Under the pieces are notes generated by a model. That model saw only the letters and a list, made by a program, of their open reading frames with translations, searched no databases and had not been told where the DNA came from. A stretch of 64,000 nucleotides of DNA, taken from the sequence record NC_054908.1. One strand, written 5' to 3'. The position numbers and the translations under genes are program-made. How positions within the stretch are numbered: the first letter of the stretch is position 1; each line of letters begins with the position of its first letter. Origin of the DNA: Escherichia phage vB_EcoM_DalCa. Positions 1-64,000 of this stretch are shown here, piece by piece.

Positions 1-1279
1 TGGCCCAGCTGTTATGGGTATGGTACGTCGTGCTATTCCTAACCTGATTGCTTTCGATATTTGTGGTGTTCAGCCAATGAATAACCCGACTGGCCAGGTA
101 TTCGCACTGCGTGCAGTATATGGTAAAGACCCAATCGCTGCTGATGCTAAAGAAGCATTCCACCCAATGTATGGTCCAGATGCAATGTTCTCTGGTCAGG
201 GTGCTGCTAAGAAATTCCCAGCTCTGGCTGCTAGCACACAAACCAAAGTAGGTGATATCTATACTCACTTCTTCCAGGAAACTGGTACTGTATATCTGCA
301 AGCTTCTGCTCAAGTAACAATTAGTTCTACTGCAGATGATGCAGAAATTAAGAAACAAATGGAAGCTGGCGCATTGGTAGAAATCGCTGAAGGTATGGCT
401 ACTTCTATCGCTGAACTTCAGGAAGGTTTCAACGGTTCTACCGATAACCCATGGAATGAAATGGGCTTCCGTATCGATAAACAAGTTATCGAAGCTAAAT
501 CTCGTCAGCTGAAAGCTGCTTACTCTATCGAATTAGCACAAGACCTCCGCGCTGTTCACGGTATGGATGCTGATGCTGAACTGTCTGGTATTCTGGCTAC
601 CGAAATTATGCTGGAAATCAACCGCGAAGTTGTTGATTGGATTAACTACTCCGCTCAGGTTGGTAAATCTGGTATGACCCTGACTCCGGGTTCTAAAGCT
701 GGTGTATTTGACTTCCAGGACCCAATCGATATTCGTGGTGCTCGCTGGGCAGGTGAATCCTTTAAAGCTCTGTTGTTCCAGATTGACAAAGAAGCAGTTG
801 AAATTGCTCGTCAGACTGGTCGCGGCGAAGGTAACTTCATTATCGCTTCCCGTAACGTAGTTAACGTTCTGGCTTCAGTTGATACCGGCATTTCTTATGC
901 TGCACAAGGTCTGGCTACTGGCTTTAACACTGATACTACCAAGTCAGTATTTGCTGGTGTTCTGGGTGGTAAATACCGTGTATATATCGACCAGTATGCT
1001 AAACAGGATTATTTCACCGTAGGTTATAAAGGTCCGAACGAAATGGATGCTGGTATTTACTATGCTCCATATGTAGCTCTGACTCCGCTGCGTGGTTCTG
1101 ATCCGAAGAACTTCCAACCGGTAATGGGATTCAAAACTCGTTACGGTATCGGTATCAACCCATTTGCAGAATCCGCTGCTCAGGCTCCGGCTTCTCGCAT
1201 CCAGAGCGGTATGCCTTCTATTCTGAATAGCCTTGGTAAAAACGCTTACTTCCGCCGTGTATATGTTAAAGGTATCTAA
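1..1279 (+). CDS. 23: major capsid protein gp23, 5'-truncated by window edge (C-terminal ~421 aa present)
   Basis: ORF 14..1279 stays open in frame to position 2; translation recognised as the C-terminal part of T4 gp23; followed by hairpin terminator. Confidence 0.95.
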   Translation, partial: GPAVMGMVRRAIPNLIAFDICGVQPMNNPTGQVFALRAVYGKDPIAADAKEAFHPMYGPDAMFSGQGAAKKFPALAASTQTKVGDIYTHFFQETGTVYLQASAQVTISSTADDAEIKKQMEAGALVEIAEGMATSIAELQEGFNGSTDNPWNEMGFRIDKQVIEAKSRQLKAAYSIELAQDLRAVHGMDADAELSGILATEIMLEINREVVDWINYSAQVGKSGMTLTPGSKAGVFDFQDPIDIRGARWAGESFKALLFQIDKEAVEIARQTGRGEGNFIIASRNVVNVLASVDTGISYAAQGLATGFNTDTTKSVFAGVLGGKYRVYIDQYAKQDYFTVGYKGPNEMDAGIYYAPYVALTPLRGSDPKNFQPVMGFKTRYGIGINPFAESAAQAPASRIQSGMPSILNSLGKNAYFRRVYVKGI

Positions 1280-1292
1280 TCTTTGACGATTT

Positions 1293-1324
1293 AAGGGACC
1301 TTCGGGTCCCTTTAGTTGTTTTTA
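1293..1324 (+). terminator. rho-independent terminator after gene 23 (GGGACC-TTCG-GGTCCC stem-loop plus T-run)
   Basis: perfect 6-bp GC stem with UUCG-type tetraloop at 1295..1310 followed by T-rich tract. Confidence 0.7.
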
Positions 1325-1327
1325 TGG

Positions 1328-1335
1328 TATAAATA
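1328..1335 (+). promoter_or_regulatory. T4-type late promoter TATAAATA upstream of gene 24
   Basis: exact TATAAATA about 28 nt upstream of the gene 24 ATG (1363), with GGAAAG Shine-Dalgarno between. Confidence 0.65.
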
Positions 1336-1362
1336 AATCATATAAACTGAAAGGAAAGCGCA

Positions 1363-2646
1363 ATGGCTAAAATCAACGAACTTCTGCGCGAATCAACCAC
1401 AACGAATAGCAACTCAATCGGTCGCCCAAATCTCGTTGCTTTGACTCGCGCTACCACTAAATTAATATATTCTGACATTGTAGCAACGCAAAGAACTAAT
1501 CAACCTGTTGCTGCTTTTTATGGTATCAAATACCTTAACCCAGACAATGAATTTACATTTAAAACTGGTGCTACTTATGCTGGCGAAGCTGGATATGTAG
1601 ACCGAGAACAAATCACAGAATTAACAGAAGAGTCTAAATTAACTCTCAATAAGGGCGATTTATTCAAATATAATAATATCGTTTATAAAGTATTAGAAGA
1701 TACACCATTTGCTGATATTGAAGAAAGCGATTTAGAATTAGCTCTTCAGATTGCAATTGTTCTTTTAAAGGTTCGTCTATTTTCTGACGCAGCGTCAACA
1801 AGCAAATTTGAAAGCTCTGATAGTGAAATTGCGGATGCTAGATTCCAGATTAATAAATGGCAAACCGCAGTTAAATCTCGTAAACTTAAAACTGGTATCA
1901 CAGTTGAATTAGCACAAGATTTAGAAGCAAATGGATTCGATGCTCCTAATTTCTTGGAAGATTTGCTTGCAACTGAAATGGCAGATGAAATCAATAAAGA
2001 TATTCTGCAGTCTTTGATTACAGTGTCAAAACGCTATAAAGTTACAGGAATTACTGATACTGGATTCATCGATTTGAGTTATGCATCTGCACCTGAAGCT
2101 GGTCGTTCATTATACCGAATGGTATGTGAAATGGTTTCGCATATCCAAAAAGAATCAACTTATACAGCAACGTTCTGTGTTGCTTCAGCTCGTGCTGCTG
2201 CGATTCTTGCTGCATCAGGTTGGTTAAAACATAAACCAGAAGATGACAAATATCTTTCACAAAATGCCTACGGGTTCTTAGCTAATGGTTTACCGCTTTA
2301 TTGCGATACTAACAGCCCATTAGATTATGTAATCGTTGGCGTAGTAGAAAATATCGGTGAAAAAGAAATTGTTGGATCAATTTTCTATGCTCCGTATACA
2401 GAAGGTCTTGACTTAGATGACCCTGAACATGTAGGTGCATTTAAAGTTGTAGTTGATCCAGAAAGTTTGCAGCCATCTATCGGTTTATTAGTTAGATATG
2501 CTTTATCTGCAAATCCTTACACCGTAGCAAAAGATGAAAAAGAAGCAAGAGTAATTGATGGTGGAGACATGGATAAAATGGCGGGTCGTTCAGATTTGTC
2601 TGTTTTATTAGGTGTTAAACTACCAAAAATTATCATTGATGAATAA
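1363..2646 (+). CDS. 24: head vertex protein gp24 (gp23 paralog)
   Basis: 427-aa ORF, recognised as T4 gp24; position immediately after gene 23. Confidence 0.95.
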   Translation: MAKINELLRESTTTNSNSIGRPNLVALTRATTKLIYSDIVATQRTNQPVAAFYGIKYLNPDNEFTFKTGATYAGEAGYVDREQITELTEESKLTLNKGDLFKYNNIVYKVLEDTPFADIEESDLELALQIAIVLLKVRLFSDAASTSKFESSDSEIADARFQINKWQTAVKSRKLKTGITVELAQDLEANGFDAPNFLEDLLATEMADEINKDILQSLITVSKRYKVTGITDTGFIDLSYASAPEAGRSLYRMVCEMVSHIQKESTYTATFCVASARAAAILAASGWLKHKPEDDKYLSQNAYGFLANGLPLYCDTNSPLDYVIVGVVENIGEKEIVGSIFYAPYTEGLDLDDPEHVGAFKVVVDPESLQPSIGLLVRYALSANPYTVAKDEKEARVIDGGDMDKMAGRSDLSVLLGVKLPKIIIDE

Positions 2647-2650
2647 AACA

Positions 2651-2676
2651 AAGGGACCTTTCGGTCCCTTTTTATT
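2651..2676. terminator. bidirectional hairpin terminator between gene 24 and rnlB (AAGGGACC-TTTC-GGTCCCTT)
   Basis: 8-bp inverted repeat with 4-nt loop, T-runs on both strands; lies between convergent genes. Confidence 0.65.
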
Positions 2677-2831
2677 TAACTTACCAATTCAATCCAAGCC
2701 GGACGAAGTACATCTTGTACCATTTTAACTAATTCCTTTTTAATCAAAGAAGGATTATCTGCTTGAGTTAGAGTAATACCTTCACGAGAAGTTTCTTCCA
2801 AAATATCTTGAACAGTTAGTCCCATCACCTT

Positions 2832-3680
2832 TCAAAAATCCTTCGGACCAATTTCACCAATTTTAGAAATAACGTTATTTACTCGGTTCAGTGTAACGTA
2901 GCAAGCTAAAATTCCCACCAATTTGTTATCAGCTTCTGATAGTTCAACTTTAGCTTTAATAGGCTTATCAGACTTTTTCTTTTCACTAAATTTGGAATTC
3001 TTGCATTTGATGGCTACACGATTTCCATTATGAAGCCAAGAAGGACAACAAGGTTTCAATACATATCCTTCAGCGGTAAATACTTCGCCTTTGGCTTCAG
3101 CTTTCCAAACACATTTGTTAGCGTCAACTAATCCTGCATGGTCTACTGTAAAATTATAATCTTGGACGACAGAATCTAAATCATTTGGCAATTTAATAAG
3201 CTCTTCAAATTTACCGCGACCTAAAAGTGGAGCCATTTTAAATTTAAATGTATTACAAAATGATTCCATCATATAATCATCGACATAAGTCACATCACCA
3301 CTTTCTGTAGTGACAATAATGTCAAATACATAAAAATCTTTATCGCCATAATCGACATTCTTCTGAATGCCAGGTCCAGCGAATTCGCCAAAGACTTGAT
3401 AAGATACAACCGCTGAGGTTTCCATAATATCTTGTACTGCTTTAATAGAATCTTCGTAATTCTTTAGAATAATTTCATACCCAAAGAAATCTTCAGCAGG
3501 AAGAATTGGTCCAGTACGTTTAGCGCAAGTTACTTTATCACGCTCAATAATCAATGAGAAATTTGTGCCGTGAATCTTTTCACGAGCTACCCACTCCCCA
3601 CCAGTCAATCCCAAGCTATAAAGTTTTTCAATAAATTTAGAGTTGTAATGATTTTCAAGACTGCTATACTTTTTAAACAT
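2832..3680 (-). CDS. rnlB: RNA ligase 2 (Rnl2), terminated by in-frame TGA after 282 codons; frame continues intact for 50 more codons to 2682
   Basis: N-terminus with KIHGTN nucleotidyltransferase motif I; recognised as T4 Rnl2 (334 aa); 282 + stop + 50 = 333 codons span the full-length position. Confidence 0.85.
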
Positions 3681-3689
3681 AATTAATCC

Positions 3690-3968
3690 TCAAAATGTAA
3701 TTTCTAACCAATCACCATCACGCTGATCACTATTGACTTTAAAGCTGAATCCTTCTTTTCTCAGCCAATCACCAATTTCTTCAGTAATCAATTTATCACG
3801 AGCAATACAATAATAACTAAAATGTGTTTTACCTTGTTCAGCTGCTTTATTAGCAAGTTCCGAAAAATCTTTAATAAAACATTCTAGTTTAAACTGTTTA
3901 CTTTTAAGTGCTTTTTCTCGCAATTGATTAGCAAAAGATTCATTTTCATAAAGATCATACTGTTCCAT
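3690..3968 (-). CDS. hypothetical protein (T4 24.2 position)
   Basis: 92-aa ORF, translationally coupled to flanking ORFs. Confidence 0.7.
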   Translation of the reverse strand: MEQYDLYENESFANQLREKALKSKQFKLECFIKDFSELANKAAEQGKTHFSYYCIARDKLITEEIGDWLRKEGFSFKVNSDQRDGDWLEITF

Positions 3969-4170
3969 TTTTCACCTTTTTATTGATATGTCTTTTTCTA
4001 TAGACGACTTTTTCTCGAGTTTCAAATTTATTCTTAGCAGTCATAGCTCGAGCCCATAATACAGCCACTTCTTTTGCCTGTAAGTTTAATTCACGAGCAA
4101 TTTCAATGAATGACTTTCCAGACTCATGAAGCGTAAACACCACAACCTCAGTTCTCATAATTAATCTCAT
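3955..4170 (-). CDS. small hypothetical protein with helix-turn-helix-like segment (T4 24.3 position)
   Basis: 71-aa ORF; segment GKSFIEIARELNLQAKEV resembles an HTH. Confidence 0.6.
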   Translation of the reverse strand: MRLIMRTEVVVFTLHESGKSFIEIARELNLQAKEVAVLWARAMTAKNKFETREKVVYRKRHINKKVKNGTV

Positions 4171-4259
4171 GTTATCGAGTTGGTGCCATTATATACATCA
4201 TTTTCTGATTGTGTTTTGCGTGCTTTCAAAATGAAGAAAGGGGCCGAAGCCCCTTATGA

Positions 4260-5675
4260 TTATGGATAGGTATAGATGATACCAGTTTCTAAAGCAGTTT
4301 TATGAATGATGTATCCATTACGCGATTCTTGGACATCAACTTCTGGATAGTCTTTAATCATCTTCTGAAGAGTGTAACGATGCAGGTAGTATTTACTATC
4401 TGGGTCGTCAGTTTTCCAATCTTTACCTTCTTCGGTCATTTTTTGGATTTCATCCATAACCCACCAACCGCACCAGATATAAGCTGAAGTACGATGTGGA
4501 AGAGGATGAACATAAGGTAGTTCACCTTCTGGTTCAATTGGAGTCCGTTCAGCAATAACAACTTCAGCTGTTGAACTAATTGTCTTTGAAGTGTAATTAT
4601 CTTTAGTTAATACTGCTTCAACTTTAATTGTATGAGTACCCGCTGAGGAGGTATCAATACTATAAGTATTAGTAGAATTACTTTCTGCTACGTTGTCTTT
4701 CTTCCAAGAGTACACAATATTAGTATCACCAGGAGCACCAGTAACAGATGCTGTTAAAGTTGCAGTTCCACCAACAGTAGTATTAACTGATGGCGGAGAT
4801 AAAGAAATGGTGGCACTATTAAATGTCGCATTATTAGTTACTACTGTTGCTTCTGCTGAAATTTCTTTTGTAACATAATTTGTTGCAGAAACAGATGCGG
4901 TGCATTTAAGAGTTTTACTTCCGACTTCGGTCGGAGTGAATTTATACGTAGCAGAAGTTGCATCCGGAATATTACTGTCATCCATTGACCATTGGAATGT
5001 TATAGTAGCACCTGAAGGTGCACTAGAGACATTTGCAGTTAAAGTAATAGGAACACCAAAGACTGTAGTCGGAGACTCGGGTGTAATTTTTAGCGTCGAA
5101 GAATTAGCCTTTTTATTTACAGTCAAAGAAACCGCTGATGATTCTACTGTTTTATCAACGTAATCAGTTGCAGTCACTGTGACAGAGCAAGTTATAGACT
5201 TAGTTCCTTCAGTTGTTGGTGTATATTCAAAGGTTGATTGCTTTTGACCGTCAACATCGACCCCGTCAACTTTCCATGTATAATCAATAGCAGCACCAAT
5301 AGGTTGATTGCTTACATTAGCAGTGAATGTTGTTGCTGTTCCAATTTCTACTGCCGCAGGAGAAGCCGGAGTAACAGTGATAGTGGAATTATTTTCTTTC
5401 TTATTAACAGTGATAGTTGTTGATGCTTCAGCTATTTCCGGATCTCCTGCGGAAAGTGTATTAGTTGCAACCACTTTAATTTTTTTTGTTCCTGCTGGAG
5501 AAGCAAGAGTATAATCCATTGTAGCAGCCGTAGAGCCCTGTGTTATATCATCTACAGTCCAGACGTATGTAATAGTACCGTCTGGGGTTTCACCTGCAGG
5601 TGTAGCAGTGAATGTTTGTGAACCTCCAATAACCCCTGTAGGAGTTAGAGGAGATAACGTGACAGTGAATGCCAT
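4260..5675 (-). CDS. hoc: Hoc, highly immunogenic outer capsid protein, with four tandem Ig-like repeats plus conserved C-terminal capsid-binding domain
   Basis: 471-aa ORF; four ~90-aa Thr/Ser-rich repeats; C-terminal ~90 aa (PEGELPYVHPLPHR...IIYTYP) recognised as Hoc capsid-binding domain. Confidence 0.9.
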   Translation of the reverse strand: MAFTVTLSPLTPTGVIGGSQTFTATPAGETPDGTITYVWTVDDITQGSTAATMDYTLASPAGTKKIKVVATNTLSAGDPEIAEASTTITVNKKENNSTITVTPASPAAVEIGTATTFTANVSNQPIGAAIDYTWKVDGVDVDGQKQSTFEYTPTTEGTKSITCSVTVTATDYVDKTVESSAVSLTVNKKANSSTLKITPESPTTVFGVPITLTANVSSAPSGATITFQWSMDDSNIPDATSATYKFTPTEVGSKTLKCTASVSATNYVTKEISAEATVVTNNATFNSATISLSPPSVNTTVGGTATLTASVTGAPGDTNIVYSWKKDNVAESNSTNTYSIDTSSAGTHTIKVEAVLTKDNYTSKTISSTAEVVIAERTPIEPEGELPYVHPLPHRTSAYIWCGWWVMDEIQKMTEEGKDWKTDDPDSKYYLHRYTLQKMIKDYPEVDVQESRNGYIIHKTALETGIIYTYP

Positions 5676-5684
5676 AAGTTATCC

Positions 5685-6365
5685 TTATTTTAATGTTATG
5701 AAAGAAGAATTACGAGTTTCGCGAATTAGAACTGATCCATCGCGATTAATATAATAAATTAAGCTAAATAATGTTTGGTGTGCTGACGCATGTTCAAAAC
5801 TAGTTGGGTGAGATTTCCAATCCGGAGTTTCAGCAATCCATTGATAAATCCACCAAGGAACAGTGCAGAATCCTGGATTTTTTCCAATCAGTTGAAGATT
5901 CGGACTAAAGTTTTCCGGAAGAGTAAATACAGACGGCTTTTCAGATTCAATAATCTCAGCTACAGCTTGTTCAAACTTTTCTTCAACAAACGGAGTGTCT
6001 TCAATCAAAACTGAGGTATTTTCAGGAATTTTATCCGTTTCTACTACTTCAATTTTAATGTCAGATTTAACCGGAGAATCAATCAAAAGTGCTGCTTCTG
6101 GATTGACTTCTTCATCGTCATATTTTAATCCCTCTGCGGCATCAGCAGCATCAATTAAGTCTTTAATAGATAACCCATCAGTCTCCGGCATAGGTTCACT
6201 AGCGAGCTTCTGGAGGGCTTCTTCAATATCAACAACGATATTATCAAAAGATTTATTCTTTTTGACCTTTATACCAAACTGTTCAGCATATTCAGCTAAT
6301 TTAGCTTTAGCTTCTTTGTTATCATCAAGAGCCTTCAGCTCTGCAATATAATCTTTATCTATCAT
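5685..6365 (-). CDS. inh: Inh, inhibitor of prohead protease gp21
   Basis: 226-aa ORF matching T4 Inh length and gene order. Confidence 0.8.
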   Translation of the reverse strand: MIDKDYIAELKALDDNKEAKAKLAEYAEQFGIKVKKNKSFDNIVVDIEEALQKLASEPMPETDGLSIKDLIDAADAAEGLKYDDEEVNPEAALLIDSPVKSDIKIEVVETDKIPENTSVLIEDTPFVEEKFEQAVAEIIESEKPSVFTLPENFSPNLQLIGKNPGFCTVPWWIYQWIAETPDWKSHPTSFEHASAHQTLFSLIYYINRDGSVLIRETRNSSFITLK

Positions 6366-6415
6366 AATATTTCCTCAGTATAAATATAGATATATTTATT
6401 ACATGGTATTTAGAC

Positions 6416-7927
6416 ATGACTGACATTAAAGTACATTTTTATGATTTTAGTCACGTGAGAATTGATTGTGAAGAAAGTACATTTCATGAACTCCGTGATT
6501 TCTTTAGCTTTGAAGCTGATGGGTATCGTTTTAATCCGAAGTACAGATATGGCCACTGGGATGGACGAATCCGTCTGTTAGATTATAATCGTCTTCTTCC
6601 ATTCGGCTTAGTCGGGCAAATTAAAAAGTTCTGCGATAACTTTGGCTATAAAGCCTGGATTGACCCACAGATTAACGAAAAAGAAGAATTATCAAGAAAA
6701 GATTTTGATGAATGGCTTTCTAAATTAGAAATCTATTCAGGAAATAAAAGAATTGAACCACATTGGTATCAAAAAGATGCAGTGTTCGAAGGATTAGTTA
6801 ATCGTCGTAGAATTCTTAATCTTCCAACATCCGCAGGTAAATCTTTAATTCAAGCTCTGCTTGCTCGGTATTATTTGGAAAATTATGAAGGCAAAATTCT
6901 TATTATTGTTCCAACAACTGCTCTGACAACTCAGATGGCTGATGACTTTGTTGACTATCGTTTATTCAGTCATGCAATGATAAAGAAAATCGGTGGTGGA
7001 GCATCAAAAGATGATAAATATAAAAATGATGCACCAGTCGTTGTTGGTACATGGCAAACTGTAGTAAAACAACCGAAAGAATGGTTCTCACAGTTTGGAA
7101 TGATGATGAATGATGAATGCCATCTTGCTACAGGAAAAAGTATTTCATCTATCATATCAGGTTTAAATAACTGCATGTTCAAATTTGGTCTATCTGGTTC
7201 ATTACGTGATGGCAAAGCCAATATCATGCAGTATGTTGGAATGTTTGGTGAAATATTTAAGCCAGTAACGACTTCTAAGTTAATGGAAGATGGACAAGTA
7301 ACTGAGCTAAAAATTAATAGTATTTTTCTTCGCTATCCCGATGAGTTCACTACTAAATTAAAGGGAAAAACTTATCAAGAAGAAATAAAAATTATTACGG
7401 GGCTTAGTAAAAGAAATAAATGGATCGCTAAATTGGCTATTAAGCTTGCACAAAAAGATGAAAACGCTTTTGTCATGTTTAAACATGTATCACATGGTAA
7501 AGCTATTTTCGATTTAATTAAAAATGAATACGATAAAGTTTATTACGTATCAGGGGAAGTTGATACCGAAACCCGCAACGTAATGAAAACCTTAGCTGAA
7601 AATGGTAAAGGAATAATTATAGTAGCTAGTTATGGTGTATTTTCTACTGGTATTTCAGTTAAAAATCTGCATCACGTTGTTTTAGCGCACGGTGTTAAAT
7701 CAAAAATCATTGTATTACAAACAATCGGTCGTGTATTACGTAAGCATGGTTCTAAAACAATCGCAACAGTCTGGGACCTCATAGATGACTGTGGTGTCAA
7801 GCCAAAATCTGCTAATACTAAAAAGAAATATGTTCACTTGAACTATCTTTTAAAACACGGCATTGATCGTATTCAGCGCTACGCAGATGAAAAATTTAAT
7901 TACGTAATGAAAACAGTTAATTTATAA
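6416..7927 (+). CDS. uvsW: UvsW DNA/RNA helicase (SF2)
   Basis: 503-aa ORF; Walker A-like LPTSAGKS and DExH-like NDECH motifs; recognised as T4 UvsW. Confidence 0.93.
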   Translation: MTDIKVHFYDFSHVRIDCEESTFHELRDFFSFEADGYRFNPKYRYGHWDGRIRLLDYNRLLPFGLVGQIKKFCDNFGYKAWIDPQINEKEELSRKDFDEWLSKLEIYSGNKRIEPHWYQKDAVFEGLVNRRRILNLPTSAGKSLIQALLARYYLENYEGKILIIVPTTALTTQMADDFVDYRLFSHAMIKKIGGGASKDDKYKNDAPVVVGTWQTVVKQPKEWFSQFGMMMNDECHLATGKSISSIISGLNNCMFKFGLSGSLRDGKANIMQYVGMFGEIFKPVTTSKLMEDGQVTELKINSIFLRYPDEFTTKLKGKTYQEEIKIITGLSKRNKWIAKLAIKLAQKDENAFVMFKHVSHGKAIFDLIKNEYDKVYYVSGEVDTETRNVMKTLAENGKGIIIVASYGVFSTGISVKNLHHVVLAHGVKSKIIVLQTIGRVLRKHGSKTIATVWDLIDDCGVKPKSANTKKKYVHLNYLLKHGIDRIQRYADEKFNYVMKTVNL

Positions 7928-7952
7928 GGGCTTCGGCCCTTTGGAGAAAAAG

Positions 7953-8183
7953 ATGTTACTAGAATTTAAACAATTTCTTTATGAAGCTTCTATTGATGAA
8001 TTTATGGGTAAAATTGCCTCTTGTCAAACATTAGAAGGTTTAGAAGAGCTTGAAGCTTATTATAAGAAAAGAGTTAAAGAAACTGAATTAAAAGATACTG
8101 ATGACATCTCAGTCAGAGATGCTTTGGCAGGAAAAAGAGCTGAATTAGAAGATTCAGACGATGAAGTAGAAGAAAGCTTTTAA
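7953..8183 (+). CDS. uvsW.1: UvsW.1 small acidic protein
   Basis: 76-aa ORF from the ATG at 7953 (track ORF begins at an upstream TTG); GGAG Shine-Dalgarno. Confidence 0.75.
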   Translation: MLLEFKQFLYEASIDEFMGKIASCQTLEGLEELEAYYKKRVKETELKDTDDISVRDALAGKRAELEDSDDEVEESF

Positions 8184-8238
8184 ATTAAAAAAGGCCCAAC
8201 CAAAAAGGAAGGGCCAAAACTATAGACTAAAGGTCACA

Positions 8239-8406
8239 CTATAGCAAAAGTTGTGTTTCATTTAATTGTTCTTCCGAACTTTCTGAAACTGGTAGTTCTT
8301 TAATGTAATTATAGCAAGGCCCAGGATGTACAGGACCTTTGTCTGTTTCAACAACCAATGCAGAATCGATTGGAGTTTTACAGACAACACAAATCTTATC
8401 TGACAT
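8239..8406 (-). CDS. small Cys-containing protein (uvsY.-2 position), 55 aa
   Basis: manual translation MSDKICVVCKTPIDS...GPCYNY; not in the ORF track (below length cutoff); directly downstream of 8435..8659. Confidence 0.5.
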   Translation of the reverse strand: MSDKICVVCKTPIDSALVVETDKGPVHPGPCYNYIKELPVSESSEEQLNETQLLL

Positions 8407-8434
8407 GATTGTCTCCTCTGAATTATATATCTAT

Positions 8435-8659
8435 TTATACAACTCTCATATGCATATCAATGCCCATATCTTTAGAATAAAAATATTCATCAAGATATCC
8501 GGCAAATTTTCCTTTAATATAAAGAACATCTTCACCGCACGGGTGGTCGGCCAGGATACGAATATCCTGACGCTTAAGATTATGCTTTTTCATTAAGAAT
8601 TGAATTTCCGTTTCAAATTCTTCTTCATAATTAAAAGCATCATCAATGCTATATCTCAT
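8435..8659 (-). CDS. hypothetical protein (uvsY.-1 position)
   Basis: 74-aa ORF, start overlaps the uvsY stop. Confidence 0.7.
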   Translation of the reverse strand: MRYSIDDAFNYEEEFETEIQFLMKKHNLKRQDIRILADHPCGEDVLYIKGKFAGYLDEYFYSKDMGIDMHMRVV

Positions 8660-9072
8660 TATTTTCCAGCCTCAAATGCTCGCATGTCTTGAATATGCTT
8701 AATAGCAAATCCACGTGATTTAATAGCATCAAGAGCTCCGCTACAGAAATCTAATAAAATCCCCCAATACTGTAACGAGGTATCAACCTTTAAAACATCC
8801 TTATCAGCTGATAGAACTGTCTTCATTTCTGATTTCTCGTAACGATCCATACTAAATTCATCACCATCTCCTCGTCCCGAGTAGTAGTCTAATTTAGCTT
8901 TAAGAGCAACTTTTTTCTGTGCATCAATTCTAAGCATTTCCTTTTTAATACTTGAATGCTTATTAAGCCATTTACTATATAACATCACATTATTAGCTGC
9001 TTCATACTGTAATTTAGTCGAATCTATAAATACATCTTTCTTCAATTCTTCTTGAAGATCTTCTAATCTCAT
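8659..9072 (-). CDS. uvsY: UvsY recombination mediator protein
   Basis: 137-aa ORF recognised as T4 UvsY. Confidence 0.93.
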   Translation of the reverse strand: MRLEDLQEELKKDVFIDSTKLQYEAANNVMLYSKWLNKHSSIKKEMLRIDAQKKVALKAKLDYYSGRGDGDEFSMDRYEKSEMKTVLSADKDVLKVDTSLQYWGILLDFCSGALDAIKSRGFAIKHIQDMRAFEAGK

Positions 9073-9112
9073 ATTGTTCTCTATTCAATTGTTATTGGAT
9101 GGACTTAGATTC

Positions 9113-9140
9113 ATTATACCACGTTTTAACGTGAAGCATT
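9113..9140 (-). promoter_or_regulatory. MotA-dependent middle promoter upstream of uvsY (MotA box AATGCTTCA, 13-bp spacer, TATAAT)
   Basis: minus-strand reading ...TAATGCTTCACGTTAAAACGTGGTATAATG...; overlaps the 3' end of gene 25. Confidence 0.7.
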
Positions 9141-9537
9141 ATACTCTATTACTGGAAGCCAATTGCAGTTTTATCTGCTCAATATCATCAGGGTTATCGA
9201 TGACCGAACAGCGTATTTCTACTATCAGAGTATAATCATCATAAACTGGTATCACATTAACTGCTAATTTATCAATACGTGGCTCATAGTTTCTTACTGC
9301 GCTTTCGATATTGCGCTCAACTGTGTCAGCAGTAAGAGGAGTCATATTTTCAAAAAGCTGGTCTGATAAATCACATCCAAATTCAGGGTCAAACGGTCTT
9401 GAACCTTTTCTTGTTGTAATAATTCCCAAAAGACTGTTTTTAATTGACCTTAATCCAAGCGATCTGGAAACATCTTTGTTCCAATCCATTTTCATTTCTG
9501 GGTCAATGTCAGAATAAAGCTTATTAATATTTGCCAT
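9139..9537 (-). CDS. 25: baseplate wedge protein gp25
   Basis: 132-aa ORF recognised as T4 gp25. Confidence 0.93.
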   Translation of the reverse strand: MANINKLYSDIDPEMKMDWNKDVSRSLGLRSIKNSLLGIITTRKGSRPFDPEFGCDLSDQLFENMTPLTADTVERNIESAVRNYEPRIDKLAVNVIPVYDDYTLIVEIRCSVIDNPDDIEQIKLQLASSNRV

Positions 9538-10163
9538 TATAGTAACTCAAAGAACTCTTTGAGGCCTCTTATTACATGAGCATGGGTTTTTCCACACTCT
9601 GGACACTTAATTGGAACAGCCAAATAAACGGTAGGTTTTAAAAGCATATCTTTTATAGCTACAATATCTGACTCTGTGATGATAGAATATAAATCTTCTA
9701 GTTCCTTTTCATTTAAGTCTTCAACTGGAATGCTTTCCCCGTTAGCATGAATCGTTTCTATGCATGATACTATCATGTGGGCTATATTTTTATCATCAAA
9801 AATTTTAGGGTATTGGAATTTAATTTTAATGTCACCCAGTGTATACCAGAGGTCTTCTGGTGCATCTATTTGTGTATGTAATAGATTTATATGGGTTGGT
9901 ATTTCAGTTCCACAGGTGCACTTCCAAGAGTTTTCGTGATTAACTTCACCAAGAGAATGCGCCCATAAATGAATCAGTAATAGTTCTGATTCTTGGCGGT
10001 TTAAATCTTTTGCATTTGTACAGTCTTTGATTAGCTTTTTAACAATCTCTTCTACTGAACCATTCTTTTTAGCAGTAATAAGTTCTAGATATTCTTTAAG
10101 CGTGAATGCGCGACAATTGATTATTTTAGAACCAACTCTCACATCAAATTTGTATTCATACAT
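9537..10163 (-). CDS. 26: baseplate hub protein gp26
   Basis: 208-aa ORF, T4 gp26 length and position. Confidence 0.9.
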
Positions 10164-10180
10164 ATTTTAGCTCCTTTATT

Positions 10181-10200
10181 TATCATATTTATAAATAGAA
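10181..10200. promoter_or_regulatory. palindromic divergent late promoter (TATTTATAAATA) between genes 26 and 51
   Basis: TATAAATA readable on both strands within a 12-bp palindrome in the 51-bp divergent intergenic gap. Confidence 0.6.
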
Positions 10201-10214
10201 TAAAAGGAGCATCT

Positions 10215-10964
10215 ATGGCAAACATTATTCGTTGTAAATTACCAGATGGTGTTCATCGTTTTAAACCATTTACGGTAGAAGATTATCGAGATTTTTTGTT
10301 AGTTCGAAACGATATAGAGCATCGGTCACCACAAGAACAAAAAGAAATAATTACTGATTTAATTGATGATTATTTTGGAGACTATCCGAAGACTTGGCAA
10401 CCATTTATATTTTTGCAGGTATTTGTAGGGTCAATAGGTAAAACTAAAGTACCGGTCACATTTGTATGTCCAAAATGTAAAAAAGAAAAGACAGTTCCAT
10501 TTGAAATATACCAAAAAGAATTAAAGGAACCTGTTTTTGATGTAGCTAATGTTAAAATTAAATTAAAGTTTCCTTCTGAGTTTTATGAAAATAAAGCAAA
10601 GATGATTACTGAAAATATTCATTCTGTCCAAGTAGATGAAATATGGTATGATTGGAAGGAAATTAGCGAGTCCAGTCAAATAGAACTTGTTGACGCCATC
10701 GAGATAGAAACATTAGAAAAAATTCTCGATGCAATGAATCCTATTAATTTAACTCTACATATGTCATGCTGTAATAAGTATGTAAAAAAATACACTGATA
10801 TAGTAGATGTGTTTAAGCTATTAGTTAATCCAGATGAGATATTTACTTTTTATCAAATTAATCACACGCTTGTAAAAAGTAATTATAGCTTAAATTCAAT
10901 AATGAAAATGATTCCTGCTGAGCGCGGATTCGTATTAAAACTGATTGAGAAGGATAAACAATAA
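10215..10964 (+). CDS. 51: baseplate hub assembly protein gp51
   Basis: 249-aa ORF, T4 gp51 length and position. Confidence 0.9.
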
Positions 10965-12136
10965 TGAGTATGTTGCAACGCCCCGGATATCCAAATCTCA
11001 GCGTTAAATTATTTGAGAGTTATGACGCTTGGAGTAATAATAGATTTGTTGAATTAGCTGCTACTATTACCACATTAACTATGCGGGATTCTCTTTATGG
11101 TCGAAATGAAGGAATGCTACAATTTTATGATTCTAAAAATATCCATACAAAAATGGATGGAAATGAAATAATTCAGATTTCTGTAGCTAATGCAAACGAT
11201 ATTAATAATGTTAAAACAAGAATTTATGGATGTAAGCATTTTTCTGTATCTGTAGATTCAAAAGGTGATAACATCATTGCTATTGAATTGGGAACTATTC
11301 ATTCTATAGAAAATCTTAAATTTGGTAGACCATTTTTCCCTGATGCCGGTGAATCTATAAAGGAAATGCTTGGCGTAATTTATCAAGATCGTACATTATT
11401 AACTCCAGCGATAAATGCTATTAATGCTTATGTTCCTGATATTCCATGGACTAGCACATTTGAAAACTATTTGTCATATGTAAGAGAAGTTGCTCTAGCG
11501 GTAGGAAGCGATAAGTTCGTATTTGTATGGCAAGACATCATGGGAGTTAACATGATGGACTATGATATGATGATAAATCAAGAACCATATCCAATGATTG
11601 TAGGTGAGCCAACTTTAATAGGTCAATTCGTCCAAGAATTGAAATATCCATTAGCATATGATTTTGTTTGGTTGACTAAATCAAACCCGCATAAACGTGA
11701 TCCAATGAAAAATGCTACTATCTATGCTCATTCATTTTTAGATTCTTCATTACCAATGATTACTACAGGAAAGGGTGAAAACTCTATTGTAGTGTCAAGG
11801 TCAGGTGCTTATTCTGAAATGACTTATAGAAATGGATATGAAGAAGCTATTCGTCTTCAGACTATGGCGCAATATGACGGCTATGCTAAATGTTCTACTG
11901 TCGGTAATTTTAACTTGACTCCTGGCGTTAAAATTATTTTTAATGATAGTAAAAACCAATTTAAAACAGAATTTTACGTTGATGAAGTTATTCACGAATT
12001 ATCAAATAATAATTCCGTAACTCATCTATATATGTTCACTAATGCAACGAAACTGGAAACAATCGACCCAGTTAAGGTTAAAAATGAATTTAAAACTGAT
12101 ACTACCACTGAAGAAAGTAGTTCTTCCGATAAGTAA
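10964..12136 (+). CDS. 27: baseplate hub protein gp27
   Basis: 390-aa ORF recognised as T4 gp27. Confidence 0.93.
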
Positions 12137-12617
12137 TAAAGAAGTTTCTATTCCTAAGATGGGTCTTAAACATTATAACATTTTAAAAGATGTTAAAGGT
12201 CCTGATGAAAATTTAAAGCTTCTTATTGATTCTATTTGTCCAAATTTATCACCGGCAGAAGTTGATTTCGTTTCTATTCATTTATTGGAATTTAATGGAA
12301 AGATTAAATCTCGTAAAGAAATAGATGGCTATACTTATGACATTAATGATGTTTATGTATGCCAAAGATTAGAATTTCAATACCAAGGAAATACATTTTA
12401 TTTTAGACCTCCTGGAAAATTTGAACAATTTTTAACGGTGAGCGATATGTTATCTAAATGCTTGCTTAAGGTCAACGATGAAGTTAAAGAAATTAATTTT
12501 CTTGAGATGCCAGCATTCGTTTTAAAATGGGCAAATGATATTTTTACAACTTTAGCAATTCCTGGCCCTAATGGTCCAATAACTGGAATTGGCAATATTA
12601 TTGGATTATTTGAATGA
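12084..12617 (+). CDS. 28: baseplate hub distal protein gp28
   Basis: 177 aa from the internal ATG at 12084 (track ORF starts further upstream inside gene 27); overlaps gene 27 end as in T4. Confidence 0.8.
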
Positions 12618-14386
12618 AAAAGCCACAAGAAATGCAAACGATGCGTAGAAAAGTTATTTCAGATAATAAACCAACACAGGAAGCGGCTAAATCCGCTTCC
12701 AATACTTTATCTGGACTTAATGACATTTCTACAAAATTGGATGATGCTCAAGCTGCTTCTGAATTAATAGCTCAAACCGTTGAAGAAAAATCGAATGAAA
12801 TAATTGGAGCAATTGACAATGTAGAAAGCGCAGTGAGTGATACTACTGCTGGTTCTGAGTTAATTGCTGAAACTGTAGAAATTGGCAACAATATTAATAA
12901 AGAAATCGGTGAATCACTCGGAAGTAAATTAGATAAATTAACGAGTTTACTAGAACAAAAAATTCAAACAGCTGGAATTCAACAGACAGGAACCAGCTTA
13001 GCTGTAGTCGAAAGTGCTATTCCCGTTAAAGTTGTTGAGGATGATACAGCTGAATTTGTTGGTCCATTATTACCAGCTCCTGAAGCAGTTAATAATGATC
13101 CTGACGCTGATTTTTTCCCTGCCCCTCAACCAGTTGAACCTAAGCGAGAGTCACCGGAAGAAAAACAGAAAAAAGAAGCATTTAATTTAAAATTATCTCA
13201 AGCTTTAGATAAATTAACAAAGACTGTTGATTTTGGATTTAAAAAATCCATTTCAATTACTGATAAAATATCAAGCATGCTATTTAAGTATACTGTCAGT
13301 GCTGCTATTGAAGCTGCTAAAATGGTTGCATTAATAATGGCTGTTGTTATTGGAATAGACCTACTGATGGTTCATTTTAAATATTGGTCAGATAAATTTT
13401 CAAAAGCCTGGGATTTGTTTAGCACTGATTTTAAAACTTTTTCAAGCGAAACCGGAACTTGGGGTCCTTTATTACAGAGCATCTTTGAATCTATTGATGA
13501 AATTAAAAAGTTCTGGGAAGCGGGAGATTGGGGCGGTTTGACGGTAGCTATTGTAGAAGGGCTTGGAAAGGTTCTTTATAATTTAGGAGAACTTATTCAG
13601 CTTGGAATGGCTAAATTATCAGCAGCAATTCTTCGAGTTATTCCTGGTATGAAAGATACTGCTGACGAAGTAGAAGGAAGAGCGCTGGAAAATTTCCAAA
13701 ATTCTACTGGAGCATCTCTCAATAAAGAAGACCAGGAAAAAGTTGCGAATTATCAAGATAAACGAATGAATGGAGACCTTGGTCCGATAGCAGAAGGACT
13801 AGACAAAATTGCGAACTGGAAAACTCGTGCATCTAACTGGATTCGTGGTGTTGATAATAAAGAAGCATTGACAACTGATGAAGAACGCGCAGCAGAAGAA
13901 GAAAAATTAAAGCAGCTTTCACCAGAAGAAAGAAAAAATGCTTTAATGAAGGCTAATGAAGCCCGTGCCGCGATGATTCGTTTTGAAAAATATGCTGATT
14001 CAGCTGATATGAGTAAAGACTCAACAGTTAAATCAATTGAAGCCGCTCATGAAGACCTTAAAAAACGGATGAATGACCCGGATTTAAATAATTCACCTGC
14101 AGTTAAAAAGGAGCTTGCTTCTAGATTTGCTAAAATTGATGCTACTTATCAAGAGCTTAAGAAAAATCAACCTGAGGCCAAACCTGAAACTTCTGCTAAA
14201 TCGCCAGAAGCAAAACAAGTCCAGGTAATAGAAAAGAACAAAGCACAGCAAGCTCCTGTTCAACAAGCATCTCCTTCAATCAATAATACTAATAATGTTA
14301 TTAAGAAAAATACTGTCGTTCATAATATGACACCCGTAACGAGCACAACTGCTCCTGGTGTATTTGGCGCGACTGGAGTTAATTAA
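12614..14386 (+). CDS. 29: baseplate hub / tail length determining protein gp29
   Basis: 590-aa ORF, T4 gp29 length and position. Confidence 0.92.
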   Translation: MKKPQEMQTMRRKVISDNKPTQEAAKSASNTLSGLNDISTKLDDAQAASELIAQTVEEKSNEIIGAIDNVESAVSDTTAGSELIAETVEIGNNINKEIGESLGSKLDKLTSLLEQKIQTAGIQQTGTSLAVVESAIPVKVVEDDTAEFVGPLLPAPEAVNNDPDADFFPAPQPVEPKRESPEEKQKKEAFNLKLSQALDKLTKTVDFGFKKSISITDKISSMLFKYTVSAAIEAAKMVALIMAVVIGIDLLMVHFKYWSDKFSKAWDLFSTDFKTFSSETGTWGPLLQSIFESIDEIKKFWEAGDWGGLTVAIVEGLGKVLYNLGELIQLGMAKLSAAILRVIPGMKDTADEVEGRALENFQNSTGASLNKEDQEKVANYQDKRMNGDLGPIAEGLDKIANWKTRASNWIRGVDNKEALTTDEERAAEEEKLKQLSPEERKNALMKANEARAAMIRFEKYADSADMSKDSTVKSIEAAHEDLKKRMNDPDLNNSPAVKKELASRFAKIDATYQELKKNQPEAKPETSAKSPEAKQVQVIEKNKAQQAPVQQASPSINNTNNVIKKNTVVHNMTPVTSTTAPGVFGATGVN

Positions 14387-14394
14387 GGAATAAT

Positions 14395-15489
14395 ATGGCA
14401 ATTGTTAAAGAAATAACTGCTGATTTAATTAAAAAGTCCGGTGAGAAAATTTCAGCCGGACAGAGTACTAAATCAGAAGTAGGAACTAAAACATACACAG
14501 CCCAGTTTCCAACTGGGCGTGCTAGTGGGAATGACACTACAGGGGACTTCCAGGTAACAGATCTATATAAGAATGGATTATTATTTACTGCATACAATAT
14601 GTCATCTAGGGATTCTGGAAGTCTCAGAACGATGAGATCTAACTACTCTTCTTCATCTTCTAGTATTTTACGTACAGCCAGAAACACTATTAGTAGTACA
14701 GTATCAAAACTATCAAATGGATTAATATCAGATAATAATTCAGGAACAATAAGTAAAGTTCCTGTTGCAAATATTCTTTTACCGAGATCTAAATCCGATG
14801 TTGATACATCATCACATAGATTTAACGATGTTCAAGATAGTCTTATTACAAAAGGTGGAGGTACTGCTACTGGCGTGTTAAGCAATATGGCTTCAACTGC
14901 AGTATTTGGAGCACTGGAAAGTATAACACAAGGTATAATGGCTGATAATAATGAACAGATTTATACGACAGCCAGAAGTATGTATGGTGGTGCTGAGAAT
15001 AGAACTAAAGTGTTCACTTGGGATTTGACTCCGCGTTCCACAGAAGATTTAATGGCTATTATTAATATCTATCAATATTTTAACTATTTTTCTTATGGTG
15101 AAACGGGTAAATCTCAATATGCTGCTGAAATAAAAGGATATCTAGATGAGTGGTATCGCTCTACTTTTATTGAGCCATTAACTCCAGAAGATGCAGTTAA
15201 AAATAAGACGTTATTTGAGAAAATGACATCGAGTTTAACTAACGTTCTTGTAGTTTCAAACCCGACAATTTGGATGGTTAAAAACTTTGGCGCAACTTCT
15301 AAATTTGACGGAAAAACAGAAGTGTTTGGACCGTGTCAAATTCAAAGTATTAGATTTGATAAAACTCCGAATGGTAATTTTAACGGATTAGCTATTGCTC
15401 CTAACCTTCCAAGTTCTTTTACACTCGAGATTACTATGAGAGAGATTATCACGTTAAACCGTGCTTCTTTATATACGGGGACTTTCTAA
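14395..15489 (+). CDS. 48: baseplate tail-tube junction protein gp48
   Basis: 364-aa ORF, T4 gp48 length and position. Confidence 0.92.
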   Translation: MAIVKEITADLIKKSGEKISAGQSTKSEVGTKTYTAQFPTGRASGNDTTGDFQVTDLYKNGLLFTAYNMSSRDSGSLRTMRSNYSSSSSSILRTARNTISSTVSKLSNGLISDNNSGTISKVPVANILLPRSKSDVDTSSHRFNDVQDSLITKGGGTATGVLSNMASTAVFGALESITQGIMADNNEQIYTTARSMYGGAENRTKVFTWDLTPRSTEDLMAIINIYQYFNYFSYGETGKSQYAAEIKGYLDEWYRSTFIEPLTPEDAVKNKTLFEKMTSSLTNVLVVSNPTIWMVKNFGATSKFDGKTEVFGPCQIQSIRFDKTPNGNFNGLAIAPNLPSSFTLEITMREIITLNRASLYTGTF

Positions 15490-16454
15490 TGTATTCTTTA
15501 GAGGAATTTAATAATCAAGCAATAAACGCAGATTTTCAACGTAATAATATGTTTAGCTGCGTTTTTGCGACAACTCCATCAACTAAAAGCTCTTCGTTGA
15601 TAAGTTCAATTAGCAACTTTTCTTATAATAACTTGGGTCTAAATTCAGACTGGTTAGGATTGTCTCAAGGTGATATTAATCAGGGAATTACCACGCTAAT
15701 TACTGCTGGCACACAAAAACTGATAAGAAAATCAGGGGTTAGTAAATATCTTATTGGTGCCATGAGTCAACGTACAGTTCAAAGTTTATTGGGTTCATTT
15801 ACAGTTGGTACATATTTAATTGACTTCTTTAATATGGCGTATAATTCATCTGGATTGATGATATACTCTGTAAAAATGCCAGAGAATAGATTATCCTATG
15901 AAACTGACTGGAACTATAATTCTCCTAATATTCGTATAACTGGGAGAGAATTAGACCCTTTGGTTATTTCATTTAGAATGGATTCAGAAGCTTGTAACTA
16001 TCGTGCAATGCAAGACTGGGTTAACGCTGTTCAAGACCCAGTAACTGGATTACGTGCTTTGCCACAAGATGTCGAGGCAGATATTCAGGTTAATCTTCAT
16101 GCTCGTAATGGATTACCTCATACTGCGGTGATGTTCACCGGATGCATTCCAGTGTCAGTGAGCGCTCCTGAGTTATCATATGATGGAGATAACCAAATAA
16201 CTACATTTGATGTTACTTTTGCATATAGAGTCATGCAGGCTGGAGCAGTTGATAGGCAAGCTGCGCTTGAATGGCTTGAATCTGCTGCTATAAATGGTAT
16301 TCAAAGCGTTCTCGGAAATAGTGGAGGTGTTACTGGACTATCTAATTCGCTTTCACGACTCAGTAGATTAGGGGGAACTGCAGGAAGCATTTCAAACATT
16401 AATACTATGACAGGAATTGTCAATTCGCAGAGTAAAATATTAGGAGCAATATAA
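15489..16454 (+). CDS. 54: baseplate tail-tube initiator gp54
   Basis: 321-aa ORF, T4 gp54 length and position. Confidence 0.92.
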   Translation: MYSLEEFNNQAINADFQRNNMFSCVFATTPSTKSSSLISSISNFSYNNLGLNSDWLGLSQGDINQGITTLITAGTQKLIRKSGVSKYLIGAMSQRTVQSLLGSFTVGTYLIDFFNMAYNSSGLMIYSVKMPENRLSYETDWNYNSPNIRITGRELDPLVISFRMDSEACNYRAMQDWVNAVQDPVTGLRALPQDVEADIQVNLHARNGLPHTAVMFTGCIPVSVSAPELSYDGDNQITTFDVTFAYRVMQAGAVDRQAALEWLESAAINGIQSVLGNSGGVTGLSNSLSRLSRLGGTAGSISNINTMTGIVNSQSKILGAI

Positions 16455-16456
16455 CA

Positions 16457-16488
16457 ATGGGGACCTTTCGGTCCCCATATTTTTATTT
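16457..16488. terminator. bidirectional hairpin terminator (GGGGACC-TTTC-GGTCCCC) between gene 54 and the alt-region ORFs
   Basis: 7-bp GC stem, 4-nt loop, T-run; convergent transcription units meet here. Confidence 0.7.
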
Positions 16489-16773
16489 ACGGAATGAAAT
16501 AAAAGCAGAAACTGAAGCAACTAAACTATCTTCAATATAAACTTCAATTTTTACCGGAGCTTCTGACTCAAATTTACCTGTTACTACACCCTGAAAAATA
16601 CTTTCAGTCTGTTCTGGCTTTGAAAAATTTTCAGAAGGAAAAATTCCAAACTTTTTATCGGTTCCAAAAATTTTAATAAATTCATCATAAACTGCTTCAT
16701 TGAAAGCGTTATCAGCGGGAATAACGCCCTCAACTACAAGTTCTTGACCTAAAAAGCGCAAAGAAGATTTCAT
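16483..16773 (-). CDS. hypothetical protein (alt.-3 position)
   Basis: 96-aa ORF with GAGGAA Shine-Dalgarno, preceded by an early-type promoter. Confidence 0.7.
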   Translation of the reverse strand: MKSSLRFLGQELVVEGVIPADNAFNEAVYDEFIKIFGTDKKFGIFPSENFSKPEQTESIFQGVVTGKFESEAPVKIEVYIEDSLVASVSAFISFRK

Positions 16774-16799
16774 TTTGTGTTCCTCATGTTATGTAAGTA

Positions 16800-16850
16800 A
16801 GACTACTATAACACAACATGATGGACTTGTAAACTACATTTTGAACTTTT
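16800..16850 (-). promoter_or_regulatory. T4 early-type promoter (GTTTACA -35, 17-bp spacer, TATAGT -10) upstream of 16483..16773
   Basis: minus-strand GTTTACAAGTCCATCATGTTGTGTTATAGT; the -35 overlaps the stop codon of the upstream alt paralog. Confidence 0.6.
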
Positions 16851-18891
16851 TAGACATTCCGTTAATGTTAACCAAAGAAGCTAAGATTTGAGAAACTTCA
16901 TTTTCCTCTTCTTTTGATTCTTCTACAAGGAATTGATTAAATCCAGCCATTGGACGAACTTCACCAGTTTCCATTAGATGGTCTCCATCATATACTGATT
17001 CTTCTAATTGTTCAGAAGGAGGAACGATTGTACCTTCGATTAGATACTTGTTATAAGCAGTTTCTTTCATAAAGTACGTACTTACTTTATTAATCTTCAG
17101 TAAAATTCCACGTGGTAGAATAACTTCAGCTTCTGATGGAAATCCTGATAAATGACCCGGAACGATAACTTTGATTCGCTCAGCTCCTTTAATTACCATA
17201 CCCACGCTAGTTTCAGCATCTTCATTAGCATATGTAGAATGACTACCCATATGCATCAAATCTTCTGCATCAACAGAACCTTCTCCTTCGCCAGAAAATA
17301 CTGCACCGGAATCATCTAGAGCCATATAGTTTTTACCATGCTCACCGAAGATATTTGGTTTAAGTGATGTCGATACGAAGTTCTTGAAATAGAACATTTT
17401 ATTTTCAATATTGTGACGCAAAGTTTTAAAGGTAACTTCTTGTCCACGGTAAAGTGTAGTTCCTGGAGGAAGAACTGAACCTTTAGCGAATGCAGAATCC
17501 AGCGTCTCAATATGTTTAATAGCTCGTTCCATATATTCTTCACGGGTAGAATCTGGTTTACCCAAAAGGAACGAGTTCATTTCAACATATGAATCTGCAC
17601 AATAATCTTCAATTACGTCAGATTCAGCCTGAGTTAATCCTTTTGGAGTTACTTCAGTACTTGCATATTCATATGCCTGAGCGGCAGATTCATTAATCAA
17701 TTTATAAATGCCATTCATGACAAATTGAATAATAGCTGTCTTTTCATCTGGCGTAGCTTTAGAACCTTTAACTAAATCATTGACAATTTTCTTAATAACA
17801 TCAAAACTATTAGAAATATTAATATCAGCAAGATCGCTTAAAATTTTATCAGTTTTATAATCAAAGAATTCTTTATTCTTTAAATATTCTTGAGAACCTT
17901 GATATGTTATATCGCTCTGCAGCTTGATAGATGGATCGCGTAAACGTGCATGGGCCAATGCAATATGATTTCGGAAGTTTTCTAGTTCATAATCGTTAGA
18001 TTTAAAACGAGAAGCACTTCTCATACCACCGATAGCTCCTTTGCTAAAGTTTGAACCAATCTGAATAACGCCAGAGTTCATCGGACCTTCTGCTTTATAT
18101 ACCGGAACTTTAGATTCAAACTCTTGATATTTCTTGGCAGCAAAGCTATCACCCTGAAGTGAAGCATCAACAGTAGAATATTGAGCTTGTGCTGCTAATC
18201 GACGACTTATTTTAGTTTTCTGAATAACAGCTTGGTCCGTGCGCTTATCATTTTCTAAAGCAATAGAAGCAGCAACAGCGACAGCTTTAGGAACAGCATT
18301 TCCTGTTTTAACGTCTACATAAACATCACCGACCTTTGATTCAACTTTTGTGAATAACTCAGTTGAAATAGGAGGTACACCTGGAATGTCTTCTAAATTG
18401 GCATTTTTACGGTAAACCATAATATATGCATATTTCTTATCATAGTCCCAGATTTCCTTTAAAAGAACATATCGACCTGCTCCTTTAGTACGTACTAAAC
18501 GGTCAGCAATAACTTGCATTTGACGAGCTGCGCCATTTGTTTTACTTTTTAGTACGCGGAATAGGCATGCGTCGATTTTATACTGTTTCATTGTTTGAAG
18601 AGCAGTATCAAAAACGGCATTAATGACACCAATTGGATTTCCACCCAAGTTTCTAAGTTTAACCAGTGATAGTTTCTCATTAACACCTATCATTACGATA
18701 TGCATCATTTTATCGCCTGGCTTAACGTTTTTATTCGTATCACCACCAGAGGTGTATGTACAAAATCTAAATCCAGGAAGCACGCTTTCTTCGCCGGCTT
18801 GAATAGCAAAAATTTGTGGTATTTTATGCTTAGGATTTAAGTTAACAACCGGCGCCGAAGCGCCGTCAAATAATTCTGTAATAAGTTCCAT
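16834..18891 (-). CDS. Alt-like ADP-ribosyltransferase paralog (second, divergent full-length copy)
   Basis: 685-aa ORF; N-terminus MELITELFD and first ~230 aa similar to Alt; C-terminal region keeps TLYRG, FVSTSL and EAEVILPRG motifs. Confidence 0.85.
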   Translation of the reverse strand: MELITELFDGASAPVVNLNPKHKIPQIFAIQAGEESVLPGFRFCTYTSGGDTNKNVKPGDKMMHIVMIGVNEKLSLVKLRNLGGNPIGVINAVFDTALQTMKQYKIDACLFRVLKSKTNGAARQMQVIADRLVRTKGAGRYVLLKEIWDYDKKYAYIMVYRKNANLEDIPGVPPISTELFTKVESKVGDVYVDVKTGNAVPKAVAVAASIALENDKRTDQAVIQKTKISRRLAAQAQYSTVDASLQGDSFAAKKYQEFESKVPVYKAEGPMNSGVIQIGSNFSKGAIGGMRSASRFKSNDYELENFRNHIALAHARLRDPSIKLQSDITYQGSQEYLKNKEFFDYKTDKILSDLADINISNSFDVIKKIVNDLVKGSKATPDEKTAIIQFVMNGIYKLINESAAQAYEYASTEVTPKGLTQAESDVIEDYCADSYVEMNSFLLGKPDSTREEYMERAIKHIETLDSAFAKGSVLPPGTTLYRGQEVTFKTLRHNIENKMFYFKNFVSTSLKPNIFGEHGKNYMALDDSGAVFSGEGEGSVDAEDLMHMGSHSTYANEDAETSVGMVIKGAERIKVIVPGHLSGFPSEAEVILPRGILLKINKVSTYFMKETAYNKYLIEGTIVPPSEQLEESVYDGDHLMETGEVRPMAGFNQFLVEESKEEENEVSQILASLVNINGMSKKFKM

Positions 18892-18894
18892 GAT

Positions 18895-20949
18895 TTATCC
18901 TTGAACGAACTTGTAAGGCATGTTTGCAATATCTATACAAGACGCAATAATTCCAAGAGATGATTCTACTTTCTGTTTAACATTTGATGAAACAAATGAT
19001 GCAAAGTCAACTCTGTCTTCTACTTCAATATCACCTGTCATTGCAACCAATTCACCAGTTTCCATTAAATGGTCTCCGTCATAGATTACCGATTCGGTGA
19101 GCTCTTCCGTGGTCATAACTTCAGCTTGAATAAGCTTGTTGTTAGTTTTAACTGTTCCATCATTGTAAGATGCATCAGTTATTTTATTAACTTTGACCAT
19201 TAATCCACGTGGCAAAATAACTTCCATTTCATTTGAAGGCGCTAAACTTCCACCGGGTAAAACAACATTGACTTTATCAGCCCCAGTAATAACCCATCCA
19301 ATTCCGACTAAATTATCGCTAGAATTAACAAGCCCTTCATCATTTTTATCGATAGAAATGTTTAGACGCTTTTCATCTGGTAAAACACCAACAGCTGAAT
19401 CAGTCATCCAAGTACCAAAAATGTTTGGATATAATGATGTTGATACAAAATTTCTAAAATAAAAAACTCGATTTTTTACCAATGCTTCATATATTGAAGG
19501 TAACATTCGCTGTGAACGATATAAAGTAATACCTTTTGGCAATCGATCACCATTTTTAAAGGCTGAATCTAAATTATCAATAGCTTTTTCTATGTCAGAT
19601 GCTGTCAAAATACTTGTACGCTCATCTGGATTATATAATCCCAAAAGAGCATTATTTATGTCTACATATCCTGAACCTACGTATTCACGAATTCCGCGTT
19701 TTTGTGCTGGTGTGTATTTAGATGAATCTTTATTTTCGACTATAGGATGTAATGACCATCCAGCTGTAAGAGCATATCCACGTAATTCTCTTCGAATAAT
19801 CTTTGTTTTTATTGCATTCCAAGAATTTTGTACTAACTCATTTGCAGCATCTTGGTTTAAATGCGAATGTTTGTTAATATTTCTTTCAAACCAAGCACCT
19901 TTATATTTTTCTAAAGTATCATCGACGATAGAAGCAATAGTTTCTAAAGTTTTTATTGAAGTAATAGATTCTTTTCGTAATTTTTCTAAAGCTTTATTTT
20001 TTATTTCTGCATTAATAATGGATTCTTTATCTTCAGGAATTATAGAAGCTTCTCTGAATGCCATCCCAGCTGTAACACTGCTAAGAGCATTCTCTAGTGC
20101 AAATCCTGAAGTAGAAATTACCGTTAATTCATTAGAATCAGAAATTAAAGGCGCGTCCGCTGGTTTATTTAATTCTGCCGCTGAAGCCTCAAATTTTTGA
20201 AACATCGGTGTTTCAAATCTAGAAGATTCCAATGACTGACTTTGTGCAATTGCTCTACGGGAAATTTTAACTTTAACGATTACAGCTTGGTCAGAACGTT
20301 TATCATTTTCTTGTGCAATAGATGCTGCAATTGCCTCATTTTTGGTTACTTGAGCTCCGGTATCTTTATTGATATAAACATCACCGACCTTCGATTCAAC
20401 TTTAGTAAAGAGCTCGGTACTAATTTCCGGAACTCCTGGAATGTCTTCTAGTGATACATTTTTGCGATGTATAAGAATATATGCATACTTTTTATCATAA
20501 TCCCAGAGTTCCTTAAGAAGGACGTATCTGCCACCTGAACGACTACGGATAAGTCTATCAGCAATAACTTGAATTTGTCGAGCTTGACCAGCGGTTTTAG
20601 ACTTAAGAATACGAAGCATACAAGCATCAATTTTATACTGACGCATTGTTTGCATTGCAACAGTAAAAACTGAATTGATATAATTAATTGGGCTTGGACC
20701 AAGACCTTTTAATTTAGCAATTGAACCTTTAGCAGTTAATGTAAAAGGAACAATATGCATCATTTTATCGCCCATTTTTAAATCGCGATTAGTATCACCT
20801 CCAGATGTATAGGTACATAAACGAAAGCCTGGTTGTTCAATTGCATCATCAACATGAACTGAAAAAATTTGCGGTATTTTCTTCTTTGGATTTAAGTTTG
20901 TAATCGGAAGAGTAGTATCTTCGTCAAATAATTCTGTAATAAGTTCCAT
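18895..20949 (-). CDS. alt: Alt, ADP-ribosyltransferase packaged in the virion
   Basis: 684 aa from the second Met; recognised as T4 Alt along its length; motifs TLYRS, FVSTSL, EMEVILPRG. Confidence 0.92.
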   Translation of the reverse strand: MELITELFDEDTTLPITNLNPKKKIPQIFSVHVDDAIEQPGFRLCTYTSGGDTNRDLKMGDKMMHIVPFTLTAKGSIAKLKGLGPSPINYINSVFTVAMQTMRQYKIDACMLRILKSKTAGQARQIQVIADRLIRSRSGGRYVLLKELWDYDKKYAYILIHRKNVSLEDIPGVPEISTELFTKVESKVGDVYINKDTGAQVTKNEAIAASIAQENDKRSDQAVIVKVKISRRAIAQSQSLESSRFETPMFQKFEASAAELNKPADAPLISDSNELTVISTSGFALENALSSVTAGMAFREASIIPEDKESIINAEIKNKALEKLRKESITSIKTLETIASIVDDTLEKYKGAWFERNINKHSHLNQDAANELVQNSWNAIKTKIIRRELRGYALTAGWSLHPIVENKDSSKYTPAQKRGIREYVGSGYVDINNALLGLYNPDERTSILTASDIEKAIDNLDSAFKNGDRLPKGITLYRSQRMLPSIYEALVKNRVFYFRNFVSTSLYPNIFGTWMTDSAVGVLPDEKRLNISIDKNDEGLVNSSDNLVGIGWVITGADKVNVVLPGGSLAPSNEMEVILPRGLMVKVNKITDASYNDGTVKTNNKLIQAEVMTTEELTESVIYDGDHLMETGELVAMTGDIEVEDRVDFASFVSSNVKQKVESSLGIIASCIDIANMPYKFVQG

Positions 20950-21001
20950 CATAGCCTCTCTAGTGTTTATTCTATTTATAAAATTAAAGGCCCGAAGGCC
21001 T

Positions 21002-21190
21002 TTAGTAATCTAGTGGTAAGAGAGTACGATATATTTCAAACTTTGGTCCTTTTTCATAGGCATCAAATGTTTCTGTAAATTTATTATAAGCGTATGCATC
21101 TACAAATTCGAGAATGACTTGTGATACAGAAGTAGAAACATCTCCACCTTCTTTTTGAGCAATGACAATTGTTTCTAAGTAAGCTTTCAT
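21002..21190 (-). CDS. small hypothetical protein (alt.1 position)
   Basis: 62-aa ORF between ligase and alt, stop/start coupled to gene 30. Confidence 0.65.
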   Translation of the reverse strand: MKAYLETIVIAQKEGGDVSTSVSQVILEFVDAYAYNKFTETFDAYEKGPKFEIYRTLLPLDY

Positions 21191-22650
21191 AAACCAGTTA
21201 CCTCATGAAAATCACCAAATACATCCTCGAATGTATTAGCTTTAGTTTTATCTTCACGTAAACGAATCGCAATCGGAAGAAATAATTTAACGTAATCAGT
21301 GCGGCCATCAGATTTTAACCAACCGTTGCATTCGCACTCTAGAATTTTTCCAATATAATAATTTTGGTTTTCCATAATGCGAGTACGGTCAAGTTCATGT
21401 GATTTTACGCCGGCTTTGTCTTTTAAGCCTGAACCAGCATTTACCTTAATTTTTCCACACTCTGACTCAAGAATAAATCCACCTGCTTTAGTAGGGTCTT
21501 TACGGTGAGGATAAATTCCTACAATTTTTAAATCAACATCAATTACTTCTTTAAATTTATAGAGATTTTTTGAACGAGCATTTTCCCATAACCCATCAAC
21601 GTTTTTGAGAATAATACCTTCAAGACCTTGATCAATATACTTTTTATAAATTACCTTAGCTTCATCTAGGTTATTTACTACCTGGTTTTCAATTAAAATT
21701 ACTTTATCATAACCTGATGTCATTTGTTCTAGTTTAGAAAAACGTACATCATATTTCAAACGAAATGCAGGAAGACCGTATATTTCTACCAACGGGACAT
21801 AATCCCAGACCTGAAACTTCATGCATTGAGCTTCTTTTTCAGAAATGGTTCCCTTTAAAGATTTATTGGCGATGCCATTAGATGCAGTACGTGATTCAGC
21901 TACTTCGGCGAATTCTTTAGCTTTACTAATTTCAGGATAAGCATCAAAAAGAAAATCTAGGCCTTCTGGCTCCTTTTCAACTTGCTCATGGTATACCAAT
22001 TCGCCATCAATTAACACACCTTCTGGATGAATCTGGCGAGCTTCTGCAGTCATTTTGATTAACTCTTCCTTAAGAAGATCTAATCCTAGATATTCATTAC
22101 CAGCTCGTGATAAAAGACGAACATCATCTAATTCATCACCTCTAACTTCAGCAAAACACCGAGCTCCATCAGCTTTTAACTGGGCAAAGGCTGGAAATTT
22201 GATATTCTTATTAATGCCTTTTTCATCATAAGAACTTGCAAGCATTTGAGGTTGTTCAGGAATTAAACCTGGCCAAACTTTGTTCGCAATAGATACTGAA
22301 GCACCACATTCAAGGTCTCGCATCATCACCCGACGCAAAACTTCAACATCATCTTTTTTACCGTCAGTAATATATCCAGTTAATTCCTCAATTGCCGCAT
22401 TTCCAGTCAATTTCCGAGTAGCTAACGTGAATTCAATGAAGTCAAGCATATCGGTAAGAGTCAACATTCCAAAACTCTGGGTAGCAATACCCGGTTTAGG
22501 CCATTTCTTGATATAATACTGTAACCCACGAGAATAAGTCAGACGATATACTCGTTTAAGCAATTCATTATCTTTATTCTTTTCAAGAATTGCTTGCTTC
22601 TGCTTAGTTGAACCAATAGATGCTATTTCGTTCAGAATTTTAAGAATCAT
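21187..22650 (-). CDS. 30: ATP-dependent DNA ligase gp30
   Basis: 487-aa ORF; KADGAR adenylation motif; recognised as T4 DNA ligase. Confidence 0.95.
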   Translation of the reverse strand: MILKILNEIASIGSTKQKQAILEKNKDNELLKRVYRLTYSRGLQYYIKKWPKPGIATQSFGMLTLTDMLDFIEFTLATRKLTGNAAIEELTGYITDGKKDDVEVLRRVMMRDLECGASVSIANKVWPGLIPEQPQMLASSYDEKGINKNIKFPAFAQLKADGARCFAEVRGDELDDVRLLSRAGNEYLGLDLLKEELIKMTAEARQIHPEGVLIDGELVYHEQVEKEPEGLDFLFDAYPEISKAKEFAEVAESRTASNGIANKSLKGTISEKEAQCMKFQVWDYVPLVEIYGLPAFRLKYDVRFSKLEQMTSGYDKVILIENQVVNNLDEAKVIYKKYIDQGLEGIILKNVDGLWENARSKNLYKFKEVIDVDLKIVGIYPHRKDPTKAGGFILESECGKIKVNAGSGLKDKAGVKSHELDRTRIMENQNYYIGKILECECNGWLKSDGRTDYVKLFLPIAIRLREDKTKANTFEDVFGDFHEVTGL

Positions 22651-22916
22651 TGTTCATCCTTTAGAGTTTGGTTTACAGCTCTATTATAAATCAATTCATC
22701 ATTAAGCTCAGTCAAAGACCTGTGGTACGTGGTTCTAACTTTATTTCCTTGCATCCAGTGCTTGACGTAAATGAAACCTTGCTCTACACATTTTTTAAAA
22801 ATTCGTTCGTCTTTTTGAGCTCGGAATTCTGGATTGCATCTAAAAAATTGATTTACGTGACCGTAATCACGTGTAGTATTACCTTCATTTTCATAAATAG
22901 TGTGAACAACAAACAT
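22647..22916 (-). CDS. hypothetical protein (30.1 position)
   Basis: 89-aa ORF, overlapping stop/start with flanking genes. Confidence 0.7.
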   Translation of the reverse strand: MFVVHTIYENEGNTTRDYGHVNQFFRCNPEFRAQKDERIFKKCVEQGFIYVKHWMQGNKVRTTYHRSLTELNDELIYNRAVNQTLKDEQ

Positions 22917-23770
22917 TAGAATGCTCCTTGGAAAATATTATCACCACTACCACTAGTAAGTCTATTAAAATACCCTGCGTCGCCAGGCTTAATATAACTC
23001 CACGTATGGAATGGATGCATCTGATGTGAGTGTGTATAATATGGATGATATGGATTATAAGGATTAAATCCAGGAGTTCTCCAAGTAGTGTTCCAACGAA
23101 AAGAATCGTTTTTAATCATCTTCTCAATTACATCTTTTATAACTTTTTCACTATCAAAACTTTCTTTATTTTCCTTCGATGGAAAAAGCTTATTCTCTAC
23201 ATCATTCCATGTATAAACTCGCTGTGCAGTTTTTGGAATACTGTCACGTTCCCCTCGAGCCATCCAATAAACAGGAACATTTAATATTTCACTCGCGTGA
23301 TCGCAGTGGTGAGCGAGATCGTCAATATAACAAATTACGTTATATTTTTCTTTTGCCTTTTTGAACAACTCTTCTTTTGAAGAATCATGACCACACATCA
23401 GTACTTCTGAGAAGGCACCAGGAAAAAGAGCATTCAAATTAAATTGACGATTCAGCAGAGCGTCAATAGAATCACCCAATGCTGTAACAGCTACAAAATT
23501 ATAATCTTCTTTTAATTTGTTAATTACACACAGAGCATCTTTATATGGAGACAAGTAACGAATAAAATCTGAACGATTGTATTTTTCAATTAGCTTGACG
23601 CCAAGTTCTTCGTCACAATTAAAGAGTTTACCTGGAGAAATAAATTTCTCATCCTGGATCATTTTTAAAATATGTTCTAACGGAAGATTATATTTCTGAG
23701 CAAAATAAGGAAGACCTGATTGCCAGCTTAAACATACTCCATCAATATCAGTTAAAATAGTAGGCTTCAT
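22916..23770 (-). CDS. 30.2: HAD-superfamily phosphatase-like protein (30.2 position) with His/Tyr/Pro-rich C-terminal tail
   Basis: N-terminal ILTDIDGV matches HAD motif I (DxDG); later CYIDD resembles motif III. Confidence 0.7.
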   Translation of the reverse strand: MKPTILTDIDGVCLSWQSGLPYFAQKYNLPLEHILKMIQDEKFISPGKLFNCDEELGVKLIEKYNRSDFIRYLSPYKDALCVINKLKEDYNFVAVTALGDSIDALLNRQFNLNALFPGAFSEVLMCGHDSSKEELFKKAKEKYNVICYIDDLAHHCDHASEILNVPVYWMARGERDSIPKTAQRVYTWNDVENKLFPSKENKESFDSEKVIKDVIEKMIKNDSFRWNTTWRTPGFNPYNPYHPYYTHSHQMHPFHTWSYIKPGDAGYFNRLTSGSGDNIFQGAF

Positions 23771-24231
23771 AGAGAGTCTCTTAATAGGTTTAACACATCA
23801 ATAAATTCAGCTTCGGTTAGTATTGTATCATCTTTTGTTAGACCACTAGCCATGCTGTGCTTCAAAACTTTTCCTTTCGAGGCTTGTAATGCATCACGGA
23901 AGCCCTTGTTTTGGATCACTGCTTCAAAATATGCATTTGTGTATAATTCTTTCCACGCCGGGGAGTATCTTGAAAATGGAACTCCAAGCCAGAAGAGGGT
24001 CCCACGGTCCTGAGCTCTAGCATAAGACCTTCCAGCTTGTTGAGCGGCAAGCCCGGATAACCCAAATATACGACGTTGTTGTTCAACGTTTTTTACCTTG
24101 CATCCTTGGAGGAATCCTTCAAGACCTCCAAATTGAATACCATCCATAACGAAAGGCCATTGGGCGAAATTGCTTAATGCACATGATGGCCATCTAAAAT
24201 TGCTTCTTATCTCTAGCTCAGACATTTTCAA
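23767..24231 (-). CDS. 30.3: YbiA/NADAR (DUF1768)-like protein (30.3 position)
   Basis: segment LSNFAQWPFVMDGIQF resembles the FSNFAAWP..VDG core recalled from E. coli YbiA. Confidence 0.6.
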   Translation of the reverse strand: MKMSELEIRSNFRWPSCALSNFAQWPFVMDGIQFGGLEGFLQGCKVKNVEQQRRIFGLSGLAAQQAGRSYARAQDRGTLFWLGVPFSRYSPAWKELYTNAYFEAVIQNKGFRDALQASKGKVLKHSMASGLTKDDTILTEAEFIDVLNLLRDSL

Positions 24232-24424
24232 TACTTATAATTTCAACATCAGCCCAATGACCATAGCAAGGAAGACGAAATTCAACTGGCCAGTTAGGGT
24301 CCTTTTCTAATATAATAGACTTAACTTGTGGTTCTTCATGTTCATCGGTATACGGACCTTTATACGTTACTTTATATGTGACCTTAATGTACTGAATTCC
24401 AAAAATCTTATTAATTATATTCAT
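24218..24424 (-). CDS. hypothetical protein
   Basis: 68-aa ORF in a translationally coupled accessory block. Confidence 0.55.
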   Translation of the reverse strand: MNIINKIFGIQYIKVTYKVTYKGPYTDEHEEPQVKSIILEKDPNWPVEFRLPCYGHWADVEIISIENV

Positions 24425-24618
24425 ACTAATTCCTTTAATCCATAGATAGGAGATAATTCATCACCCATACGAAGGTCTTCATTTCCATCTACCCAGGAAA
24501 CAATATAAGCCTCTTTTATTTGAACGTCTCTCCATTTAAATGCAGGCAAAACCTTAGAAATTAATCCAGGTATACCGACTCCCTTTAATTCAACAGTTTG
24601 ACCCAAAAAGAATTTCAT
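24421..24618 (-). CDS. hypothetical protein
   Basis: 65-aa ORF, overlapping stop/start. Confidence 0.55.
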   Translation of the reverse strand: MKFFLGQTVELKGVGIPGLISKVLPAFKWRDVQIKEAYIVSWVDGNEDLRMGDELSPIYGLKELV

Positions 24619-24956
24619 TAGAACCTCATCTGAAATCCGTGCGATTTAACATTACCACCACCAATGTCAGAAATATTAATTTCACTCGCAATTGAAGGGT
24701 CAATGTCAATTTCACGATTGAGTTTAATGATTGCTAGAGTATCACGTCCATTTACAGTACGGAACTCTAAAGGACATACTACATTAACGTAGTTTTTAAT
24801 CGATTCACTGGTAGGCTGCAAATGAGCAGGAAGGTCTTTAGGCGCCTTAGAGAAAACCACTTCACAGAAATTTTTGCGGGTATCAAAATAAGTAGTCATA
24901 AACATAGTATTTTCCTCAGTAAGGGGCCGAAGCCCCTGTTTTATTTTAAATATCAA
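24618..24956 (-). CDS. hypothetical protein
   Basis: 112-aa ORF; start may be internal. Confidence 0.55.
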   Translation of the reverse strand: MIFKIKQGLRPLTEENTMFMTTYFDTRKNFCEVVFSKAPKDLPAHLQPTSESIKNYVNVVCPLEFRTVNGRDTLAIIKLNREIDIDPSIASEINISDIGGGNVKSHGFQMRF

Positions 24957-25323
24957 ATTCGTTAAGAACTACATCAAAGATTGCTTCAAGATGCTCAGGT
25001 TTAGCTCTGTTACTCAGAATATGACGAATCCAAGTTTTAACCAGAAGCTTACGATTGACGCCATTCCAACAAGGATGAGTCCCTAAATCACGTTGACGAA
25101 AATCATCATCCAGAGCGATTTTAAAAGAAGAACCTTCTTTCGTGATTGAAACCGTAATGCCATTTTCAAATCGCATATAAACGTAGTTAGGAGTCATATA
25201 CTGTTCAATTTCGCATACTGATCCATTTTGATGTTTCCAAAGGCAAATAGTATCAATAGAACCTGCAATACCGTTAGAAACATATTTACGTTCAAAGTTA
25301 ATGTAGTTCATTTTATTCTCCAA
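24946..25323 (-). CDS. hypothetical protein
   Basis: 125-aa ORF. Confidence 0.6.
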   Translation of the reverse strand: MENKMNYINFERKYVSNGIAGSIDTICLWKHQNGSVCEIEQYMTPNYVYMRFENGITVSITKEGSSFKIALDDDFRQRDLGTHPCWNGVNRKLLVKTWIRHILSNRAKPEHLEAIFDVVLNEFDI

Positions 25324-25378
25324 GATGTTTAATTGCGGTACAGGTATATAATATCATATCCTGTACCAAAGTAAACAA

Positions 25379-25711
25379 TTATTTTACTAATTTCCAATGC
25401 TTCATGTCAAGTTTGCCAACTTTTTTCATCTTCTCAATTAAGCGTTCGGCACGCTGGCGAGCTGTAACATAATACCATTCACCCAATTCATTTTGTTCAA
25501 TTTTTCCAACGATTACTGTATTCAATTCATAAATCCAACCAGTAAAGAAATTATGAACTTGAATTGTAAAGGTGAAATCTGTTCCCATACCTTCTGTTGT
25601 TTCTACTTCAACAATATCACCTTCAACTGCCATTAAGAACCACATAGTTTCATCATATTTACCATTGAAGCATTTAGTTTTAACTGCAGCGTTCAGATTA
25701 ATCGTTTTCAT
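25379..25711 (-). CDS. hypothetical protein
   Basis: 110-aa ORF preceded by an early-type promoter at about 25735..25775. Confidence 0.6.
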   Translation of the reverse strand: MKTINLNAAVKTKCFNGKYDETMWFLMAVEGDIVEVETTEGMGTDFTFTIQVHNFFTGWIYELNTVIVGKIEQNELGEWYYVTARQRAERLIEKMKKVGKLDMKHWKLVK

Positions 25712-25821
25712 TTTATTCTCCTTTGTTTGTGTAAGATAATACTATCACAAAGGAACCATACTGTAAACAACTTTGTGCAATCTTTGGAAAATAAAAAAGG
25801 ACTCCCGAAGGAGTCCTCAAC

Positions 25822-25998
25822 TTATGCTTTCTGCTTACCAAAACGAGAAGCATCATCTCGAAGAACCGCACGTGCTCGGCGCATGATCTTCTCAACAGTT
25901 TGATTGATACGAGAGTTCGACCCACGCTTGTAACCAGCGCGTTTAGAATCACCAACTTTCTTTTCAACTGCTTTCTTTGCTTTAGCTTGTTTTGCCAT
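25822..25998 (-). CDS. small basic Lys/Arg-rich protein (30.9 position)
   Basis: 58 aa from MAKQAKAKK...; start choice uncertain (alternative ATG at 26040). Confidence 0.55.
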   Translation of the reverse strand: MAKQAKAKKAVEKKVGDSKRAGYKRGSNSRINQTVEKIMRRARAVLRDDASRFGKQKA

Positions 25999-26241
25999 TA
26001 TAAATTCTCTTTTAAATGAAAATGCAGGACTTATTGGCATTGCCTGCGCAAGCCCTCAAGGGGAACATAGGTTTTGTATATTTACCGACAGGATAACCAT
26101 AAACCCGTCATCATTCACATTCAAGAGGTACACCGTAAAACTGCCGGGGTCTTAAAACTATAATGATTCGCAAATCATTAATCAGACAGTTCGACGGCTC
26201 CTCGATTTTAGCTCACACTAAGGCAGTGAATCTCCAATAAA

Positions 26242-26490
26242 TTACTTCAATGTTACCACAAAGTGACGAACTGCTTTTCGTGCAGCAGAAGCCAGAGGCT
26301 TAGCATATTTAAGTTCATCTTTTTCCTGAAGCTCAGCAGCTAATGCAGTTTGAGCAGGATTCAGATGTTTGAAATAACGCAGGATTTCAAGAGCTTCGGC
26401 TTCAACATCAATAGATGCGCCATAGTTTTCGTGACCATTATTCCATGCGTTTCGTTGCAGTTCAAGAGCGTGTTGTAATTGTTTAATCAT
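26242..26490 (-). CDS. rIII: rIII lysis-inhibition accessory protein
   Basis: 82-aa ORF recognised as T4 rIII. Confidence 0.9.
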   Translation of the reverse strand: MIKQLQHALELQRNAWNNGHENYGASIDVEAEALEILRYFKHLNPAQTALAAELQEKDELKYAKPLASAARKAVRHFVVTLK

Positions 26491-26637
26491 TTAAAAATTC
26501 TCGTTAGAGATTAAAACTCGGTAGTCACGTTCTTCTGAATTTCATCTTCTTTCGACAGATCTCTCAGTTGTAGACTACCACATAGAATTGTTCGGTTAAC
26601 TTATTATTCCGACACCCAATTCATATTATTATTTATA

Positions 26638-26973
26638 TCACTTATAAAGACACGGAATAGCTTTATAGTGACAAGTAACGAATTTTTGTTTAATTTCTTT
26701 TGGCTGCTTAAGACCCAGAGCTACAAAAGGATGCGGAACATTTCGAATTTGACCAACTGGAAGAGAAGTCAAATCACCAACTTCGCAGAAACCTTCAGGA
26801 ACATCAGGACCGACAGAGTGAACTACACACAGTTCAGGAACTTCACCTTGAACACGTTTACCGATAATAAGTCCTGATTCTGTAACTTCTTCATCACCGG
26901 CTTGTGCAGGTTCAGAAACTAAAATAACATATTCACCGACAGCACGAATTGGTAGCTGTTGTACTTCAGACAT
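26638..26973 (-). CDS. 31: gp31 co-chaperonin (GroES-like) for capsid folding
   Basis: 111-aa ORF recognised as T4 gp31. Confidence 0.93.
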
Positions 26974-27002
26974 CGTTTTTCCTTTTTGTTAACAGATGAA
27001 TT

Positions 27003-27031
27003 AATAATAACAAATAATTCTTAAAGCATTT
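27003..27031 (-). promoter_or_regulatory. candidate MotA-dependent middle promoter for gene 31 (MotA box AATGCTTTA, then TATTAT)
   Basis: minus-strand ...AAATGCTTTAAGAATTATTTGTTATTAT... about 30 nt upstream of the gene 31 ATG. Confidence 0.5.
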
Positions 27032-27338
27032 ATTTACCAATAAATTGGAGCAAATGCTCAACTTTCATACCATTAACGGAAATCAATTTGTCAATAGAAA
27101 AACCTCGCCATGCACCAAGTTCAACATCAAATACTGGAATCATATCAGTAGATTCTTTCCGAGTAGATTCAGTCAATTTACCAGTTTGCATGGTTGGCAT
27201 AAAGTCAGCATCGCGAGTACCTTTCATAACACGAATAGTACCATCAGACTTTTCAAAAACTACGTTTGAAACACCCATGGACAATTTAGTTTTCAAAATT
27301 TCACGAATTGCTACTTTTTGTTCAGTCGTCAGTTTCAT
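27030..27338 (-). CDS. hypothetical protein (31.1 position)
   Basis: 102-aa ORF. Confidence 0.65.
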   Translation of the reverse strand: MKLTTEQKVAIREILKTKLSMGVSNVVFEKSDGTIRVMKGTRDADFMPTMQTGKLTESTRKESTDMIPVFDVELGAWRGFSIDKLISVNGMKVEHLLQFIGK

Positions 27339-27575
27339 TTATTTACCTATTACAGTTTTAATATGAGTTGTTCCACGTTCTTTAAGAGTGGAAAGTAATT
27401 TTTGGCATTTTTCTAAATCAGATTTCCAACTATGTGGTCTATCAATACAAACCCAGTTTGACTTATAATACTGCTTCCATTTAGAGAAAAAATACTTCTT
27501 ATACTCTACAGCAAATGAAATGTTCTCGTTGGAATAAGAACTAATTGCTGTGAGCTGTACCAAACGAAATTTCAT
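27339..27575 (-). CDS. hypothetical protein (31.2 position)
   Basis: 78-aa ORF, start overlaps the cd stop. Confidence 0.65.
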   Translation of the reverse strand: MKFRLVQLTAISSYSNENISFAVEYKKYFFSKWKQYYKSNWVCIDRPHSWKSDLEKCQKLLSTLKERGTTHIKTVIGK

Positions 27576-28156
27576 TATTCACCACAGAATTCGTTGATAT
27601 TTTCCCAGTTTAACTTATTTAAGTTTTTCTTAGGAACATTAAACACTTCAATACCTGCATTTCGCAGAATATCATCCCAGCCAGGTTTATTTTTATCGTA
27701 TGTTTCACAATAAACCAGCTTTTTAATTCCAGATTGAGCTATTGCTTTTGCACAATCTGGGCAAGGAGAAAGTGTTACATACATAGTAGCACCTTCAATT
27801 GAAGAACCGTTTCGTGCAGCAAACAAAATCGCATTTAGTTCAGCATGAATTTCATTTTTAGACGACCATTCAGAGTGCGCGCTACGATGTTCTTTCGCCA
27901 ATACAAAACGATCAGTTGAACCAAACGATACACATTCAGGCTTATGACCTTGAATGATAGTATGTTTAGGCTTATTCAGCAACCAACCTTGCTCAGCAGC
28001 ATAATCACAGCAGTTCACACCACCTGCAGGTGAACCATTATATCCAGTAGAAATAATACGTCCATTCTTTTCAATTACTGCTCCTACTTTCCAGGAGCAA
28101 CATTTTGATTCTTGTGATACTAAATATGCAATTTGAAGTACTGTACTCGCTTTCAT
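27575..28156 (-). CDS. cd: dCMP deaminase
   Basis: 193-aa ORF; HAELNAI and SPCPDCAKAI zinc-binding cytidine/dCMP deaminase motifs. Confidence 0.93.
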   Translation of the reverse strand: MKASTVLQIAYLVSQESKCCSWKVGAVIEKNGRIISTGYNGSPAGGVNCCDYAAEQGWLLNKPKHTIIQGHKPECVSFGSTDRFVLAKEHRSAHSEWSSKNEIHAELNAILFAARNGSSIEGATMYVTLSPCPDCAKAIAQSGIKKLVYCETYDKNKPGWDDILRNAGIEVFNVPKKNLNKLNWENINEFCGE

Positions 28157-28491
28157 TTCATAATCACCAGATAAGCAGATTTAGCAGTTTCAACACGATA
28201 AATTTCGTGACGAAGTTTAGTTATACTTTTAATAACAGAACTAATTATATTCTGCCCATCTTTAAAGCGGTTTTTCTTATCAATAAAAATTGCGCCAACC
28301 ATCTTTTTGTGAAGCTCAACCGGATACTTCGTCACAATAATAGCATCATACACAGAAGGATGAATACTATTCACCAGAGTATCATTCATTAAAGTTATTC
28401 TAATGAACTTTGCTGTTTCAGAGTCAAGCGCTCTATGATCGCCAGTATCATTTTCAAGACAATTATCAATTATATCAGTTAAATTCATCAT
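28153..28491 (-). CDS. hypothetical protein (cd.1 position)
   Basis: 112-aa ORF. Confidence 0.65.
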   Translation of the reverse strand: MMNLTDIIDNCLENDTGDHRALDSETAKFIRITLMNDTLVNSIHPSVYDAIIVTKYPVELHKKMVGAIFIDKKNRFKDGQNIISSVIKSITKLRHEIYRVETAKSAYLVIMK

Positions 28492-28724
28492 AGTACGCCA
28501 TACACCCTTTGTGCTTCAACTAATCCATCAAAATCCAATTTGAGATGTGTTATTTGGTCACCATCACCTGGATTCACAATTACTAATACCGAACGAGGAG
28601 TTTCGGTAATAACACGAACCGACGTTTCAGGAAATCGTTCAGAAACCTTATTTACCAATTCTTGAGCAAATAGTTTAACTTTTTCTTGGAATTCTTTAAC
28701 AGTAATTGGTTTTTCGCTTAGCAT
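28488..28724 (-). CDS. hypothetical protein (cd.2 position)
   Basis: 78-aa ORF. Confidence 0.65.
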   Translation of the reverse strand: MLSEKPITVKEFQEKVKLFAQELVNKVSERFPETSVRVITETPRSVLVIVNPGDGDQITHLKLDFDGLVEAQRVYGVL

Positions 28725-29245
28725 GTTGATCCTAGCTCCTTACTTTCAACATTTTTAACTAATTTGACAGAAACTAATTCAGCATCTTGGGTAATCATTA
28801 CCGGACCTTCTTCATGCTCTTCAAGATATTCTAGAGCTTTCTTTTTAGCTTCTTCCTTCGTATCAGTTTGAGCATAGATATAGAACATACAACCAGTAAT
28901 ACCTACTACTTTCCACTTAATTTCTTTATCAGTTTTAATTTCAAATTTACTTACAGAATCATCTTTTTGAACTTCTTCGAAAAAAGAATATTCTAACATA
29001 TAAGCAATTGAAAATAACGGGCTAACTTTATAGGATTCACCCATTACATCAACAGCTTTATACCAACAATCATCAATTTCACGTTTAATGCTAATAACAT
29101 TTTTCGCAGGATCTATTTTTACTTTAAATGAATTTTCCCCAATAAACTGGGCAATTCGTTTATTAGCCCCGCAAGTTTCATTAAAAATATCTTTATATCC
29201 AGCTTTAAAGCGATAAACCTTATCTTCTTCAAACCATTCGCTCAT
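28718..29245 (-). CDS. hypothetical protein (cd.3 position)
   Basis: 175-aa ORF. Confidence 0.65.
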   Translation of the reverse strand: MSEWFEEDKVYRFKAGYKDIFNETCGANKRIAQFIGENSFKVKIDPAKNVISIKREIDDCWYKAVDVMGESYKVSPLFSIAYMLEYSFFEEVQKDDSVSKFEIKTDKEIKWKVVGITGCMFYIYAQTDTKEEAKKKALEYLEEHEEGPVMITQDAELVSVKLVKNVESKELGSTC

Positions 29246-29307
29246 TTCAATTTCCTCATTTGTTTTGGTAGAGCTATAATATCACAACTCTACCGTAAAG
29301 TAAACTA

Positions 29308-29613
29308 TTAAATTGCTTTGAATTCTGATGTCTGTGATTCAAAGCGAATGTCGCCTTTGATAACTAGCTCAGCATCAAGACCGAATACAACAATGATATG
29401 CGCGGAACCTGGATACAACGTAATGGCAATAGAATCCACCTGGTCTGGAAGCAAAGTGTTCAATACATGAGTCACTTGAGCGTGGATTCGAAGCTCAGCT
29501 GCATTATCAAGCTTTTCAAACATGTTATTAGCGATAATTTGGCTAAACACTACTTCTACGATTTTAGAGTAAGTCGGAAACATATTTACCTCACATAATT
29601 TTCTTCGAGCCAA
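29308..29613 (-). CDS. hypothetical protein
   Basis: 101-aa ORF preceded by an early-type promoter-like sequence at about 29270..29310 on the neighbouring unit. Confidence 0.6.
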   Translation of the reverse strand: MARRKLCEVNMFPTYSKIVEVVFSQIIANNMFEKLDNAAELRIHAQVTHVLNTLLPDQVDSIAITLYPGSAHIIVVFGLDAELVIKGDIRFESQTSEFKAI

Positions 29614-29786
29614 TCAATAACATCCAAAGCGTTATCAAAAGTTGCGCCATCTACTTTGTCTTCTGTTTCATAATCAAGAACATCTAGGCCTACTCTTCCG
29701 TCAACAATAGGCCATAGACAAAATAGATATTTCTTTTCTTTTTCAATTTTATCACAAAGACGATAAATCTTTTCTAGGTTATTCAT
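29586..29786 (-). CDS. hypothetical protein
   Basis: 66-aa ORF. Confidence 0.55.
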   Translation of the reverse strand: MNNLEKIYRLCDKIEKEKKYLFCLWPIVDGRVGLDVLDYETEDKVDGATFDNALDVIDWLEENYVR

Positions 29787-29975
29787 ACGTTTTCCATGGT
29801 AAAGGCAGTTTAGTTTTCTTTACTGTTAGTTCAACATCAGGATTCTTTTCTCTTAATTTAAGGCATTCCTCCCATGCTCTATTTTCACTAGTGAATACAC
29901 AAAATTGCCCATTACTAGTACCGACTAAACCACTATTTACAATAATAATAGCCCAAGTTTCATGATGCAAAGCCA

Positions 29976-29976
<1 letters not shown>
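29779..29976 (-). CDS. hypothetical protein
   Basis: 65 aa from the internal Met whose ATG overlaps the pseT stop; track ORF extends to 30006. Confidence 0.5.
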
Positions 29977-31176
<1,200 letters not shown>

Positions 31177-31180
<4 letters not shown>

Positions 31181-31407
31181 TTATTTTTCTCAACCAATGA
31201 TTGAATATAATCATGCAGGTCTTTAGATGCTTTACCCCACTTATTTTGATATTCATTTTTGAGATTAGCGCGTGATTGAGCTAATAAAACATCATTAGTT
31301 GGAGGTAAAGATTCTAATCGTTGAATCTGTCGTCCATAAATCATTGCAGCCATCTCGGATTCATAAATTAATCCTTTTAGATGTTCAAATTGATACCATG
31401 AAATCAT
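31177..31407 (-). CDS. hypothetical protein
   Basis: 76-aa ORF. Confidence 0.6.
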
Positions 31408-31703
31408 TTACATTTATCCTCTTTTAGCTCTTGACGATAATAACATATCATAGTTTTCTGGTCATGTACATATCGTTTTACATCATTAAGCCAAATACGA
31501 AATTCCTGAGAATCTTCAAATGGCATACCTACCCAAGCTTTACCATCAATAACTTTAACTTGCCAAGATAGTTTAGCTTCGTCATATGACTTTATTTGTA
31601 CAGGCCAATTAGGATGAACTGTTTCTTTCTTTACTTCTAGAGGCTTTGTCGAACAACCAGCTAGAAGACCAATAGATAATATTACTGCTGATAGTTTAAT
31701 CAT
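31404..31703 (-). CDS. o-spanin (outer-membrane lipoprotein; T4 pseT.2-type)
   Basis: 99-aa ORF with signal peptide and lipobox LLAG-C; directly follows a TMD plus coiled-coil ORF. Confidence 0.7.
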   Translation of the reverse strand: MIKLSAVILSIGLLAGCSTKPLEVKKETVHPNWPVQIKSYDEAKLSWQVKVIDGKAWVGMPFEDSQEFRIWLNDVKRYVHDQKTMICYYRQELKEDKCK

Positions 31704-32053
31704 TTAGAAAGGTCCTGGATGTCTTCTGCGAACTTGTTGAAGGAGTTGTTGATTTGTTTTTCAACCAATCCTGGCTTATGAGCCACCACATCCGCCTTCT
31801 TTGCGTCTTTGCGCAGCTTTTCATTTTCACGCTCAATAGCAGCAATCGCCTCACGATTTTTATTATTCATCGCATCAATATAATTATACTGAATTCGCAA
31901 ATTATTTAATGCTAAGGCGTTTTCATTGGCCGTTTTTGTAATTTCTACAACAGACGTTTCTAATCTTTCTACCTTATTTTTTAAAATAATAGATGTTCCG
32001 CCAAATGCTATTACAAGTAATAGCAATCCAGCTGTAAAATTACTTACATGCAT
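31700..32053 (-). CDS. i-spanin (inner-membrane anchored; T4 pseT.3-type)
   Basis: 117-aa ORF with N-terminal TMD (AGLLLLVIAFGGTSIIL) then charged coiled-coil-like region; 4-nt overlap with the downstream lipoprotein ORF. Confidence 0.7.
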   Translation of the reverse strand: MHVSNFTAGLLLLVIAFGGTSIILKNKVERLETSVVEITKTANENALALNNLRIQYNYIDAMNNKNREAIAAIERENEKLRKDAKKADVVAHKPGLVEKQINNSFNKFAEDIQDLSK

Positions 32054-32550
32054 AAAGTTTTAATAACCTCTATAATATCGTCTTGAGAAAGACCGTTAAT
32101 TAAAATATGATGTTCAGCTGGAGATTTAGAAATTTTAAAGCATGCCGCAACATCTTCTGCCATATCCGATGCGCTACGATTTGGATTACTAATTCCAAGA
32201 CGATGTTTTCCCGTCAAAGGATTAACGATGATGTAGCATTTGCAATTATTGATATGAACATTAGGTTGAGTCTGATTAATAAACACTTCACAATCATATT
32301 TCGCAAGCTGATTTTCTAAAAAGACTTTCATCTCCTCAACCGCATCAGGAAGCATATCACGGGCTTGCTCAAGACGACGATTTCGATATTCTTTAATGGT
32401 CGTTTTCCGCTTGACTTGCTTAGCTAAATCTTTCTTAAGATCGGTGATATATCCAACTCGACGATTTCCTTTAAATACAGAAATCCCATCTGTAGTATCA
32501 CCGTATGCTTCAACGACCATTTCAGTAGTAATAAGCTGTAAATCCATCAT
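32044..32550 (-). CDS. alc: Alc, inhibitor of host transcription elongation
   Basis: 168-aa ORF at the T4 alc position and length. Confidence 0.7.
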   Translation of the reverse strand: MMDLQLITTEMVVEAYGDTTDGISVFKGNRRVGYITDLKKDLAKQVKRKTTIKEYRNRRLEQARDMLPDAVEEMKVFLENQLAKYDCEVFINQTQPNVHINNCKCYIIVNPLTGKHRLGISNPNRSASDMAEDVAACFKISKSPAEHHILINGLSQDDIIEVIKTLCM

Positions 32551-32611
32551 AAAGTCCTCATGTTATGTCAGTAAGTCTACTATAACACAACACGAGGGGT
32601 TTGTAAACAGC

Positions 32612-34199
<1,588 letters not shown>

Positions 34200-34226
34200 A
34201 ATAAAATGGGCCTTGCGGCCCACTCC

Positions 34227-35405
34227 TTAAAAGTATTTTTTAAAACTCATCATAACTTTATCATCAACATCATTATCAATCTGTGCAACAAGATAAGATG
34301 ACAGTTCTACTTCTTGCGGCGCGGATTGAACATTATCAGAATTAAGGTATTCACGAATCCAAGGATATGGATGTTTAACCGGAGCATCGGTAATCGGGCA
34401 TGGAAGACCACACTGTTTCATACGAGATACAGTTAAGTAATCAATAAAGCTCCACATGCTATTTGTATTTAATCCAGGAACATCGCCATCTTTAAATAAA
34501 TGAACTGCCCAATCTTTTTCTTGGCGGTTAACTTCCATGAAAATATCAACTGCTTCTTGTTCACACTCTTGAGCAATTTTAACCCATTGATCGCCATCAG
34601 TACCAGATTGAAGTTGACGAATAATATATTGTGTACCTTTAAGATGAAGCTGCTCATCACGTGCAATGAACTTCATAATCTTGGCATTACCTTCCATGAT
34701 TTCCATGTTTTTATGGAAGTTAAAGGTACACGCAAAGGATACATAAAAACGAATAGCTTCCAGAGCATTGATAACGTGCAGACAGAGATAAAGCGACTTC
34801 ATCAGGTCTCGTTTACATTCTTCCAAATGAGTGAGACTGTTTGAATATGCTTCTAAATCATATTCATTTTCAGCAAAATAACTAAAGTTTTCTTTGGCGT
34901 TTTCCCAAATACGTGTCTTGTCCAGAACATCATCATAATAACGACCAATAGATTCAGCACGTTTCATGATAGCTTTATCTAATACAATCTCATCAAATAC
35001 CTTTGACGGATCAGTATAAAGATTTCGCATAATATGAGTGTATGAACGACTGTGAATAGTTTCACTAAAAGTCCATGTAGCAACCCATGTATCAAGGCTT
35101 GGGTCTGAAATCAATGACATAAGTACAGCAGACGGTGCACGACCCTGAATGCTATCCAGAAGTGATTGATACTTCAGATTATTAGTAAAAATATTCTGCT
35201 GATATTGAGGAAGCTTATTAAACTGTGCAGCATCCATCATTAAGTTTACTTCTTCAGGACGCCAGAAAAATGACAACTGCTTTTCGGTTAAATCTTCAAA
35301 AACTTTATGACGTTGAATATCATAACGCGCAATACCAAGACCTGAACCAAAAAACATAGGTTCTTTTAAAACATCAACTGGATTTGTATTAAAAACTGTG
35401 CTCAT
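34227..35405 (-). CDS. nrdB: ribonucleotide reductase small subunit NrdB, uninterrupted
   Basis: 392-aa continuous ORF. Confidence 0.92.
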   Translation of the reverse strand: MSTVFNTNPVDVLKEPMFFGSGLGIARYDIQRHKVFEDLTEKQLSFFWRPEEVNLMMDAAQFNKLPQYQQNIFTNNLKYQSLLDSIQGRAPSAVLMSLISDPSLDTWVATWTFSETIHSRSYTHIMRNLYTDPSKVFDEIVLDKAIMKRAESIGRYYDDVLDKTRIWENAKENFSYFAENEYDLEAYSNSLTHLEECKRDLMKSLYLCLHVINALEAIRFYVSFACTFNFHKNMEIMEGNAKIMKFIARDEQLHLKGTQYIIRQLQSGTDGDQWVKIAQECEQEAVDIFMEVNRQEKDWAVHLFKDGDVPGLNTNSMWSFIDYLTVSRMKQCGLPCPITDAPVKHPYPWIREYLNSDNVQSAPQEVELSSYLVAQIDNDVDDKVMMSFKKYF

Positions 35406-35456
35406 AAATTTTCCGCTTAGTTAATAGTTGGTGACTCGTCCGTGAGTCAAATTATA

Positions 35457-37721
35457 TCATAATTTACAGGATGAACAATCTTCAGCTTTTGGAGTTTCTA
35501 TTTCATAATCATCAGTACCAGAACCGTCACGGGTATTATGATAATAGAAATTTTTTCCGCCAAAATACCAGAAATACAAAAGGTCATCAATCATTATTGA
35601 CATTGGAACCTTGCCTTTAGGGAAGATTTGGGGGTCATAGTATGTATTCGCCGAAGCTGATTGACAAACCCATTTCAGCATAATAGCTACCTGCGTAAGA
35701 TAAGGTTTATTACCTTTCTTAGCTAATTTCCATGTATAATCATAAAGGTCTATGTTATGCTCAATATTGGGCACGACTTGATTAAAGGAGCCCTCTTTTG
35801 ATTCTTTAACAGAGACTGGTCCACGTGGAGGCTCGATACCGTTTGTACTGTTAGAAACTTGGGAAGATGACTCACATGGCATAAGTGCTGATAGTGTGCT
35901 ATTACGGATGCCAAAGAGCTTAAGGTCTTCCCGCAGCGACGACCAGTCACAAACGTATTTTGGAGCTGCGATTTGGTCAATCTTTTTATTGTACCAGTCG
36001 ATAGGTAATTCGCCTCGAGACCAACGAGTGTCTGAATAATATTCACAAGGTCCTTTTTCTTTGGCGAGTTTAATGGATGCTTTAATAAGTCCATACTGTA
36101 ATCTCTCAAATAGTTCATGTGTTAAATCGTTAGCATCTTCATAAGAAGCAAAGTTACTTGCCAACCAAGCTGCATAGTTAGTAACACCTACACCGAGGTT
36201 ACGACGCTTTTTAGCTTTTTCTGCTTCAGGAACTGGATATCCTTGGTAATCCAAAAGATTATCAAGAGCACGAACCTGGACTTCTGCCAATTCATTAATT
36301 TTATCTTGGTCTTGCCAGTCAAAATTATCCAGTACGAATGCAGAGAGAGTACACAATCCAATTTCAGCATCAGGACTATTCACATCATTTGTTGGAATAG
36401 CAATTTCACAGCACAAGTTACTCTGACGAATAGGTGCCTTTTCACGAATAAACGGAGTATAGTTATTCGTATTATCAATGAACTGTACATAAATCCTTGC
36501 TGTTCCTGAACGTTCAGTCATGAGCAATTCAAATAGTTCACGGGCTTTAATACGCTTTTTACGAATATTAGGGTCTTTTTCTGCTGCTTCGTATAATTCA
36601 CGGAAACGGTCTTGGTCTTTAAAATAAGAATAATACAGCTCTCCACCCATTTCATGTGGACTGAACAAAGTAATGTAATCGTTCTTTCCGAATCGTTCCA
36701 TCATCAAATCATTCAGTTGAACACCATAATCCATATGACGAATGCGGTTTTCTTCTACGCCTTTGTTATTTTTCAAAACGAGAAGATTTTCAACTTCCAA
36801 ATGCCAAATAGGATAATAAGCAGTAGCAGCGCCGCCACGAATTCCGCCCTGTGAGCATGATTTAACAGCAGTCTGAAAATGTTTCCAAAAAGGAATAACA
36901 CCAGTATGACGCACTTCACCCATGCCAATCTTAGAACCTTCGGCACGAATCATACCAACGTTAATACCAATTCCAGCACGTTTGGAGATATATTCAACAA
37001 TTGAAGCAGAAGCCTTATTAATAGACTTTAATGAATCACCTGCCTCAATAACAACGCATGAACTAAACTGCCGAGTTGGAGTACGGCAACCAGCCATAAT
37101 AGGAGTTGGTAATGAAATCTGTCGAGTAGATACTGCTTCATAAAAACGAATAACATGTTTTAATCTATCAACAGGTTCATCTTGATGCAATGCCATTCCA
37201 ATAGTCATAAATGCAAACTGAGGAGTTTCATAAATTTGACCAGTGGTTTTATCTTTAACTAGATATTTTTCTTTTAATTGCATCGCCCCGGAATAAGTAA
37301 ATTCCATATCCCGTTCGTGCTTAATTTTTGATTCTAAAAATGTAATTTCTTCTGCTGAATATTTTGACAACAATTCAGGGTCATATTTACCTTCATTTAC
37401 ACAGTAAGAAATATGGTCAATAAATGAACGTGGTTCATACTGCCCATAAACATGCTTACGAAGAGCGAACATTAGACAACGTGCAGCTACATATTGATAA
37501 TCAGGCTCTTCAACCGAAATAGAATTCGCAGCGGCCTTAATGACAATAGTCTGAATATCATCAGTTGTCATTCCATCACGGAGATAAGATTTAATATTTT
37601 CATATAATTCATAAGGATCTACTGATGTTCCCTCAGCTGCCCAAGATAAAACTTTAATAATTTTTTGTGGGTCAAAGCTCTGAGAAACACCACTACTTTT
37701 GATAACATTAATTAATTGCAT
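35457..37721 (-). CDS. nrdA: ribonucleotide reductase large subunit NrdA
   Basis: 754-aa ORF; active-site NLCCEI; recognised as T4 NrdA. Confidence 0.95.
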   Translation of the reverse strand: MQLINVIKSSGVSQSFDPQKIIKVLSWAAEGTSVDPYELYENIKSYLRDGMTTDDIQTIVIKAAANSISVEEPDYQYVAARCLMFALRKHVYGQYEPRSFIDHISYCVNEGKYDPELLSKYSAEEITFLESKIKHERDMEFTYSGAMQLKEKYLVKDKTTGQIYETPQFAFMTIGMALHQDEPVDRLKHVIRFYEAVSTRQISLPTPIMAGCRTPTRQFSSCVVIEAGDSLKSINKASASIVEYISKRAGIGINVGMIRAEGSKIGMGEVRHTGVIPFWKHFQTAVKSCSQGGIRGGAATAYYPIWHLEVENLLVLKNNKGVEENRIRHMDYGVQLNDLMMERFGKNDYITLFSPHEMGGELYYSYFKDQDRFRELYEAAEKDPNIRKKRIKARELFELLMTERSGTARIYVQFIDNTNNYTPFIREKAPIRQSNLCCEIAIPTNDVNSPDAEIGLCTLSAFVLDNFDWQDQDKINELAEVQVRALDNLLDYQGYPVPEAEKAKKRRNLGVGVTNYAAWLASNFASYEDANDLTHELFERLQYGLIKASIKLAKEKGPCEYYSDTRWSRGELPIDWYNKKIDQIAAPKYVCDWSSLREDLKLFGIRNSTLSALMPCESSSQVSNSTNGIEPPRGPVSVKESKEGSFNQVVPNIEHNIDLYDYTWKLAKKGNKPYLTQVAIMLKWVCQSASANTYYDPQIFPKGKVPMSIMIDDLLYFWYFGGKNFYYHNTRDGSGTDDYEIETPKAEDCSSCKL

Positions 37722-38038
37722 AAGTCCTCAACTTGAAAATCGTCTTTAAACAATCGGTTAACTATATGAGCTATTATATCACCATGACACGGCTTTGGTT
37801 TACATGTGCATCCTAGCCTCATTCCACGTAAAGGCTCTAAATGTGCTTTAGTTATTTCTCCGGATTTAATTCGACGTATAAAATCTTTTTTGAATAATTC
37901 AATGGCAACCTCCCGGCTGCCAGCATCTTTACCGACGTAATTTCCCCAAAATGTACCACGGTGAATATTAACATCAAAGTCGGATTTGTATTTATTCACT
38001 ACCCGACATAGACGGCCCGCGCGGTGATAATTCGGCAT
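37712..38038 (-). CDS. hypothetical Cys/His-containing protein (nrdA.1 position)
   Basis: 108-aa ORF; [11 protein letters not shown] motif. Confidence 0.65.
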
Positions 38039-38255
38039 ATTGTTTTTCCGTTAAAACAGTAATATCGTAGTAACAGTCAGAAGAAGTTTTAACTGTGGAA
38101 ATTTTATTATCAAAATACTCACGAGTCATTTTATGAGTATAATATTTTTTGCCATAAATGATAATAGGCTGATTTGGTCCTGGAACTTCTAGCTCACTTG
38201 GATTAGGAAGTGTAAAAAGAACAACGTCAGAAGTATCTTTAAATCGTAAAATCAT
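37992..38255 (-). CDS. hypothetical protein (nrdA.2 position)
   Basis: 87-aa ORF. Confidence 0.6.
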
Positions 38256-39112
38256 ATTGCCATTTTCCCTTTAATTGCTGGATGCGATTCATAATTTTCA
38301 AGGATAAAATCTTTCGGTTTCATGTATTCAGTTAACCAGTAAAGCTGTGTTTCGGTGTCACAATTTCCAAACTCTATAGGCCAATCAATTTTAAGTTCAC
38401 ATAGTTCTTTAGGCTCACGACGTAAAATTTCTTTACATTGCTCAGTATGATTCATATAGATGTGAGTATTACCACCAGAAAATATCAAATCTCCTGGGAT
38501 AAGATTACACATCTTAGCCACAATATGCGTCAAGGCAGCGTACGAGGCAATGTTGAATGGCAATCCCAAGAAAACATCTACACTTCTTTGGTACCATTGT
38601 AAATCAAGATAACCATTACGCACATTAAACTGATAGAACATATGACAGGGCGGTAATGCCATTTGATTGATTTCAGCTGGATTCCATGCTGAAACGATTT
38701 GACGTCGATCAGTTGGTAATTTTTTAATACGATCAATAGTTTCAACTAATTGATCCACACCGCCGAAATCACGCCATTGTTTACCGTATATAGGACCAAG
38801 TTCACCACTATGATATCCTAGGTCTTTAGCCTGGTTTTCATAGTTATCGTCCCAAATAGTTTTACCTTGAATAAGACTACCATGTGTGCGAAGACGTAAA
38901 TCATTAACATTGGTAGAACCGGAAATAAACCATAGAAGCTCAGCAATGCATGCATTCCACGCAAGCTTCTTAGTTGTTACCGCAGGAAAACCTTTAGTTA
39001 AATCCCAACGTAATTTAGTACCGAACAAAGCAATTGTTCCTGTGCCTGTTCGGTCATCGGTTTCATAGCCATTTTCAAAAATGTCTTTAATTAAATCTTG
39101 GTATTGTTTCAT
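38252..39112 (-). CDS. td: thymidylate synthase, uninterrupted
   Basis: 286-aa continuous ORF; active-site region ALPPCH. Confidence 0.93.
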
Positions 39113-39157
39113 TTAGTACCTTATATAAATTATAATACATTTTATGAAGCTAAATAA

Positions 39158-39505
39158 TCAATACGGTTTAGCATCAAATTTTCTCTCAATTTCAGGCGTG
39201 AAATATAATTCTTTACCGCGTTTGGAAAAGCGACCAATAATATGATAATTATTCTCATCAAACGTGATATTACCAATATCCATAGCTTTCAACCAAATAT
39301 CGATATTTCTATCCAGCTTTATGTCAAAATTCCAATACGGTGAACTATTACCGAAAATACTGCAAGCGGATTCAGTGAAACAACTGCTATAAATCTTGTC
39401 TTTAGGAACTACTAATTGATAGACACCTTTAATAAACTGAGGACCCTGCCACTTTGGCTGTTTCGTGTCTTTTTCTAATAGAATAGGGTAATAATTAAAA
39501 TTCAT
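39158..39505 (-). CDS. hypothetical protein inserted between frd and td
   Basis: 115-aa ORF, no recognised motif. Confidence 0.6.
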   Translation of the reverse strand: MNFNYYPILLEKDTKQPKWQGPQFIKGVYQLVVPKDKIYSSCFTESACSIFGNSSPYWNFDIKLDRNIDIWLKAMDIGNITFDENNYHIIGRFSKRGKELYFTPEIERKFDAKPY

Positions 39506-39524
39506 ATTTCCGCCACGTGTTATT

Positions 39525-40354
<830 letters not shown>

Positions 40355-40364
40355 ATTATTTTCC

Positions 40365-40607
40365 TTAAACAGACTTTTTCACAATTTTCCAATCAGCTTT
40401 AAACTGCTCGACGTCAGAATGGTAAATCCAGAATCCTGCGCTTTCACCGTCTTCATAAAGCGGACACCCATCACATTCATCTTCCCATCCCATGCCACGT
40501 AAAAGGTGTTCAGCTTTTTCAACAAGTTCAGAATCTTTACCGATGATATTAAAATACCATTTACCTCTAACTTCTGAATCTTTGATGCTCTGGCGTTGTA
40601 ATCTCAT
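40365..40607 (-). CDS. hypothetical protein (frd.2 position)
   Basis: 80-aa ORF. Confidence 0.6.
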   Translation of the reverse strand: MRLQRQSIKDSEVRGKWYFNIIGKDSELVEKAEHLLRGMGWEDECDGCPLYEDGESAGFWIYHSDVEQFKADWKIVKKSV

Positions 40608-40745
40608 TTTATTCTCCTTAGCAAGCTTTAATCAAAAGATATAAACAGACCAACATAACTGCTGCCATAATATAAGGTGCGAACATTTTCTTTTCTCCAT
40701 TAGTTTTGATAGGGTAATAGTATCACACTACTACCCTTCTGTAAA

Positions 40746-41111
40746 CTACTTTTTGAAAGTTTTTCGCAAAAGTTCAATGATTTCATCTACATTGTTTTCG
40801 TCAACAATGCAGTGAATTTTTGTTACGCCAGAAACTTTGTCTTTGACTTCATCTTCTTCAGAAGTCGGTTCTTTATACTCACGAAAACAATGAAATTCGT
40901 CTTCACAAACGTTAAAGTAAAAATGCTTTCCATTTGCGCATTCAATGTGTTTTATTACTCTAAATCCATCAACAAAGAAAGCTTCTTTAACTTCAAACCA
41001 TCCGCCATTTTCTTGAATAATTTTAACTATTGCTGAATTAGAACGTGGGCGATAATTAATAAATGTATCAATAAGTCTTGGAACAAGTTCATACTTTTTA
41101 CCGATATACAT
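40746..41111 (-). CDS. hypothetical protein (frd.3 position)
   Basis: 121-aa ORF preceded by an early-type promoter at about 40705..40750. Confidence 0.6.
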   Translation of the reverse strand: MYIGKKYELVPRLIDTFINYRPRSNSAIVKIIQENGGWFEVKEAFFVDGFRVIKHIECANGKHFYFNVCEDEFHCFREYKEPTSEEDEVKDKVSGVTKIHCIVDENNVDEIIELLRKTFKK

Positions 41112-41155
41112 TATGTTTTCCTCATTTTAACGGGGCTGTAATAGCCCCTTGATAA

Positions 41156-41383
41156 TTATTGTTCAATCAATCCCATGTAAAATTCTGCGTCTTCAGAATC
41201 CATACCATCACAATATTCATTAGCCATAAAGCGGGTGAGGTCTTCAAGAGGACCTTCAATAACGATTTGAATACTCCAAAACTTAGAATCTTGCACGCTT
41301 GTGATACTAAGTTCAGGATAACGATTACGAATAATTTCTTCGATATATTCAAAATCAACGATGTCAATATCAACTTTAGCCAT
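41156..41383 (-). CDS. hypothetical acidic protein
   Basis: 75 aa from the internal Met with GAGGAAA Shine-Dalgarno; the longer track ORF runs into the promoter. Confidence 0.6.
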
Positions 41384-41421
41384 ATTATTTTCCTCTTTAA
41401 TCATCAGCAGTATTGCCGATA

Positions 41422-41482
41422 GTTGTATAGTACCATGGAAGGACAAGGATGTAAACCGTTTTGTGAAAAAATTTTTGAAATA
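41422..41482 (-). promoter_or_regulatory. T4 early-type promoter (UP element, GTTTACA -35, -10 TACTATAC) for 41156..41383
   Basis: member of a near-identical ~65-bp repeat family (also 58270..58330 and 61914..61972). Confidence 0.65.
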
Positions 41483-41486
41483 AAAA

Positions 41487-41505
41487 GGGGACCTCTAGGG
41501 TCCCC
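41487..41505 (-). terminator. hairpin (GGGGACC-TCTAG-GGTCCCC) downstream of gene 32
   Basis: 7-bp GC stem directly after the gene 32 stop. Confidence 0.55.
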
Positions 41506-41527
41506 AATTAATTAGTAATATAATCTA

Positions 41528-42436
41528 TTAAAGGTCATTCAAAAGGTCATCTAGGTCCGTGTCATCAGCACTAGATGAACTGCCAGAGCTTGAGCTCATA
41601 AAATCATCTTCAGTTTTTGTATTGAAGTCATCAACATTGAATGCATCCAAATCATCAGCAACTTTATCAGCTTTCTTAGCAGCAGTTGCAGCAGCACCGC
41701 CCATCACAGCAGTTCCCATAACTTGACCGAATTTAGTGCTCAGTTCTTCAAACGATTTGAATTTATCTTTAGAAGTCATTTCAGAAAGGTCAACCATTTG
41801 TTCGAACAGTTCTTTCTGGAAAGATTCATCGTCAATGTTTGGAATCGCAGATTGATTCAGGAATTTAGATTCGTCGTAGTTACTAAATCCAGAAACCTGT
41901 TTAACTTTCAGTACAAAGTTAGCACCTTCCCACGGACAAGTTACATCAACCGGAGTTTCACCCATTTCAACATCAACTGCAATCATTGCGTTGATTTTAT
42001 CCCAGATTTTCTTACCGAAACGGTATTTAAATACTTTACCTTCATTTTCTGGAGCAGCTGGGTCTTTTACTACAAGAATGTTAGCCCAGTAAGAAGTTTT
42101 ACGTTTAACAAGACCGTACTCTTTATTGTCAGTGTTATACAAATCATTTTTACTGATGTACTGACATACTGGACAAGAATCGTAATCACCGTGGGTAGAT
42201 GAACAGTTTTCAATATACCATTTACCATTTTTCTTGAAACCGTGATTTACAAGAATTGCGAATGGTGCTTGTTCATCATTTTTAGACGGAAGAAAACGAA
42301 TTACTGCTTGACCGTTACCCGCATTGTCGAGTTTCAGTTTCCACTCGCCTTTATCTTCAGAAGAAAAACCACCTTTATTTCCAGCCAGTTTAGCCATTTG
42401 TGCAGCGAGTTCAGCAGTAGATTTACGTTTAAACAT
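41528..42436 (-). CDS. 32: gp32 single-stranded DNA-binding protein
   Basis: 302-aa ORF recognised as T4 gp32, including acidic Ser/Asp-rich C-terminus. Confidence 0.95.
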
Positions 42437-42535
42437 TTTTATTTCCTTTTTAATTTAATTAACAGTTGGTGCTATGACGATGTATGACCTCATAGCTGGT
42501 CAGTGAGGTAATTATAATCTATTTATAATAAGCAA

Positions 42536-43189
42536 TTAATACCTACAAGATTTCACAGTTTCAATGAAAACACTTTTAGCTTTCTGTGAATCAATATTTA
42601 AAATTTTTCTATAAGCCTTTAACTTTATAGAATAATTATTCCAGACTAAATTATCAGTCTGTTCATCATGTTTATCAATTATATTTAAAAACGAATCAAG
42701 CAAGATAAACGTTTCAAACGAAATTATATTCGATTGAAGTAGTTTAAAAATATAACTTGATTGAACTTTTGGATTATACTCAAAGATTTCTTTAAAAGCA
42801 GAAACTTCAACTTTTTTACTAAAATAATAAATGTTGCGAATATCTTCTTCAAACTTAAATTTAATTTGCTTTAAGCGTCCGATATATTCACGATAAAACA
42901 CAAGTGCATCAGCGTCAGAGATGTCACCAATCCAAGCATCTTGGTTAGCTACAAGATTGCTAATAAAAATTAAAGTTAATTCTTTTAATTTATACTTTTC
43001 TGATAGCTTTTGGAAAAAATACTTATCCCTTCGCTTTTGATAAGCGGCATCAGACACCCGCATGCACCAATTATACTTAATTACATCATACTTTCCATTC
43101 ATATGTTGTTTTATCATTAAGTATAATTTATAAACTGATTTACCATCAATGTATCTTTCACCACCAGCAGGCATGCGGAGTTTAATCAT
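42536..43189 (-). CDS. 59: gp59 helicase loader
   Basis: 217-aa ORF recognised as T4 gp59. Confidence 0.92.
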   Translation of the reverse strand: MIKLRMPAGGERYIDGKSVYKLYLMIKQHMNGKYDVIKYNWCMRVSDAAYQKRRDKYFFQKLSEKYKLKELTLIFISNLVANQDAWIGDISDADALVFYREYIGRLKQIKFKFEEDIRNIYYFSKKVEVSAFKEIFEYNPKVQSSYIFKLLQSNIISFETFILLDSFLNIIDKHDEQTDNLVWNNYSIKLKAYRKILNIDSQKAKSVFIETVKSCRY

Positions 43190-43524
43190 AGTAGAAAATC
43201 TAATGTATTAGTTTTTTCACAACGAACAACAGAAGGACGTAAAAGATTTTCGTCAATGGCTTCTGACTGAATTTTTTCAATTATACCCGAAGGAATAAAT
43301 TTAGCAAATTGAGTTTCAGGAATAGAGTTTTCTTCCAAGAATGCTGTCGTAGCTTCAAGATAACTCATTCCAAACTCTTCTACCATTTTTTCAATGATAA
43401 ATCCATTTTCTTGACGATCGAGAAGCTTTGCTATTTCATCCTTTTCTTTCTTAATTGAAAGTTCTTTTTCTGAAAGTCCGGTCTCATCGACCGGACGAAT
43501 ATCATTTAGAGAAAACTGTGTCAT
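43186..43524 (-). CDS. 33: gp33 late-transcription co-activator
   Basis: 112 aa from the internal Met; T4 gp33 length and position. Confidence 0.85.
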   Translation of the reverse strand: MTQFSLNDIRPVDETGLSEKELSIKKEKDEIAKLLDRQENGFIIEKMVEEFGMSYLEATTAFLEENSIPETQFAKFIPSGIIEKIQSEAIDENLLRPSVVRCEKTNTLDFLL

Positions 43525-43771
43525 AAAGTTCAACTACCTCTTCAGTTTCAGCTTCAAACACATCACGATTATCTTTATGATACAAAGCTAATAGACGATT
43601 AAACATCTTACCATCAACGCCAAGTTCATCTTTGGCACGAATTCGAATATCTTTAATCAGTTCATTATAACCGGAAATTTTCAGTTTATGATCAGATGCT
43701 TCTTTAATAAATTTAGCCAAGTCTTCGCCATGGATAGCTTCATCAAATTCAACCATTTCTTTTTTAGCCAT
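43502..43771 (-). CDS. dsbA: DsbA double-stranded DNA-binding protein
   Basis: 89-aa ORF overlapping gene 33 start as in T4. Confidence 0.85.
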   Translation of the reverse strand: MAKKEMVEFDEAIHGEDLAKFIKEASDHKLKISGYNELIKDIRIRAKDELGVDGKMFNRLLALYHKDNRDVFEAETEEVVELYDTVFSK

Positions 43772-43779
43772 TATTCACC

Positions 43780-44697
43780 TCAAAATTCATTAATGCTATT
43801 AGTTAATTTAGAAAGACCCGCTTTTACAAAATATGAATAAATTTTGCCACGCGGTGGTAATTTATATGAATTATAGTAATTCACAATGTTTGAAGCAATA
43901 TTATCAGGAATATAATCAAAATCAATTAGAACTAAATTTTCTTTATAACGATTATATTCAGATTCTGTGAGAAGCACCTTAGCTTGTTCACGGTCATTAG
44001 CAATAGCTTCAACGATTGAAGTTTTCATTGAAGGAGTTCGTTCACCTTCAACTTTGGTAAACCAAAAGTCAGATCGTACTTTAACTGAAGCAACGTTATC
44101 CTTTTTGTCACCTTTAAGGATTTTAGTCATACAGTCAATTTCAGCAGAACCGCTTTTAATTTTAACCCATTTCTTATGCATCGGTGACCATTGCTTAACA
44201 TTTGGGTATTTGTGAAGCTGTGTAAAGTCACCATCCGACGAAATGATTAAAATCTTATGTCCTTCTAAAGAGAACTTTTTAACAAGAACAGCAATATGGT
44301 CATCTGCTTCATACTTATCAATATCCATAACAATGTATGGCATATAAGCTTTCAATTCATCTATAACTTTATGACTGGATTCAAAATAACCTTCCCAGTC
44401 CCAAGTAGATTCTTCTCGTGCTTTTCCACGGTTTTTCTTATAATAATAAGCGAAATCACGACGCCAGTATCCAGATTTCGCGTTATCAATACACAGTACA
44501 ATTTTAGTGTATCCAAGCGTTTTTGCTTTTTTGACATTAAACTTAATTGAGTTCAATATCAAATGACGAACCATTGATAAATTAATTTTTTCTTTATCTG
44601 GGAAGTTTACCAGAGCAGTTGAAAGAGCAATTTGACTAAAGTCAATAAAGCAAATTCCTTCTTTGTAATCTTCATCCAGCATCATTTCTAAATCCAT
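43780..44697 (-). CDS. rnh: RNase H (5'-3' exonuclease / flap endonuclease)
   Basis: 305 aa from the Met at 44697; recognised as T4 RNase H. Confidence 0.92.
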   Translation of the reverse strand: MDLEMMLDEDYKEGICFIDFSQIALSTALVNFPDKEKINLSMVRHLILNSIKFNVKKAKTLGYTKIVLCIDNAKSGYWRRDFAYYYKKNRGKAREESTWDWEGYFESSHKVIDELKAYMPYIVMDIDKYEADDHIAVLVKKFSLEGHKILIISSDGDFTQLHKYPNVKQWSPMHKKWVKIKSGSAEIDCMTKILKGDKKDNVASVKVRSDFWFTKVEGERTPSMKTSIVEAIANDREQAKVLLTESEYNRYKENLVLIDFDYIPDNIASNIVNYYNSYKLPPRGKIYSYFVKAGLSKLTNSINEF

Positions 44698-44759
44698 ATG
44701 AACCTCGTTCAATTAGTGAGATTTCTATTATATACTATCTAAATCTTAAAGTAAACAGG

Positions 44760-44767
44760 TATAAATA
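44760..44767 (+). promoter_or_regulatory. T4-type late promoter TATAAATA upstream of gene 34
   Basis: exact TATAAATA about 35 nt upstream of the gene 34 ATG, followed by AGGAG Shine-Dalgarno. Confidence 0.7.
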
Positions 44768-44801
44768 CTTATTATTGAAAACACAATAGGAGCCCGGGAG
44801 A

Positions 44802-47800
44802 ATGGCCGAGATTAAAAGAAAGTTCAGAGCAGAAGATGGTCTGGACGCAGGTGGCGATAAAATAATCAACGTAGCTTTAGCTGATCGTACCGTAGGAACT
44901 GACGGTGTTAACGTTGATTACTTAATTCAAGAAAACACAGTTCAGCAATATGATCCAACTCGTGGATATTTAAAAGATTTTGTAATCATTTATAATAATC
45001 GTTTTTGGGCAGCAACGGATAATATTCCAAAACCTGCTGGAAATTTTAATAGAATTCGTTGGAAAGCATTACGTACTGATGCTGTATATACAACCGTATC
45101 ATCTGGACCGTATCAATTAAAATCCGGAGAAGCAATTTCAGTAGATACATCAGTTGGTAATGACATTGAGTTTACTTTACCACCTTCTCCGCTCGATGGA
45201 GAAACAGTAATAATTCAAGATATCGGTGGAAAACCTGGTATAAATCAGGTTAAAATAAGTTCTTCAAATCAGAGCATTGTTAATTTTAGAGGTGAACAAG
45301 TACGTTCAGTTTTAATGACTCATCCAAAGTCACAGATGGTATTCATTTTTAATAATCGTTTGTGGCAAATGTATATTGCTGATTATAGCAGAGAAGCTGC
45401 GATTGTTACTCCATCGACTGCGTATCAAGCACAATCTAATGATTTTATCGTACGTAGATTTACTTCTGCTGCACCAATTAATGTTAAACTTCCGAGATTT
45501 GCTAATCATGGCGATATTATTAATTTCGTTGATTTAGATAAACTGAATCCACTTTATCATACAATTGTTACTACATACGATGAAACGACTTCAGTACAAG
45601 AAGTTGGAACTCATTCCATTGAAGGCCGTACATCGATTGACGGTTTCTTGATGTTTGACGATAATGAGAAATTGTGGAGATTGTTTGACGGGGATAGTAA
45701 AGCACGTTTACGCATTATAACAACTAATTCAAATATTCGTCCAAATGAAGAAGTCATGGTATTTGGCGCGAATAATGGAACAACCCAAACAATTGAACTT
45801 CAGCTTCCGACTGATATTTCTGTTGGTGATACTGTTAAAATTTCCATGAATTACATGAGAAAAGGACAAACAGTTAAAATCAAAGCTGCTGGTGAAGATA
45901 AAATTGCTTCTTCAGTTCAATTGCTGCAATTCCCAAAACGTTCAGAATATCCGCCTGAAGCTGAATGGGTAACAGTTCAAGAATTAGTTTTTAACGGTGA
46001 AACTAATTATGTTCCAGTTTTACAACTTGCTTATATAGAAGATTCTGATGGAAAATACTGGGTTGTACAGCAAAACGTTCCAACAGTTGAAAGAGTCGAT
46101 TCTTTAAATAATTCTACTAGAGCAAGATTAGGCGTAATTGCTTTAGCTACACAAGCTCAAGCAAATGCTGATTTAGAAAATTCTCCGCAAAAAGAATTGG
46201 CAATTACTCCAGAAACGTTAGCTAATCGTACTGCTACTGAAACTCGCAGAGGTATTGCAAGAATAGCAACTACTGCTCAAGTGAATCAGAACACCACATT
46301 CTCTTTTGCAGATGACCTTATCATCACTCCTAAAAAGCTGAATGAAAGAACTGCTACAGAAACTCGCAGAGGTGTCGCTGAAATTGCTACGCAGCAGGAA
46401 ACTAATACAGGTACTGATGATACTACAATCATTACTCCTAAAAAGCTTCAAGCTCGCCAAGGTTCTGAATCATTATCTGGTATTGTAACTTTTGTATCTA
46501 CCGCAGGAGCTACTCCAGCTTCTAGTCGTGAATTAAATGGTACGAATGTTTATAATAAAAACACTAATAATTTAGTTGTTTCACCTAAAGCTTTGGATCA
46601 GTATAAAGCTACTCCAACGCAACAAGGCGCAGTAATTTTAGCAGTTGAAAGTGAAGTAATTGCTGGACAAAGCCAAGAAGGATGGGCAAATGCGGTTGTA
46701 ACGCCAGAAACGTTACATAAAAAGACATCAACTGACGCAAGAATTGGTTTAATTGAAATTGCTACACAAAGTGAAGTTAATACAGGAACTGATTATACTC
46801 GCGCAGTCACTCCTAAAACTTTAAATGACCGTAGAGCAACTGAAAGTTTAAGTGGTATAGCTGAAATTGCTACGCAAGTTGAATTCGACGCAGGCGTCGA
46901 CGATACTCGTATCTCTACACCATTAAAAATTAAAACCAGATTTAATAGTACTGATCGTACTTCTGTTGTTGCTCTATCTGGATTAGTTGAATCAGGAACT
47001 CTCTGGGACCATTATACCCTTAATATTCTTGAAGCAAATGAGACACAGCGTGGTACACTTCGTGTAGCTACACAAGTTGAAGCTGCTGCAGGAACATTAG
47101 ATAATGTTTTAATAACTCCTAAAAAGCTTTTAGGTACTAAATCTACTGAAGCACAGGAAGGTGTCATTAAAGTTGCAACTCAGTCTGAAACTGTGGCTGG
47201 AACGTCAGCAAATACTGCTGTATCTCCAAAAAATTTAAAATGGATTGTGCAGAGTGAACCTACTTGGGCAGCGACTACTGCGATAAGAGGTTTTGTTAAA
47301 ACTTCGTCTGGTTCAATTACATTCGTTGGTAATGATACAGCTGGTTCAACACAGCCATTAGAATCATATGAGAAAAATGGTTATGCAGTATCACCATATG
47401 AATTAAATCGCGTATTAGCAAATTATTTGCCATTAAAAGCAAAAGCCGTAGATAGTAATTTATTAGATGGTCTAGATTCGCTCCAGTTCATTCGTAGGGA
47501 CATTGCACAAACAGTTAATGGTTCACTAACCTTAACCCAACAAACGAATCTGGGTGCCCCTCTTGTATCATCTAGTACTGCTACATTCGGTGGATCAGTT
47601 TCAGCAAATAGTACATTAACTATTTCTAATACTGGAACGGCAACTCGTCTGATTTTTGAGAAAGGACCTCAAACTGGAACAAACCCGGCTCAAACGATGA
47701 CAGTCAGAGTGTGGGGAAATCAATTTAGTGGGGAATCAGACACAACACGTTCTACCGTATTTGAAGTTAGTGATGAAACGTCTAGTCATTTTTATTCTCA

Positions 47801-48671
47801 GCGTAATAAAGCTGGAAATATAACATTTAATATCAACGGTACAGTAACACCGATAAATGTTAATGCTTCAGGAACATTGAATGCAAATGGTGTAGCAACA
47901 TTTGGTAATTCAGTCACTGCAACTGGTGAAATTATTTCTCGAAGCGCAAATGCTTTCCGTGCTATTAACGGAAATTATGGTTTCATTGTTCGCAATGATG
48001 GATCAGTAACGAATTTTATGCTTACTGCATCGGGTGATCAGACTGGTGGATTTAATGGATTACGTCCTTTAGCTATTAATAATGCATCTGGCCAAGTAAC
48101 GATTGGTGAAAGCTTAATCATTGCCAAAGGTGCTACTATAAATTCAGGCGGTTTGACTGTTAACTCGAGAATTCGTTCTCAGGGCACTAAAACATCTGAT
48201 TTATACACCCGCGCTCCAACATCTGATACTGTAGGATTCTGGTCAATTGATATTAACGATTCAGCCACTTATAACCAGTTCCCGGGTTATTTTAAAATGG
48301 TTGAAAAAACTAATGAAGTGACTGGACTTCCATACTTAGAACGTGGTGAAGAAGTTAAATCTCCTGGTACATTGACTCAGTTTGGTAACACACTTGATTC
48401 ACTTTACCAAGATTGGATTACTTATCCAACGACCCCAGAAGCACGTACCACTCGCTGGACACGTACATGGCAGAAAACCAAAAACTCTTGGTCAAGTTTT
48501 GTTCAGGTATTTGACGGAGGTAACCCTCCTCAACCTTCAGATATAGGAGCGATCCCATCTGATAATGGAATAATAGGTAATCTTACTATTCGCGATTTCT
48601 TGCGAATTGGTAATGTTCGCATTATTCCTGACCCAGTGAATAAAACTGTTAAATTTGAGTGGATTGAATAA
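44802..48671 (+). CDS. 34: long tail fibre proximal subunit gp34
   Basis: 1289-aa ORF, T4 gp34 length and position. Confidence 0.95.
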   Translation: MAEIKRKFRAEDGLDAGGDKIINVALADRTVGTDGVNVDYLIQENTVQQYDPTRGYLKDFVIIYNNRFWAATDNIPKPAGNFNRIRWKALRTDAVYTTVSSGPYQLKSGEAISVDTSVGNDIEFTLPPSPLDGETVIIQDIGGKPGINQVKISSSNQSIVNFRGEQVRSVLMTHPKSQMVFIFNNRLWQMYIADYSREAAIVTPSTAYQAQSNDFIVRRFTSAAPINVKLPRFANHGDIINFVDLDKLNPLYHTIVTTYDETTSVQEVGTHSIEGRTSIDGFLMFDDNEKLWRLFDGDSKARLRIITTNSNIRPNEEVMVFGANNGTTQTIELQLPTDISVGDTVKISMNYMRKGQTVKIKAAGEDKIASSVQLLQFPKRSEYPPEAEWVTVQELVFNGETNYVPVLQLAYIEDSDGKYWVVQQNVPTVERVDSLNNSTRARLGVIALATQAQANADLENSPQKELAITPETLANRTATETRRGIARIATTAQVNQNTTFSFADDLIITPKKLNERTATETRRGVAEIATQQETNTGTDDTTIITPKKLQARQGSESLSGIVTFVSTAGATPASSRELNGTNVYNKNTNNLVVSPKALDQYKATPTQQGAVILAVESEVIAGQSQEGWANAVVTPETLHKKTSTDARIGLIEIATQSEVNTGTDYTRAVTPKTLNDRRATESLSGIAEIATQVEFDAGVDDTRISTPLKIKTRFNSTDRTSVVALSGLVESGTLWDHYTLNILEANETQRGTLRVATQVEAAAGTLDNVLITPKKLLGTKSTEAQEGVIKVATQSETVAGTSANTAVSPKNLKWIVQSEPTWAATTAIRGFVKTSSGSITFVGNDTAGSTQPLESYEKNGYAVSPYELNRVLANYLPLKAKAVDSNLLDGLDSLQFIRRDIAQTVNGSLTLTQQTNLGAPLVSSSTATFGGSVSANSTLTISNTGTATRLIFEKGPQTGTNPAQTMTVRVWGNQFSGESDTTRSTVFEVSDETSSHFYSQRNKAGNITFNINGTVTPINVNASGTLNANGVATFGNSVTATGEIISRSANAFRAINGNYGFIVRNDGSVTNFMLTASGDQTGGFNGLRPLAINNASGQVTIGESLIIAKGATINSGGLTVNSRIRSQGTKTSDLYTRAPTSDTVGFWSIDINDSATYNQFPGYFKMVEKTNEVTGLPYLERGEEVKSPGTLTQFGNTLDSLYQDWITYPTTPEARTTRWTRTWQKTKNSWSSFVQVFDGGNPPQPSDIGAIPSDNGIIGNLTIRDFLRIGNVRIIPDPVNKTVKFEWIE

Positions 48672-48679
48672 GAGGTATT

Positions 48680-49795
48680 ATGGAAAAATTTATGGCAGAG
48701 TTTGGACAAGGATATGTCCAAACACCATTTTTATCGGAAAGCAATTCAGTAAGATATAAAATAAGCATAGCGGGTTCTTGCCCGCTTTCTACTGCGGGGC
48801 CATATGTTAAATTTCAGGATAATCCCGTTGGAAATCAAACATTTAGTGCAGGTCTTCATTTAAGAGTTTTTGACCCTTCTACGGGAGCATTAGTTGATAG
48901 CAAGTCATATGCTTTTTCTGCTTCAAACAATACAACATCTGCCGCTTTTGTCAGTTTCATGAATTCTTTGTCAAACAATAGACTTGTTGCTATATTAACT
49001 AGCGGAAAGGTTAATTTTCCTCCTGAAGTGGTATCTTGGTTAAGGGGAGCAGGAACTTCAGTTTTTCCATCAGATTCAGTATTGTCAAGATTTGACGTAT
49101 CATATGCTGCTTTTTATACTTCTTCTAAAAGAGCTATTGCATTAGAGCATGTTAAACTAAGTAATAGAAAAAGCACAGATGATTATCAAACTATTTTAGA
49201 TGTTGTATTTGATAGTTTAGAAGACGTCGGAGCGACAGGATTTCCAAAAAGAACTTATGAAAGTGTAGAGCAATTCATGTCAGCAGTTGGTGGAACTAAT
49301 AACGAAATTGCGCGATTGCCAACTTCAGCTGCTATAAGTAAACTTTCTGACTATAATTTAATTCCTGGTGATGTTCTTTATCTTAAAGCACAGTTATATG
49401 CTGATGCTGATTTACTTGATCTTGGAACTACAAACATATCCATTCGTTTTTATGATGCATCAAATGGATATATTTCCTCGACCCAAGCTGAGTTTACTGG
49501 GCAAGCTGGGTCTTGGGAATTAAAAGAAGACTATGTAGTTGTTCCAGAAAACGCCGTAGGATTTACGATATATGCACAAAGAACTGCTCAAGCAGGTCAA
49601 GGCGGCATGAGAAATTTAAGTTTTTCTGAAGTATCAAGAAATGGCGGCATTTCAAAACCTGCCGAATTTGGCGTCAACGGTATTCGCGTTAATTATGTCT
49701 GTGAATCGGCTTCACCTCCAGATATAATGGTACTTCCTACACAAGCCTCTTCTAAAACTGGCAAAGTGTTTGGACAGGAATTTAGAGAAGTTTAA
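48680..49795 (+). CDS. 35: long tail fibre hinge protein gp35
   Basis: 371-aa ORF, T4 gp35 length and position. Confidence 0.9.
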   Translation: MEKFMAEFGQGYVQTPFLSESNSVRYKISIAGSCPLSTAGPYVKFQDNPVGNQTFSAGLHLRVFDPSTGALVDSKSYAFSASNNTTSAAFVSFMNSLSNNRLVAILTSGKVNFPPEVVSWLRGAGTSVFPSDSVLSRFDVSYAAFYTSSKRAIALEHVKLSNRKSTDDYQTILDVVFDSLEDVGATGFPKRTYESVEQFMSAVGGTNNEIARLPTSAAISKLSDYNLIPGDVLYLKAQLYADADLLDLGTTNISIRFYDASNGYISSTQAEFTGQAGSWELKEDYVVVPENAVGFTIYAQRTAQAGQGGMRNLSFSEVSRNGGISKPAEFGVNGIRVNYVCESASPPDIMVLPTQASSKTGKVFGQEFREV

Positions 49796-49797
49796 AC

Positions 49798-49826
49798 TGA
49801 GGGAGCCTTCGGGTTCCCTTTTTCTT
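49798..49826 (+). terminator. hairpin (GGGAGCC-TTCG-GGTTCCC) plus T-run after gene 35
   Basis: GC stem with UUCG loop followed by TTTTTC. Confidence 0.6.
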
Positions 49827-49834
49827 TATAAATA
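49827..49834 (+). promoter_or_regulatory. T4-type late promoter TATAAATA upstream of gene 36
   Basis: exact TATAAATA about 24 nt upstream of the gene 36 ATG. Confidence 0.7.
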
Positions 49835-49857
49835 ATATTAAAATAAAGGGGCATATA

Positions 49858-50508
49858 ATGGCTGATTTAAAAGTAGGTTCAACTGTGGGTGGATCTGTCA
49901 TTTGGCATCAAGGAAATTTTCCATTGAATTCAGCCGGTGACGATGTACTCTACAAATCATTTAAAATATATTCAGAATATAATAAACCGCAGGCAGCTGA
50001 TAACGATTTCGTTTCTAAAGCTAATGGTGGTACTTACGCCGGTCCAATTACTATTAATTACGGGGTAAATAGTTATCTTCAATTAAGTAATAATGAAACC
50101 CCTATCCGAATTCGTTCTGGTGGCGGCACTGGTAATACTCTTGTAGTTGGCGGCTCTTCCGGTGGTATTAGTTTTAGACCTGCAGGTAGTGAAATCACTA
50201 CTGGACAAATTACTATTACGCCAGAAGGTTTGACAACATTTACCAGGGCTGTAACGGCTCCATCGGTAACTGTTACATCTACTCCTTCCGCAGCATCTGA
50301 TGTTACTCGCAAAGATTATGTTGATGGAGCAATAAATACTGTTACAGCAAATGCAAACTCTAGGGTATTACGCTCTGGAGACACTATGACAGGAAATTTA
50401 ACTGCGCCAAACCTTTTTTCACAGAATCCTGCATCTCAACCTTCACACGTTCCACGATTTGACCAAATCGTAATTAAGGATTCTGTTCAAGATTTCGGCT
50501 ATTATTAA
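49858..50508 (+). CDS. 36: long tail fibre distal connector gp36
   Basis: 216-aa ORF, position between 35 and 37. Confidence 0.9.
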
Positions 50509-50516
50509 GAGGACTT

Positions 50517-53483
50517 ATGGCTACTTTAAAACAAATACAATTTAAAAGAAGTAAAACTGCAGGTCAACGTCCTGCTGCTTCAGTATTAGCCGAAGGTGAA
50601 TTGGCTATAAACTTAAAAGATAAAACAATTTTCACAAAAGATGACTCAGGTAGTGTTATAGAATTAGGTTTAAAATATGGAGGAACAATTGATGGTTCTT
50701 TAACTGTTAATGGAAACATAATTGGAAATTTAACAGGTAACGCTGCAACTGCAACGAAATTAAAAACAGCACGAAAAATTAATGGTATATCCTTTGATGG
50801 GTCAAAAGATATCACGCTAACTCCATCTGACATAAATGTCAATAGCACAACGTTTATAAAAAATAACGGCGAATTACCTGTTGATGCTAATTTAGATGAG
50901 TATGGGCCTGTTGAAGAATATCTTGGAGTTTGGTCGAAAGCAACTTCAACCAACGCTCAACCAGCAAATAAATTTCCAGAAGAAAATGCTGTAGGTGTTC
51001 TAGAAGTATTTGTGGCCGGTCAATTTGCTGGTACTCAGAGATATACAACTAGATACGGAAATGTTTATATTCGTTCCTTGACTGCTACATGGAACGGAGT
51101 AAACGGTCCGTGGAGTGCGTGGCGAAATATTCAATCTGGTACTCGTCCACTGTCAACAACGATTGATCTTAATGATCTAGGAGGCGCTGAACACCTTGGT
51201 TTGTGGCGAAATAGTTCAAATTCCATTGCTACCTTTGACAGAAATTTCCCAGAAGAAGGATCGTCCGCTCAAGGACTTTTAGAAGTATATGAAGGTGGAA
51301 ACTATTCTCGCACACAGAGATATACGACCAGATTTGGTGTTGTTTATACTCGTTGTCTTGCTGCTGCGTGGGATGCTTCTGCGCCTAAATGGGGACCTTG
51401 GCAACAAGTCGGTAATGTCACACCGGCGACTTTCTATGACGGAGATCTGAATGATTTTAAAACTCCTGGGTTATATAATATTTTAGGCACTGATGCCGTT
51501 ATTAACTGTCCTACCGGTGAAGGTTTACCAGCCGTTATTGTTGGTTTGCTGGAAGTTAAACAGCGTGCTTCTGGTGGTGCTATTTTCCAAAAATTTACTA
51601 CTGCCGGAACGGGTGCAACTACTCGCGATCGTATTTTTGAGCGTGCATATACTGGTGGTGTGTGGGGTGCATGGAACGAAGTATATACATCTTATTCCCT
51701 GCCAATTACTTTGGGTATGGGTGGTATTAAAACTCAATTAGCGGAGTTAGATTGGCAAACCTTTGATTTTGTCCCTGGTAGTATGTTTAGTGTTCCTTTG
51801 AACAAAATAAAGAATATGCCAGCAAATATGGATTGGGGCACGATTGATGGAAACCTGGTTATGTTTTCCGTTGGTCCTAGCGAACACACTAGCACAGGAC
51901 GTACTGTTCAGATTTGGCGCGGCACCGTATCCCAGACAAACTACCGTTATTTTGTCGTTCGTGTGTTCGGTAATTCTGGAAATAGAACTTGCACAGTTCG
52001 TCGTGTTGTTCTTGAAGACGGATCACATACTTGGACTGCTAAACAAGATTTTAATGGCGCAGTTAACTTTAACTCTACTGTTAACCTTAATAACACTACC
52101 ACATTTAAAACAGAAGTTAAATTTCGCTCATTGAATGCATTCCGTATGTATGGCGGAAAATTTGGTACATTTTTACGTAATGATGGAGAGAGTCTTTATA
52201 TTCTTTCCACCGACGAAGATGATCAAGATGGAAACTTTAATACAAATAGACCTTTCCGTTATGAATTAAGAACTGGTGATGTTACTTTGGGTGGTGCTAG
52301 TGGTGCTAACGTTTTAAAATTAAAACGTGATTCTCTCACCGCATTTTTTGGCGGTGATATTAACATTAAAGGCATGATGACTTTTGACGCCGGACGTTTA
52401 GGATCACGAGATTATTTTAAATTTAACCATTGGGGTGATAGTAATAATGCGCGTGATAACATTATTCAGTTAGAAGACAGCAAAGGCGCTCATTTTTCCA
52501 CTGAACGTACTTTAGCGACTGGTGCAATTAAGACTAAATTTTTTGGTGAAATTGAATCCGATGGTAAATTGGTTATTAAACGTCCGGGTGATTCTATTGT
52601 ATTATCAACAACTGCTAGTAATTCTTTGCATATTCGCGGTGATATAGACGGGACTGGTAACTGGTATATTGGTAAAGGTGGTGCTGATAATGGATTAGCG
52701 TTCTATAGTTATGCTACTAATGCTGGTGTATACATTACAAACGCAGGAGATATCTCGCTAAGTCCAAAGGGTGCCGAAATGGCTCAGGTCAATAACGTTC
52801 GATTATATGTTCATGGTGAACGTTGGACCGCTAGTCAACCAGGTGATTGGGGCAGTCAGTGGCAAGTGGAAGCGCCAATATTCGTCGATCATGGTTATGT
52901 TGGACCAGATAGCTATTATCCAATTATTAAAGGAAGAAGTGTAATCACCAATCAAGGGTTTGTAACTGCCGTCGATCTTGGTATTCGTCGTGTCCCTAAC
53001 AATTGGGGGCAAGCAATTATTCGTGTTGGATCTGCAGAGGCATCGCCAGCGGCTGGACACCCTAACGCGGTATTTGAATTTCATTACGACGGTACTTTCT
53101 ATTCTCCTGGTAATGGTAACTTTAACGATGTGTATATTCGTTCCGATGGTCGTCTTAAGATTAATAAAAAAGAGCTAGAAAACGGAGCACTTGAAAAAGT
53201 ATGCCGACTGAAAGTTTATACATACGATAAGGTTAAGTCTATTAAAGATCGTAGTGTTATTAAACGTGAAGTTGGTATTATTGCTCAGGATCTTGAAAAA
53301 GAATTACCGGAAGCTGTGTCTAAAGTTGAAGTTGATGGATCTGATGTTCTGACAATTTCTAACTCCGCTGTGAATGCTCTTTTAATTAAGGCTATCCAAG
53401 AAATGAGCGAAGAAATTAAAGAATTAAAAACGCCTTTCTTCACTAAAATTGCTCGCAAAATTAGTAAATATTTTAAATTCTAA
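50517..53483 (+). CDS. 37: long tail fibre distal subunit gp37 with C-terminal intramolecular-chaperone-like domain
   Basis: 988-aa ORF; C-terminal ~115 aa contains IRSDGRLK (SDxRxK-like) and amphipathic [17 protein letters not shown] segment. Confidence 0.9.
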
Positions 53484-53518
53484 CAACAAGGGGGCAACGC
53501 CCCCTTTGGAGATAAATT

Positions 53519-54319
53519 ATGGCAGTAGTTGGTGTTCCTGGTTGGATTGGTAGTTCATCCGTAAATGAAACAGGACAACGATGGATGAGTCAAGCGGCTG
53601 GTCAATTAAGATTGGGTGTTCCTTGCTGGATGAGTCAATTTGCAGGTCGCTCACGAGAAATTATTCATACACTTGGAGCAGACCATAACTTCAATGGTCA
53701 ATGGTTCCGAGATAGATGTTTTGAGGCCGGTAGTGCACCTATAGTGTTTAATATTACAGGTGATTTAGTATCATATTCTAAAGATGTTCCTTTATTCTTC
53801 ATGTACGGGGATACGCCTAATGAATATGTTGTTCTTAATATTCATGGTGGTGTTCATATGTGGGGTCGTGGTGGTAATGGTGGATACACTCACTCGGGAG
53901 GCGACGGTAACGGTACACAAGGCGGTCATGTTATTCAAAATGATATCGGTGGACGGCTTCGTATTTGGAACTACGGTGTTATAGCTGCTGGCGGTGGCGG
54001 CGGTGGTGGTATTGCATATCGTCCACACTCAGGGGCAAACTGGCAAGATATCGGTGGCGGTGGTGGTCGACCTTTCGGTGGCGCTGGCGGTGGCGGTTAT
54101 TCCGGTGGTGCTGCTTCGTATGAAGGTCCGGGTGGTGGTTATGACTATGGTAACGCACACTCCGGCGCAGGTGGTAATGCTGGTGCTGCTGGTCAGAATG
54201 CATGGTCTGACGGCGGTAAAGTTCTTAAAGTTGGTGTTGGTGGTGCGTCTGGTCATGCAGTGTTTGGGTCTTCTCCAACTTGGGGTGCTGTTGGAACAAT
54301 TTACGGACCAAGAGTATAA
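53519..54319 (+). CDS. 38: gp38 tail-fibre tip adhesin, T2 type (glycine-rich motifs interleaved with variable segments)
   Basis: 266-aa ORF; N-terminal gp37-attachment-like region, then repeated poly-Gly blocks separated by short variable stretches. Confidence 0.88.
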
Positions 54320-54349
54320 TTTGAATAAATATCCTTAAAAGGAGGGTCT

Positions 54350-55006
54350 ATGGCAGCACCTAGAATATCATTTTCGCCCTCTGATATTCTGTTTGGTGTT
54401 CTAGATCGCTTGTTCAAAGATAACGCTACCGGGAAGGTTCTTGCTTCCCGAGTAGCTGTCGTAATTCTTTTATTTATGATGGCGATTGTTTGGTATAGGG
54501 GAGATAGTTTCTTTGAGTACTATAAGCAATCAAAGTATGAAACATACAGTGAAATTATTGAAAAGGAAAGAAATGCACGCTTTGAATCTGTCGCCCTGGA
54601 ACAACTCCAGATAGTTCATATATCATCTGAGGCAGACTTTAGTGCGGTGTATTCTTTCCGCCCTAAAAACTTAAACTATTTTGTTGATATTATAGCATAT
54701 GAAGGAAAATTACCTTCAACAATAAGTGAAAAATCACTTGGAGGATATCCTGTTGATAAAACTATGGATGAATATACAGTTCATTTAAATGGACGTCATT
54801 ATTATTCCGACTCAAAATTTGCTTTTTTACCAACTAAAAAGCCTACTCCCGAAATAAACTACATGTACAGTTGTCCATATTTTAATTTGGATAATATCTA
54901 TGCTGGAACAATAACCATGTACTGGTATAGAAATGATCATATAAGTAATGACCGCCTTGAATCAATATGTGCTCAGGCGGCCAGAATATTAGGAAGGGCT
55001 AAATAA
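54350..55006 (+). CDS. t: holin T
   Basis: 218-aa ORF recognised as T4 holin; single TMD near N-terminus. Confidence 0.93.
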   Translation: MAAPRISFSPSDILFGVLDRLFKDNATGKVLASRVAVVILLFMMAIVWYRGDSFFEYYKQSKYETYSEIIEKERNARFESVALEQLQIVHISSEADFSAVYSFRPKNLNYFVDIIAYEGKLPSTISEKSLGGYPVDKTMDEYTVHLNGRHYYSDSKFAFLPTKKPTPEINYMYSCPYFNLDNIYAGTITMYWYRNDHISNDRLESICAQAARILGRAK

Positions 55007-55279
55007 TTATTTGTTCGTATACATCTCTAGATATCGATATACACCCTCAAAACCCTCGTTGAATTCGTCGATGAGGGTTTTCTTATCTTCTTGAGTTAAT
55101 TCAGAAACAATTTTACGGAATGAATTCTGATTTAACTTTCTACCTTCATGCGTTACTCCAATCTCATTCAGAAATGCAATAAAATTAGCACGATTCTCAA
55201 CAATATCTTCTCTGGAAAATTTAATCAAAATAGACGCAACAGTAATAATTTCACGAACTGTATCAATGTTTTTATTCAT
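55007..55279 (-). CDS. asiA: AsiA anti-sigma-70 factor
   Basis: 90-aa ORF recognised as T4 AsiA. Confidence 0.92.
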   Translation of the reverse strand: MNKNIDTVREIITVASILIKFSREDIVENRANFIAFLNEIGVTHEGRKLNQNSFRKIVSELTQEDKKTLIDEFNEGFEGVYRYLEMYTNK

Positions 55280-55285
55280 TAACTA

Positions 55286-55444
55286 TACCACTCAATTAGT
55301 TGACTTTGTTATAATATCATCAGACACTTGATTTGTAAACTGGTCTGTGTTATTTTCTTCAAAAATTTTTTCTACGAATTCCTTGAACGACTCGCGTTCC
55401 TGAGCTACATTATGCTCGATTACCATTTCAAGATTATGACTCAT
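55286..55444 (-). CDS. small hypothetical protein (52 aa) between arn and asiA
   Basis: manual translation MSHNLEMVIEHNVAQERESFKEF...; ATG overlaps the arn stop (ATGA); below track length cutoff. Confidence 0.4.
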
Positions 55445-55719
55445 TCGAAATAATCTTCAATTTCGTAATCATGGACATAAATCATTATAGTTTTTAATAC
55501 ATCATCAATACTTTTTCCTGGAGCTGGAATTACGTAAAAATATCCTGCTTTTGAGAGGTCTTTATAAGTTCCAATCAAGAAATCATTATTCTCAAGATGT
55601 AACTCTTCAACTAATTCATTGACAATTGAATGGTATAGGTTTGGTAGAAACTTATATAGCTTTTCTAGAATATCAATTTTGATTGTGTATTGAACCACGG
55701 ACTGAGAATCAATAATCAT
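55441..55719 (-). CDS. arn: Arn anti-restriction protein (McrBC inhibitor)
   Basis: 92-aa acidic ORF at the T4 arn position and length. Confidence 0.8.
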   Translation of the reverse strand: MIIDSQSVVQYTIKIDILEKLYKFLPNLYHSIVNELVEELHLENNDFLIGTYKDLSKAGYFYVIPAPGKSIDDVLKTIMIYVHDYEIEDYFE

Positions 55720-55802
55720 AGACCTTCCCCTTATGTTTCTGTTTGCGATTAGATTCTTTAAACGCTTTCTTCTTATCCTTATGAACAGAAGCTTTATTAA
55801 AA

Positions 55803-56021
55803 TTATGCTTTGCGACTAAATTGTTCATAGTGCTGAATTACCTCTCTTAAACATTTGCATGTGAATGAAAACTTTTTAGCTACACCACATTCAAATATAT
55901 GTTCTCTTAAATCACGTGTATCAGTATATCCCATCTCAACAATAAAATGCCTTATTAGATTTTTATCTTTATCATTGAGAGAATTAAAATAATCAGATTT
56001 TGAATTAATTTCCCTGGCCAA
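55803..56021 (-). CDS. hypothetical protein (arn-motA accessory block)
   Basis: 72-aa ORF. Confidence 0.55.
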   Translation of the reverse strand: MAREINSKSDYFNSLNDKDKNLIRHFIVEMGYTDTRDLREHIFECGVAKKFSFTCKCLREVIQHYEQFSRKA

Positions 56022-56301
56022 ATTGAATCACCTTCAGTTGACGTTTTAGCTCTTTTATCATCTCTTCGTTCATCGCAATATAAAGATCGCGTAAAGCAGG
56101 TTTTATCATTCCATTTATTGGGGAACTAAATGGGCATACATAATCTTTTCCTACGAGCTTTTTAGTGAATTCCATATCACAAAACTGAAATGCAGGTTCA
56201 TTAGCATAAATTCCCCAATTGGTTGACATCATTTTATTGGCATATTCCAATGCTTGGATTTGATTAGTAATTCCATCAATTTGAAACTTTTTAATATTCA
56301 T
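56005..56301 (-). CDS. hypothetical protein (arn-motA accessory block)
   Basis: 98-aa ORF. Confidence 0.6.
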   Translation of the reverse strand: MNIKKFQIDGITNQIQALEYANKMMSTNWGIYANEPAFQFCDMEFTKKLVGKDYVCPFSSPINGMIKPALRDLYIAMNEEMIKELKRQLKVIQFGQGN

Positions 56302-56768
56302 TAGTAAAGGTCCTCGGAGTAAAGTTCTTTTTCACTACCACCACGTTCAATACGCACTTGTCCAGCGTAAGTTGCAATAATCATTGCTTCTTCACGTGTC
56401 CAGTAATTGCTATACTGGTCAATAAATCCTTGGTCTTCACCACAAACATGGTCTGATACAAGTTTATCACTTACCTGGTCAAGAACTTCAGCCATATCTT
56501 TAGAATAATGACGAGCACCAGGAATAACCAGAGTCCCACCATCTTTTAACTTAAAGCGGTTGGCTGCACACACAATTCGACGTTGATATTTTTCATTATT
56601 GTTCCAATGAGCTACTTGCCAACAGATTTCAGGAACCTCTTCTAAAACATCCTCTTCCGTATATTCGGTGTAGTCGCCATAGGCCTGTAATTTAGCTGCT
56701 AGACTTTCTGGAGTTTCACGTAATAAAGCCAGGTCTAATAATTCAAGACGCTCTTTGAAGGTTTTCAT
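56301..56768 (-). CDS. hypothetical protein (arn-motA accessory block)
   Basis: 155-aa ORF. Confidence 0.65.
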
Positions 56769-56916
56769 TTGGTTTCCTCAACACTTTTAATTTTTATAGC
56801 TTGTTTAGAACTTTCAAAGCATTGACAATATACTCTTACCGCATCAAACTGGTTGGCCGCTTTAAGATGGACTACACCTTCGTCGTTATAAAATTCTACG
56901 ACAATTTTAAATGTTT

Positions 56917-57246
56917 TCATTTAAACCATCCTTTAATACGTTGCCATAAAGTTTTCTGTTGAGCTTTGTTAACACCAATTGAACGAATAACTGGTTGAGA
57001 TTCCTGAAATTCTTTATAATCAGCAAGGTAAATTTCGTAAGCTGCATCCGTAAATGAACTTATCGCTGCCATAAAATTATTGCGAATACCTACTGGAGCA
57101 TCTTTACTTTCACGAATAATCATGTATTTACCAGTCTTAATCTTTACGATAGTTCCAAGATAAGCTCCATGGTACCAGATGTCCCAACCCTCTTGAGTAG
57201 GTTCTACACAACGACGAAGTTCATTGACAATTTCTAACTTGTTCAT
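56917..57246 (-). CDS. hypothetical protein (arn-motA accessory block)
   Basis: 109-aa ORF. Confidence 0.6.
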   Translation of the reverse strand: MNKLEIVNELRRCVEPTQEGWDIWYHGAYLGTIVKIKTGKYMIIRESKDAPVGIRNNFMAAISSFTDAAYEIYLADYKEFQESQPVIRSIGVNKAQQKTLWQRIKGWFK

Positions 57247-57256
57247 TATTTATTCC

Positions 57257-57892
57257 TCACAGTTCAGATGCTACAGTGATTACAGCTTCAATGTTTTCTG
57301 CCGAGCGTTTAATGTCAAGATACACATTACCGTTTTTAGCGATTTTACATGACATTCCGATATCAGTAAATTTCTGAATATGATGTTCCATCATTTTGTA
57401 TCCAAAAATTCGCATATTTCCATTATTGTTAATTTCAAAATTACGAATTCCGTGAGTGCGTTTTTCTAAAATGGCAAGATAATTACTACGATAAGTTTCA
57501 ACCTTTTTAAGAACAAATCCATTTTCATCTAAAAGTTTTAACATGAGGTCTTTATCTTCTTCCATATCAGAAGTAATCTCACGAGCTTTACGAGTTGCTC
57601 GTTTTTTCAGTAGTTCAGGAGCATTTTCCTGTGCATATAAAGTTGCCGCATTTGAAATAATATCCTGAGCTTCACCAGTAATGATTAATCCATCACCAGA
57701 TTTCTCCACCAGGCCTTTTTTAATCAATACCCCAATATTACTATTAACTACTGCGTTACCTAAATCTGGATGCACCTCACGAACTTCTGCGGCTGTAATG
57801 AAATCTTTCTTAGCAATGGTAATTAAAATCGCAGCAGTTTTTTCATTCAGAACATCGTTAGAAGCTTTGATGATGTAAGTTACTTTAGACAT
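57257..57892 (-). CDS. motA: MotA activator of middle transcription
   Basis: 211-aa ORF recognised as T4 MotA. Confidence 0.92.
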   Translation of the reverse strand: MSKVTYIIKASNDVLNEKTAAILITIAKKDFITAAEVREVHPDLGNAVVNSNIGVLIKKGLVEKSGDGLIITGEAQDIISNAATLYAQENAPELLKKRATRKAREITSDMEEDKDLMLKLLDENGFVLKKVETYRSNYLAILEKRTHGIRNFEINNNGNMRIFGYKMMEHHIQKFTDIGMSCKIAKNGNVYLDIKRSAENIEAVITVASEL

Positions 57893-57904
57893 TTTAATCT
57901 CCGT

Positions 57905-57950
57905 TTCAGTTCATTTATTTGATAGGTCTATAGTATCATGTTTAAAGCAG
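57905..57950 (-). promoter_or_regulatory. T4 early-type promoter upstream of motA (GTTTACT -35, GATACTAT -10)
   Basis: minus-strand AAAAAAGTGTTTACTTCTGCTTTAAACATGATACTATAG. Confidence 0.55.
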
Positions 57951-57997
57951 AAGTAAACACTTTTTTGCACTCTTTTTCAAGAGCTCTAATAAAGTAC

Positions 57998-58225
57998 TTA
58001 CTTAATGTTCAGATTACGAACTTCGATTTCGTCTTCATGGGCAAAATCAAACTGTTTGAATTCTGTGTCACCTTTAAATTTAAAAATCATTGTGAAGAAA
58101 GTCAGAACACCAGGTTTTTCTTCACGAACTCCACAGATATCATATTCAATACCATCTACAACCAGTTTGTTAGCAGTCGGAGCATTTTTAGCTTTAACGA
58201 TTTCGTTTTCGATTTTAAATTTCAT
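57998..58225 (-). CDS. hypothetical protein (motA.1 position)
   Basis: 75-aa ORF with GGAGA Shine-Dalgarno. Confidence 0.65.
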   Translation of the reverse strand: MKFKIENEIVKAKNAPTANKLVVDGIEYDICGVREEKPGVLTFFTMIFKFKGDTEFKQFDFAHEDEIEVRNLNIK

Positions 58226-58269
58226 TTTTTGTATCTCCGGGTTGTTTGTTTCAGTTCATTTATTTGATA

Positions 58270-58330
58270 GTTGTATAGTACCACAGTATGCTTTGGTTGT
58301 AAACCGTTTTGTGAAAAAATTTTTGAAATA
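58270..58330 (-). promoter_or_regulatory. T4 early-type promoter (UP element, GTTTACA -35, 17-bp spacer, -10)
   Basis: near-identical to 41422..41482; -35 at 58298..58304, -10 at 58272..58280. Confidence 0.65.
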
Positions 58331-58335
58331 AAAAA

Positions 58336-58356
58336 GGGAGAGCCGAGGCTCTCCCT
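58336..58356 (-). terminator. hairpin (GGGAGAGCC-GA-GGCTCTCCC) after the gene 52 unit
   Basis: 9-bp GC-rich inverted repeat just downstream of the small ORF that follows gene 52. Confidence 0.6.
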
Positions 58357-58360
58357 AAAA

Positions 58361-58510
58361 TTACTGCATGACTGTGATAACTGTCATGATAACACGTTGA
58401 ATTCCGAACGCAAGAAGACCTCCTGCTACGGCAGGAACAACACCTAAACCCGCCAGTAAAATGCCACCAGATACTAATGCAGCGCTTGTGATACCAATGA
58501 ATGGACTCAT
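58361..58510 (-). CDS. small hydrophobic membrane protein (49 aa) translationally coupled to gene 52
   Basis: manual translation MSPFIGITSAALVSGGILLAGLGVVPAVAGG...; ATG overlaps the gene 52 stop; below track length cutoff. Confidence 0.45.
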   Translation of the reverse strand: MSPFIGITSAALVSGGILLAGLGVVPAVAGGLLAFGIQRVIMTVITVMQ

Positions 58511-59835
58511 TTGATTTCCTCTAAATCTTTGGTGTATTCTGTAACTACATCAGTAGTTTTCCAATATTCGTTTTCTTCTTTTTTGGCTTTAGCTTCTTCA
58601 GCAAGTTTCTTTGCTTCGTCGGAAGTCATATGAAAAATGTTCATTCCAACTAGTTTATCAACATAAGAAGAATACATATCAATTTTAGAAAGTTCTTCGG
58701 TCAGTTCTTTGCGAGTTTTACCTTGTACAACAATTTCACCTGAAATTACTTTCTTAATGAAATGTGCCTTGGCAAAAGCTAAACGAAATGCTGATTCAGT
58801 TTCTTTGATTTTGTTATCAATTCGTTTTTGGACATAAGTTTTACGAACTTCAACGAAGTCTTTGATTAAATCAACTACATTATCGTAAACTTGCAGCTTT
58901 CCTTTCTCATTAATGACGGTAATATTCTGGGAACGACGCTCAATCAACCCGAAGTCTTTCATAATTTTTGCATGGCGTTCTTCTTCATTATCGCTCAAAG
59001 AGTATTCTTTTCGGAATTTAACTTTGAAGCCAAAGCCATGCTCACCACAAGCATCATCCCATGTAATGAAGCCTTTATCTTCAAGCGGGTCTAAGATTTT
59101 ACTCACATAAGTTTCACGATCATACTTATATGGAATCTCAGTGATATGCATTTGAGTTCGTGAAGTAAACTTATATGTTCCACGAATTTCATATTGCCCA
59201 TCAATTTCAACGACTTCACCACGAAATTCTGGGAATTCTACCTTCGGTTTAGTTACTTTCTTTCCTTGAAGAGCTTGCAGTACAGCTTTCTTGACAGAAG
59301 AAACACTATGAGGAAGAATGTAAGTTGCATAACCAGTTGCAATACCGGAAACACCATTAAGAAGAACAGTAGGAATAATAGGCAAATAGAAAGCAGGAGG
59401 AATGTGTTCTTTATCTTGATGTACTGGAGCATATTCAGTATCTTTATATACGTTATAGAAATTTTTACTTACACGAGCAAAAATATAACGACTTGCTGCT
59501 GCCTTTTGAACGGTACGAGAACCAAAGTTTCCTTGACCGTCTAACAAAGGAAAGTTATTATTCCAAGTATTAGCCATCAAAGCCCCCGCATCTTGTGCAG
59601 AGTTTTCACCATGATGATATCCAAGGTCAGCTACACCACCTGCAATAGAAGCAAGTTTGTGAAACTTATCTTTATTTCCTCGTGCCAAATCAAGAGCTCG
59701 AGCAATAACAAATCGTTGAACTGGCTTAAATCCATCAATCATATTTGGAATAGCACGATTTTCAACCGTGTACATAGCATAAGCCAATGCTTCATTATCA
59801 ATGATACTTTTTAAATCGCGATTATTCAGTTGCAT
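58507..59835 (-). CDS. 52: topoisomerase II medium subunit gp52
   Basis: 442-aa ORF recognised as T4 gp52. Confidence 0.93.
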   Translation of the reverse strand: MQLNNRDLKSIIDNEALAYAMYTVENRAIPNMIDGFKPVQRFVIARALDLARGNKDKFHKLASIAGGVADLGYHHGENSAQDAGALMANTWNNNFPLLDGQGNFGSRTVQKAAASRYIFARVSKNFYNVYKDTEYAPVHQDKEHIPPAFYLPIIPTVLLNGVSGIATGYATYILPHSVSSVKKAVLQALQGKKVTKPKVEFPEFRGEVVEIDGQYEIRGTYKFTSRTQMHITEIPYKYDRETYVSKILDPLEDKGFITWDDACGEHGFGFKVKFRKEYSLSDNEEERHAKIMKDFGLIERRSQNITVINEKGKLQVYDNVVDLIKDFVEVRKTYVQKRIDNKIKETESAFRLAFAKAHFIKKVISGEIVVQGKTRKELTEELSKIDMYSSYVDKLVGMNIFHMTSDEAKKLAEEAKAKKEENEYWKTTDVVTEYTKDLEEIK

Positions 59836-59839
59836 AAAT

Positions 59840-59980
59840 TTACCATACTAGTGAATGTAGTGCCATAATAACATCAGAAATGAAAAGCACGACTTGAATT
59901 AATCCGAACATTACTCCATAATATAGTGCTACTAATAAAGTAGCAAGGGCTAATGAATAGCCCAAGATTTTCTTAATCAT
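59840..59980 (-). CDS. small hydrophobic protein (46 aa; 52.1 position)
   Basis: manual translation MIKKILGYSLALATLLVALYYGVMFG...; below track length cutoff. Confidence 0.45.
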   Translation of the reverse strand: MIKKILGYSLALATLLVALYYGVMFGLIQVVLFISDVIMALHSLVW

Positions 59981-60131
59981 TAGTAGATAACAACACAAAT
60001 GTTAAATATGCACACATACCCTGAGCTAAAGCTTGCGAAAACACACTGCTGGCATCAATACAGATAGTTAAAACACATGCTACTATCCAACAAATAAATG
60101 AAATAACTCCTAATAATTTTGCAATATTCAT
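59973..60131 (-). CDS. ac: Ac-type small membrane protein (acriflavine sensitivity locus), 52 aa
   Basis: manual translation MNIAKLLGVISFICWIVACVLTICID...; position between stp and 52 as in T4. Confidence 0.5.
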   Translation of the reverse strand: MNIAKLLGVISFICWIVACVLTICIDASSVFSQALAQGMCAYLTFVLLSTND

Positions 60132-60138
60132 ATTTTCC

Positions 60139-60219
60139 TCACTGGCGTCCGAAGACGCCTTTGGTTTTAAGATTGTTACGATAGAACTGCATCACATGTT
60201 CGTTATGGAAATTACTCAT
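60139..60219 (-). CDS. stp: Stp peptide (26 aa)
   Basis: manual translation [26 protein letters not shown] recognised as T4 Stp; ATG overlaps the ndd stop. Confidence 0.75.
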
Positions 60220-60677
60220 TAATATGCCTGCAAAACAAATTTAAAGTTATCAGCCAACATACGGTTCATTTCTTCAAGTGTTTGATACTCAGAATGATGA
60301 TTACGAGTAAACGCTAAAGCTAACTGTCCTTTTCCAAATCCCGTCGTCAGAGGTTTCATCTTAGAAGCAGGCAGATAAAATACTGTGTATGGAACATTGT
60401 TATTTGCAATAGTACGCGCAAGTTGAGACCGGCGTTGACGAATATGACTTAGAACTGCGCTGAATCCTTGCTTAGAACGCTGATTACCCACATAAAATCG
60501 TGCGGATACGCACGGATTACTAAATGGACGACCATCTAATTTACACACTAAAAAGTAAAATCCAGGTTTAGATAAAATATCTTTATGCGGAGTTCCTAAA
60601 AACCATTCACCACCCTTGATTGTACCAATAACAGTTGCGCCTGCATCATTCAGATCAGTAACAGTCATGTATTTCAT
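60219..60677 (-). CDS. ndd: Ndd nucleoid disruption protein
   Basis: 152-aa ORF recognised as T4 Ndd. Confidence 0.85.
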
Positions 60678-60735
60678 ATTAATTTCCTCTAAATTATTTT
60701 CTACTCCAAGGCCGCATGAATACGCGGCTATTAAA

Positions 60736-60951
60736 TTAATCGTCGCAGTCGACGCTCAATTCCCAAAACTCTTCTACAGTATAAGTTTCAGTATCATTTT
60801 CAATACAGAAACGTTCATTACTATTATTTGCTAAAGTAGCATTAACTGTCGGTTTCTCGCTAGTGCTCTTAAGAGGTGAAATACGAATTAACTGATCACC
60901 GTTATCTAAACAAAAAATTTCACCGACTTTTACATCTTTAAAACTTTTCAT
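60736..60951 (-). CDS. hypothetical protein (ndd.1 position)
   Basis: 71-aa ORF. Confidence 0.6.
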
Positions 60952-61066
60952 AATTCACCTCAAGGAGTATAAAATCCGAATGCAGTTGTTGACCATCCCA
61001 TCCAATATGGGAAATTTGCACCAATGTAAAACATAAGAATATAAAACCAACCACTCAGCAAATTCA

Positions 61067-61264
61067 TCATTTTACACCATTCCAAATTGTTTCAACCACG
61101 GATTTTAAACCATTTTGATGAATGTCCATTCCGACTACTGCCATCAAATAGATTCCAACTACAACTGAACCTAAGGCAAAAATCAGCATGAAAATGAATA
61201 AAGCCGGAAAAATATTATCGAAAAACCATTCAATAAATGTAAAAGCACTGCGTTTACGCTTCAT
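61067..61264 (-). CDS. small membrane protein
   Basis: 65 aa from the Met with GAGGAAAAT Shine-Dalgarno; two hydrophobic segments. Confidence 0.55.
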   Translation of the reverse strand: MKRKRSAFTFIEWFFDNIFPALFIFMLIFALGSVVVGIYLMAVVGMDIHQNGLKSVVETIWNGVK

Positions 61265-61271
61265 ATTTTCC

Positions 61272-61385
61272 TCACATAAATCCAAAGTAAGCGTTTAATA
61301 CATCAATCATTAAAACGATTGGGAATATACTCAAAACTATTAGTATTATAACTACATTCCATATAGCTTTAACAATCTTTTTCAT
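61272..61385 (-). CDS. small membrane protein (37 aa)
   Basis: internal Met with GGAGGAACAGAAA Shine-Dalgarno; the longer track ORF runs into an early-type promoter. Confidence 0.45.
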   Translation of the reverse strand: MKKIVKAIWNVVIILIVLSIFPIVLMIDVLNAYFGFM

Positions 61386-61627
61386 TTTCTGTTCCTCCGT
61401 AGTTGATAGAGTAATAATACCACAGAGGAACAGTCTTGTAAACAACTTTTTAAAAATATTCGTAATAAATGTGAATACCAACTACTACCGCTGAAACCTG
61501 TGCAACCCACCACGCACAAGCAATAAGTACAGAATTCAAAATTTTCATAATAACCTCATCACAAAAGTAAATGTTAAACAAATTACTGGAATACTAATTA
61601 ACCAAACAAAACACCACCACAGTGAAC

Positions 61628-61891
61628 TCATAGCTCAATCTCAACGATTTCCAAGTGTTTTTGTTTTATTGCCTTTTTAACACAATCATGGACTAAATAT
61701 GACCATGAATCATTATATTCTCCATTAACTAATCGTTGGAGATCTTCACGTGATGATAAGTAAGGTTGATCTGATTCCCATTTTGATAAAAATACTGCAG
61801 TAAAAATATCTCCTTCATCTGTAGTTGAAGTCGTAAATGCAATAAATTCACCGGTAATTTTATGTTTAGCGTAATAAAATTTAAATTTCAT
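61628..61891 (-). CDS. hypothetical protein
   Basis: 87 aa from the internal Met with GGAGGAG Shine-Dalgarno; the longer track ORF runs into a promoter. Confidence 0.6.
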   Translation of the reverse strand: MKFKFYYAKHKITGEFIAFTTSTTDEGDIFTAVFLSKWESDQPYLSSREDLQRLVNGEYNDSWSYLVHDCVKKAIKQKHLEIVEIEL

Positions 61892-61913
61892 TTTTACTCC
61901 TCCGTAGCTGATA

Positions 61914-61972
61914 GTTGTATAGTACCACGGTCCTTGTAGTATGTAAACGGTTTTGTGAAAATTTTTTAAATG
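61914..61972 (-). promoter_or_regulatory. T4 early-type promoter (third member of the repeat family)
   Basis: -35 TGTAAAC (plus-strand spelling) at 61942..61948, -10 at 61915..61924. Confidence 0.6.
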
Positions 61973-62523
61973 GAAAGATACCATCCATTGTAGTTGCTTT
62001 TTCTTACAACCTTACGAAGGTCTTCTCTGTCACCTATGAACTTCGGAGTGTACTGGATAACACCTGGATGAATTTCTTTAGTGTTGAATATAATTATACA
62101 GTCAGCGACTTGATGATTTAGAATGGGCCCTAGATTTATTCCAGAACCGTATGGATACTCTCCGCTGCATCCTGTTGTTACAGAAATCCAACGTGAGCCA
62201 GTTTGATGTGTCTTAACTTCTACACGAAGCCCACAGTATTTTGGATGTGCTAAAACATCCCACGCGTATGTATATGGATCATCGACATCTTCTTGACCTT
62301 TATTAACATACCCGCTTAGCCAATCTGCTACAAAAAACTCTGCGTATACAGCAATACGACATCTTTCAATAACTTCTGCTTTATCCTGGTTCGGGTTTTG
62401 TTTTAAAGAGTATCTTGCAGTATCAGCAATTTTGACCTTCATTTCACTAGTCAAGTCACTGTTCGATAGGGTAAATGTCGGAATCTGAAATAGTCTCTGT
62501 AAACCCGGATTCGTTTTCTGCAT
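61966..62523 (-). CDS. denB: endonuclease IV
   Basis: 185-aa ORF at the T4 denB position and length. Confidence 0.8.
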   Translation of the reverse strand: MQKTNPGLQRLFQIPTFTLSNSDLTSEMKVKIADTARYSLKQNPNQDKAEVIERCRIAVYAEFFVADWLSGYVNKGQEDVDDPYTYAWDVLAHPKYCGLRVEVKTHQTGSRWISVTTGCSGEYPYGSGINLGPILNHQVADCIIIFNTKEIHPGVIQYTPKFIGDREDLRKVVRKSNYNGWYLSI

Positions 62524-62785
62524 TTAGACTTTCCTTTTTACCACTGAGATAAGCGTTATATACTTTAAGAGTGCCGTAATAAATTCGGTCATTTTCATCT
62601 AAAGACTCGCGGTCAAGTTCATCGAGCTCCTTTTTATCCATGACTATAACATCATTACAGTAAAGAAACCCAAGTTTTTCGTGACCAAACTCAAATTTAT
62701 TACAGTACACAATATTAGCGTGATGATTTCCGTGCAGTTTAATCTCTTTTATGTCGGAATCACCGATATTCATACAATAAATCAT
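62456..62785 (-). CDS. hypothetical protein (denB.1 position)
   Basis: 109-aa ORF; 5' end overlaps denB. Confidence 0.55.
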   Translation of the reverse strand: MIYCMNIGDSDIKEIKLHGNHHANIVYCNKFEFGHEKLGFLYCNDVIVMDKKELDELDRESLDENDRIYYGTLKVYNAYLSGKKESLNAENESGFTETISDSDIYPIEQ

Positions 62786-62823
62786 AATTTTTCCTTAAAA
62801 CAAAAGGGCCGAAGCCCCTTATT

Positions 62824-63018
62824 TTATTTGAATTGCGCAATTCTTTTTTCTAAACAATCTGCATAAGATTTCATTGAGATGAACTGTGAAAGCAGTAATT
62901 CTTGCTCAACTTCATTAATCGTTAGAAACTTTGTACTTTCTAAAAATTTGCTCAGTGCATTAATTTTGAGCATTAATTGATCGTATTCTTCTTTTACTCG
63001 TGCTTGATAACCTAACAT
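62824..63018 (-). CDS. hypothetical protein
   Basis: 64-aa ORF flanked by GGGCCGAAGCCC hairpins. Confidence 0.55.
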   Translation of the reverse strand: MLGYQARVKEEYDQLMLKINALSKFLESTKFLTINEVEQELLLSQFISMKSYADCLEKRIAQFK

Positions 63019-63050
63019 AATTTTCCTTAATATGATAAGGGCCGAAGCCC

Positions 63051-63989
63051 TTATTTAAATTGTTCAGTAACGTCTTCAACTACTTCGTATTGGCAGGTAC
63101 GCATTTTAGCGTCGTTGTAATCAATCGGAATTGATACCACATCGCGAGGATGCACTTTAACTTTTACGACTCGGCTGGTTGAACTGCCAAAGTGACGAAT
63201 ATAAGATTTAGAACACACATGCAGACCACGAGAACAAGTTTGTGTATCATCGTCATTCACGCGAGTACGTGGCATTTTAACTACTTTACCCGGACTGTTA
63301 TCAAAGGTATTTGAGTGACAGTCAAAGTAATTGCTGCGAACTACTTTCCAAGCATAGAAGTAGCCATCTTCTGTAATTTCAATATCGTTTGCTACCAAGA
63401 AATCAAAGAGTCGAGATACCGCTTTTTGGCTTGGGTTTTCCAGCAGATTTTCCAAGAACGGAAAATAAAATTCAAAGTTTTCGCCTTTTTCCATCGAGTC
63501 AAGAATACGATCAACCAAACCAGACCGCAATTCAATATTTTGATAGAACAAGCTTCCACCTTCAATTCGAACATCGCCGGAAATATATTTTTCAACAGCG
63601 CGACGAACATTAATTTTTTGTGCTGCTTCTTCCAGCTTATCCGCTACAAGCAGATTAAGAATTTCCTGGAAGTTTGAATGAGTATTAGGAGTTGCGTTAT
63701 AAGTTACACCGTCAACAGTAATTGAAATGAATTTTTTAGATGCATTCCAAATAATGTCAGATTTAGCAACTGGAGCAATAACTGCATCGCTATTAACTTT
63801 AACTGTAATATCACCGCTAATAGTAACTTTAGGGCGTTTAGCTTCTTCAGCATTTTTCAAAACACGACGGATTGTGTCAACCGATACATCCTTCCAATAA
63901 GCTAATTCCTGCTGAGTGTAATTACCACTTGAATACAGTTTAACAATTTCAGCTTGTTCGTTTTTGGTCAGGCATTTAATATTGTACAT
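63051..63989 (-). CDS. rIIB: rIIB
   Basis: 312-aa ORF recognised as T4 rIIB; the start codon lies 11 nt from the window end. Confidence 0.92.
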   Translation of the reverse strand: MYNIKCLTKNEQAEIVKLYSSGNYTQQELAYWKDVSVDTIRRVLKNAEEAKRPKVTISGDITVKVNSDAVIAPVAKSDIIWNASKKFISITVDGVTYNATPNTHSNFQEILNLLVADKLEEAAQKINVRRAVEKYISGDVRIEGGSLFYQNIELRSGLVDRILDSMEKGENFEFYFPFLENLLENPSQKAVSRLFDFLVANDIEITEDGYFYAWKVVRSNYFDCHSNTFDNSPGKVVKMPRTRVNDDDTQTCSRGLHVCSKSYIRHFGSSTSRVVKVKVHPRDVVSIPIDYNDAKMRTCQYEVVEDVTEQFK

Positions 63990-64000
63990 AATTTTCCTTA

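Follow-up and report, generated by a model that had tools for sequence, protein, structure and literature searches.

The rnlB gene of Escherichia phage vB_EcoM_DalCa, which encodes RNA ligase 2 (Rnl2, gp24.1), is interrupted by an in-frame TGA at codon 283, and the remainder of its frame stays open behind the stop. With a probability of roughly 0.6, this is a genuine mutation that arose very recently and inactivates a dispensable gene. In the proposed course of events, a very recent G-to-T change would have converted the codon of the invariant Gly283 into TGA in a single Tequatrovirus lineage, and translation by the standard code would end there, releasing Rnl2(1-282). In this product the adenylyltransferase domain would be whole, and the helical C domain would be cut to half, without the KVMGLT..D292 segment and the last two helices. 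Such a protein could at most adenylylate itself and join pre-adenylylated ends, with neither binding nor sealing of nicked duplex RNA. The phage enzyme concerned is a textbook one, and its interruption, a private nonsense allele or a miscalled base, is ordinary and nothing categorically new.

The rnlB frame and the identity of its product

The stretch analysed (the window, 64,000 nucleotides of record NC_054908.1) represents 64 kb of a Tequatrovirus (T4-like) genome with genes 23 and 24, rnlB, 24.2, 24.3, hoc, inh and uvsW through to rIIB. On its minus strand, the complete rnlB frame occupies 2676..3680 and consists of 334 codons plus a TAA. It begins with an ATG at 3680-3678, seen in the sequence and in the list of open reading frames, and 6 nt upstream of this codon a GAGGA Shine-Dalgarno sequence (3687..3691, minus strand) overlaps the TGA stop of gene 24.2. 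The translated part (2835..3680, minus strand) comprises 282 sense codons, the last residues being IGPKDF, and is followed by the premature TGA at 2832..2834, which the earlier note had reported after codon 282 and which is indeed present in both the sequence and the ORF list. Beyond the TGA, the untranslated remnant (2679..2831, minus strand) holds codons 284-334, corresponding to the second half of the C domain with the invariant Asp292, until the original terminator TAA at 2678-2676 closes the frame. The frame had been described as open past the stop for 50 codons, as far as 2682; its openness was confirmed, but it contains 51 sense codons (KVMGLTVQDIL...RPAWIELVS, translated as 51 residues) and ends at 2679, or at 2676 with the stop. 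A total of about 334 residues, as in T4 Rnl2, had also been proposed, and the codon sum of 282 + 1 + 51 = 334 agrees with the length of the T4 enzyme.

The assignment to rnlB made in the same note was borne out by a phmmer search of the PDB, in which the stop-masked 334-residue translation matched T4 Rnl2 (2HVQ) over residues 1-334 with E = 6e-223. The translation shares about 98.5% of its residues with the crystallised T4 Rnl2, the only differences from 2HVQ being E76A, K194N, C212Y and H217R, besides the stop. At the DNA level, rnlB is 99.6% identical to the gene of phages Pinarejo and U115. The motif EKIHGT in the product is the same as that of T4 Rnl2 around Lys35, the motif I (KxxG) lysine. 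Two Pfam domains were found, of which RNA_ligase (PF09414), the adenylyltransferase domain, is intact at residues 29-226 (E = 8e-23), and T4_Rnl2_C (PF18043) spans residues 246-322 of the full frame (E = 6e-24 with the glycine restored). The downstream frame is more than a chance opening. Given the base composition, a run of 51 codons without a stop has P ~0.02, and, as the stronger evidence, residues 284-334 of the tail are identical, residue for residue, to those of T4 Rnl2 and match the second half of T4_Rnl2_C.

Sequence, domains and genome position all place the gene firmly in the Rnl2 family. T4 Rnl2 (gp24.1; PDB 2HVQ/2HVR/2HVS) is the product of the same gene, with a 334-codon frame and both Pfam domains, and T4 rnlB occupies the same slot as in DalCa, where gp24 converges on it and hoc, 24.3 and 24.2 lie upstream. 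DalCa differs from T4 in carrying TGA rather than GGA at codon 283 and in the four substitutions, of which Cys212 is private to DalCa.

The stop at Gly283 is private to one genome

The interruption arises from one G-to-T change (minus strand) at position 2834, which turns GGA into TGA and the context GATTTTGGAAAG into GATTTTTGAAAG (T4GG to T5G). The earlier note had given a Gly codon, GGA, as the original at this place. This proved correct, as the residue is glycine in 2HVQ and the aligned codon is GGA in Pinarejo, U115, ACG-C40 and HY03, with G at the changed base in the relatives. A megablast search with rnlB returned 684 phage records, the best of them at 99.6% identity (Pinarejo, U115 and ESh30) and none at 100%. 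An 81-nt query with the stop at its centre matched 323 phage records, none of them identical to it. Furthermore, the exact 23-mer spanning the TGA had no match in IMG/VR, in 185,579 prokaryotic species (one genome each) or in 241 million metagenome records. Because the exact wild-type 23-mer matched only a single IMG/VR contig, the scans were redone with patterns made degenerate at the wobble positions. The GGA control was then found in 12 viral contigs in IMG/VR and the TGA pattern in 0. Five metagenome contigs matching the degenerate TGA pattern were set aside as chance hits, none of them having Rnl2 homology at the site. The exact 282-residue product likewise had no match among recorded proteins.

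By these comparisons, the Gly283 stop is private to the DalCa genome. The related T-even phages lack it, and the 153 nt that follow the TGA are identical to those of the closest relatives, Pinarejo and U115. To judge by the sequence downstream of it, which is unchanged with respect to the relatives, the stop is very recent. A private stop before an undiverged frame supports the reading, offered in the earlier note, of a recent nonsense mutation or sequencing error. The same note had considered a naturally truncated enzyme, which would imply a conserved and selected state; the stop, however, is conserved nowhere.

The constraint on the site was assessed with an orthologue set of 35 IMG/VR loci containing Rnl2 relatives of 43-99% identity, of which 33 have intact ORFs of 328-336 codons. 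Gly283 is invariant in all 33 intact orthologues, down to 43% identity, and the motif around it, K280-D-F-G-K-V-M-G-L-T..Q-D292, is nearly invariant in the 33-orthologue alignment. Arg266 and Asp292 are both invariant in the intact orthologues. Mean column identity in the alignment is 0.73 for the 51-residue tail versus 0.74 for the catalytic domain. Position 212 is variable across the family (Y/V/I/T/K).

Domains and the expected effect of the truncation

The TGA falls in the middle of the C domain, between profile positions 38 and 40 of the 82 positions of T4_Rnl2_C. Translated residues 246-282 correspond to profile positions 2-38 and the tail after the stop to positions 40-81, so that the predicted 282-residue product has only part of the C-terminal domain, a defining feature of the Rnl2 family, although the DNA frame encodes it whole. 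The 51-residue tail, modelled alone, is predicted to form two helices at approximately 290-299 and 310-333, with a pLDDT of 67 that suits the model to secondary structure use only. A single-sequence AlphaFold model of the 282-residue product reached a pLDDT of 33, too low for a fold search.

According to PMC3149579 and PMC3884662, the N domain of Rnl2 (1-243) is enough for adenylylation of the ligase (step 1) and for making the phosphodiester bond where the end is already adenylylated (step 3), and the C domain (244-329) is required for transfer of AMP to the 5'-PO4 (step 2). According to the same two sources, the isolated N domain does not seal nicks and is impaired in binding them. In the structure of full-length Rnl2, a salt bridge between Arg266 and Asp292 is thought, according to PMC4599027, to support the integrity of the C domain; with a stop at codon 283, Arg266 is retained and Asp292 is lost.

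The closest engineered likeness is T4 Rnl2(1-249), known as Rnl2tr (PDB 1S68), which shares with the predicted DalCa product an intact adenylyltransferase domain and the want of a functional C domain. The DalCa product differs in that it is predicted to end at residue 282, with half a C domain of about 38 residues still attached. By analogy, Rnl2(1-282) would at best behave like Rnl2(1-249), with steps 1 and 3 kept and step 2 and nick binding lost. The half C domain may also misfold or destabilise the protein. Either way, we infer that its normal function, the ATP-dependent sealing of 3'-OH/5'-PO4 nicks in duplex RNA, would be lost, which would effectively amount to loss of function.

Dispensability and other broken copies of rnlB

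rnlB is not known as an essential gene of T4, and viable isolates with broken copies likewise indicate that it is dispensable. The window contains undamaged copies of rnlA and pseT, the tRNA-repair pair. Where gp24 and rnlB converge, a strong bidirectional intrinsic terminator hairpin was found at 2650..2671, acting on both strands, with a perfect 9-bp stem, five GC pairs and T-runs on both strands; it starts 5 nt after the rnlB TAA. As this terminator makes rnlB the last gene of its unit, the premature stop can have no polar effect on genes further down. Loss of rnlB would be tolerated because the gene is dispensable for plaque growth, is the last of its unit, and is accompanied by intact rnlA and pseT. 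PMC4599027 describes the biological role of Rnl2 as unknown outside the kinetoplastids.

Broken copies of rnlB were found in roughly 6 of about 150 T4-like genomes examined (~4%), mostly of cultured phages and including plaque-forming isolates. ACG-C40 carries a W215* nonsense change and HY03 a 1-nt deletion near codon 113 that shifts the frame, BYEP02 has gained about 77 nt by insertion near codon 68, and two IMG/VR loci (L037 and L041) each contain a frameshift. In the Mosigvirus AV111 (OR352941.1, 301-1300), rnlB is annotated as two CDS of 248 and 81 residues, split almost exactly at the boundary between the N and C domains (about codon 248), which corresponds in nature to the engineered Rnl2(1-249) accompanied by a separate C domain. 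These alleles resemble that of DalCa in being independent, lineage-private lesions in an otherwise well-conserved frame, but each differs in position and kind from the rest, and none has a stop at Gly283. Such recurrent lesions form the pattern expected of a conditionally useful and easily lost accessory gene, or of scattered sequencing errors.

Mutation or consensus error

If the stop is a sequencing or assembly artefact, the DNA would really read GGA, TTTTGG having been miscalled as TTTTTG, and rnlB would be intact and functional. Such an origin is less likely than a real mutation. It would account for the kind of change, in which one base is altered where a T-run ends on its 3' side, so that the T-run gains a nucleotide and the G-run loses one with the frame kept, as in a typical homopolymer-boundary miscall, and the boundary of a homopolymer is a miscall-prone context on some platforms. 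The occurrence of the Gly283 TGA allele in no other record searched also suits an artefact, as do another private base change within rnlB and the broken rnlB in about 4% of deposited relatives, some of which are perhaps errors too. However, substitution errors are rare in a finished consensus, and an assembly prone to homopolymer errors should give frameshifts, yet of the approximately 100 other conserved genes in the 64 kb none is frameshifted or interrupted.

The integrity of the genes was checked by tblastn against the window, with the 101 annotated proteins of Paracelsus, a close relative, as templates. Among the roughly 100 conserved genes checked, rnlB is the only one with a genuine in-frame stop, and no frameshifted gene was found in the 64-kb window with these templates. 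The clean state of the rest of the assembly speaks against a sequencing platform that often miscalls homopolymers. The frd gene (window 39525-40136, minus strand; 41041-41649 in the Paracelsus record) was rejected as a second broken gene. Its Paracelsus start appears to be annotated 9 codons too far upstream, and the TGA that DalCa has there lies within this over-extended part; the true frd ORF, beginning with the canonical MIKLVF..., is whole and intact.

An alignment of 4 kb with five relatives revealed only two window-private sites, 2834 (G283*) and 3046 (Y212C), both of which lie in rnlB and are non-synonymous. The second, with the changed base at 3046, turns the Tyr212 codon TAT into the Cys codon TGT (3045..3047, minus strand), and 0 of 435 matching phage records are identical across that site. 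The chance of both private changes landing in rnlB is about 0.06. Two private non-synonymous sites in one dispensable gene fit relaxed selection better than random error, and they hint at relaxed constraint in the DalCa lineage, being too few for proof.

Read-through, recoding and re-initiation

UGA followed by A is a relatively weak stop context, and the base right after the rnlB TGA is A. In leaky or programmed read-through, a host Trp-tRNA would decode the UGA to give Rnl2(1-282) together with full-length G283W, in a ratio that is perhaps functional; this is very unlikely to explain the allele. Low-frequency decoding of UGA by Trp-tRNA in competition with RF2 is on record for E. coli (PMC10570021), and the frame downstream of the rnlB TGA is intact. 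Basal leakage, however, would yield a minor product only, and the tryptophan would replace a glycine invariant in 33 of 33 orthologues, within the KDFGKVMGL motif. Moreover, the stop is conserved in no relative, and hence nothing has been selected. No stimulatory or SECIS-like hairpin was found in the 76 nt from the UGA, where the minimum free energy of -10.8 kcal/mol does not improve on shuffled sequence (mean -12.6, z = +0.71), and no tRNA gene, suppressors included, lies within the 64-kb window. No read-through element can have evolved, because the relatives with a sense codon at this place have an identical sequence downstream. The read-through enzyme suggested earlier is therefore disfavoured, there being no recoding signal and an invariant glycine in the place of the stop.

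Alternatively, the enzyme might be split, so that ribosomes re-initiating just past the UGA would make a tail of 49-50 residues that rejoins Rnl2(1-282) and restores the C domain; such an arrangement is extremely improbable. Candidate weak re-initiation codons, GTG at 2828-2826 and ATG at 2825-2823 (2823..2828, minus strand), do stand 3 and 6 nt past the TGA, and the ORF list contains a 50-residue ORF starting from that GTG. The isolated tail is predicted as two helices, and the two ORFs of AV111 rnlB show that two-piece arrangements exist in deposited genomes. Neither the GTG nor the ATG has a well-spaced Shine-Dalgarno sequence, however, as far as can be read from the sequence. The break also falls mid-domain, in an invariant motif rather than at a domain boundary, and a two-piece arrangement at Gly283 is kept in no relative. 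Complementation between fragments of Rnl2 is not known. An alternative genetic code with TGA as a sense codon was ruled out, as TGA is an ordinary terminator that ends 32 of 96 conserved window genes, including those of DNA ligase, nrdA, gp52 and motA, and stands internally in rnlB only.

Other features of the window

Several further observations were made in comparing the window with Paracelsus. The td gene for thymidylate synthase (38252-39112, minus strand) is an uninterrupted ORF of 286 residues, from which the group I intron and homing endonuclease of Paracelsus are absent. Between td and frd, an ORF of 115 residues (39158-39505, minus strand) had no match in tblastn with the Paracelsus CDS as queries, and the small Paracelsus ORF bas36_0071 found no match in the window; from the sequences, this looks like a small cassette swap. 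The distal half of gp37, the long tail fibre, and the adhesin gp38 (64% identity) are sharply diverged from Paracelsus at 50517-54316 (plus strand), between neighbours that are 99-100% identical. This divergence suggests a swapped receptor-binding tip and possibly an altered host range. Two tandem paralogues of alt, an ADP-ribosyltransferase gene, lie at 16843-20949 (minus strand) with about 41% mutual identity, and are likewise found in Paracelsus and other relatives.

Meaning of the interrupted ligase

The truncation might be supposed not to be neutral, in that Rnl2(1-282), with or without a minor share of read-through or re-initiated product, would be a selected natural Rnl2tr that adenylylates itself and joins only pre-adenylylated RNA ends. 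Nothing found lends this idea positive support, and it is exceedingly unlikely to hold. If it were true, an altered specificity of RNA repair would be kept for its help against host RNA-targeting defence, and the recurrent splits of rnlB, such as that of AV111 at the domain boundary, would be convergent rather than accidental.

For annotation, the locus is best labelled as an interrupted rnlB, either a pseudogene or a possible sequencing error, and not as two genes. Under the preferred reading of a real and very recent loss of function, DalCa would be a strain that lacks a working rnlB by nature and keeps rnlA and pseT whole, and it could be compared with its close intact relatives Pinarejo or U115 on hosts with RNA-cleaving defences. 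In the wider group of T4-like phages, the lesion frequency of about 4% suggests that rnlB is useful only under some conditions and easily lost in propagation.

Follow-up and report, generated by a model that had tools for sequence, protein, structure and literature searches.

In bacteriophage T4, each gp23* hexamer carries one Hoc monomer, attached centrally through its C-terminal domain, and the protein forms a fibre of four domains with a length of 180 Å (PMC10385173). The Hoc fibre is described as promoting dispersal in a pH-dependent manner and as adhering weakly to glycans of bacteria and mucosa, and an acidic pI of about 4–5 is regarded as a Hoc trait (PMC10385173). Binding of mucin and fucose takes place through the Hoc Ig domains (PMC11150434; PMC11853027). 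In the Hoc of phage phiPNJ-6, residues E29 and G33 of domain 1 form a MUC2/fucose pocket (PMC11150434), and D246 of T4 Hoc is a site of mucus-adaptation mutation cited in PMC11853027. The Ig string is itself variable: depending on the Hoc, one, two, three or ten Ig-like domains have been described (PMC10385173; PMC11853027).

We analyzed the hoc gene of Escherichia phage vB_EcoM_DalCa in a stretch of 64,000 nucleotides, referred to as the window. Several related proteins provide a frame for comparison. The window Hoc is 100% identical to those of Escherichia phages Paracelsus, vB_Eco_F26 and HEMP5 and of Yersinia phage PYps35T, with zero difference across the group that includes Paracelsus (Bas36, QXV83046); the identical protein is annotated as Hoc in Paracelsus, vB_Eco_F26 and PYps35T, and the HEMP5 record is unannotated. 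Next comes Hoc of the Mosigvirus RB69 (AAP76093, 471 aa; 96.4% identity), which equals the window Hoc in length and likewise has four Ig-like domains followed by a capsid-binding domain. Unlike in RB69, RB69-type sequence in the window is confined to the Ig array and the 3' end of inh, the coding region of the capsid-binding domain and every flanking gene being of T4/RB27 type. T4 Hoc (NP_049793, 376 aa; PDB 5VF3 chain Z and 8T1X, among others) shares gene position, capsid-binding domain and acidic pI but has three Ig-like domains, the window Hoc carrying one more (approximately residues 191–288) between T4 domains 2 and 3. The RB27-type Tequatrovirus Hocs of 472 aa and 568–570 aa (e.g. AIT74544, P0016, P0005, P0009) share both anchor and locus with the window Hoc and carry four or five Ig domains, at an overall identity of 58–60%. 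The domains added in these Hocs are recent copies of the second domain (80–93% identity to T4-type d2), in contrast to the third domain of the window Hoc, which belongs to an old lineage (38–47%). Finally, the N-terminal part of RB49 Hoc (PDB 3SHS) shares the fold class, its Ig-like domains likewise following one another in a line (Foldseek E = 1.4e-9 over 332 columns), yet it has three Ig domains, is 14% identical to the window Hoc in the structural alignment and was not found in a PDB sequence search with the window Hoc at E < 0.01. Among the best 120 homolog clusters, 78 were of 376 aa, 30 of 471–472 aa and 9 of 567–570 aa. Overall, the four-domain RB69-type Hoc is already deposited and annotated, and it is ordinary for the family.

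The hoc gene and its surroundings

An earlier note, made from the sequence alone, had called a 471-aa Hoc at this locus, and database matches and synteny agree with it. The protein matched PHROG 1149 ('Hoc-like head decoration', E = 1e-135) and T4 Hoc (cryo-EM entries 5VF3/8T1X; phmmer, E = 6e-141). The gene lies between inh and 24.3/24.2/rnlB, near genes 23/24 and uvsW, and the order rnlB-24.2-24.3-hoc-inh-uvsW is the same in T4, RB69, RB27 and Paracelsus. The product is acidic, with a computed pI of 4.72 in the window and 4.74 in T4. Judged by sequence, positions 4260–5675 (Table 1) are hoc of a T4-family (Tequatrovirus) phage, and we found no evidence contradicting the identification as Hoc.

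Table 1. Coordinates of the hoc gene, the domains it encodes and associated features in the window.
Feature	Position	Strand	Basis
hoc coding sequence	4260..5675	minus	471 codons, ATG start, TAA stop at 4260-4262 (open reading frame list)
Ig-like d1, residues 1-92	5400..5675	minus	repeat statistics, clade, pLDDT 89-96
Ig-like d2, residues 93-189	5109..5399	minus	repeats, T4 alignment, tree, pLDDT 90-96
Ig-like d3, residues 190-284 (extra domain)	4824..5108	minus	gap in T4 alignment, tree, pLDDT 86-95
Ig-like d4, residues 285-376	4548..4823	minus	T4 alignment, clade of last Ig domains, pLDDT 83-91
Linker and C-terminal capsid-binding domain, T4-type, residues 377-471	4263..4547	minus	T4 alignment
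RB69-type (Mosigvirus-like) DNA tract	4536..5772		identity per 100 nt and informative sites
Shine-Dalgarno-like AAGGA	5682..5686	minus	sequence reading; 6 nt upstream of hoc ATG
Terminator-like hairpin AAGGGGC-TTCG-GCCCCTT, then T-rich run	4228..4255	minus	terminator scan and sequence

Upstream of hoc, the AAGGA motif overlaps the inh stop codon (5685–5687), and we infer from its sequence that it serves as a Shine-Dalgarno element. Downstream, a hairpin that begins 5 nt past the hoc stop codon resembles, by consensus match only, an intrinsic terminator or an RNA-stabilising element. No canonical T4 late promoter TATAAATA was found on the minus strand in 5676–6420, upstream of hoc and inh; the closest copy of TATAAATA is at 6379–6386 on the plus strand, facing uvsW, and its window-wide count was not above chance. 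The number of sigma-70-like matches around hoc was at or below shuffle expectation, and they were disregarded. Antisense open reading frames on the plus strand over hoc (61–87 aa) were without support and were taken as chance.

Some differences were also recorded in genes near hoc. The rnlB gene (RNA ligase 2; 2676–3680, minus strand) contains an in-frame TGA at 2832–2834. Codon 283 is GGA (Gly283) in Paracelsus and RB27, and Gly stands at the aligned position in RB69. The rnlB open reading frame of the window stops after 282 aa and about 50 further codons stay in the same frame. The TGA may be a true nonsense mutation; otherwise it reflects an error in sequencing. The spacer between inh and uvsW is just 50 nt (6366–6415); the segE homing-endonuclease gene of T4 is absent from it, as it is between inh and uvsW in RB27 and Paracelsus. 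The 24.3 homolog (3955–4170, minus strand) encodes 71 aa and is 216 nt long as in Paracelsus, while the T4 and RB27 genes measure 171 and 204 nt, respectively, and the bin at 4000–4099 in the 24.3 region is 98% identical to RB27 and 66% to T4.

Four Ig-like repeats and a capsid-binding domain

The earlier note described four diverged repeats of about 90 aa ahead of the C-terminal domain, here numbered d1 to d4 from the N-terminus. YxW-type motifs (aromatic-x-Trp) are found at Hoc residues 37, 132, 227 and 322, giving an exact period of 95 aa, and GxKxIK-type motifs (G-x-K/H-x-I/L-K/T) at residues 62, 157, 252 and 346. The motif T-[IL]-x-[VIL]-[TS]-P-x-[ST]-P, which had been proposed for the start of each repeat, is exact in d2 (98) and d3 (194) alone, whereas d1 (TVTLSPLTP) and d4 (TISLSPPSV) fit it loosely; as the proposal read "roughly", its wording was fair. 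The repeats were tested domain by domain, comparing Smith-Waterman scores with those of 500 shuffles each. All six pairs among d1–d4 gave z = 9.1–25.5 at 34–40% identity, and 0 of 500 shuffles reached the observed score, which upholds the description of four repeats. The C-terminal 95 aa gave z values of 0.1–1.4 in three of four comparisons with the repeats, i.e. it is unrelated to them, and a weak value for d3 (z = 2.7, 19% identity) was treated as not meaningful. Self-comparison of the whole protein by blastp returned the diagonal alone. The repeats have also diverged at the DNA level, again as the note had it: Tandem Repeats Finder reported zero rows for hoc, the best off-diagonal blastn match in the gene was 43 nt at 74%, and ungapped in-register identity between 285-nt units was 39–49%, compared with 26% in shifted controls.

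Scanned as a whole against Pfam, Hoc passed the cut-offs of Ig_3 (34.9, cut-off 30), PKD (30.3, cut-off 23.5) and I-set (29.2, cut-off 23.7), with Ig_3 and PKD each covering at most three stretches. None of the four repeats reached a Pfam gathering score when scanned alone (0/4): d1 had zero matches, d2 matched PKD at 22.6 bits (gathering score 23.5), d3 had sub-threshold matches to Big_3_5, PKD_4 and Ig_2 (best 19.6 bits) and d4 sub-threshold matches to Ig_3 (25.9 bits, cut-off 30) and I-set (21.8 bits). The Pfam check that had been suggested earlier therefore succeeded for the protein as a whole, but four domains could not be counted by Pfam alone and, because the per-domain matches are sub-threshold, the number four rests on the repeat statistics together with the structure model. 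That model was obtained with AlphaFold2 from an alignment of 31 sequences, and its pLDDT, with a mean of 82.7, was read per block of ten residues. Over residues 1–370 the blocks ranged from 83 to 96 and one beta-strand pattern occurred four times, so that the structure prediction, likewise suggested beforehand, delivered four confident beta-sandwich domains. The linker block at 371–380 had a pLDDT of 74, and confidence was low in the C-terminal domain (26–59). A Foldseek search of the PDB placed Dscam1 Ig1-4, Sidekick Ig1-4 and ICAM-5 D1-D4 at the top (E about 1e-13, 410–440 columns), and in BFVD phage Hocs ranked best, the first being a 568-aa form. Repeats, predicted beta-sandwiches and the four-Ig matches of Foldseek agree on four Ig-like domains, as had been claimed, and the window Hoc is accordingly modelled as a tandem array of four Ig-like beta-sandwiches that ends in a capsid-binding domain of about 95 aa, i.e. 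the RB69-type five-domain form.

The capsid-binding domain at the C-terminus is as conserved as the note had supposed. Residues 289–471 align with T4 Hoc residues 194–376 (phmmer, E = 8e-85 for that stretch), residues 407–471 match PHROG 21694 (E = 1e-41), and the domain is homologous to T4 Hoc residues of about 281–376. In the last 91 residues, 89 are identical to T4 (2 differences), 8 of 273 nt differ in the DNA, and the domain is nearly invariant among the 31 homologs. Between RB69 and T4, its coding region shows 15 differences in 273 nt, with 2 in the 91 encoded residues, and the region 4263–4535 forms an island of DNA conservation across genera, the adjoining genes being 43–88% identical. 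A search with the capsid-binding domain alone returned 138 clusters (50% identity) in which it is nearly always C-terminal; these proteins range from 70 to 1473 aa and carry from about 0 to 15 N-terminal modules, most commonly two or three.

Position and age of the extra domain

T4 Hoc aligned with the window Hoc in two blocks (phmmer), residues 1–190 with T4 residues 1–190 and residues 289–471 with T4 residues 194–376. Because the alignment skips residues of about 191–288, the extra domain is d3, between T4 domains 2 and 3, and the T4 comparison called for in the note thus pointed to one added domain. The length excess, 471 − 376 = 95 aa, equals one repeat unit, so the window Hoc departs from the T4 type of exactly three Ig-like domains in 376 aa, a composition that the note had given correctly according to the units, the alignment and the literature (PMC10385173). 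Homologs were then split into 95-aa units with the YxW motif as anchor. By this division d1, d2 and d4 are orthologs of T4 Hoc domains 1 (60% identity), 2 (56%) and 3 (45%), respectively. A T4 ortholog of d3 is absent: its best matches outside the RB69 type are T4-type domain 2 at 42–47%, with 47% marking the nearest relative outside RB69-type arrays among 258 Hoc-family proteins, and d2 and d3 of the window Hoc are 38–40% identical to each other. A neighbour-joining tree of 31 domains (98-column alignment, bootstrapped) contained first, middle and last position-specific clades with 100% bootstrap each. The window d2 fell inside the middle clade and grouped with T4 d2 without d3 (100% bootstrap), and d3 was sister to the entire middle, or d2, clade (70% bootstrap). 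As d3 lies outside the pairing of the window d2 with its T4 counterpart, it split off before RB69-type and T4-type d2 diverged. From its sequence, d3 is placed as an ancient, deep-branching paralog of the d2 lineage, with 70% bootstrap for the sister position.

Other accounts of the additional 95 residues were weighed against this placement. The note itself had named three Ig domains with a longer linker as the case that would overturn its claim, and the Pfam maximum of three stretches for Ig_3 and PKD, along with the missing Pfam match of d1 alone, would fit such an arrangement, whether the additional stretch were linker or a disordered insert. It is nonetheless refuted by repeat statistics, AlphaFold2 and Foldseek, and we consider it close to impossible: the four repeats keep register at an exact 95-aa period with z of at least 9 in every pair, residues 190–284 are modelled with the full strand pattern of a beta-sandwich at pLDDT 86–95, the alignment to four-Ig chains spans 410–440 columns, and the surplus over T4 amounts to one repeat unit. 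A second account takes the fourth domain for a young tandem copy of domain 2, of the kind seen in RB27-type Hocs. Tandem duplication of d2 does operate within the family, since the extra domains of RB27-type 472-aa and 568-aa Hocs are 80–93% identical to T4-type d2, and the d2 lineage is also the closest to d3. For the window hoc, an identity of only 38–40% between d2 and d3, the absence of a DNA repeat, an in-register DNA identity of 49% and the fully supported union of the window d2 with T4 d2, from which d3 is left out, render this origin very improbable; the domain tree and Tandem Repeats Finder refute it, and the note was right to deny a recent duplication. A third account, in which d3 came into the gene from a distant Hoc or from some other gene with Ig domains and was not duplicated within hoc, is unlikely but less readily dismissed in view of the 47% ceiling for relatives outside RB69-type arrays and the attachment to the d2 clade at 70% bootstrap. 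Set against import, d3 keeps to the exact 95-aa register, has its Cys where d2 has it and preserves the linker motif NKK...T-L-x-I-T-P-x-S-P, and in every comparison it was matched best by d2-type domains of Hocs. Descent of d3 from an early split of the d2 lineage within hoc is the reading we prefer.

A mosaic hoc locus and its possible consequences

The DNA around hoc is of more than one type. Informative sites were defined as positions separating RB69 from RB27 and T4, and they change type between 4533 and 4536 and again between 5772 and 5781. The RB69-type tract thus delimited runs from about hoc codon 380 back to codon 1, across the hoc-inh junction and through the final 30 or so codons of inh. 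Identity per 100 nt was 92–99% to RB69 and 48–77% to RB27/T4 over approximately 4540–5700. Up to 4535 (rnlB, 24.2, 24.3 and the part of hoc encoding the capsid-binding domain) and from about 5780 onward (most of inh, and uvsW), it was 95–100% to RB27/T4 and 43–88% to RB69. One junction, at hoc codon 380 or so, coincides with the boundary of Ig domain 4 and the capsid-binding domain, and the second lies about 30 codons ahead of the inh end. The nearest genomes were Pinarejo (99.8%), a15, HEMP5 and PYps35T (99.6% each) and Paracelsus (99.1%), the last of which is classified as a Tequatrovirus. Taken at face value, the 96.4% identity to RB69 Hoc would suit an RB69-like Mosigvirus in which hoc was inherited vertically and no cassette was exchanged. 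A Mosigvirus segment would be expected to have RB69-type flanks as well, but the flanks are 95–100% T4/RB27 and only 43–88% RB69, the informative sites switch sharply at both ends, and the nearest complete genomes, such as Paracelsus, are of Tequatrovirus. The flank comparison and the informative sites refute the assignment of the window to an RB69-like Mosigvirus, and vertical inheritance has hardly any probability left. In its sequence, the Ig array looks like an RB69-type cassette exchanged into a T4/RB27-type Tequatrovirus backbone, and the junction at the boundary of d4 and the capsid-binding domain indicates that the exposed Ig array was swapped and the resident capsid anchor kept. To the earlier description, the present analysis adds two points: that d3, an ancient paralog within the d2 lineage, is the extra domain, and that a Tequatrovirus backbone carries an Ig array of RB69 type as a cassette.

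By homology with T4 Hoc, the protein would be a non-essential head decoration fibre. From the near-identity of its capsid-binding domain to that of T4 we infer hexamer-centre binding in this phage: each gp23* hexamer would hold a single Hoc monomer, anchored centrally by its C-terminal domain, with the acidic Ig string extending away from the capsid as a flexible fibre. If the 180 Å of T4 Hoc are divided among its four domains (about 45 Å each), five domains would by our own division reach some 225 Å. By analogy with T4 and phiPNJ-6, such a fibre would give weak, reversible adhesion to glycans, mucus and cell surfaces and would aid dispersal of particles. On reading of the sequence, E29 and G33 are kept in the window Hoc, and its D341, which aligns with D246 of T4, is invariant in the alignment of 31 homologs. 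That a longer Hoc fibre alters adhesion, as the earlier note had ventured, is speculation. Taken together, we consider it highly probable that the window encodes an RB69-type four-Ig Hoc with an ancient d3 and an Ig array present as a recombined cassette, docking on the capsid and a role in adhesion being predicted from T4 and other Hocs. The finding carries little weight as a discovery, given that the Hoc protein was already deposited and annotated and that variation in Ig-domain number has been published. It bears on phage display, vaccine scaffolds and work on mucus adherence in that Tequatrovirus isolates carry Hoc alleles of three, four or five domains.

Further Hoc proteins, mosaic at domain boundaries between T4-type and RB69-type alleles, hint at how these alleles may arise, although any single-contig metagenomic proteins among them may be assembly chimeras. 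P0002 (567 aa) consists of T4-type d1-d2 followed by RB69-type d2-d3-d4 and looks like an out-of-register recombinant, P0011 (376 aa) joins RB69-type d1-d2 to a T4-type last domain, and the third domain of P0013 (472 aa) is 78% identical to the window d2. These sequences suggest that recombination between alleles, at times out of register, gave rise to the series of Hocs with three, four and five domains. The conservation of capsid-binding-domain DNA across genera would make this region a natural site of homologous exchange. We tentatively propose, at slightly less than even chances, that the hoc Ig array is a cassette traded among T-even genera through two conserved anchors and through recombination at linkers, with changes in reach and specificity as a result. 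The anchors would be the coding region of the capsid-binding domain and the inh 3' end, both unusually conserved in DNA, and homologous recombination there would swap the domains for surface adhesion. Out-of-register recombination at the linkers between domains would in turn alter domain number, yielding alleles of three, four and five domains and mosaics such as P0002 and P0011. With its RB69-type array on a T4-type anchor, the Paracelsus/Bas36 group offers a natural domain-swap experiment on the relation of fibre length and the extra domain to adhesion. If the proposed exchange holds true, a Tequatrovirus bearing the RB69-type array with its ancient d3 would differ in how far its Hoc reaches, or in which ligands it recognizes, on mucus or cell surfaces.

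Follow-up and report, generated by a model that had tools for sequence, protein, structure and literature searches.

The closest known relative of the proteins considered here is Alt of phage T4 (gpAlt, NP_049811), a NAD+:arginine mono-ADP-ribosyltransferase that is packaged in the head and injected, and that is cut at ITE-6 and LTE-619 to a mature form of 68.2 kDa, as determined by mass spectrometry (PMC5694885). T4 also carries two short neighbors of this gene, alt.-1 and alt.-2 (NP_049810 and NP_049809), which have been listed as alt paralogs in a study that in 2006 provided a published precedent for a tandem duplication of full-length alt in T4-like phages, albeit in a genus and lineage different from those of the alt-alt2 phage (PMC1524935). 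The window analyzed here, i.e. a stretch of 64,000 nucleotides from Escherichia phage vB_EcoM_DalCa (NC_054908.1), contains at the same locus an alt gene followed by a full-length paralog, alt2.

The Alt2 protein resembles T4 Alt in its length, domain order, processing motifs, locus and strand; it differs in its overall sequence, in a stretch of the middle region that lacks detectable homology, and in having no promoter of its own. More distantly, the enzymes of the R-S-E clade of toxins (C3 exoenzyme, Vis and the iota/CDTa/VIP2 group) display the same ADP-ribosyltransferase (ART) fold and the same positions of catalytic motifs as Alt2, but are only 15-21% identical to it and possess neither the phage N-terminal and helical domains nor the motifs for the prohead protease gp21. 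The QxE motif of C3 is Asn-specific, whereas ExE is of the arginine-specific type; both Alt paralogs, in contrast to C3, have ExE. Of the other phage enzymes, ModA and ModB are ART-only proteins of about 200 amino acids that are made after infection, are not packaged and have no N-terminal packaging domain. Published papers also place their action later in the cycle and note that, unlike Alt, they are not injected. A ModA/ModB-type identity was rejected for Alt2, a protein of 685 amino acids with the Alt N-domain, processing motifs and a late promoter ahead of it. An effector of the MuF-fused or polyvalent-protein type was likewise rejected, since a Pfam scan of Alt and Alt2 found no MuF or other effector domain; Alt itself has been placed outside the genuine polyvalent proteins (Iyer et al. 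2017, PMC5512222).

Organization and expression signals of the locus

The two open reading frames (16834..18891 and 18895..20952, both on the minus strand, 685 amino acids each) are intact and separated by just 3 nt (ATC, 18892-18894), and both products carry the MELITELFD N-terminus, exactly as the preliminary description of this DNA had it. Its further claim that the 18895..20952 copy matches T4 Alt was borne out by 98.5% amino acid and 96.5% nucleotide identity, which makes this gene the ortholog. Its terms upstream and downstream, by contrast, apply to plus-strand coordinates only: in the direction of transcription the T4 Alt ortholog comes first and the paralog lies downstream. The alt frame opens with MM-ELITE, and the second ATG, which corresponds to the annotated T4 alt start and lies 5 nt from a GAGG (2 nt for the first ATG), defines a gene of 684 amino acids (18895..20949, minus strand) whose product displays ITE-6, R478, STS503-505, E574-x-E576 and LTE-619. 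Alt2 (16834..18891, minus strand) is 41% identical to Alt along the full length (BLASTP, E=1e-162). The surroundings are syntenic with T4, with the pair placed on the leftward strand between gene 30/alt.1 and alt.-3/gene 54, behind a late promoter.

That promoter is represented by the T4 late consensus TATAAATA at 20973..20980 (minus strand), which lies some 20 nt ahead of the alt start and, judging from the known consensus in T4, is expected to act as such. Exact copies of TATAAATA occur 12 times in the whole window but only once between 16300 and 21300, and beyond this alt copy no late-promoter consensus for alt2 itself was found in that interval. Since TATAAATA stands upstream of alt only, alt2 would depend on read-through and is probably expressed from the late transcript of alt. 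A Shine-Dalgarno-like AAGGA (18898..18902, minus strand) is embedded in the last alt codons 6 nt before the alt2 ATG, next to the alt stop codon TAA (18895-18897, minus strand), an arrangement that suggests translational coupling from alt to alt2. Two hairpins may delimit the transcription unit. One, the terminator-like TAAAGGCCTTCGGGCCTTTA followed by a T-run (20985..21004, minus strand; consensus scan), immediately precedes the alt late promoter and would end transcripts arriving from gene 30/alt.1; the other, a bidirectional terminator-like hairpin between gene 54 and alt.-3 (16457..16478, a consensus match only), is where leftward alt-alt2-alt.-3 transcripts probably have their 3' end.

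Domains and catalytic residues of Alt2

Alt and Alt2 share one domain order, comprising the Tevenvirinae_ADPRT N-domain, a helical middle, the R-S-ExE ART domain and a C-terminal tail, and Alt2 residues 1-685 match positions 2-674 of the 674-position profile phrog_802 ('Alt-like RNA polymerase ADP-ribosyltransferase'). The N-terminal alpha/beta domain of Alt2 (residues 7-238; 18178..18873, minus strand) belongs to PF26846, an assignment made via precomputed annotation on 99%-identical proteins and on fusion proteins, and is 67.8% identical to that of Alt; the similarity of the first ~230 residues had thus been recognized correctly, with the proposed 60-65% being slightly low. The ART domain (residues 421-631; 16999..17631, minus strand), which ends at LEE-631, scores 72 bits against PF03496 (ADPrib_exo_Tox; 123 bits for Alt), the gathering threshold being 23.4 bits.

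Is the second copy an intact enzyme, as was originally suggested? The motifs cited in favor of an R-S-ExE triad in both proteins (TLYRG/TLYRS, FVSTSL and EAEVILPRG/EMEVILPRG) are all present. In Alt2 they correspond to R482 (17446-17448), S507-T-S509 (17365-17373) and E587-A-E589 (17125-17133, all on the minus strand), and R482, S507, S509, E587 and E589 are invariant in an alignment of 17 Alt-family sequences. In profile alignments with solved toxins, the residues of the proposed second enzyme coincide with the catalytic Arg and with Q/E-x-E: the Alt2 LYR lies opposite the arginine in YRG of 4xsg, a C3-like enzyme, and its EAE opposite QYE in C3 and EYE in the iota-like BECa. An AF2 model of Alt2 (pLDDT 70) matches Vis, C3, CDTa and VIP2 in Foldseek at probability 1.0, and aligns with a model of SP18 Alt over 668 columns at a TMq of 0.70. 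In T4 Alt, mutation of the ExE glutamate abolishes activity (PMC11404850).

The middle region (residues 239-420; 17632..18177, minus strand) is where the paralogs part company. Here Alt and Alt2 are 18-30% identical and hhalign returns a probability of 1.7%; the reported lack of alignable similarity therefore stands, but over about 180 residues (~240-420) and not the ~300 first given. As the models of both proteins are all-helical in this region, it may represent extreme divergence of one fold as opposed to a different module, and it is a candidate specificity or adaptor region. The ART domains, by comparison, align at 38-52% identity, except for a variable insert between STS and ExE in which Alt2 is unlike Alt. 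Just ahead of ExE Alt2 has F584, whereas Alt has no aromatic residue there, and this holds by lineage: F or Y occupies the pre-ExE loop in the Alt2 lineage and not in the Alt lineage. That this loop takes part in substrate choice is known from the C3/iota-type toxins and is carried over to Alt by analogy. Because the middle has no detectable Alt homology and the pre-ExE loop differs, it is plausible that the substrate range of Alt2 differs from that of Alt.

Predicted prohead targeting and processing

Motifs for the prohead protease occur in Alt2 at both positions at which T4 Alt is cut. The predicted N-terminal propeptide, MELITE (codons 1-6; 18874..18891, minus strand), ends in I4-T5-E6 and is identical to that of Alt, and at the other end L629-E630-E631, followed by S632, is the counterpart of LTE-619. 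The predicted C-terminal propeptide (residues 632-685; 16837..16998, minus strand) starts with the conserved motif SVYDGDHLMETGE common to Alt, such that an L-x-E-S site ahead of YDGDHLMETGE is conserved in both proteins; E631, Y634, D635, G636 and D637 are invariant in the Alt-family alignment. Cleavage of Alt2 by gp21 at ITE-6 and LEE-631 is thus predicted from these motifs, and the calculated mass of residues 7-631 is 69.2 kDa (68.2 kDa for residues 7-619 of Alt). The existence of a paralog counterpart of the C-terminal prohead-protease site of T4 Alt strengthens the idea that Alt2 is packaged into the capsid as well, which we infer from sequence. Literature searches for virion or infection data on Alt2 found none.

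Distribution, selection and the T4 remnant

How widespread is the tandem? Full-length alt2 was found in 400 of the 498 related GenBank phage records, that of T2 included, the closest being the gene of vB_EcoM_C2-3 (99.7%), and a tandem alt-alt2 pair is present also in a Dhakavirus. The pair is hence the majority state in Tequatrovirus, and it is already annotated, with the full gene labeled 'Alt-like' or 'Alt2'; the novelty implied at the outset was overstated. Direct alt2 orthologs include the 'ADP-ribosyltransferase Alt2' of BASEL phages Bas35, Bas36 and Bas42, the second 'Alt-like RNA polymerase ADP-ribosyltransferase' of RefSeq Tequatrovirus records, and T2 BBF63359, the same gene annotated only as 'hypothetical protein'. 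They are 95-99% identical, occupy the same position with the same 3-nt spacing, and show no difference of substance. Literature searches found no paper on Alt2 function.

The gene is under strong purifying selection. Among five orthologs (dS about 0.19), all of which retain the intact 685-amino-acid frame, dN/dS is 0.034 overall, with 736 synonymous versus 104 nonsynonymous differences over the 10 pairwise comparisons. By region, constraint is strongest in the N domain (0.007), followed by the tail (0.016), the ART domain (0.030) and the middle (0.071). Between Alt and Alt2, dS exceeds 1 in every segment.

T4 was said in the preliminary description to have only short alt.-1 and alt.-2 at this position, which is correct (61 and 67 amino acids, respectively), and these represent the same gene as alt2 minus 1,690 bp. 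The missing segment (16854..18543 in the window) is flanked by 9-nt direct repeats, CTAAAAAGT on the coding strand, at 18544-18552 and 16845-16853. T4 positions 4105-4454 (L001) are collinear with 18544-18891 of the window within a block of 96.5% identity, and a -1 frameshift in an A-run splits the alt2 remnant into two short reading frames. Consistently, phrog_23015 (61 positions) and phrog_15247 (67 positions), whose sizes and places of matching suggest that they are the alt.-1 and alt.-2 families, match Alt2 residues 1-56 and 62-117. According to the GenBank note for T4, alt.-1/alt.-2 duplicate 'the first part of gene alt'. The collinear block, the repeats and the frameshift together show that they are the 5' end of alt2, i.e. 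the remains of a full-length paralog, left by a 1.69-kb deletion between the 9-nt repeats plus the frameshift. The T4-type junction or remnant is present in 91 of the 498 related records (about 18%), including T4. Cluster representatives shortened to 415, 528 and 624 amino acids also exist, and there are at least four independent Alt/Alt2 fusions, all four junctions lying within the N-terminal domain. Since T4 does without Alt2, and fusion phages such as SCS4 without Alt's own catalytic part, each enzyme is dispensable, at least in the laboratory.

What might Alt2 do?

We consider it likely that both genes of the locus code for functional NAD+:arginine mono-ADP-ribosyltransferases of the Alt family, with Alt2 being made late, packaged, trimmed and injected, and probably acting on a different range of substrates. 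According to this proposal, the late alt transcript that starts from TATAAATA at 20973-20980 would carry alt2 as its second cistron, and the AAGGA within the last alt codons would direct translation. The conserved N-terminal module would bring the product into the prohead core, as with Alt, and gp21 would trim it at ITE-6 and LEE-631, leaving a form of ~69 kDa. Injected with the DNA, Alt2 would then ADP-ribosylate proteins of the host as infection begins.

It could be argued that Alt2 is instead a redundant back-up that modifies the same substrates, RNA polymerase alpha and other Alt targets, and merely raises the injected dose. The catalytic and processing motifs and the domain order that the two proteins have in common, as well as the viability of the single-enzyme phages T4 and SCS4, would be in keeping with this. 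Yet the paralogs are old, given the dS values above 1 in every segment and the pair in a Dhakavirus, and because both have been kept under strong purifying selection, distinct roles fit better. The middles without detectable homology and the consistently lineage-specific pre-ExE loop point in the same direction, as does a related case in which, with respect to Mokosh type I, T4 Alt could not be exchanged for the Bas37 variant of Alt (preprint 10.1101/2025.11.20.689424); we therefore regard redundancy as unlikely. Slightly less probable still is that Alt2 is made late but stays unpackaged, acting in the producing cell at a late stage of infection, or that it is chiefly a non-catalytic constituent of the prohead core. 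Packaging is itself deduced from sequence, and Alt, besides being an enzyme, has been called a core protein (PMC11404850). However, the N-propeptide identical to that of Alt, the dN/dS of 0.007 in the N-domain and the conserved L-x-E-S/YDGDHLMETGE are hard to explain unless Alt2 is targeted to the prohead and processed by gp21 in the way that Alt is, and the structural version leaves the invariant R/STS/ExE residues and the dN/dS of 0.030 in the ART domain unexplained. That alt2 is decaying here, without a useful product and heading for loss as in T4, might be read from the remnants in about 18% of related records and from the shortened representatives, but is very improbable in the face of a full gene kept in 400 of 498 records, a frame intact in 5/5 orthologs and the large excess of synonymous over nonsynonymous differences (dN/dS 0.034).

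Going beyond the preferred reading of two functional, injected enzymes, it is tempting, if only tentatively, to view the alt locus as a constant delivery module, made up of the near-invariant N-domain and the C-propeptide and serving to load the protein into the capsid, to which a swappable payload of middle and ART domain is attached, with Alt2 being a second injected effector with a host target of its own, possibly a component of anti-phage defence. These thoughts rest on the termini shared by T4-type Alt, RB6/T2-type Alt and Alt2, on the independent Alt/Alt2 fusions, and on the payload being the only difference between T4-type and RB6-type Alt. The phage examined here is one more carrier of a known Alt2 gene of which T4 keeps only a broken stub; should Alt2 indeed be such a second effector, its loss from T4 would contribute to the differences in phenotype that set T4 apart from T2-like phages.

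Organization of the alt locus

The window phage, a Tequatrovirus, carries two Alt-type ORFs of 685 aa in tandem on the minus strand, 3 nt apart, just as the preliminary description had stated: 18895..20952, first in transcription and corresponding to T4 alt, and 16834..18891, encoding a paralog referred to here as alt2. The alt stop codon TAA (18895-18897) is followed by three bases (ATC) and then by the alt2 ATG (18889-18891), with an AAGGA lying inside alt, 6 nt 5' of this ATG. The proposal that both products begin with MELITELFD holds, but the length of 685 aa fits only Alt2; the alt ORF opens with ATGATG and, because the second ATG is the annotated start in T4 and is better spaced from a GAGG, the gene most likely spans 18895..20949 and encodes 684 aa. 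For an antisense ORF within alt (19592..20200, plus strand, 202 aa), neither homology nor context offers any support, and it probably arose by chance.

The pair is flanked by the baseplate genes 29/48/54 (12614-16454, plus strand) and the DNA ligase gene (21187..22650), and the surrounding gene order is that of T4. Directly downstream of alt2 lies a homolog of alt.-3 (16483..16773, minus strand, 96 aa, DUF5498), and on the other side a homolog of alt.1 (21002..21190, minus strand, 62 aa; Pfam PF24647 'Phage_blade', E=1.9e-29), which shares a 4-nt overlap with the end of the ligase gene. T4 escaped the CmdTAC defence system solely through mutations that extend Alt.-3 at its C-terminus (PMC11618068). 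As a whole, the 4.85-kb alt locus shares 99.7% identity with that of vB_EcoM_C2-3; for many other phages the figure is 97-98.6%.

Alt2 as a probable second Alt-type enzyme

The assignment of the copy at 18895 to T4 Alt is upheld by 98.5% protein identity (96.5% in the DNA of this block). Alt and Alt2 align with each other over their full length at 41% identity (E=1e-162), both pass the threshold of the ADP-ribosyltransferase (ART) family PF03496 and both are matched from one end to the other by phrog_802 ('Alt-like RNA polymerase ADP-ribosyltransferase'); neither has a match in NCBIfam. Over residues 1-230 of Alt2 the identity to Alt is 67.8%, so that the similarity noted by eye stands, but not its figure of 60-65%; over residues ~245-420 it is 18-30% with many gaps, and between the ART domains, the variable insert excepted, 38-52%. 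The middle between the N-domain and the ART domain is indeed hard to align, yet it comprises ~180 rather than ~300 residues. When the Alt2-type and Alt-type middles were compared by hhalign, the probability was 1.7%; as the profiles were shallow (6 and 4 sequences), the two may still share an ancestor.

The R-S-ExE set (ExE being the catalytic Glu-x-Glu) that had been noticed in both copies is invariant in a 17-sequence family alignment, where it comprises R482, S507, S509, E587 and E589 of Alt2 and R478, S503, S505, E574 and E576 of Alt. The family profile was required to reach the C3/iota-type toxins, as phmmer with Alt2 against PDB sequences returned no match; in its alignment LYR falls on the YRG arginine of a C3-like enzyme, and E-A-E is matched to Q-Y-E in C3 and to E-Y-E in iota-like BECa. 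Replacing the ExE glutamate of T4 Alt, a change published as E577A, abolished activity (PMC11404850); since the motif is E574-M-E576 in the numbering of NP_049811, the published residue number appears to be offset by one.

An AlphaFold2 model of Alt2 (pLDDT 70.3) comprises an alpha/beta N-domain (1-225), an all-helical middle (243-470), the ART domain (475-625) and a disordered stretch (628-663), and the elements follow in the same order in the model of Alt. The structure prediction that had been suggested as a check bears the assignment out, with the ART part of Alt2 matching Vis, C3, CDTa, VIP2 and Certhrax at probability 1.0. The whole Alt2 chain aligns with the BFVD model of Mosigvirus SP18 Alt over 668 columns with a TMq of 0.70, and Alt over about 670 columns with a TMq of 0.36; the lower value is probably due to how the domains are oriented in these medium-confidence models. 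A search with residues 240-425 of Alt2 against 1.84 billion representative proteins (50% clusters) missed even Alt2's own relatives, probably owing to the representation of such clusters, and is therefore of little weight. Its sole match, P0121 (E=3e-7), is a Cys-rich repeat protein of 1147 aa with many copies of 'GRFI(T/N)xDYSLQNFN', seven of which account for the match to query residues ~40-69 ('SRFKSNDYELENFRN'); it is regarded as spurious, the motif probably resembling Alt2 by coincidence and gaining its score from being repeated. By sequence analysis, the copy at 16834..18891 holds up as an intact gene for a predicted second enzyme of the Alt type whose non-catalytic part has diverged.

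Predicted capsid processing and expression

Is Alt2 also a capsid protein? Mass spectrometry of T4 heads showed that the prohead protease gp21 cuts Alt at ITE-6 and LTE-619, removing six and 63 residues, respectively, and leaving a mature protein of 68.2 kDa (PMC5694885; processing is reviewed in PMC9026906). The window Alt retains both sites (I4-T5-E6 and L617-T618-E619), and its 7-619 form likewise computes to 68.2 kDa. Alt2 shares the MELITE start and has L629-E630-E631 at the other end, where the glutamate at the E631 position is invariant across the family and the following serine nearly so; the sequence (S)V(I)YDGDHLMETGE after the C-terminal L-x-E site is common to both proteins. We infer that Alt2 is cleaved at ITE-6 and at LEE-631, the latter in a low-confidence and probably disordered stretch of the model, which would yield a 7-631 form of 69.2 kDa (computed). 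With the minor corrections given here the original observation is confirmed, and its reading of Alt2 as a putative second enzyme, intact and probably packaged, is supported.

The exact T4 late-promoter consensus TATAAATA occurs once within 16300-21300, at 20973-20980 (minus strand), just upstream of alt and just downstream of a terminator-like hairpin (both as consensus matches only). Because the same exact-consensus scan of 16300-21300 found nothing comparable 5' of alt2, the latter would most simply be carried on the late message of alt as its second cistron. Between the alt2 stop and alt.-3 lies a sigma-70/T4-early-like match, TTTACA-17-TATAGT (16833-16805, minus strand), giving the alt.-3 homolog an early-type promoter match of its own, and a bidirectional hairpin is found at 16457-16478; these, too, are consensus matches only.

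Origin of T4 alt.-1/alt.-2 and distribution of alt2

What, then, are the two short ORFs, alt.-1 and alt.-2, which T4, as the preliminary description had noted, carries instead of a full-length alt2? The T4 locus is collinear with the window except for 16854..18543, which is absent from T4. This deletion has its breakpoints in two copies of CTAAAAAGT, at 18544-18552 and at 16845-16853. The reading frame shifts at the join, which gives alt.-2 a C-terminus that ends in LKSSKCSLQVPRVVL followed by a stop codon, and a separate 1-nt loss in an A-run divides the resulting stub into alt.-1 and alt.-2. The alignment, the deletion join and the A-run loss together show that alt.-1/alt.-2 are the remnant of alt2; in the T4 record they are explained as having arisen long ago by duplication of the beginning of alt. 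Nolan et al. (2006) noted that they are paralogous to alt and that phage 44RR carries a full-length alt duplicate (PMC1524935).

At least 80% of the alt2 segment is present in one piece in 400 of 498 related phage records, and the T4-type junction in 91 of the 498. A protein at least 95% identical to Alt2 is found in about 395 records, T2 included, and the 90% cluster of Alt2 has 772 member sequences. Existing labels include 'Alt-like RNA polymerase ADP-ribosyltransferase (x2)' and 'alt_1/alt_2', and the BASEL phages Bas35, Bas36 and Bas42 are annotated with 'ADP-ribosyltransferase Alt2'. Given these counts and labels, the tandem alt-alt2 arrangement is the majority state and is already part of public annotation. 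An intact alt2 gene is no new kind of system; what is added here is how alt.-1/alt.-2 arose in detail, a C-terminal processing site that is conserved, and the figures on selection and distribution. No functional study of the Alt2 paralog was found in the literature searched, which included virion proteomics and anti-defence work.

Selection, age and recombination

Among five alt2 orthologs, all of 685 aa (the window, Nami, pSs-1, phage 132 and RB6; 10 pairs), there are 736 synonymous versus 104 nonsynonymous changes. The dN/dS is 0.034 for the whole gene, 0.007 for the N-domain, 0.071 for the middle, 0.030 for the ART domain and 0.016 for the C-terminal tail. Between alt and alt2, dS exceeds 1 in every segment, and the duplication is therefore old. 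Recent gene conversion could have produced the high N-terminal identity of the pair, but it is ruled out by a dS of about 1.45, saturated, in just that segment; with dS above 1 throughout, the N-terminal identity in the window genome points to constraint and not to recent exchange. Dhakavirus dhabil (MN850621; 701-4888 of the extracted locus) has, between the same neighbouring genes, a tandem pair of 686 and 707 aa with the same 3-nt gap; the second member of the pair belongs to the Alt2 type, and both keep the L-x-E-S...YDGD site and the ExE. As judged from these sequences, the duplication predates the Tequatrovirus-Dhakavirus split.

Some phages instead have a single fused gene, the Alt N-terminus joined to the rest of Alt2, alone between alt.1 and alt.-3. 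It was seen in vB_EcoM_SCS4 (ON506924, locus positions 2655-4715), an isolated phage with a complete genome, and in three loci from metagenome or read-archive assemblies, in which assembly chimeras are possible (L014, 4001-6061; L004, 6001-8055; L002, 6001-8061). The four junctions all differ and all fall within the N-terminal domain, that of SCS4 around codon 150 by nucleotide comparison and the other three at Alt2 residues 43-54, 174-192 and 218-224. Such fusions are what unequal recombination between tandem paralogs would produce, and they show that a phage can live with an Alt2-type catalytic part alone.

Alt itself occurs as two cassette types, the T4 type of 682-684 aa, present in the window, and the RB6/T2 type of 697 aa. 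When the window gene (18895-20949) was compared with those of RB6 (4716-6809 of its locus), T2 (L010) and two further loci (L006 and L008), identity was 94-100% over residues 1-250 and 88-94% over the C-terminal ~100 residues, as against 24-38% over residues 251-397 and 47-71% in the ART domain; the pattern resembles a payload exchanged between constant ends. Elsewhere, BFVD matches include 'split' or fragmentary alt genes in Acinetobacter phages ZZ1 and Henu6, Citrobacter phage CF1 (392 + 315 aa) and HY03 (484 aa), and one Aeromonas phage has four Alt-like places. Across Straboviridae, instability seems to be a general property of the alt locus.

Possible functional divergence and significance

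Alt is the textbook example of a capsid-carried enzyme that is injected to reprogram the host and, to our knowledge, has been studied almost exclusively in T4. In C3/iota-type toxins, the loop preceding the ExE (ARTT) contributes to substrate recognition. In the Alt2 lineage an aromatic side chain stands in this loop, three residues ahead of the first glutamate (F584 in the window, Y in relatives), whereas T4-type and RB6-type Alt have none there.

Recent work has implicated T4 Alt in evading two defences, MazEF and Mokosh. T4 Alt aids evasion of type I Mokosh, and an Alt variant from Bas37, probably the alt and not the alt2 product judging from its locus-tag position, could not substitute for it (preprint 10.1101/2025.11.20.689424). 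Payload differences within the Alt family do, then, alter phenotype. Given the defence links of T4 Alt, the non-interchangeability of variants and the strong conservation of Alt2, the latter is a reasonable candidate for a host-takeover or counter-defence factor. T4 represents a minority genotype that has lost its second Alt-type enzyme, and most natural T4-like coliphages, T2 and many therapy candidates among them, probably inject two different ADP-ribosyltransferases.

Follow-up and report, generated by a model that had tools for sequence, protein, structure and literature searches.

Gene 30.3 of Escherichia phage vB_EcoM_DalCa is an adfN allele whose core-only NADAR product very probably reverses DarT1 guanine ADP-ribosylation

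The window analysed here, a stretch of 64,000 nucleotides from Escherichia phage vB_EcoM_DalCa (NC_054908.1), carries gene 30.3, or adfN, of a T4-like phage. With a probability of roughly 0.93, this gene encodes a NADAR that consists of the core only and reverses the ADP-ribosylation of guanine by the toxin DarT1. The identity of the gene, the fold of its product, the conservation of the catalytic residues and the full length of the allele were established in the present analysis. The NADAR and anti-DarTG1 nature of 30.3 as such is already published and is not new.

Gene identity and coding features

A 154-codon ORF with a TTG start is found in the ORF list and the sequence at positions 23767..24231 on the minus strand and contains the peptide LSNFAQWPFVMDGIQFGGLEGF. 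The true start of the gene is most likely the ATG at 24225, two codons inside the TTG ORF, and the start of T4 gene 30.3 is annotated at the equivalent ATG in the T4 record. The resulting CDS (23767..24225, minus strand) comprises 152 codons plus a stop and encodes a core-only, NADAR-fold ADP-ribosylglycohydrolase. It overlaps both of its neighbours in a manner indicative of translational coupling. Gene 30.3 begins before gene 30.4 has ended, with an 8-nt overlap, ATGTCTGA (24218..24225, minus strand), which is evident from the sequence and the ORF coordinates and is annotated likewise in T4. At the other end, 30.3 stops and gene 30.2 starts within a shared ATGA (23767..23770, minus strand), again evident from the sequence and the ORF coordinates.

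The order of the genes alt, alt.1, 30 (ligase), 30.1, 30.2, 30.3, 30.4 and 30.5 is the same as in the T4 record, which identifies the ORF as gene 30.3. A 2.4-kb segment around the ORF matches 686 phage records, with a best nucleotide identity of 97.7%. The preliminary description of this DNA had singled out a 154-residue ORF with a YbiA-like motif. The ORF is there, and a Pfam scan matches it to PF08010 (Phage_30_3) over profile positions 1–138 of 138 (E=4.9e-70; 234.2 bits against a cut-off of 36). Searching 50,697 phage records brings up homologs of gene 30.3 in 1,509 of them. The T4 and window genes differ at 15 nucleotides, 13 of them synonymous in frame, which argues that 30.3 is a real gene under selection. 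The encoded proteins are 99% identical, with A103V and I125M as the sole substitutions, and Met125 is the consensus residue in the gp30.3-family alignment. The window protein ends in ...LLRDSL, the same C-terminus as in T4, and the allele is thus full length.

NADAR fold and catalytic residues

Membership of gp30.3 in the NADAR superfamily is supported by its sequence relationship to E. coli YbiA. An hhalign comparison of the gp30.3 and YbiA families gives a probability of 95.4% (E=2e-8) over residues 17–126. BLASTP against E. coli YbiA finds 33% identity over 57 residues at a pairwise E=1e-5, and the aligned part corresponds to the motif LSNFAQWPFVMDGIQFGGLEGF. The likeness to YbiA (DUF1768/NADAR) noted in the preliminary description is borne out by both comparisons. 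Searches with the single protein give a different picture. Pfam hmmscan reports no match to PF08719 (NADAR) at E≤1, the only match other than PF08010 being an insignificant one to DUF724. There is no NCBIfam match for either 30.3 or 30.4, phmmer against PDB sequences yields chance matches only, and the PHROGs hits are confined to families of unknown function. When the gp30.3-family profile is searched against the PDB, YbiA (PDB 2b3w) is the best match, with an E-value of 0.056 that is not significant by itself. PF08010 and PF08719 both match certain YbiA homologs and certain gp30.3-family proteins. The preliminary description had proposed that the NADAR assignment be dropped if profile searches gave no significant match. 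That is indeed the outcome with Pfam alone, which reports only PF08010 and would therefore have misled, whereas the profile–profile comparison by hhalign does find the match.

An AlphaFold2 model of 30.3 was computed from an alignment of ten family members from which the T4 sequence had been left out, and it has a pLDDT of 90.5 and a pTM of 0.86. It displays the α-helical core and the two small flanking β hairpins that characterise the NADAR fold, and a Foldseek search with this model gives three matches at a probability of 1.00. The C-terminal helix spans residues 138–151 of the model in a stretch identical to T4. The last 15 residues (138–152; 23770..23814, minus strand), which are absent from the RB69 allele (PMC11825919), are intact in the window protein.

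Glu36 (codon GAA, 24118..24120, minus strand; E38 when counted from the TTG start) and Lys43 (codon AAG, 24097..24099, minus strand) correspond to the catalytic Glu and the phosphate-coordinating catalytic Lys. Both are invariant across the family, and both hhalign and BLASTP pair them with E48 and K55 of YbiA. Loss of the catalytic residues, the second ground on which the assignment might have been abandoned, is thus not observed. The equivalent pairs in known NADARs are E43/K50 in PnNADAR and E88/K95 in the E. coli C7 protein. In T4, AdfN is weakened by E36A, by K43A and by truncation of its C-terminus (PMC11825919).

His123 (codon CAC, 23857..23859, minus strand; register ±1) is located in the last β strand. 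It is invariant in 10–11 family members and is also conserved in at least 90% of 54 distant members. The residue at this position is His in the phage NADAR clade, which it marks, Glu in YbiA and Asp in DarG1 (PMC11543638, PMC11125620). In the hhalign alignment, His123 is one residue off YbiA Glu125, K122 and H123 being at the aligned positions, so the catalytic assignment of His123 rests on the published structural alignments. Glu125 is invariant in the YbiA alignment but is not conserved in 30.3.

Published function of AdfN(T4) and proposed mechanism

From bioinformatic analysis, de Souza and Aravind predicted in 2012 that gp30.3 is a NADAR (as cited in PMC11543638 and PMC11125620). Its biochemistry was reported in 2024 and its biology in 2025 (PMC11125620, PMC11825919). 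Johannesman et al. (Nat Commun 2025; PMC11825919) named the protein AdfN, for anti-DarT factor NADAR, and used recombinant RB69 chimeras to locate the determinant of DarTG1 resistance in T2 and T4 within the 3' portion of 30.3. RB69 is sensitive to DarTG1, and its 30.3 allele carries a frameshift, with the last 15 residues missing. Upon deletion of adfN, T4 and T2 do not form plaques on DarTG1 hosts, ectopic expression of adfN(T4) rescues RB69 on DarTG1, and purified AdfN(T4) removes ADPr from DarT1-modified DNA (PMC11825919). In vitro, T4 gp30.3 hydrolyses G-ADPr but not T-ADPr (PMC11125620), and the Ahel and Mikoc groups found that it cleaves guanine-ADPr on both DNA and RNA and leaves thymine- and cytosine-ADPr uncleaved (PMC11125620, PMC12945103). 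T4 mutants with transposon insertions in 30.3 disappear from the library only in the presence of DarTG1 (log2FC −7.25, adjusted p = 0; bioRxiv 10.1101/2025.11.20.689424).

Enzymatic activity, and both necessity and sufficiency against DarTG1, have accordingly been demonstrated in the literature for a T4 protein that is 99% identical to that of the window. The earlier suggestion that the gene protects phage DNA from DarT-type toxins is correct for the T4 protein, as shown by deletion, rescue, the DNA assay with purified protein and the transposon data. Since the window allele is full length and its C-terminal helix is identical to that of T4, the window AdfN is predicted to be functional. Judging by its sequence, the allele with A103V and I125M should act like the T4 protein.

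The proposed sequence of events is as follows. In a host that carries the DarTG1 toxin–antitoxin system, infection would release DarT1, which would attach ADP-ribose to the N2 of guanine in phage DNA and thereby block replication. AdfN would then take hold of the ADP-ribose moiety, with Lys43 placed at the diphosphate and Glu36 and His123 at the distal ribose; these roles are assigned by analogy with the PnNADAR–ADPr crystal structure (PMC11543638). Hydrolytic cleavage of the N-glycosidic bond that joins the distal ribose to guanine N2 would free ADP-ribose and restore guanine, and with guanine restored, replication of the phage DNA could go on.

Published work shows that AdfN(T4) fails to counteract DarT1 in E. 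coli cells that are not infected and rescues T5 and Bas25 only weakly, from which it follows that a T-even-specific factor or context is needed. The picture of AdfN(T4) as a free-standing antitoxin is therefore incomplete. Its dependence on the T-even context may stem from its being a bare core that lacks the nucleic-acid-binding extension of DarG1.

Genomic neighbourhood and alternative substrates

Directly upstream of 30.3 and overlapping its start is gene 30.4 (24218..24424, minus strand), identified from the ORF and the T4 annotation, which encodes a 68-residue protein of phrog_2042, a family of unknown function. Under DarTG1, insertions in T4 30.4 are modestly depleted (log2FC −1.79, adjusted p = 0.014; bioRxiv 10.1101/2025.11.20.689424), for which polarity on 30.3, whose start overlaps 30.4, is the simplest explanation. 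In transcriptional order, 30.3 comes before 30.2, 30.1 and the ligase gene 30. The preliminary description had placed it three genes downstream of ligase; it is the third gene from ligase, but on the upstream side. A scan for consensus promoters found 22 sites against a chance expectation of 20.6, and with no excess over chance no promoter is claimed.

Two genes for Alt-type ADP-ribosyltransferases, at 18895..20952 and 16834..18891, both match PF03496. They had been described as adjacent to 30.3. The genes are real, but they are located about 2.8 kb away, past ligase, alt.1 and a terminator-like hairpin that sits between alt.1 and alt. Their presence in the same early-gene region invites the reading that 30.3 reverses the phage's own ADP-ribosylation of host proteins or RNA by Alt, ModA or ModB, as the preliminary description had suggested for Alt products. 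This reading is very improbable. Alt ADP-ribosylates arginine. The T4 record gives the α subunit of RNA polymerase and other proteins as its targets, whereas NADARs are N-glycosidases for which the only reported substrates are guanine-ADPr and, in some families, cytosine-ADPr. T4-like NADARs are expressed early, together with the ADP-ribosyltransferases (PMC9503650), and the T4 NADAR acts in vitro on guanosine-ADPr in RNA. However, the T4 enzyme leaves T- and C-ADPr untouched, phosphate-linked ADPr is not a substrate of NADARs, and the ligase gene and the hairpin stand between 30.3 and the Alt genes. Moreover, alt insertions have no DarTG1 phenotype, while 30.3 insertions have a phenotype only with DarTG1 (bioRxiv 10.1101/2025.11.20.689424). 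We found no report in the literature of gp30.3 having been tried on arginine-ADPr, and the reversal of Alt marks is best described as unsupported rather than disproved.

Even less credence can be given to the possibility that 30.3 is a metabolite-damage N-glycosidase of the YbiA type, which acts on reactive intermediates of the riboflavin pathway and has no role in defence. E. coli YbiA is its closest sequence relative among solved structures, and N-glycosidase activity on riboflavin intermediates has been published for YbiA. Nevertheless, the Glu that defines the YbiA family is replaced in the phage clade, the T4 protein works on ADP-ribosylated DNA, its gene becomes essential only when DarTG1 is present, and it is not obvious what a phage would gain from controlling riboflavin damage. 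Reversal of DarT1 guanine ADP-ribosylation remains the preferred function of 30.3.

Gene 30.2 and the association of NADAR and HAD proteins

Gene 30.2 (22916..23770, minus strand) encodes a predicted HAD-superfamily phosphatase, in agreement with the preliminary description, which had mentioned a HAD-like phosphatase alongside 30.3. Its sequence retains all four HAD motifs intact (D8, D10, T96, K132, D150 and D151), and these residues are invariant in the family. The model of gp30.2 is confident for the HAD domain (residues 1–200), beyond which comes a disordered C-terminal tail with many aromatic, His and Pro residues. The best solved relative found with the gp30.2 profile is a 5'(3')-deoxyribonucleotidase (E=0.007).

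A comparison of 26 related viral loci shows the block 30.4-30.3-30.2-30.1-ligase-alt to be conserved throughout the T4-like ones, and 30.3 and 30.2 are still adjacent in a locus with 45% identity (L018). The distant loci, at 34–42% identity, include two viral contigs (L024 and L025) that encode a fusion of a gp30.3-type NADAR with an NT5C-type HAD nucleotidase, and a third (L022) with a gp30.2-family gene 0.7 kb from the NADAR. The fusions seen in 54 long members of the wider family include histidine phosphatase, HD, SLOG, Tpt1/KptA, ASCH and LRR domains. The ATGA coupling, the kept adjacency and the NADAR–NT5C fusions raised the idea that gp30.2 is a partner of AdfN. As the missing T-even cofactor of AdfN for escape from DarTG1, gp30.2 was ruled out: under DarTG1, insertions in T4 30.2 are neutral (log2FC −0.12, adjusted p = 1; bioRxiv 10.1101/2025.11.20.689424). 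These transposon data rule out a requirement for 30.2 in DarTG1 escape only, not roles elsewhere.

One such role, which we consider unlikely, would be a two-enzyme module in which 30.3 and the coupled gp30.2 act on ADP-ribose-derived or ADP-ribosylated nucleotide metabolites, besides the de-ADP-ribosylation of DNA. Its substrates could be, for example, ADP-ribosylated guanine mononucleotides, released ADP-ribose products or NAD-derived immune signals. The ATGA overlap and the adjacency of the two genes throughout the T4-like loci compared, even at 45% identity, are consistent with such a module, although this adjacency could be inherited synteny that should be counted once. The NADAR–NT5C fusions and the nearby gp30.2-family gene point in the same direction, but no HAD neighbour is present in six of the nine distant loci, and there is only a weak relationship between the gp30.2 family and the fused NT5C domain (hhalign probability of 47%; BLASTP of gp30.2 against the fused domains not significant). 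The complete catalytic motifs of gp30.2 and its nucleotidase relative also count in favour of the module, as do the histidine phosphatase, HD, SLOG and Tpt1/KptA domains fused to NADARs elsewhere in the family. Small-molecule substrates have been put forward for phage NADARs (PMC9503650), and G mononucleotides are among the acceptors of ADPr from ScARP-type enzymes (PMC12945103). On the other hand, the neutrality of 30.2 insertions under DarTG1 provides no sign of a joint function there, and in the reference T4 library 30.2 is dispensable for growth on E. coli K-12. It is also quite doubtful that NADAR and gp30.2 form a module for ADP-ribose-derived or ADP-ribosylated nucleotides apart from DarTG1 DNA repair, or, as a related idea, that gp30.4 is a T-even helper of AdfN(T4).

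Implications for annotation and phage choice

Homologs of gene 30.3 in the sampled phage records are nearly all labelled 'hypothetical protein'. With these labels, and with standard Pfam and NCBIfam scans that do not say 'NADAR', annotation pipelines miss a characterised anti-defence gene. The window phage, with its intact adfN allele, is predicted to resist DarTG1, which bears on the choice of phages against DarTG1-bearing hosts. The context data for 30.2 and 30.4 slightly narrow the candidates for the T-even-specific factor. The value of the present work as a discovery is small, as the NADAR nature, the activity and the anti-DarTG1 role were already in the literature of 2012 and 2024–2025.

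Comparison with known systems

The closest counterpart of the window gene is adfN of T4. The two have equal length, the catalytic residues E36, K43 and H123, the C-terminal helix, the neighbouring genes and the start and stop overlaps in common. They differ in their surroundings: an internal out-of-frame ORF, 30.3', is annotated in T4 but is not intact in the window phage, and the window phage has a second full-length alt paralog nearby, which T4 lacks.

The DarG1 antitoxins of DarTG1 systems (E. coli C7, Geobacter/Trichlorobacter lovleyi; PDB 8bat; PMC11543638) are NADARs that share with 30.3 the Glu and Lys pair and the hydrolysis of guanine-ADPr, and the DarG1 type has been reported as the clade nearest to phage NADARs. 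Unlike DarG1, whose gene adjoins that of the DarT toxin, 30.3 is an orphan with 30.4 and 30.2 as neighbours and no DarT1 gene adjacent to it. DarG1 has an electropositive nucleic-acid channel built by an N-terminal extension (PMC12945103), whereas 30.3 is a 152-residue core without this extension, and the last strand contains Asp in DarG1 and His in 30.3. According to the literature, T4-type AdfN cannot stand in for DarG1 in uninfected cells.

E. coli YbiA (PDB 2b3w; PF08719) shares the motif block SNFAxWP...DG...E.....K with 30.3 and also hydrolyses G-ADPr in vitro (PMC11125620). In contrast to YbiA, 30.3 falls below Pfam detection for PF08719 and does not conserve Glu125. YbiA is moreover a chromosomal gene, located in a LexA-controlled operon according to the literature, with a role as an N-glycosidase of riboflavin intermediates.

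Other phages possess comparable factors. AdfN(Bas32) and AdfN(Bas60), of T5-like phages and Vequintavirinae, are orphan, guanine-specific NADARs that counter DarTG1 as the T4 type does, but they belong to other NADAR clades and were acquired independently (PMC11825919). They neutralise DarT1 without infection and across unrelated phages, whereas the T4 type needs the T-even context (PMC11825919). T4 itself encodes a further orphan, antitoxin-like ADP-ribosylglycohydrolase, AdfM (Tk.4; bioRxiv 10.1101/2025.11.20.689424). AdfM has an unrelated macrodomain fold, is encoded elsewhere in the T4 genome and counters DarTG2, which modifies thymine, rather than DarTG1 (bioRxiv 10.1101/2025.11.20.689424).

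Natural variation of adfN and the wider gp30.3 family

Homologs of the adfN gene (30.3) occur in 1,509 of the 50,697 records of a phage collection searched with nucleotides 23770..24225 of the window, and the hosts of these phages include Escherichia, Klebsiella, Aeromonas, Acinetobacter and Vibrio. Among the matches listed, the annotation is 'hypothetical protein' in almost every record. Many 30.3 alleles in public data are truncated or chimeric (proteins P0007, P0012-P0016 and P0022; locus L015, 4977..5345). The short forms are 86-126 residues long, one of the alleles lacks residues 1-38 (and with them the catalytic Glu36), and the chimeric ORFs combine PF08010, the Pfam family matched by 30.3, with PF11097, PF06919 or PF06019. 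Loss of adfN therefore appears, from these sequences, to be common among natural T4-like phages, as in phage RB69 with its frameshifted 30.3.

At 50% identity, the wider gp30.3 family comprises 726 representatives. In the set P0143-P0285, some members carry the NADAR domain in tandem (P0143 and P0160), and in others it is fused to Tpt1/KptA, YpsA-SLOG, histidine phosphatase, HD and ASCH domains, as well as to LRR_5, GDSL lipase, LGT and D-Ala-D-Ala ligase. Some of these repeats and fusions may be gene-calling artefacts. The Methods of PMC11125620 give residues 1-208 for the construct of the T4 phage NADAR (gp30.3), which does not match the 152 residues encoded both by T4 gene 30.3 and by the window copy. 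The mismatch could be due to tags or to another gene model.

Reading frames overlapping 30.3

An out-of-frame ORF inside 30.3, annotated in T4 as 30.3', is not intact in the window (23862..24089, minus strand). Its T4 ATG start is replaced by ACG, a synonymous change in the 30.3 frame, and its own frame is interrupted by a TGA following codon 57, created by a change that corresponds to A103V in gp30.3. The loss of the start together with the in-frame stop argues against 30.3' being a conserved gene.

Gene 30.4 (24218..24424, minus strand) overlaps the start of 30.3. In a T4 transposon library challenged with DarTG1, insertions in 30.4 were significantly depleted (log2FC -1.79, adjusted p = 0.014), and insertions in 30.2, 30.1, alt and 61.2 were not (bioRxiv 10.1101/2025.11.20.689424). 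Either the 30.4 insertions are polar on the overlapping 30.3 start, or 30.4 is a helper.

Gene 30.2 and NADAR-HAD associations

The product of gene 30.2 (22916..23770, minus strand) is apparently an active HAD phosphatase. A Pfam scan assigned it no family, and a literature search returned no paper mentioning gp30.2. Its C-terminal ~85 residues are variable and predicted to be disordered, with a high content of aromatic amino acids, His and Pro. In two distantly related viral contigs, a gp30.3-type NADAR carries a C-terminal NT5C-type HAD 5'-nucleotidase domain (L024, 4914..5969, and L025, 3478..4440); the L024 fusion has Gly at the second Asp position of HAD motif I. In a third distant contig (L022), a gp30.2-family HAD gene (3736..4308) lies 0.7 kb upstream of the NADAR gene.

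Transcription signals and the Alt pair

A near-consensus sigma-70-like site upstream of 30.7 (25410..25381, minus strand; 11/12 matches) and a terminator-like hairpin between alt.1 and alt (21004..20985, minus strand), both consensus matches only, would bracket a 30.7-to-alt.1 transcription unit containing adfN and ligase. The number of sites found in the promoter-consensus scan is not above chance.

Two full-length Alt-type ADP-ribosyltransferase genes (16834..18891 and 18895..20952, both on the minus strand) stand in tandem, each encoding 685 residues with a PF03496 match. One of the two products matches T4 Alt at 98% identity and is only 41% identical to its paralog. In T4, the corresponding place holds nothing more than alt.-1 and alt.-2, which are decayed remnants.

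Follow-up and report, generated by a model that had tools for sequence, protein, structure and literature searches.

Early genes 30.8 to 30.4 of Escherichia phage vB_EcoM_DalCa, a T4-type accessory cluster that probably encodes host-protein binders

The stretch of 64,000 nucleotides from Escherichia phage vB_EcoM_DalCa (NC_054908.1) that we analysed, hereafter the window, carries between positions 24218 and 25711 five short genes, all on the minus strand, in which the original prediction had seen a block of coupled ORFs of unknown function. By sequence comparison these are the T4-like early genes 30.4, 30.5, 30.6, 30.7 and 30.8, which have long been catalogued, and as an identification this re-finds known T4 ORFs and adds nothing new. 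The identity follows from synteny, equal gene lengths, an amino-acid identity of 94-97% to the T4 proteins (NC_000866; NP_049818 to NP_049822; UniProt Q02405-Q02408 and Q00305) and matches to Pfam and PHROG families. At the DNA level the block is 94.7% identical to T4 over 1496 nt, and the two phages share the gene order, strand and lengths (207, 198, 288, 366 and 333 nt for 30.4 to 30.8), the flanking genes 30.3 and 30.9, the two promoters and the position of a hairpin. The differences are a few substitutions, four of them in 30.5, where they cluster in or beside a hypervariable patch, and the loop of the hairpin, which is UUCA in T4 and UUCG in the window.

As had been noticed, the block is located between 30.9 and a NADAR-like gene, and this gene is 30.3 (adfN). 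Read in the sense of transcription, rIII and gene 31 precede the block and the ligase gene 30 comes after it. The five ORFs do fill the interval, but two of them had been over-extended: the 112-aa and 125-aa versions begin at TTG codons, one within the coding region of 30.7 and the other within the 30.7 Shine-Dalgarno. When the conserved ATG codons are taken as starts, 30.6 and 30.7 have the positions listed in Table 1 and are as long as their T4 counterparts.

Table 1. Features of the 30.8-30.4 cluster and its borders (positions in the window).
Feature	Position	Strand	Remarks
Intrinsic terminator after 30.9	25797..25818	-	GAGGACUCC-UUCG-GGAGUCCUU then U-run; terminator scan; annotated terminator in phage NBG2
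T4-type early promoter of 30.8 (putative)	25739..25768	-	GTTTACA, 15 nt, TGa-TAGTAT
Gene 30.8	25379..25711	-	110 aa; PF06019; Shine-Dalgarno AAGGAG with RegB-type GGAG
T4-type early promoter of 30.7 (putative)	25348..25376	-	GTTTACT, 14 nt, TGa-TATTAT
Gene 30.7	24946..25311	-	121 aa; PF06919; Shine-Dalgarno TTGGAGAA with GGAG
Tetraloop hairpin AGGGGC-UUCG-GCCCCU	24922..24937	-	stable, without U-run
30.6 Shine-Dalgarno GAGGA	24913-24917	-	4 nt downstream of the hairpin
Gene 30.6	24618..24905	-	95 aa; ATG start; heads the overlapping series 30.6, 30.5, 30.4, 30.3
Gene 30.5	24421..24618	-	65 aa; start overlaps the 30.6 stop (TAATG)
Gene 30.4	24218..24424	-	68 aa; ATGA overlap with 30.5; 8-nt overlap with the 30.3 start
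Gene 30.3 = adfN	23767..24225	-	NADAR DNA ADP-ribosylglycohydrolase; PF08010 match; 98.7% identity to T4 30.3

The ORFs are far beyond what chance would produce. Depending on the gene, 709-1041 of 50,697 phage records carry it. All five are under purifying selection (dN/dS 0.05-0.23), and from this selection, together with the early mRNA and protein of the T4 counterparts, it follows that they are real genes. The T4 orthologues of all five belong to the class 'early-RNA_early-Protein', and the proteins have been detected during T4 infection (PMC9697503, supplements). It might be argued that such ORFs bring the phage no benefit, being evolutionary filler or selfish remnants, given that four of the five have no fitness effect and that homologues are confined to phages. 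This is hardly credible and already largely refuted by the purifying selection, the retention in 700-1040 genomes, the dedicated and conserved promoters and ribosome-binding sites, the proteins detected in infection and, for 30.8, a predicted fold of very high confidence obtained with a diverse alignment.

No motif had been recognised in any of the five ORFs, and our searches bear this out. Pfam matches are limited to the self-named families PF06919 (30.7) and PF06019 (30.8), with scores of 173 and 196 bits versus cut-offs of 27 and 25, and the PHROG matches (phrog_2042, 1690, 2153, 1582 and 1507; E-values 1e-33 to 1e-64) are all to families of unknown function; scans with diverse family members likewise gave nothing beyond self-named families and families without an assigned function. 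NCBIfam gave no match for the five proteins, PADLOC, whose library consists of defence rather than anti-defence proteins, gave none at E<=1, and PDB sequence and profile searches with all five gave nothing below E=0.005. PDB matches to Leo1, a flavin-lyase, aminopeptidase N and F-box/WD were weak, short and not significant. An enzymatic or structural homologue was found for none of the five in Pfam, NCBIfam or the PDB, so that the outcome which would have refuted the original prediction did not occur. The products are soluble single-domain proteins of 7-14 kDa, slightly acidic to near-neutral, and as far as their sequences tell they are without catalytic motif or relatives outside phages. GenBank labels on these ORFs such as 'terminase large subunit', 'head vertex protein', 'baseplate hub' and 'glycogen branching enzyme' are unsupported and represent annotation noise.

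In the window we counted 12 copies of the early-promoter motif GTTTAC-N13-16-TGnTAnnnT, where 0.16 would be expected, and every copy is on the minus strand. Two of the 12 lie directly upstream of 30.8 and 30.7, and the early-promoter position is shared by most T4-like loci and conserved across genera. The early expression that had been proposed for the block is supported by these motifs and by the T4 omics data, the promoter motifs being those of the window and the expression itself that of T4. Transcription of the cluster 30.8-30.7-30.6-30.5-30.4 would run leftward, from the minus strand, within the first minutes after infection. A terminator closes the rIII/30.9 unit that lies before it; 30.8 follows with a sigma-70 early promoter and 30.7 with a second one, and transcripts are predicted to start near 25732 and 25341, roughly 7 nt past the -10 elements. 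The ribosome-binding sites of 30.8 and 30.7 both contain GGAG, the cleavage site of the phage RegB nuclease that shuts early translation off, and the T4 30.7 mRNA is a documented RegB target.

The packing of the ORFs by overlapping stop and start codons, which had been claimed for the whole block, is real from 30.6 through to 30.3 (TAATG, ATGA and an 8-nt overlap, in this order), but elsewhere the genes are separated by gaps, one of 67 nt between 30.8 and 30.7 that contains a promoter and one of 40 nt between 30.7 and 30.6 that contains the hairpin. A single translationally coupled block of five ORFs is not supported. Because of the stop-to-start overlaps, 30.6, 30.5, 30.4 and adfN are probably translated as a coupled series.

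Between 30.7 and this series, a conserved and covarying UUCG hairpin is placed directly before a strong Shine-Dalgarno. The hairpin is present in every T4-like locus examined, with a GAAA (GNRA) loop instead of UUCG in some relatives, and UGAGGAAA always comes next, whichever gene follows. Compensatory changes on both sides were observed for five of the six pairs of the stem, 92.9% of cells are paired, and the covariation score was reached by none of 500 shuffles and by no slid register. Hairpins with C(UUCG)G tetraloops were reportedly described in T4 intercistronic regions by Tuerk et al. in 1988, and like these the hairpin of the window has a G+C-rich stem of 5-6 pairs and a UUCG cap and lies between two genes of one transcript. 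Compared with the T4 hairpins it is not unusual in itself; what is noteworthy is its constant association with the downstream UGAGGAAA Shine-Dalgarno. It may protect the 3' end of the mRNA, stop processing or present the ribosome-binding site. Matches to Rfam were all sub-threshold, and were located on the terminator and on an inverted repeat in the promoter region.

The region had also been described as variable. Within Tequatrovirus it is not freely so: hundreds of genomes have the block in collinear order, and it is the 30.7-30.5 slot that forms the true hot spot. Mosigvirus and the Klebsiella/Enterobacter T4-like loci retain the replication genes but either lack 30.6 or have unrelated genes in its place. 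Gene 30.8, which is found in more than 1000 phage genomes, shows 37-40% identity between genera with a ligase about 62% identical. Loci of Dhakavirus type, a type assigned by similarity to IME08, are otherwise very much alike but carry either of two 30.8 alleles, one 78% and the other 39-40% identical to that of the window, and homologues of 30.8 are found elsewhere in the genome of an Aeromonas phage and also in the non-T4-like Stephanstirmvirinae. The 30.8 model has no fold neighbour in the PDB.

Only 30.5 has so far been tied to the host. T4 30.5 binds the host polyphosphate kinase (Ppk), as shown by co-immunoprecipitation and mass spectrometry; it also activates the NLR-like immune sensor bNACHT11 and is toxic when co-expressed with it, and a T4 30.5 deletion mutant shows partial escape (preprint, bioRxiv 10.1101/2024.12.17.629029). 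The same preprint covers the binding of Ppk, not Ppk activity or phage benefit. The protein therefore has a host-interaction role, but the one that is documented is that of an immune trigger and not of an inhibitor. By its sequence the window protein is the orthologue, with 93.8% identity, the same length and the same conserved core, but this allele differs from T4 by P26A, S30R, G31D and I32V, in or beside the variable surface patch, the hypervariable part of which comprises residues 29-34. Perhaps this patch records an arms race in which NLR-like sensors, bNACHT11 being one, are the opponent, and perhaps 30.8 (PF06019), judged by its predicted model, is a structurally orphan, self-contained early-gene cassette with its own promoter and ribosome-binding site; we offer the two together as a tentative reading. 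If true, the pattern seen in 30.8, namely an orphan fold, wide spread and two swapped, diverged alleles, would fit a new class of inhibitors of host factors or immune systems.

The ends of 30.4 are conserved while its centre is hypervariable (dN/dS 0.23), and it has no relative in Pfam or the PDB. For 30.6 (dN/dS 0.05), a full HMMER scan that covered 1.84 billion proteins found relatives in phages only; matches to cadherin, TPR and pentapeptide repeats were spurious, involving mutually unrelated long repeat proteins and several short stretches. Gene 30.7 is unusually conserved: between genera with a ligase of about 62% identity its product keeps 89-93% amino-acid identity, its dN/dS is 0.05-0.07 and its dS is low (0.70 versus 2.1 for the ligase). 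Of five AF2 runs on the 30.7 protein, a single one gave a confident model. A DUF4314 label given to 30.7 in GenBank (MZ502380) was discarded, as 11 family members match PF06919 only, with no DUF4314 at E<=10. In the T4 CRISPRi-ART screen 30.6 was scored 'Semi-Fit', the sole fitness signal among the five, and 30.7 'Not Fit'; four of the five genes are without fitness effect and dispensable on the laboratory host. On a host without the relevant defence, the 'Semi-Fit' score of 30.6 is a hint that the gene contributes to the basic infection cycle, or else that downstream genes suffered a polar effect.

Some of these proteins, chiefly 30.7 and 30.6, could serve the phage's own programme instead of targeting host proteins, whether as small accessory subunits or as regulators, in DNA or nucleotide metabolism or in early gene expression. 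Their DNA-metabolism neighbours (the ligase, the HAD-type nucleotidase-like protein 30.2 and dCMP deaminase) would be consistent with this, as would the conservation of 30.7 relative to the ligase and the score of 30.6. We nevertheless regard it as quite improbable, given that the knock-down screen scored 30.7 as 'Not Fit', that 30.6 is absent or replaced in T4-like loci despite the kept replication genes, and that a dS as low as that of 30.7 speaks for recent transfer and not for exceptional constraint. The conservation of 30.7 is better accounted for by recent gene exchange, or by a conserved partner within the phage, than by an arms race.

Host takeover or anti-defence had been suggested as the function of the whole block. 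The host interaction holds for 30.5, through Ppk and bNACHT11. For 30.4, 30.6, 30.7 and 30.8, a literature search by gene names, locus tags, UniProt and Pfam accessions returned no report of a function, of host takeover or of anti-defence. T4 gp30.3, encoded directly downstream in the same overlapping series of early genes, is a NADAR orphan antitoxin now called AdfN, an enzyme experimentally shown to counter DarTG1 (bioRxiv 10.1101/2024.07.11.602962), and because AdfN sits in it this stretch of the genome carries counter-defence genes. However, AdfN is an enzyme with cellular homologues in the NADAR family, whereas the five proteins are without catalytic motif or cellular relatives.

We believe that the best explanation, and a probable one, is a leftward transcribed T4 early accessory cluster encoding host-protein binders. 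The four proteins other than 30.5 would be, like 30.5, stoichiometric binders that modulate individual host proteins, and not enzymes, and the patchy distribution, the swapping of 30.8 alleles and the hypervariable loops of 30.4 and 30.5 would reflect adaptation to host targets and sensors. It should be said that 30.5 alone among the five proteins has a measured function, reported in a preprint, and that the conservation of 30.7, the 'Semi-Fit' score of 30.6 and the uneven AF2 runs for 30.7 also count against this explanation.

A narrower proposal makes the four uncharacterised proteins dedicated inhibitors of defence, as AdfN next to them is. Each would neutralise a specific bacterial immune system, and they would seem dispensable only for the reason that laboratory hosts lack the matching systems. 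AdfN in the same series, early expression combined with the absence of a fitness effect on a laboratory strain, the accessory and mosaic distribution and the fast evolution of 30.8 and 30.4 are in its favour, and defence inhibition is what the authors of the CRISPRi-ART work propose for such genes. Still, we consider it unlikely, since the literature names no defence system countered by 30.4, 30.6, 30.7 or 30.8 and the characterised member, 30.5, triggers immunity and binds a metabolic kinase; the PADLOC models, representing defence proteins, also include nothing related.

Uncharacterised early genes are a large group that remains after sixty years of work on T4, and this group holds both counter-defence enzymes (AdfN) and binders of metabolic enzymes that are sensed by immune receptors (30.5). 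The four remaining genes of the cluster are reasonable and cheap candidates for screens, among which 30.8 stands out by its orphan fold and wide spread and 30.6 by the sole fitness signal.

A last observation concerns a possible HspQ-like domain in 30.5. The YccV/HspQ Pfam model (PF08755) found no match at E<=10 among 11 diverse 30.5 homologues, and a deeper HspQ alignment built from genomes contained only sequences at least 85% identical and did not sharpen the comparison. With hhalign, 30.5 gave a weak profile match to HspQ, with a score of 24.5-28 and a low to middling match probability (35-61%), although this score was above those of all controls (at most 19.5 for 133 unrelated ORFs of the window and 22.5 for 200 shuffles). 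The N-terminal segment KFxxGQxVxLkGxGIPGvI of 30.5 aligns within residues 5-61 of the HspQ/YccV-like SH3-type domain (E. coli hspQ, b0966), and in one run only the segment (Q)PaYxVxWvDG was aligned as well, but 30.5 is 40 residues shorter than HspQ. One GenBank record, PQ571308, already carries the YccV label on 30.5.

The 1.7 kb around the five-ORF block shares 99.8% identity with Escherichia phage vB_EcoM_NBG2 and was matched by 710 phage records, Tequatrovirus nearly throughout. On the minus strand the gene order is gene 31, rIII, 30.9, the five ORFs, 30.3, 30.2, 30.1 and the DNA ligase gene 30. The T4 reference record has the identical series, and the five ORFs of the window are genes 30.8, 30.7, 30.6, 30.5 and 30.4, the block being 94.7% identical to that of T4 at the DNA level. 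Because these genes have been catalogued since T4 genome sequencing, the finding of the five ORFs was already known. In two GenBank records of compared loci (PQ571308, L004; MZ502380, L003) automated labels on these small ORFs are unrelated to them (terminase large subunit, head vertex protein, baseplate hub, glycogen branching enzyme), which is a caution for label mining.

The original prediction had described five coupled ORFs with overlapping stop and start codons. All five are present where it placed them, on the minus strand, but two had been over-extended: their long forms (112 and 125 aa) rely on TTG start codons, located within the 30.7 coding sequence in one case and within the 30.7 Shine-Dalgarno in the other. 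Overlaps were found at 30.6/30.5 (TAATG, 1 nt), 30.5/30.4 (ATGA, 4 nt) and 30.4/30.3 (8 nt), whereas gaps of 67 nt and 40 nt separate 30.8/30.7 and 30.7/30.6. The layout is therefore one of two separate genes, 30.8 and 30.7, followed by an overlapping series continuing into 30.3, and the observation was real, yet imprecise. T4 30.3' (75 aa, an out-of-frame ORF internal to 30.3) has a counterpart shortened to 56 aa, with a TTG start and an early stop, which argues against a conserved gene.

The five ORFs are real genes under purifying selection. Nei-Gojobori dN/dS between the window and other Tequatrovirus loci was 0.19 for 30.8, 0.05 for 30.7, 0.05 for 30.6, 0.11 for 30.5 and 0.23 for 30.4 (ligase, 0.03), and by tblastn they were present in 1041, 993, 753, 875 and 709, respectively, of 50,697 phage records. 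Beside these values, a reading of the block as functionless filler is nearly excluded.

Features of the 30.4-30.8 region and of compared phage and metagenomic loci (L handles)
Feature	Position	Strand	T4 gene length (nt)	Protein identity to T4 (%)	Amino-acid identity to the window, Mosigvirus/Dhakavirus-type comparison loci (%)	Remarks
30.2	22916-23770	minus				284 aa
30.3	23767-24225	minus			84-96	
30.3' counterpart	23916-24086	minus				
30.4	24218-24424	minus	207	94	39-53	
30.5	24421-24618	minus	198	94	64-73	
30.6	24618-24905	minus	288	96		conserved ATG start, 95 aa
Hairpin	24937-24922	minus				AGGGGC-UUCG-GCCCCU, between 30.7 and 30.6, without U-run
30.7	24946-25311	minus	366	97	89-93	conserved ATG start, 121 aa
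Predicted early promoter of 30.7	25376-25348	minus				GTTTACT-N14-TGaTATTAT
30.8	25379-25711	minus	333	96	37-40	
Predicted early promoter of 30.8	25768-25739	minus				GTTTACA-N15-TGaTAGTAT
Predicted intrinsic terminator	25818-25797	minus				UUCG loop, 3' of 30.9
30.9	25822-25998 (or to 26040)	minus				
Promoter motif matches	16805, 25348, 25739, 29276, 32579, 40717, 41427, 55311, 57930, 58275, 61414, 61919	minus				
Slot cargo, L007	5133-5747					
Slot cargo, L006	5394-5882					
Slot cargo, L023	4393-5286					
Slot cargo, L026	4391-5004					
Slot cargo, L014	4704-5000					
30.8 homologue, L014	~3595-3924					

Early expression, as had been proposed, is borne out by the T4 orthologues 30.4-30.8, all of which fall into the class 'early-RNA_early-Protein' in transcriptome and proteome time courses (PMC9697503 supplements), and early promoters are predicted before 30.8 and 30.7. 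The motif GTTTAC-N13-16-TGnTAnnnT has 12 exact matches in the 64-kb window, all on the minus strand, with 0.16 expected by chance, and these probably mark early promoters across the whole stretch. This motif is the signature of T4 early promoters. Most of the T4-like loci examined have the 30.8 and 30.7 promoters in corresponding places, and no GTTTAC-type motif was found in these loci upstream of 30.6 or 30.5. The enriched, positionally conserved motifs thus give a predicted transcription-unit layout with two early promoters and a terminator. Both ribosome-binding sites contain GGAG (AAGGAG in 30.8, TTGGAG in 30.7), and T4 30.7 mRNA is known to be cut at GGAG by the RegB nuclease (PMC9409239).

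In all sampled T4-like loci (among L001-L030) a hairpin lies directly 3' of the 30.7 homologue; in the window the Shine-Dalgarno GAGGA begins 4 nt 3' of it. The hairpin is of the C(UUCG)G class, familiar from intercistronic regions of T4. In the T4-like loci examined UGAGGAAA always follows, even with an unrelated downstream gene. The stem covaries, with compensatory variants GGAGGC/GCCUCC, GGGAGC/GCUCCC and GGGCC/GGCCC and both sides altered in five of six pairs, which was matched by none of 500 shuffles and by no slid register; the loop is UUCG or, in some loci, GAAA, UUCA or UUUG. The hairpin may protect the 3' end of the 30.7 mRNA, present the downstream ribosome-binding site, or both.

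The comparison across genera drew on a single record each of Mosigvirus (mogra) and Dhakavirus (IME08) and on related metagenomic loci, grouped with these two by similarity. The ligase is ~62% identical between the window and the Mosigvirus/Dhakavirus-type loci. Synonymous divergence was 0.70 for 30.7 versus 2.1 for the ligase, which points to recent exchange between genera and not to constraint alone. Against L005, L007, L014-L022 and L029, it was below the ligase for both 30.7 and 30.3, suggesting recent intergeneric exchange of 30.7 and 30.3 (adfN); in the same comparison, divergence of 30.8, 30.4 and 30.1 was far above the ligase.

Among Dhakavirus-type loci that otherwise closely resemble one another, 30.8 comes in two alleles, with 78% and 39-40% identity to the window; they divide L014, L015, L016, L018 and L029 from L005 and L019-L022. 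The common 'long' allele has an acidic insertion of ~12 aa (YEDEE-GYSEDV) missing from the T4-type allele. In an Aeromonas phage the 30.8 homologue adjoins primase and denV genes, and in a Justusliebigvirus (Stephanstirmvirinae, not T4-like) it lies amid small unknown genes. Of most interest here is 30.8, for its predicted orphan fold, its cassette-like mobility and the depth of divergence between its alleles, together with the variable patch of 30.5: variation in 30.5 is concentrated at residues 29-34, and the four window-versus-T4 differences (26, 30, 31, 32) fall within or beside it. In 30.4 the ends are conserved and the centre is hypervariable. The real hot spot of the block is the slot between 30.7 and 30.5. 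In Tequatrovirus and Dhakavirus-type loci it is occupied by 30.6, in Mosigvirus by a gene of 204 aa, and in a Klebsiella phage and metagenomic T4-like loci related to it by two genes, one of 148-164 aa and one for a DUF7428 protein (53-56 aa). L023 has a diverged 30.4-like ORF here, upstream of 30.5, and an additional ORF of 98 aa is among the other cargo.

No motif had been recognised in the five proteins (7.3-14.1 kDa, pI 5.2-6.7), and the searches agree: Pfam matched only the self-named families PF06919 (30.7) and PF06019 (30.8), the PHROG families are of unknown function in every case, NCBIfam and PADLOC scans gave no matches, sequence and profile searches of the PDB were empty, and library scans with diverse members of each family left the outcome unchanged. 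With 30.6 as query, HMMER searched the whole of a set of 1.84 billion proteins and gave nine matches, namely phage orthologues, fragments and four repeat proteins, the last being mutually unrelated and rejected as spurious. A 'DUF4314' label on 30.7 found no support in a scan of family members. Nor does Pfam support the 'YccV' label that a GenBank record carries on 30.5; its profile aligned with E. coli HspQ at an hhalign probability of 35-61%, scoring above all 133 unrelated ORFs and all 200 shuffles, which is suggestive, nothing more, of an SH3-like barrel.

Host takeover or anti-defence was a sensible prior for the block, and the literature on T4 confirms a role in host interaction for one member, 30.5. 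T4 30.5 was the top AlphaFold-Multimer screen match for the NLR-related defence protein bNACHT11, co-expression of the two was toxic, T4 lacking 30.5 and two other activators escaped bNACHT11 nearly completely, and host polyphosphate kinase (Ppk) co-purifies with tagged 30.5, as reciprocal immunoprecipitation confirms (bioRxiv 10.1101/2024.12.17.629029). A literature search on the function of 30.4, 30.6, 30.7 and 30.8 found nothing. We consider it rather probable that these four would, like 30.5, be small proteins that have no enzymatic activity and bind proteins of the host or of its immunity. The gene that follows 30.4 in the overlapping series encodes gp30.3, AdfN, which counters DarTG1 (bioRxiv 10.1101/2024.07.11.602962), and that the four may be dedicated anti-defence inhibitors is a live if unlikely alternative. 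In T4, dispensability has been shown by CRISPRi-ART, with 30.4, 30.5, 30.7 and 30.8 'Not Fit' and 30.6 'Semi-Fit' (score 0.72, p 0.067; PMC11879866 supplement). Phage-internal roles, chiefly for 30.7 and 30.6, are a further live alternative to host binding, to which we give a low probability.

Among the neighbours, gp30.9 is extremely basic (58 aa, pI 11.4, net charge +13.5; 72 aa from an alternative upstream ATG in the NBG2 annotation) and may be a nucleic-acid or ribosome binder. Only ~91% identical to T4 30.2, gp30.2 has weak HAD/PNKP-phosphatase matches, is called a 5'-nucleotidase in other records, and ends in a low-complexity, Tyr/His/Pro-rich C-terminal tail (NPYNPYHPYYTHSHQMHPFH).
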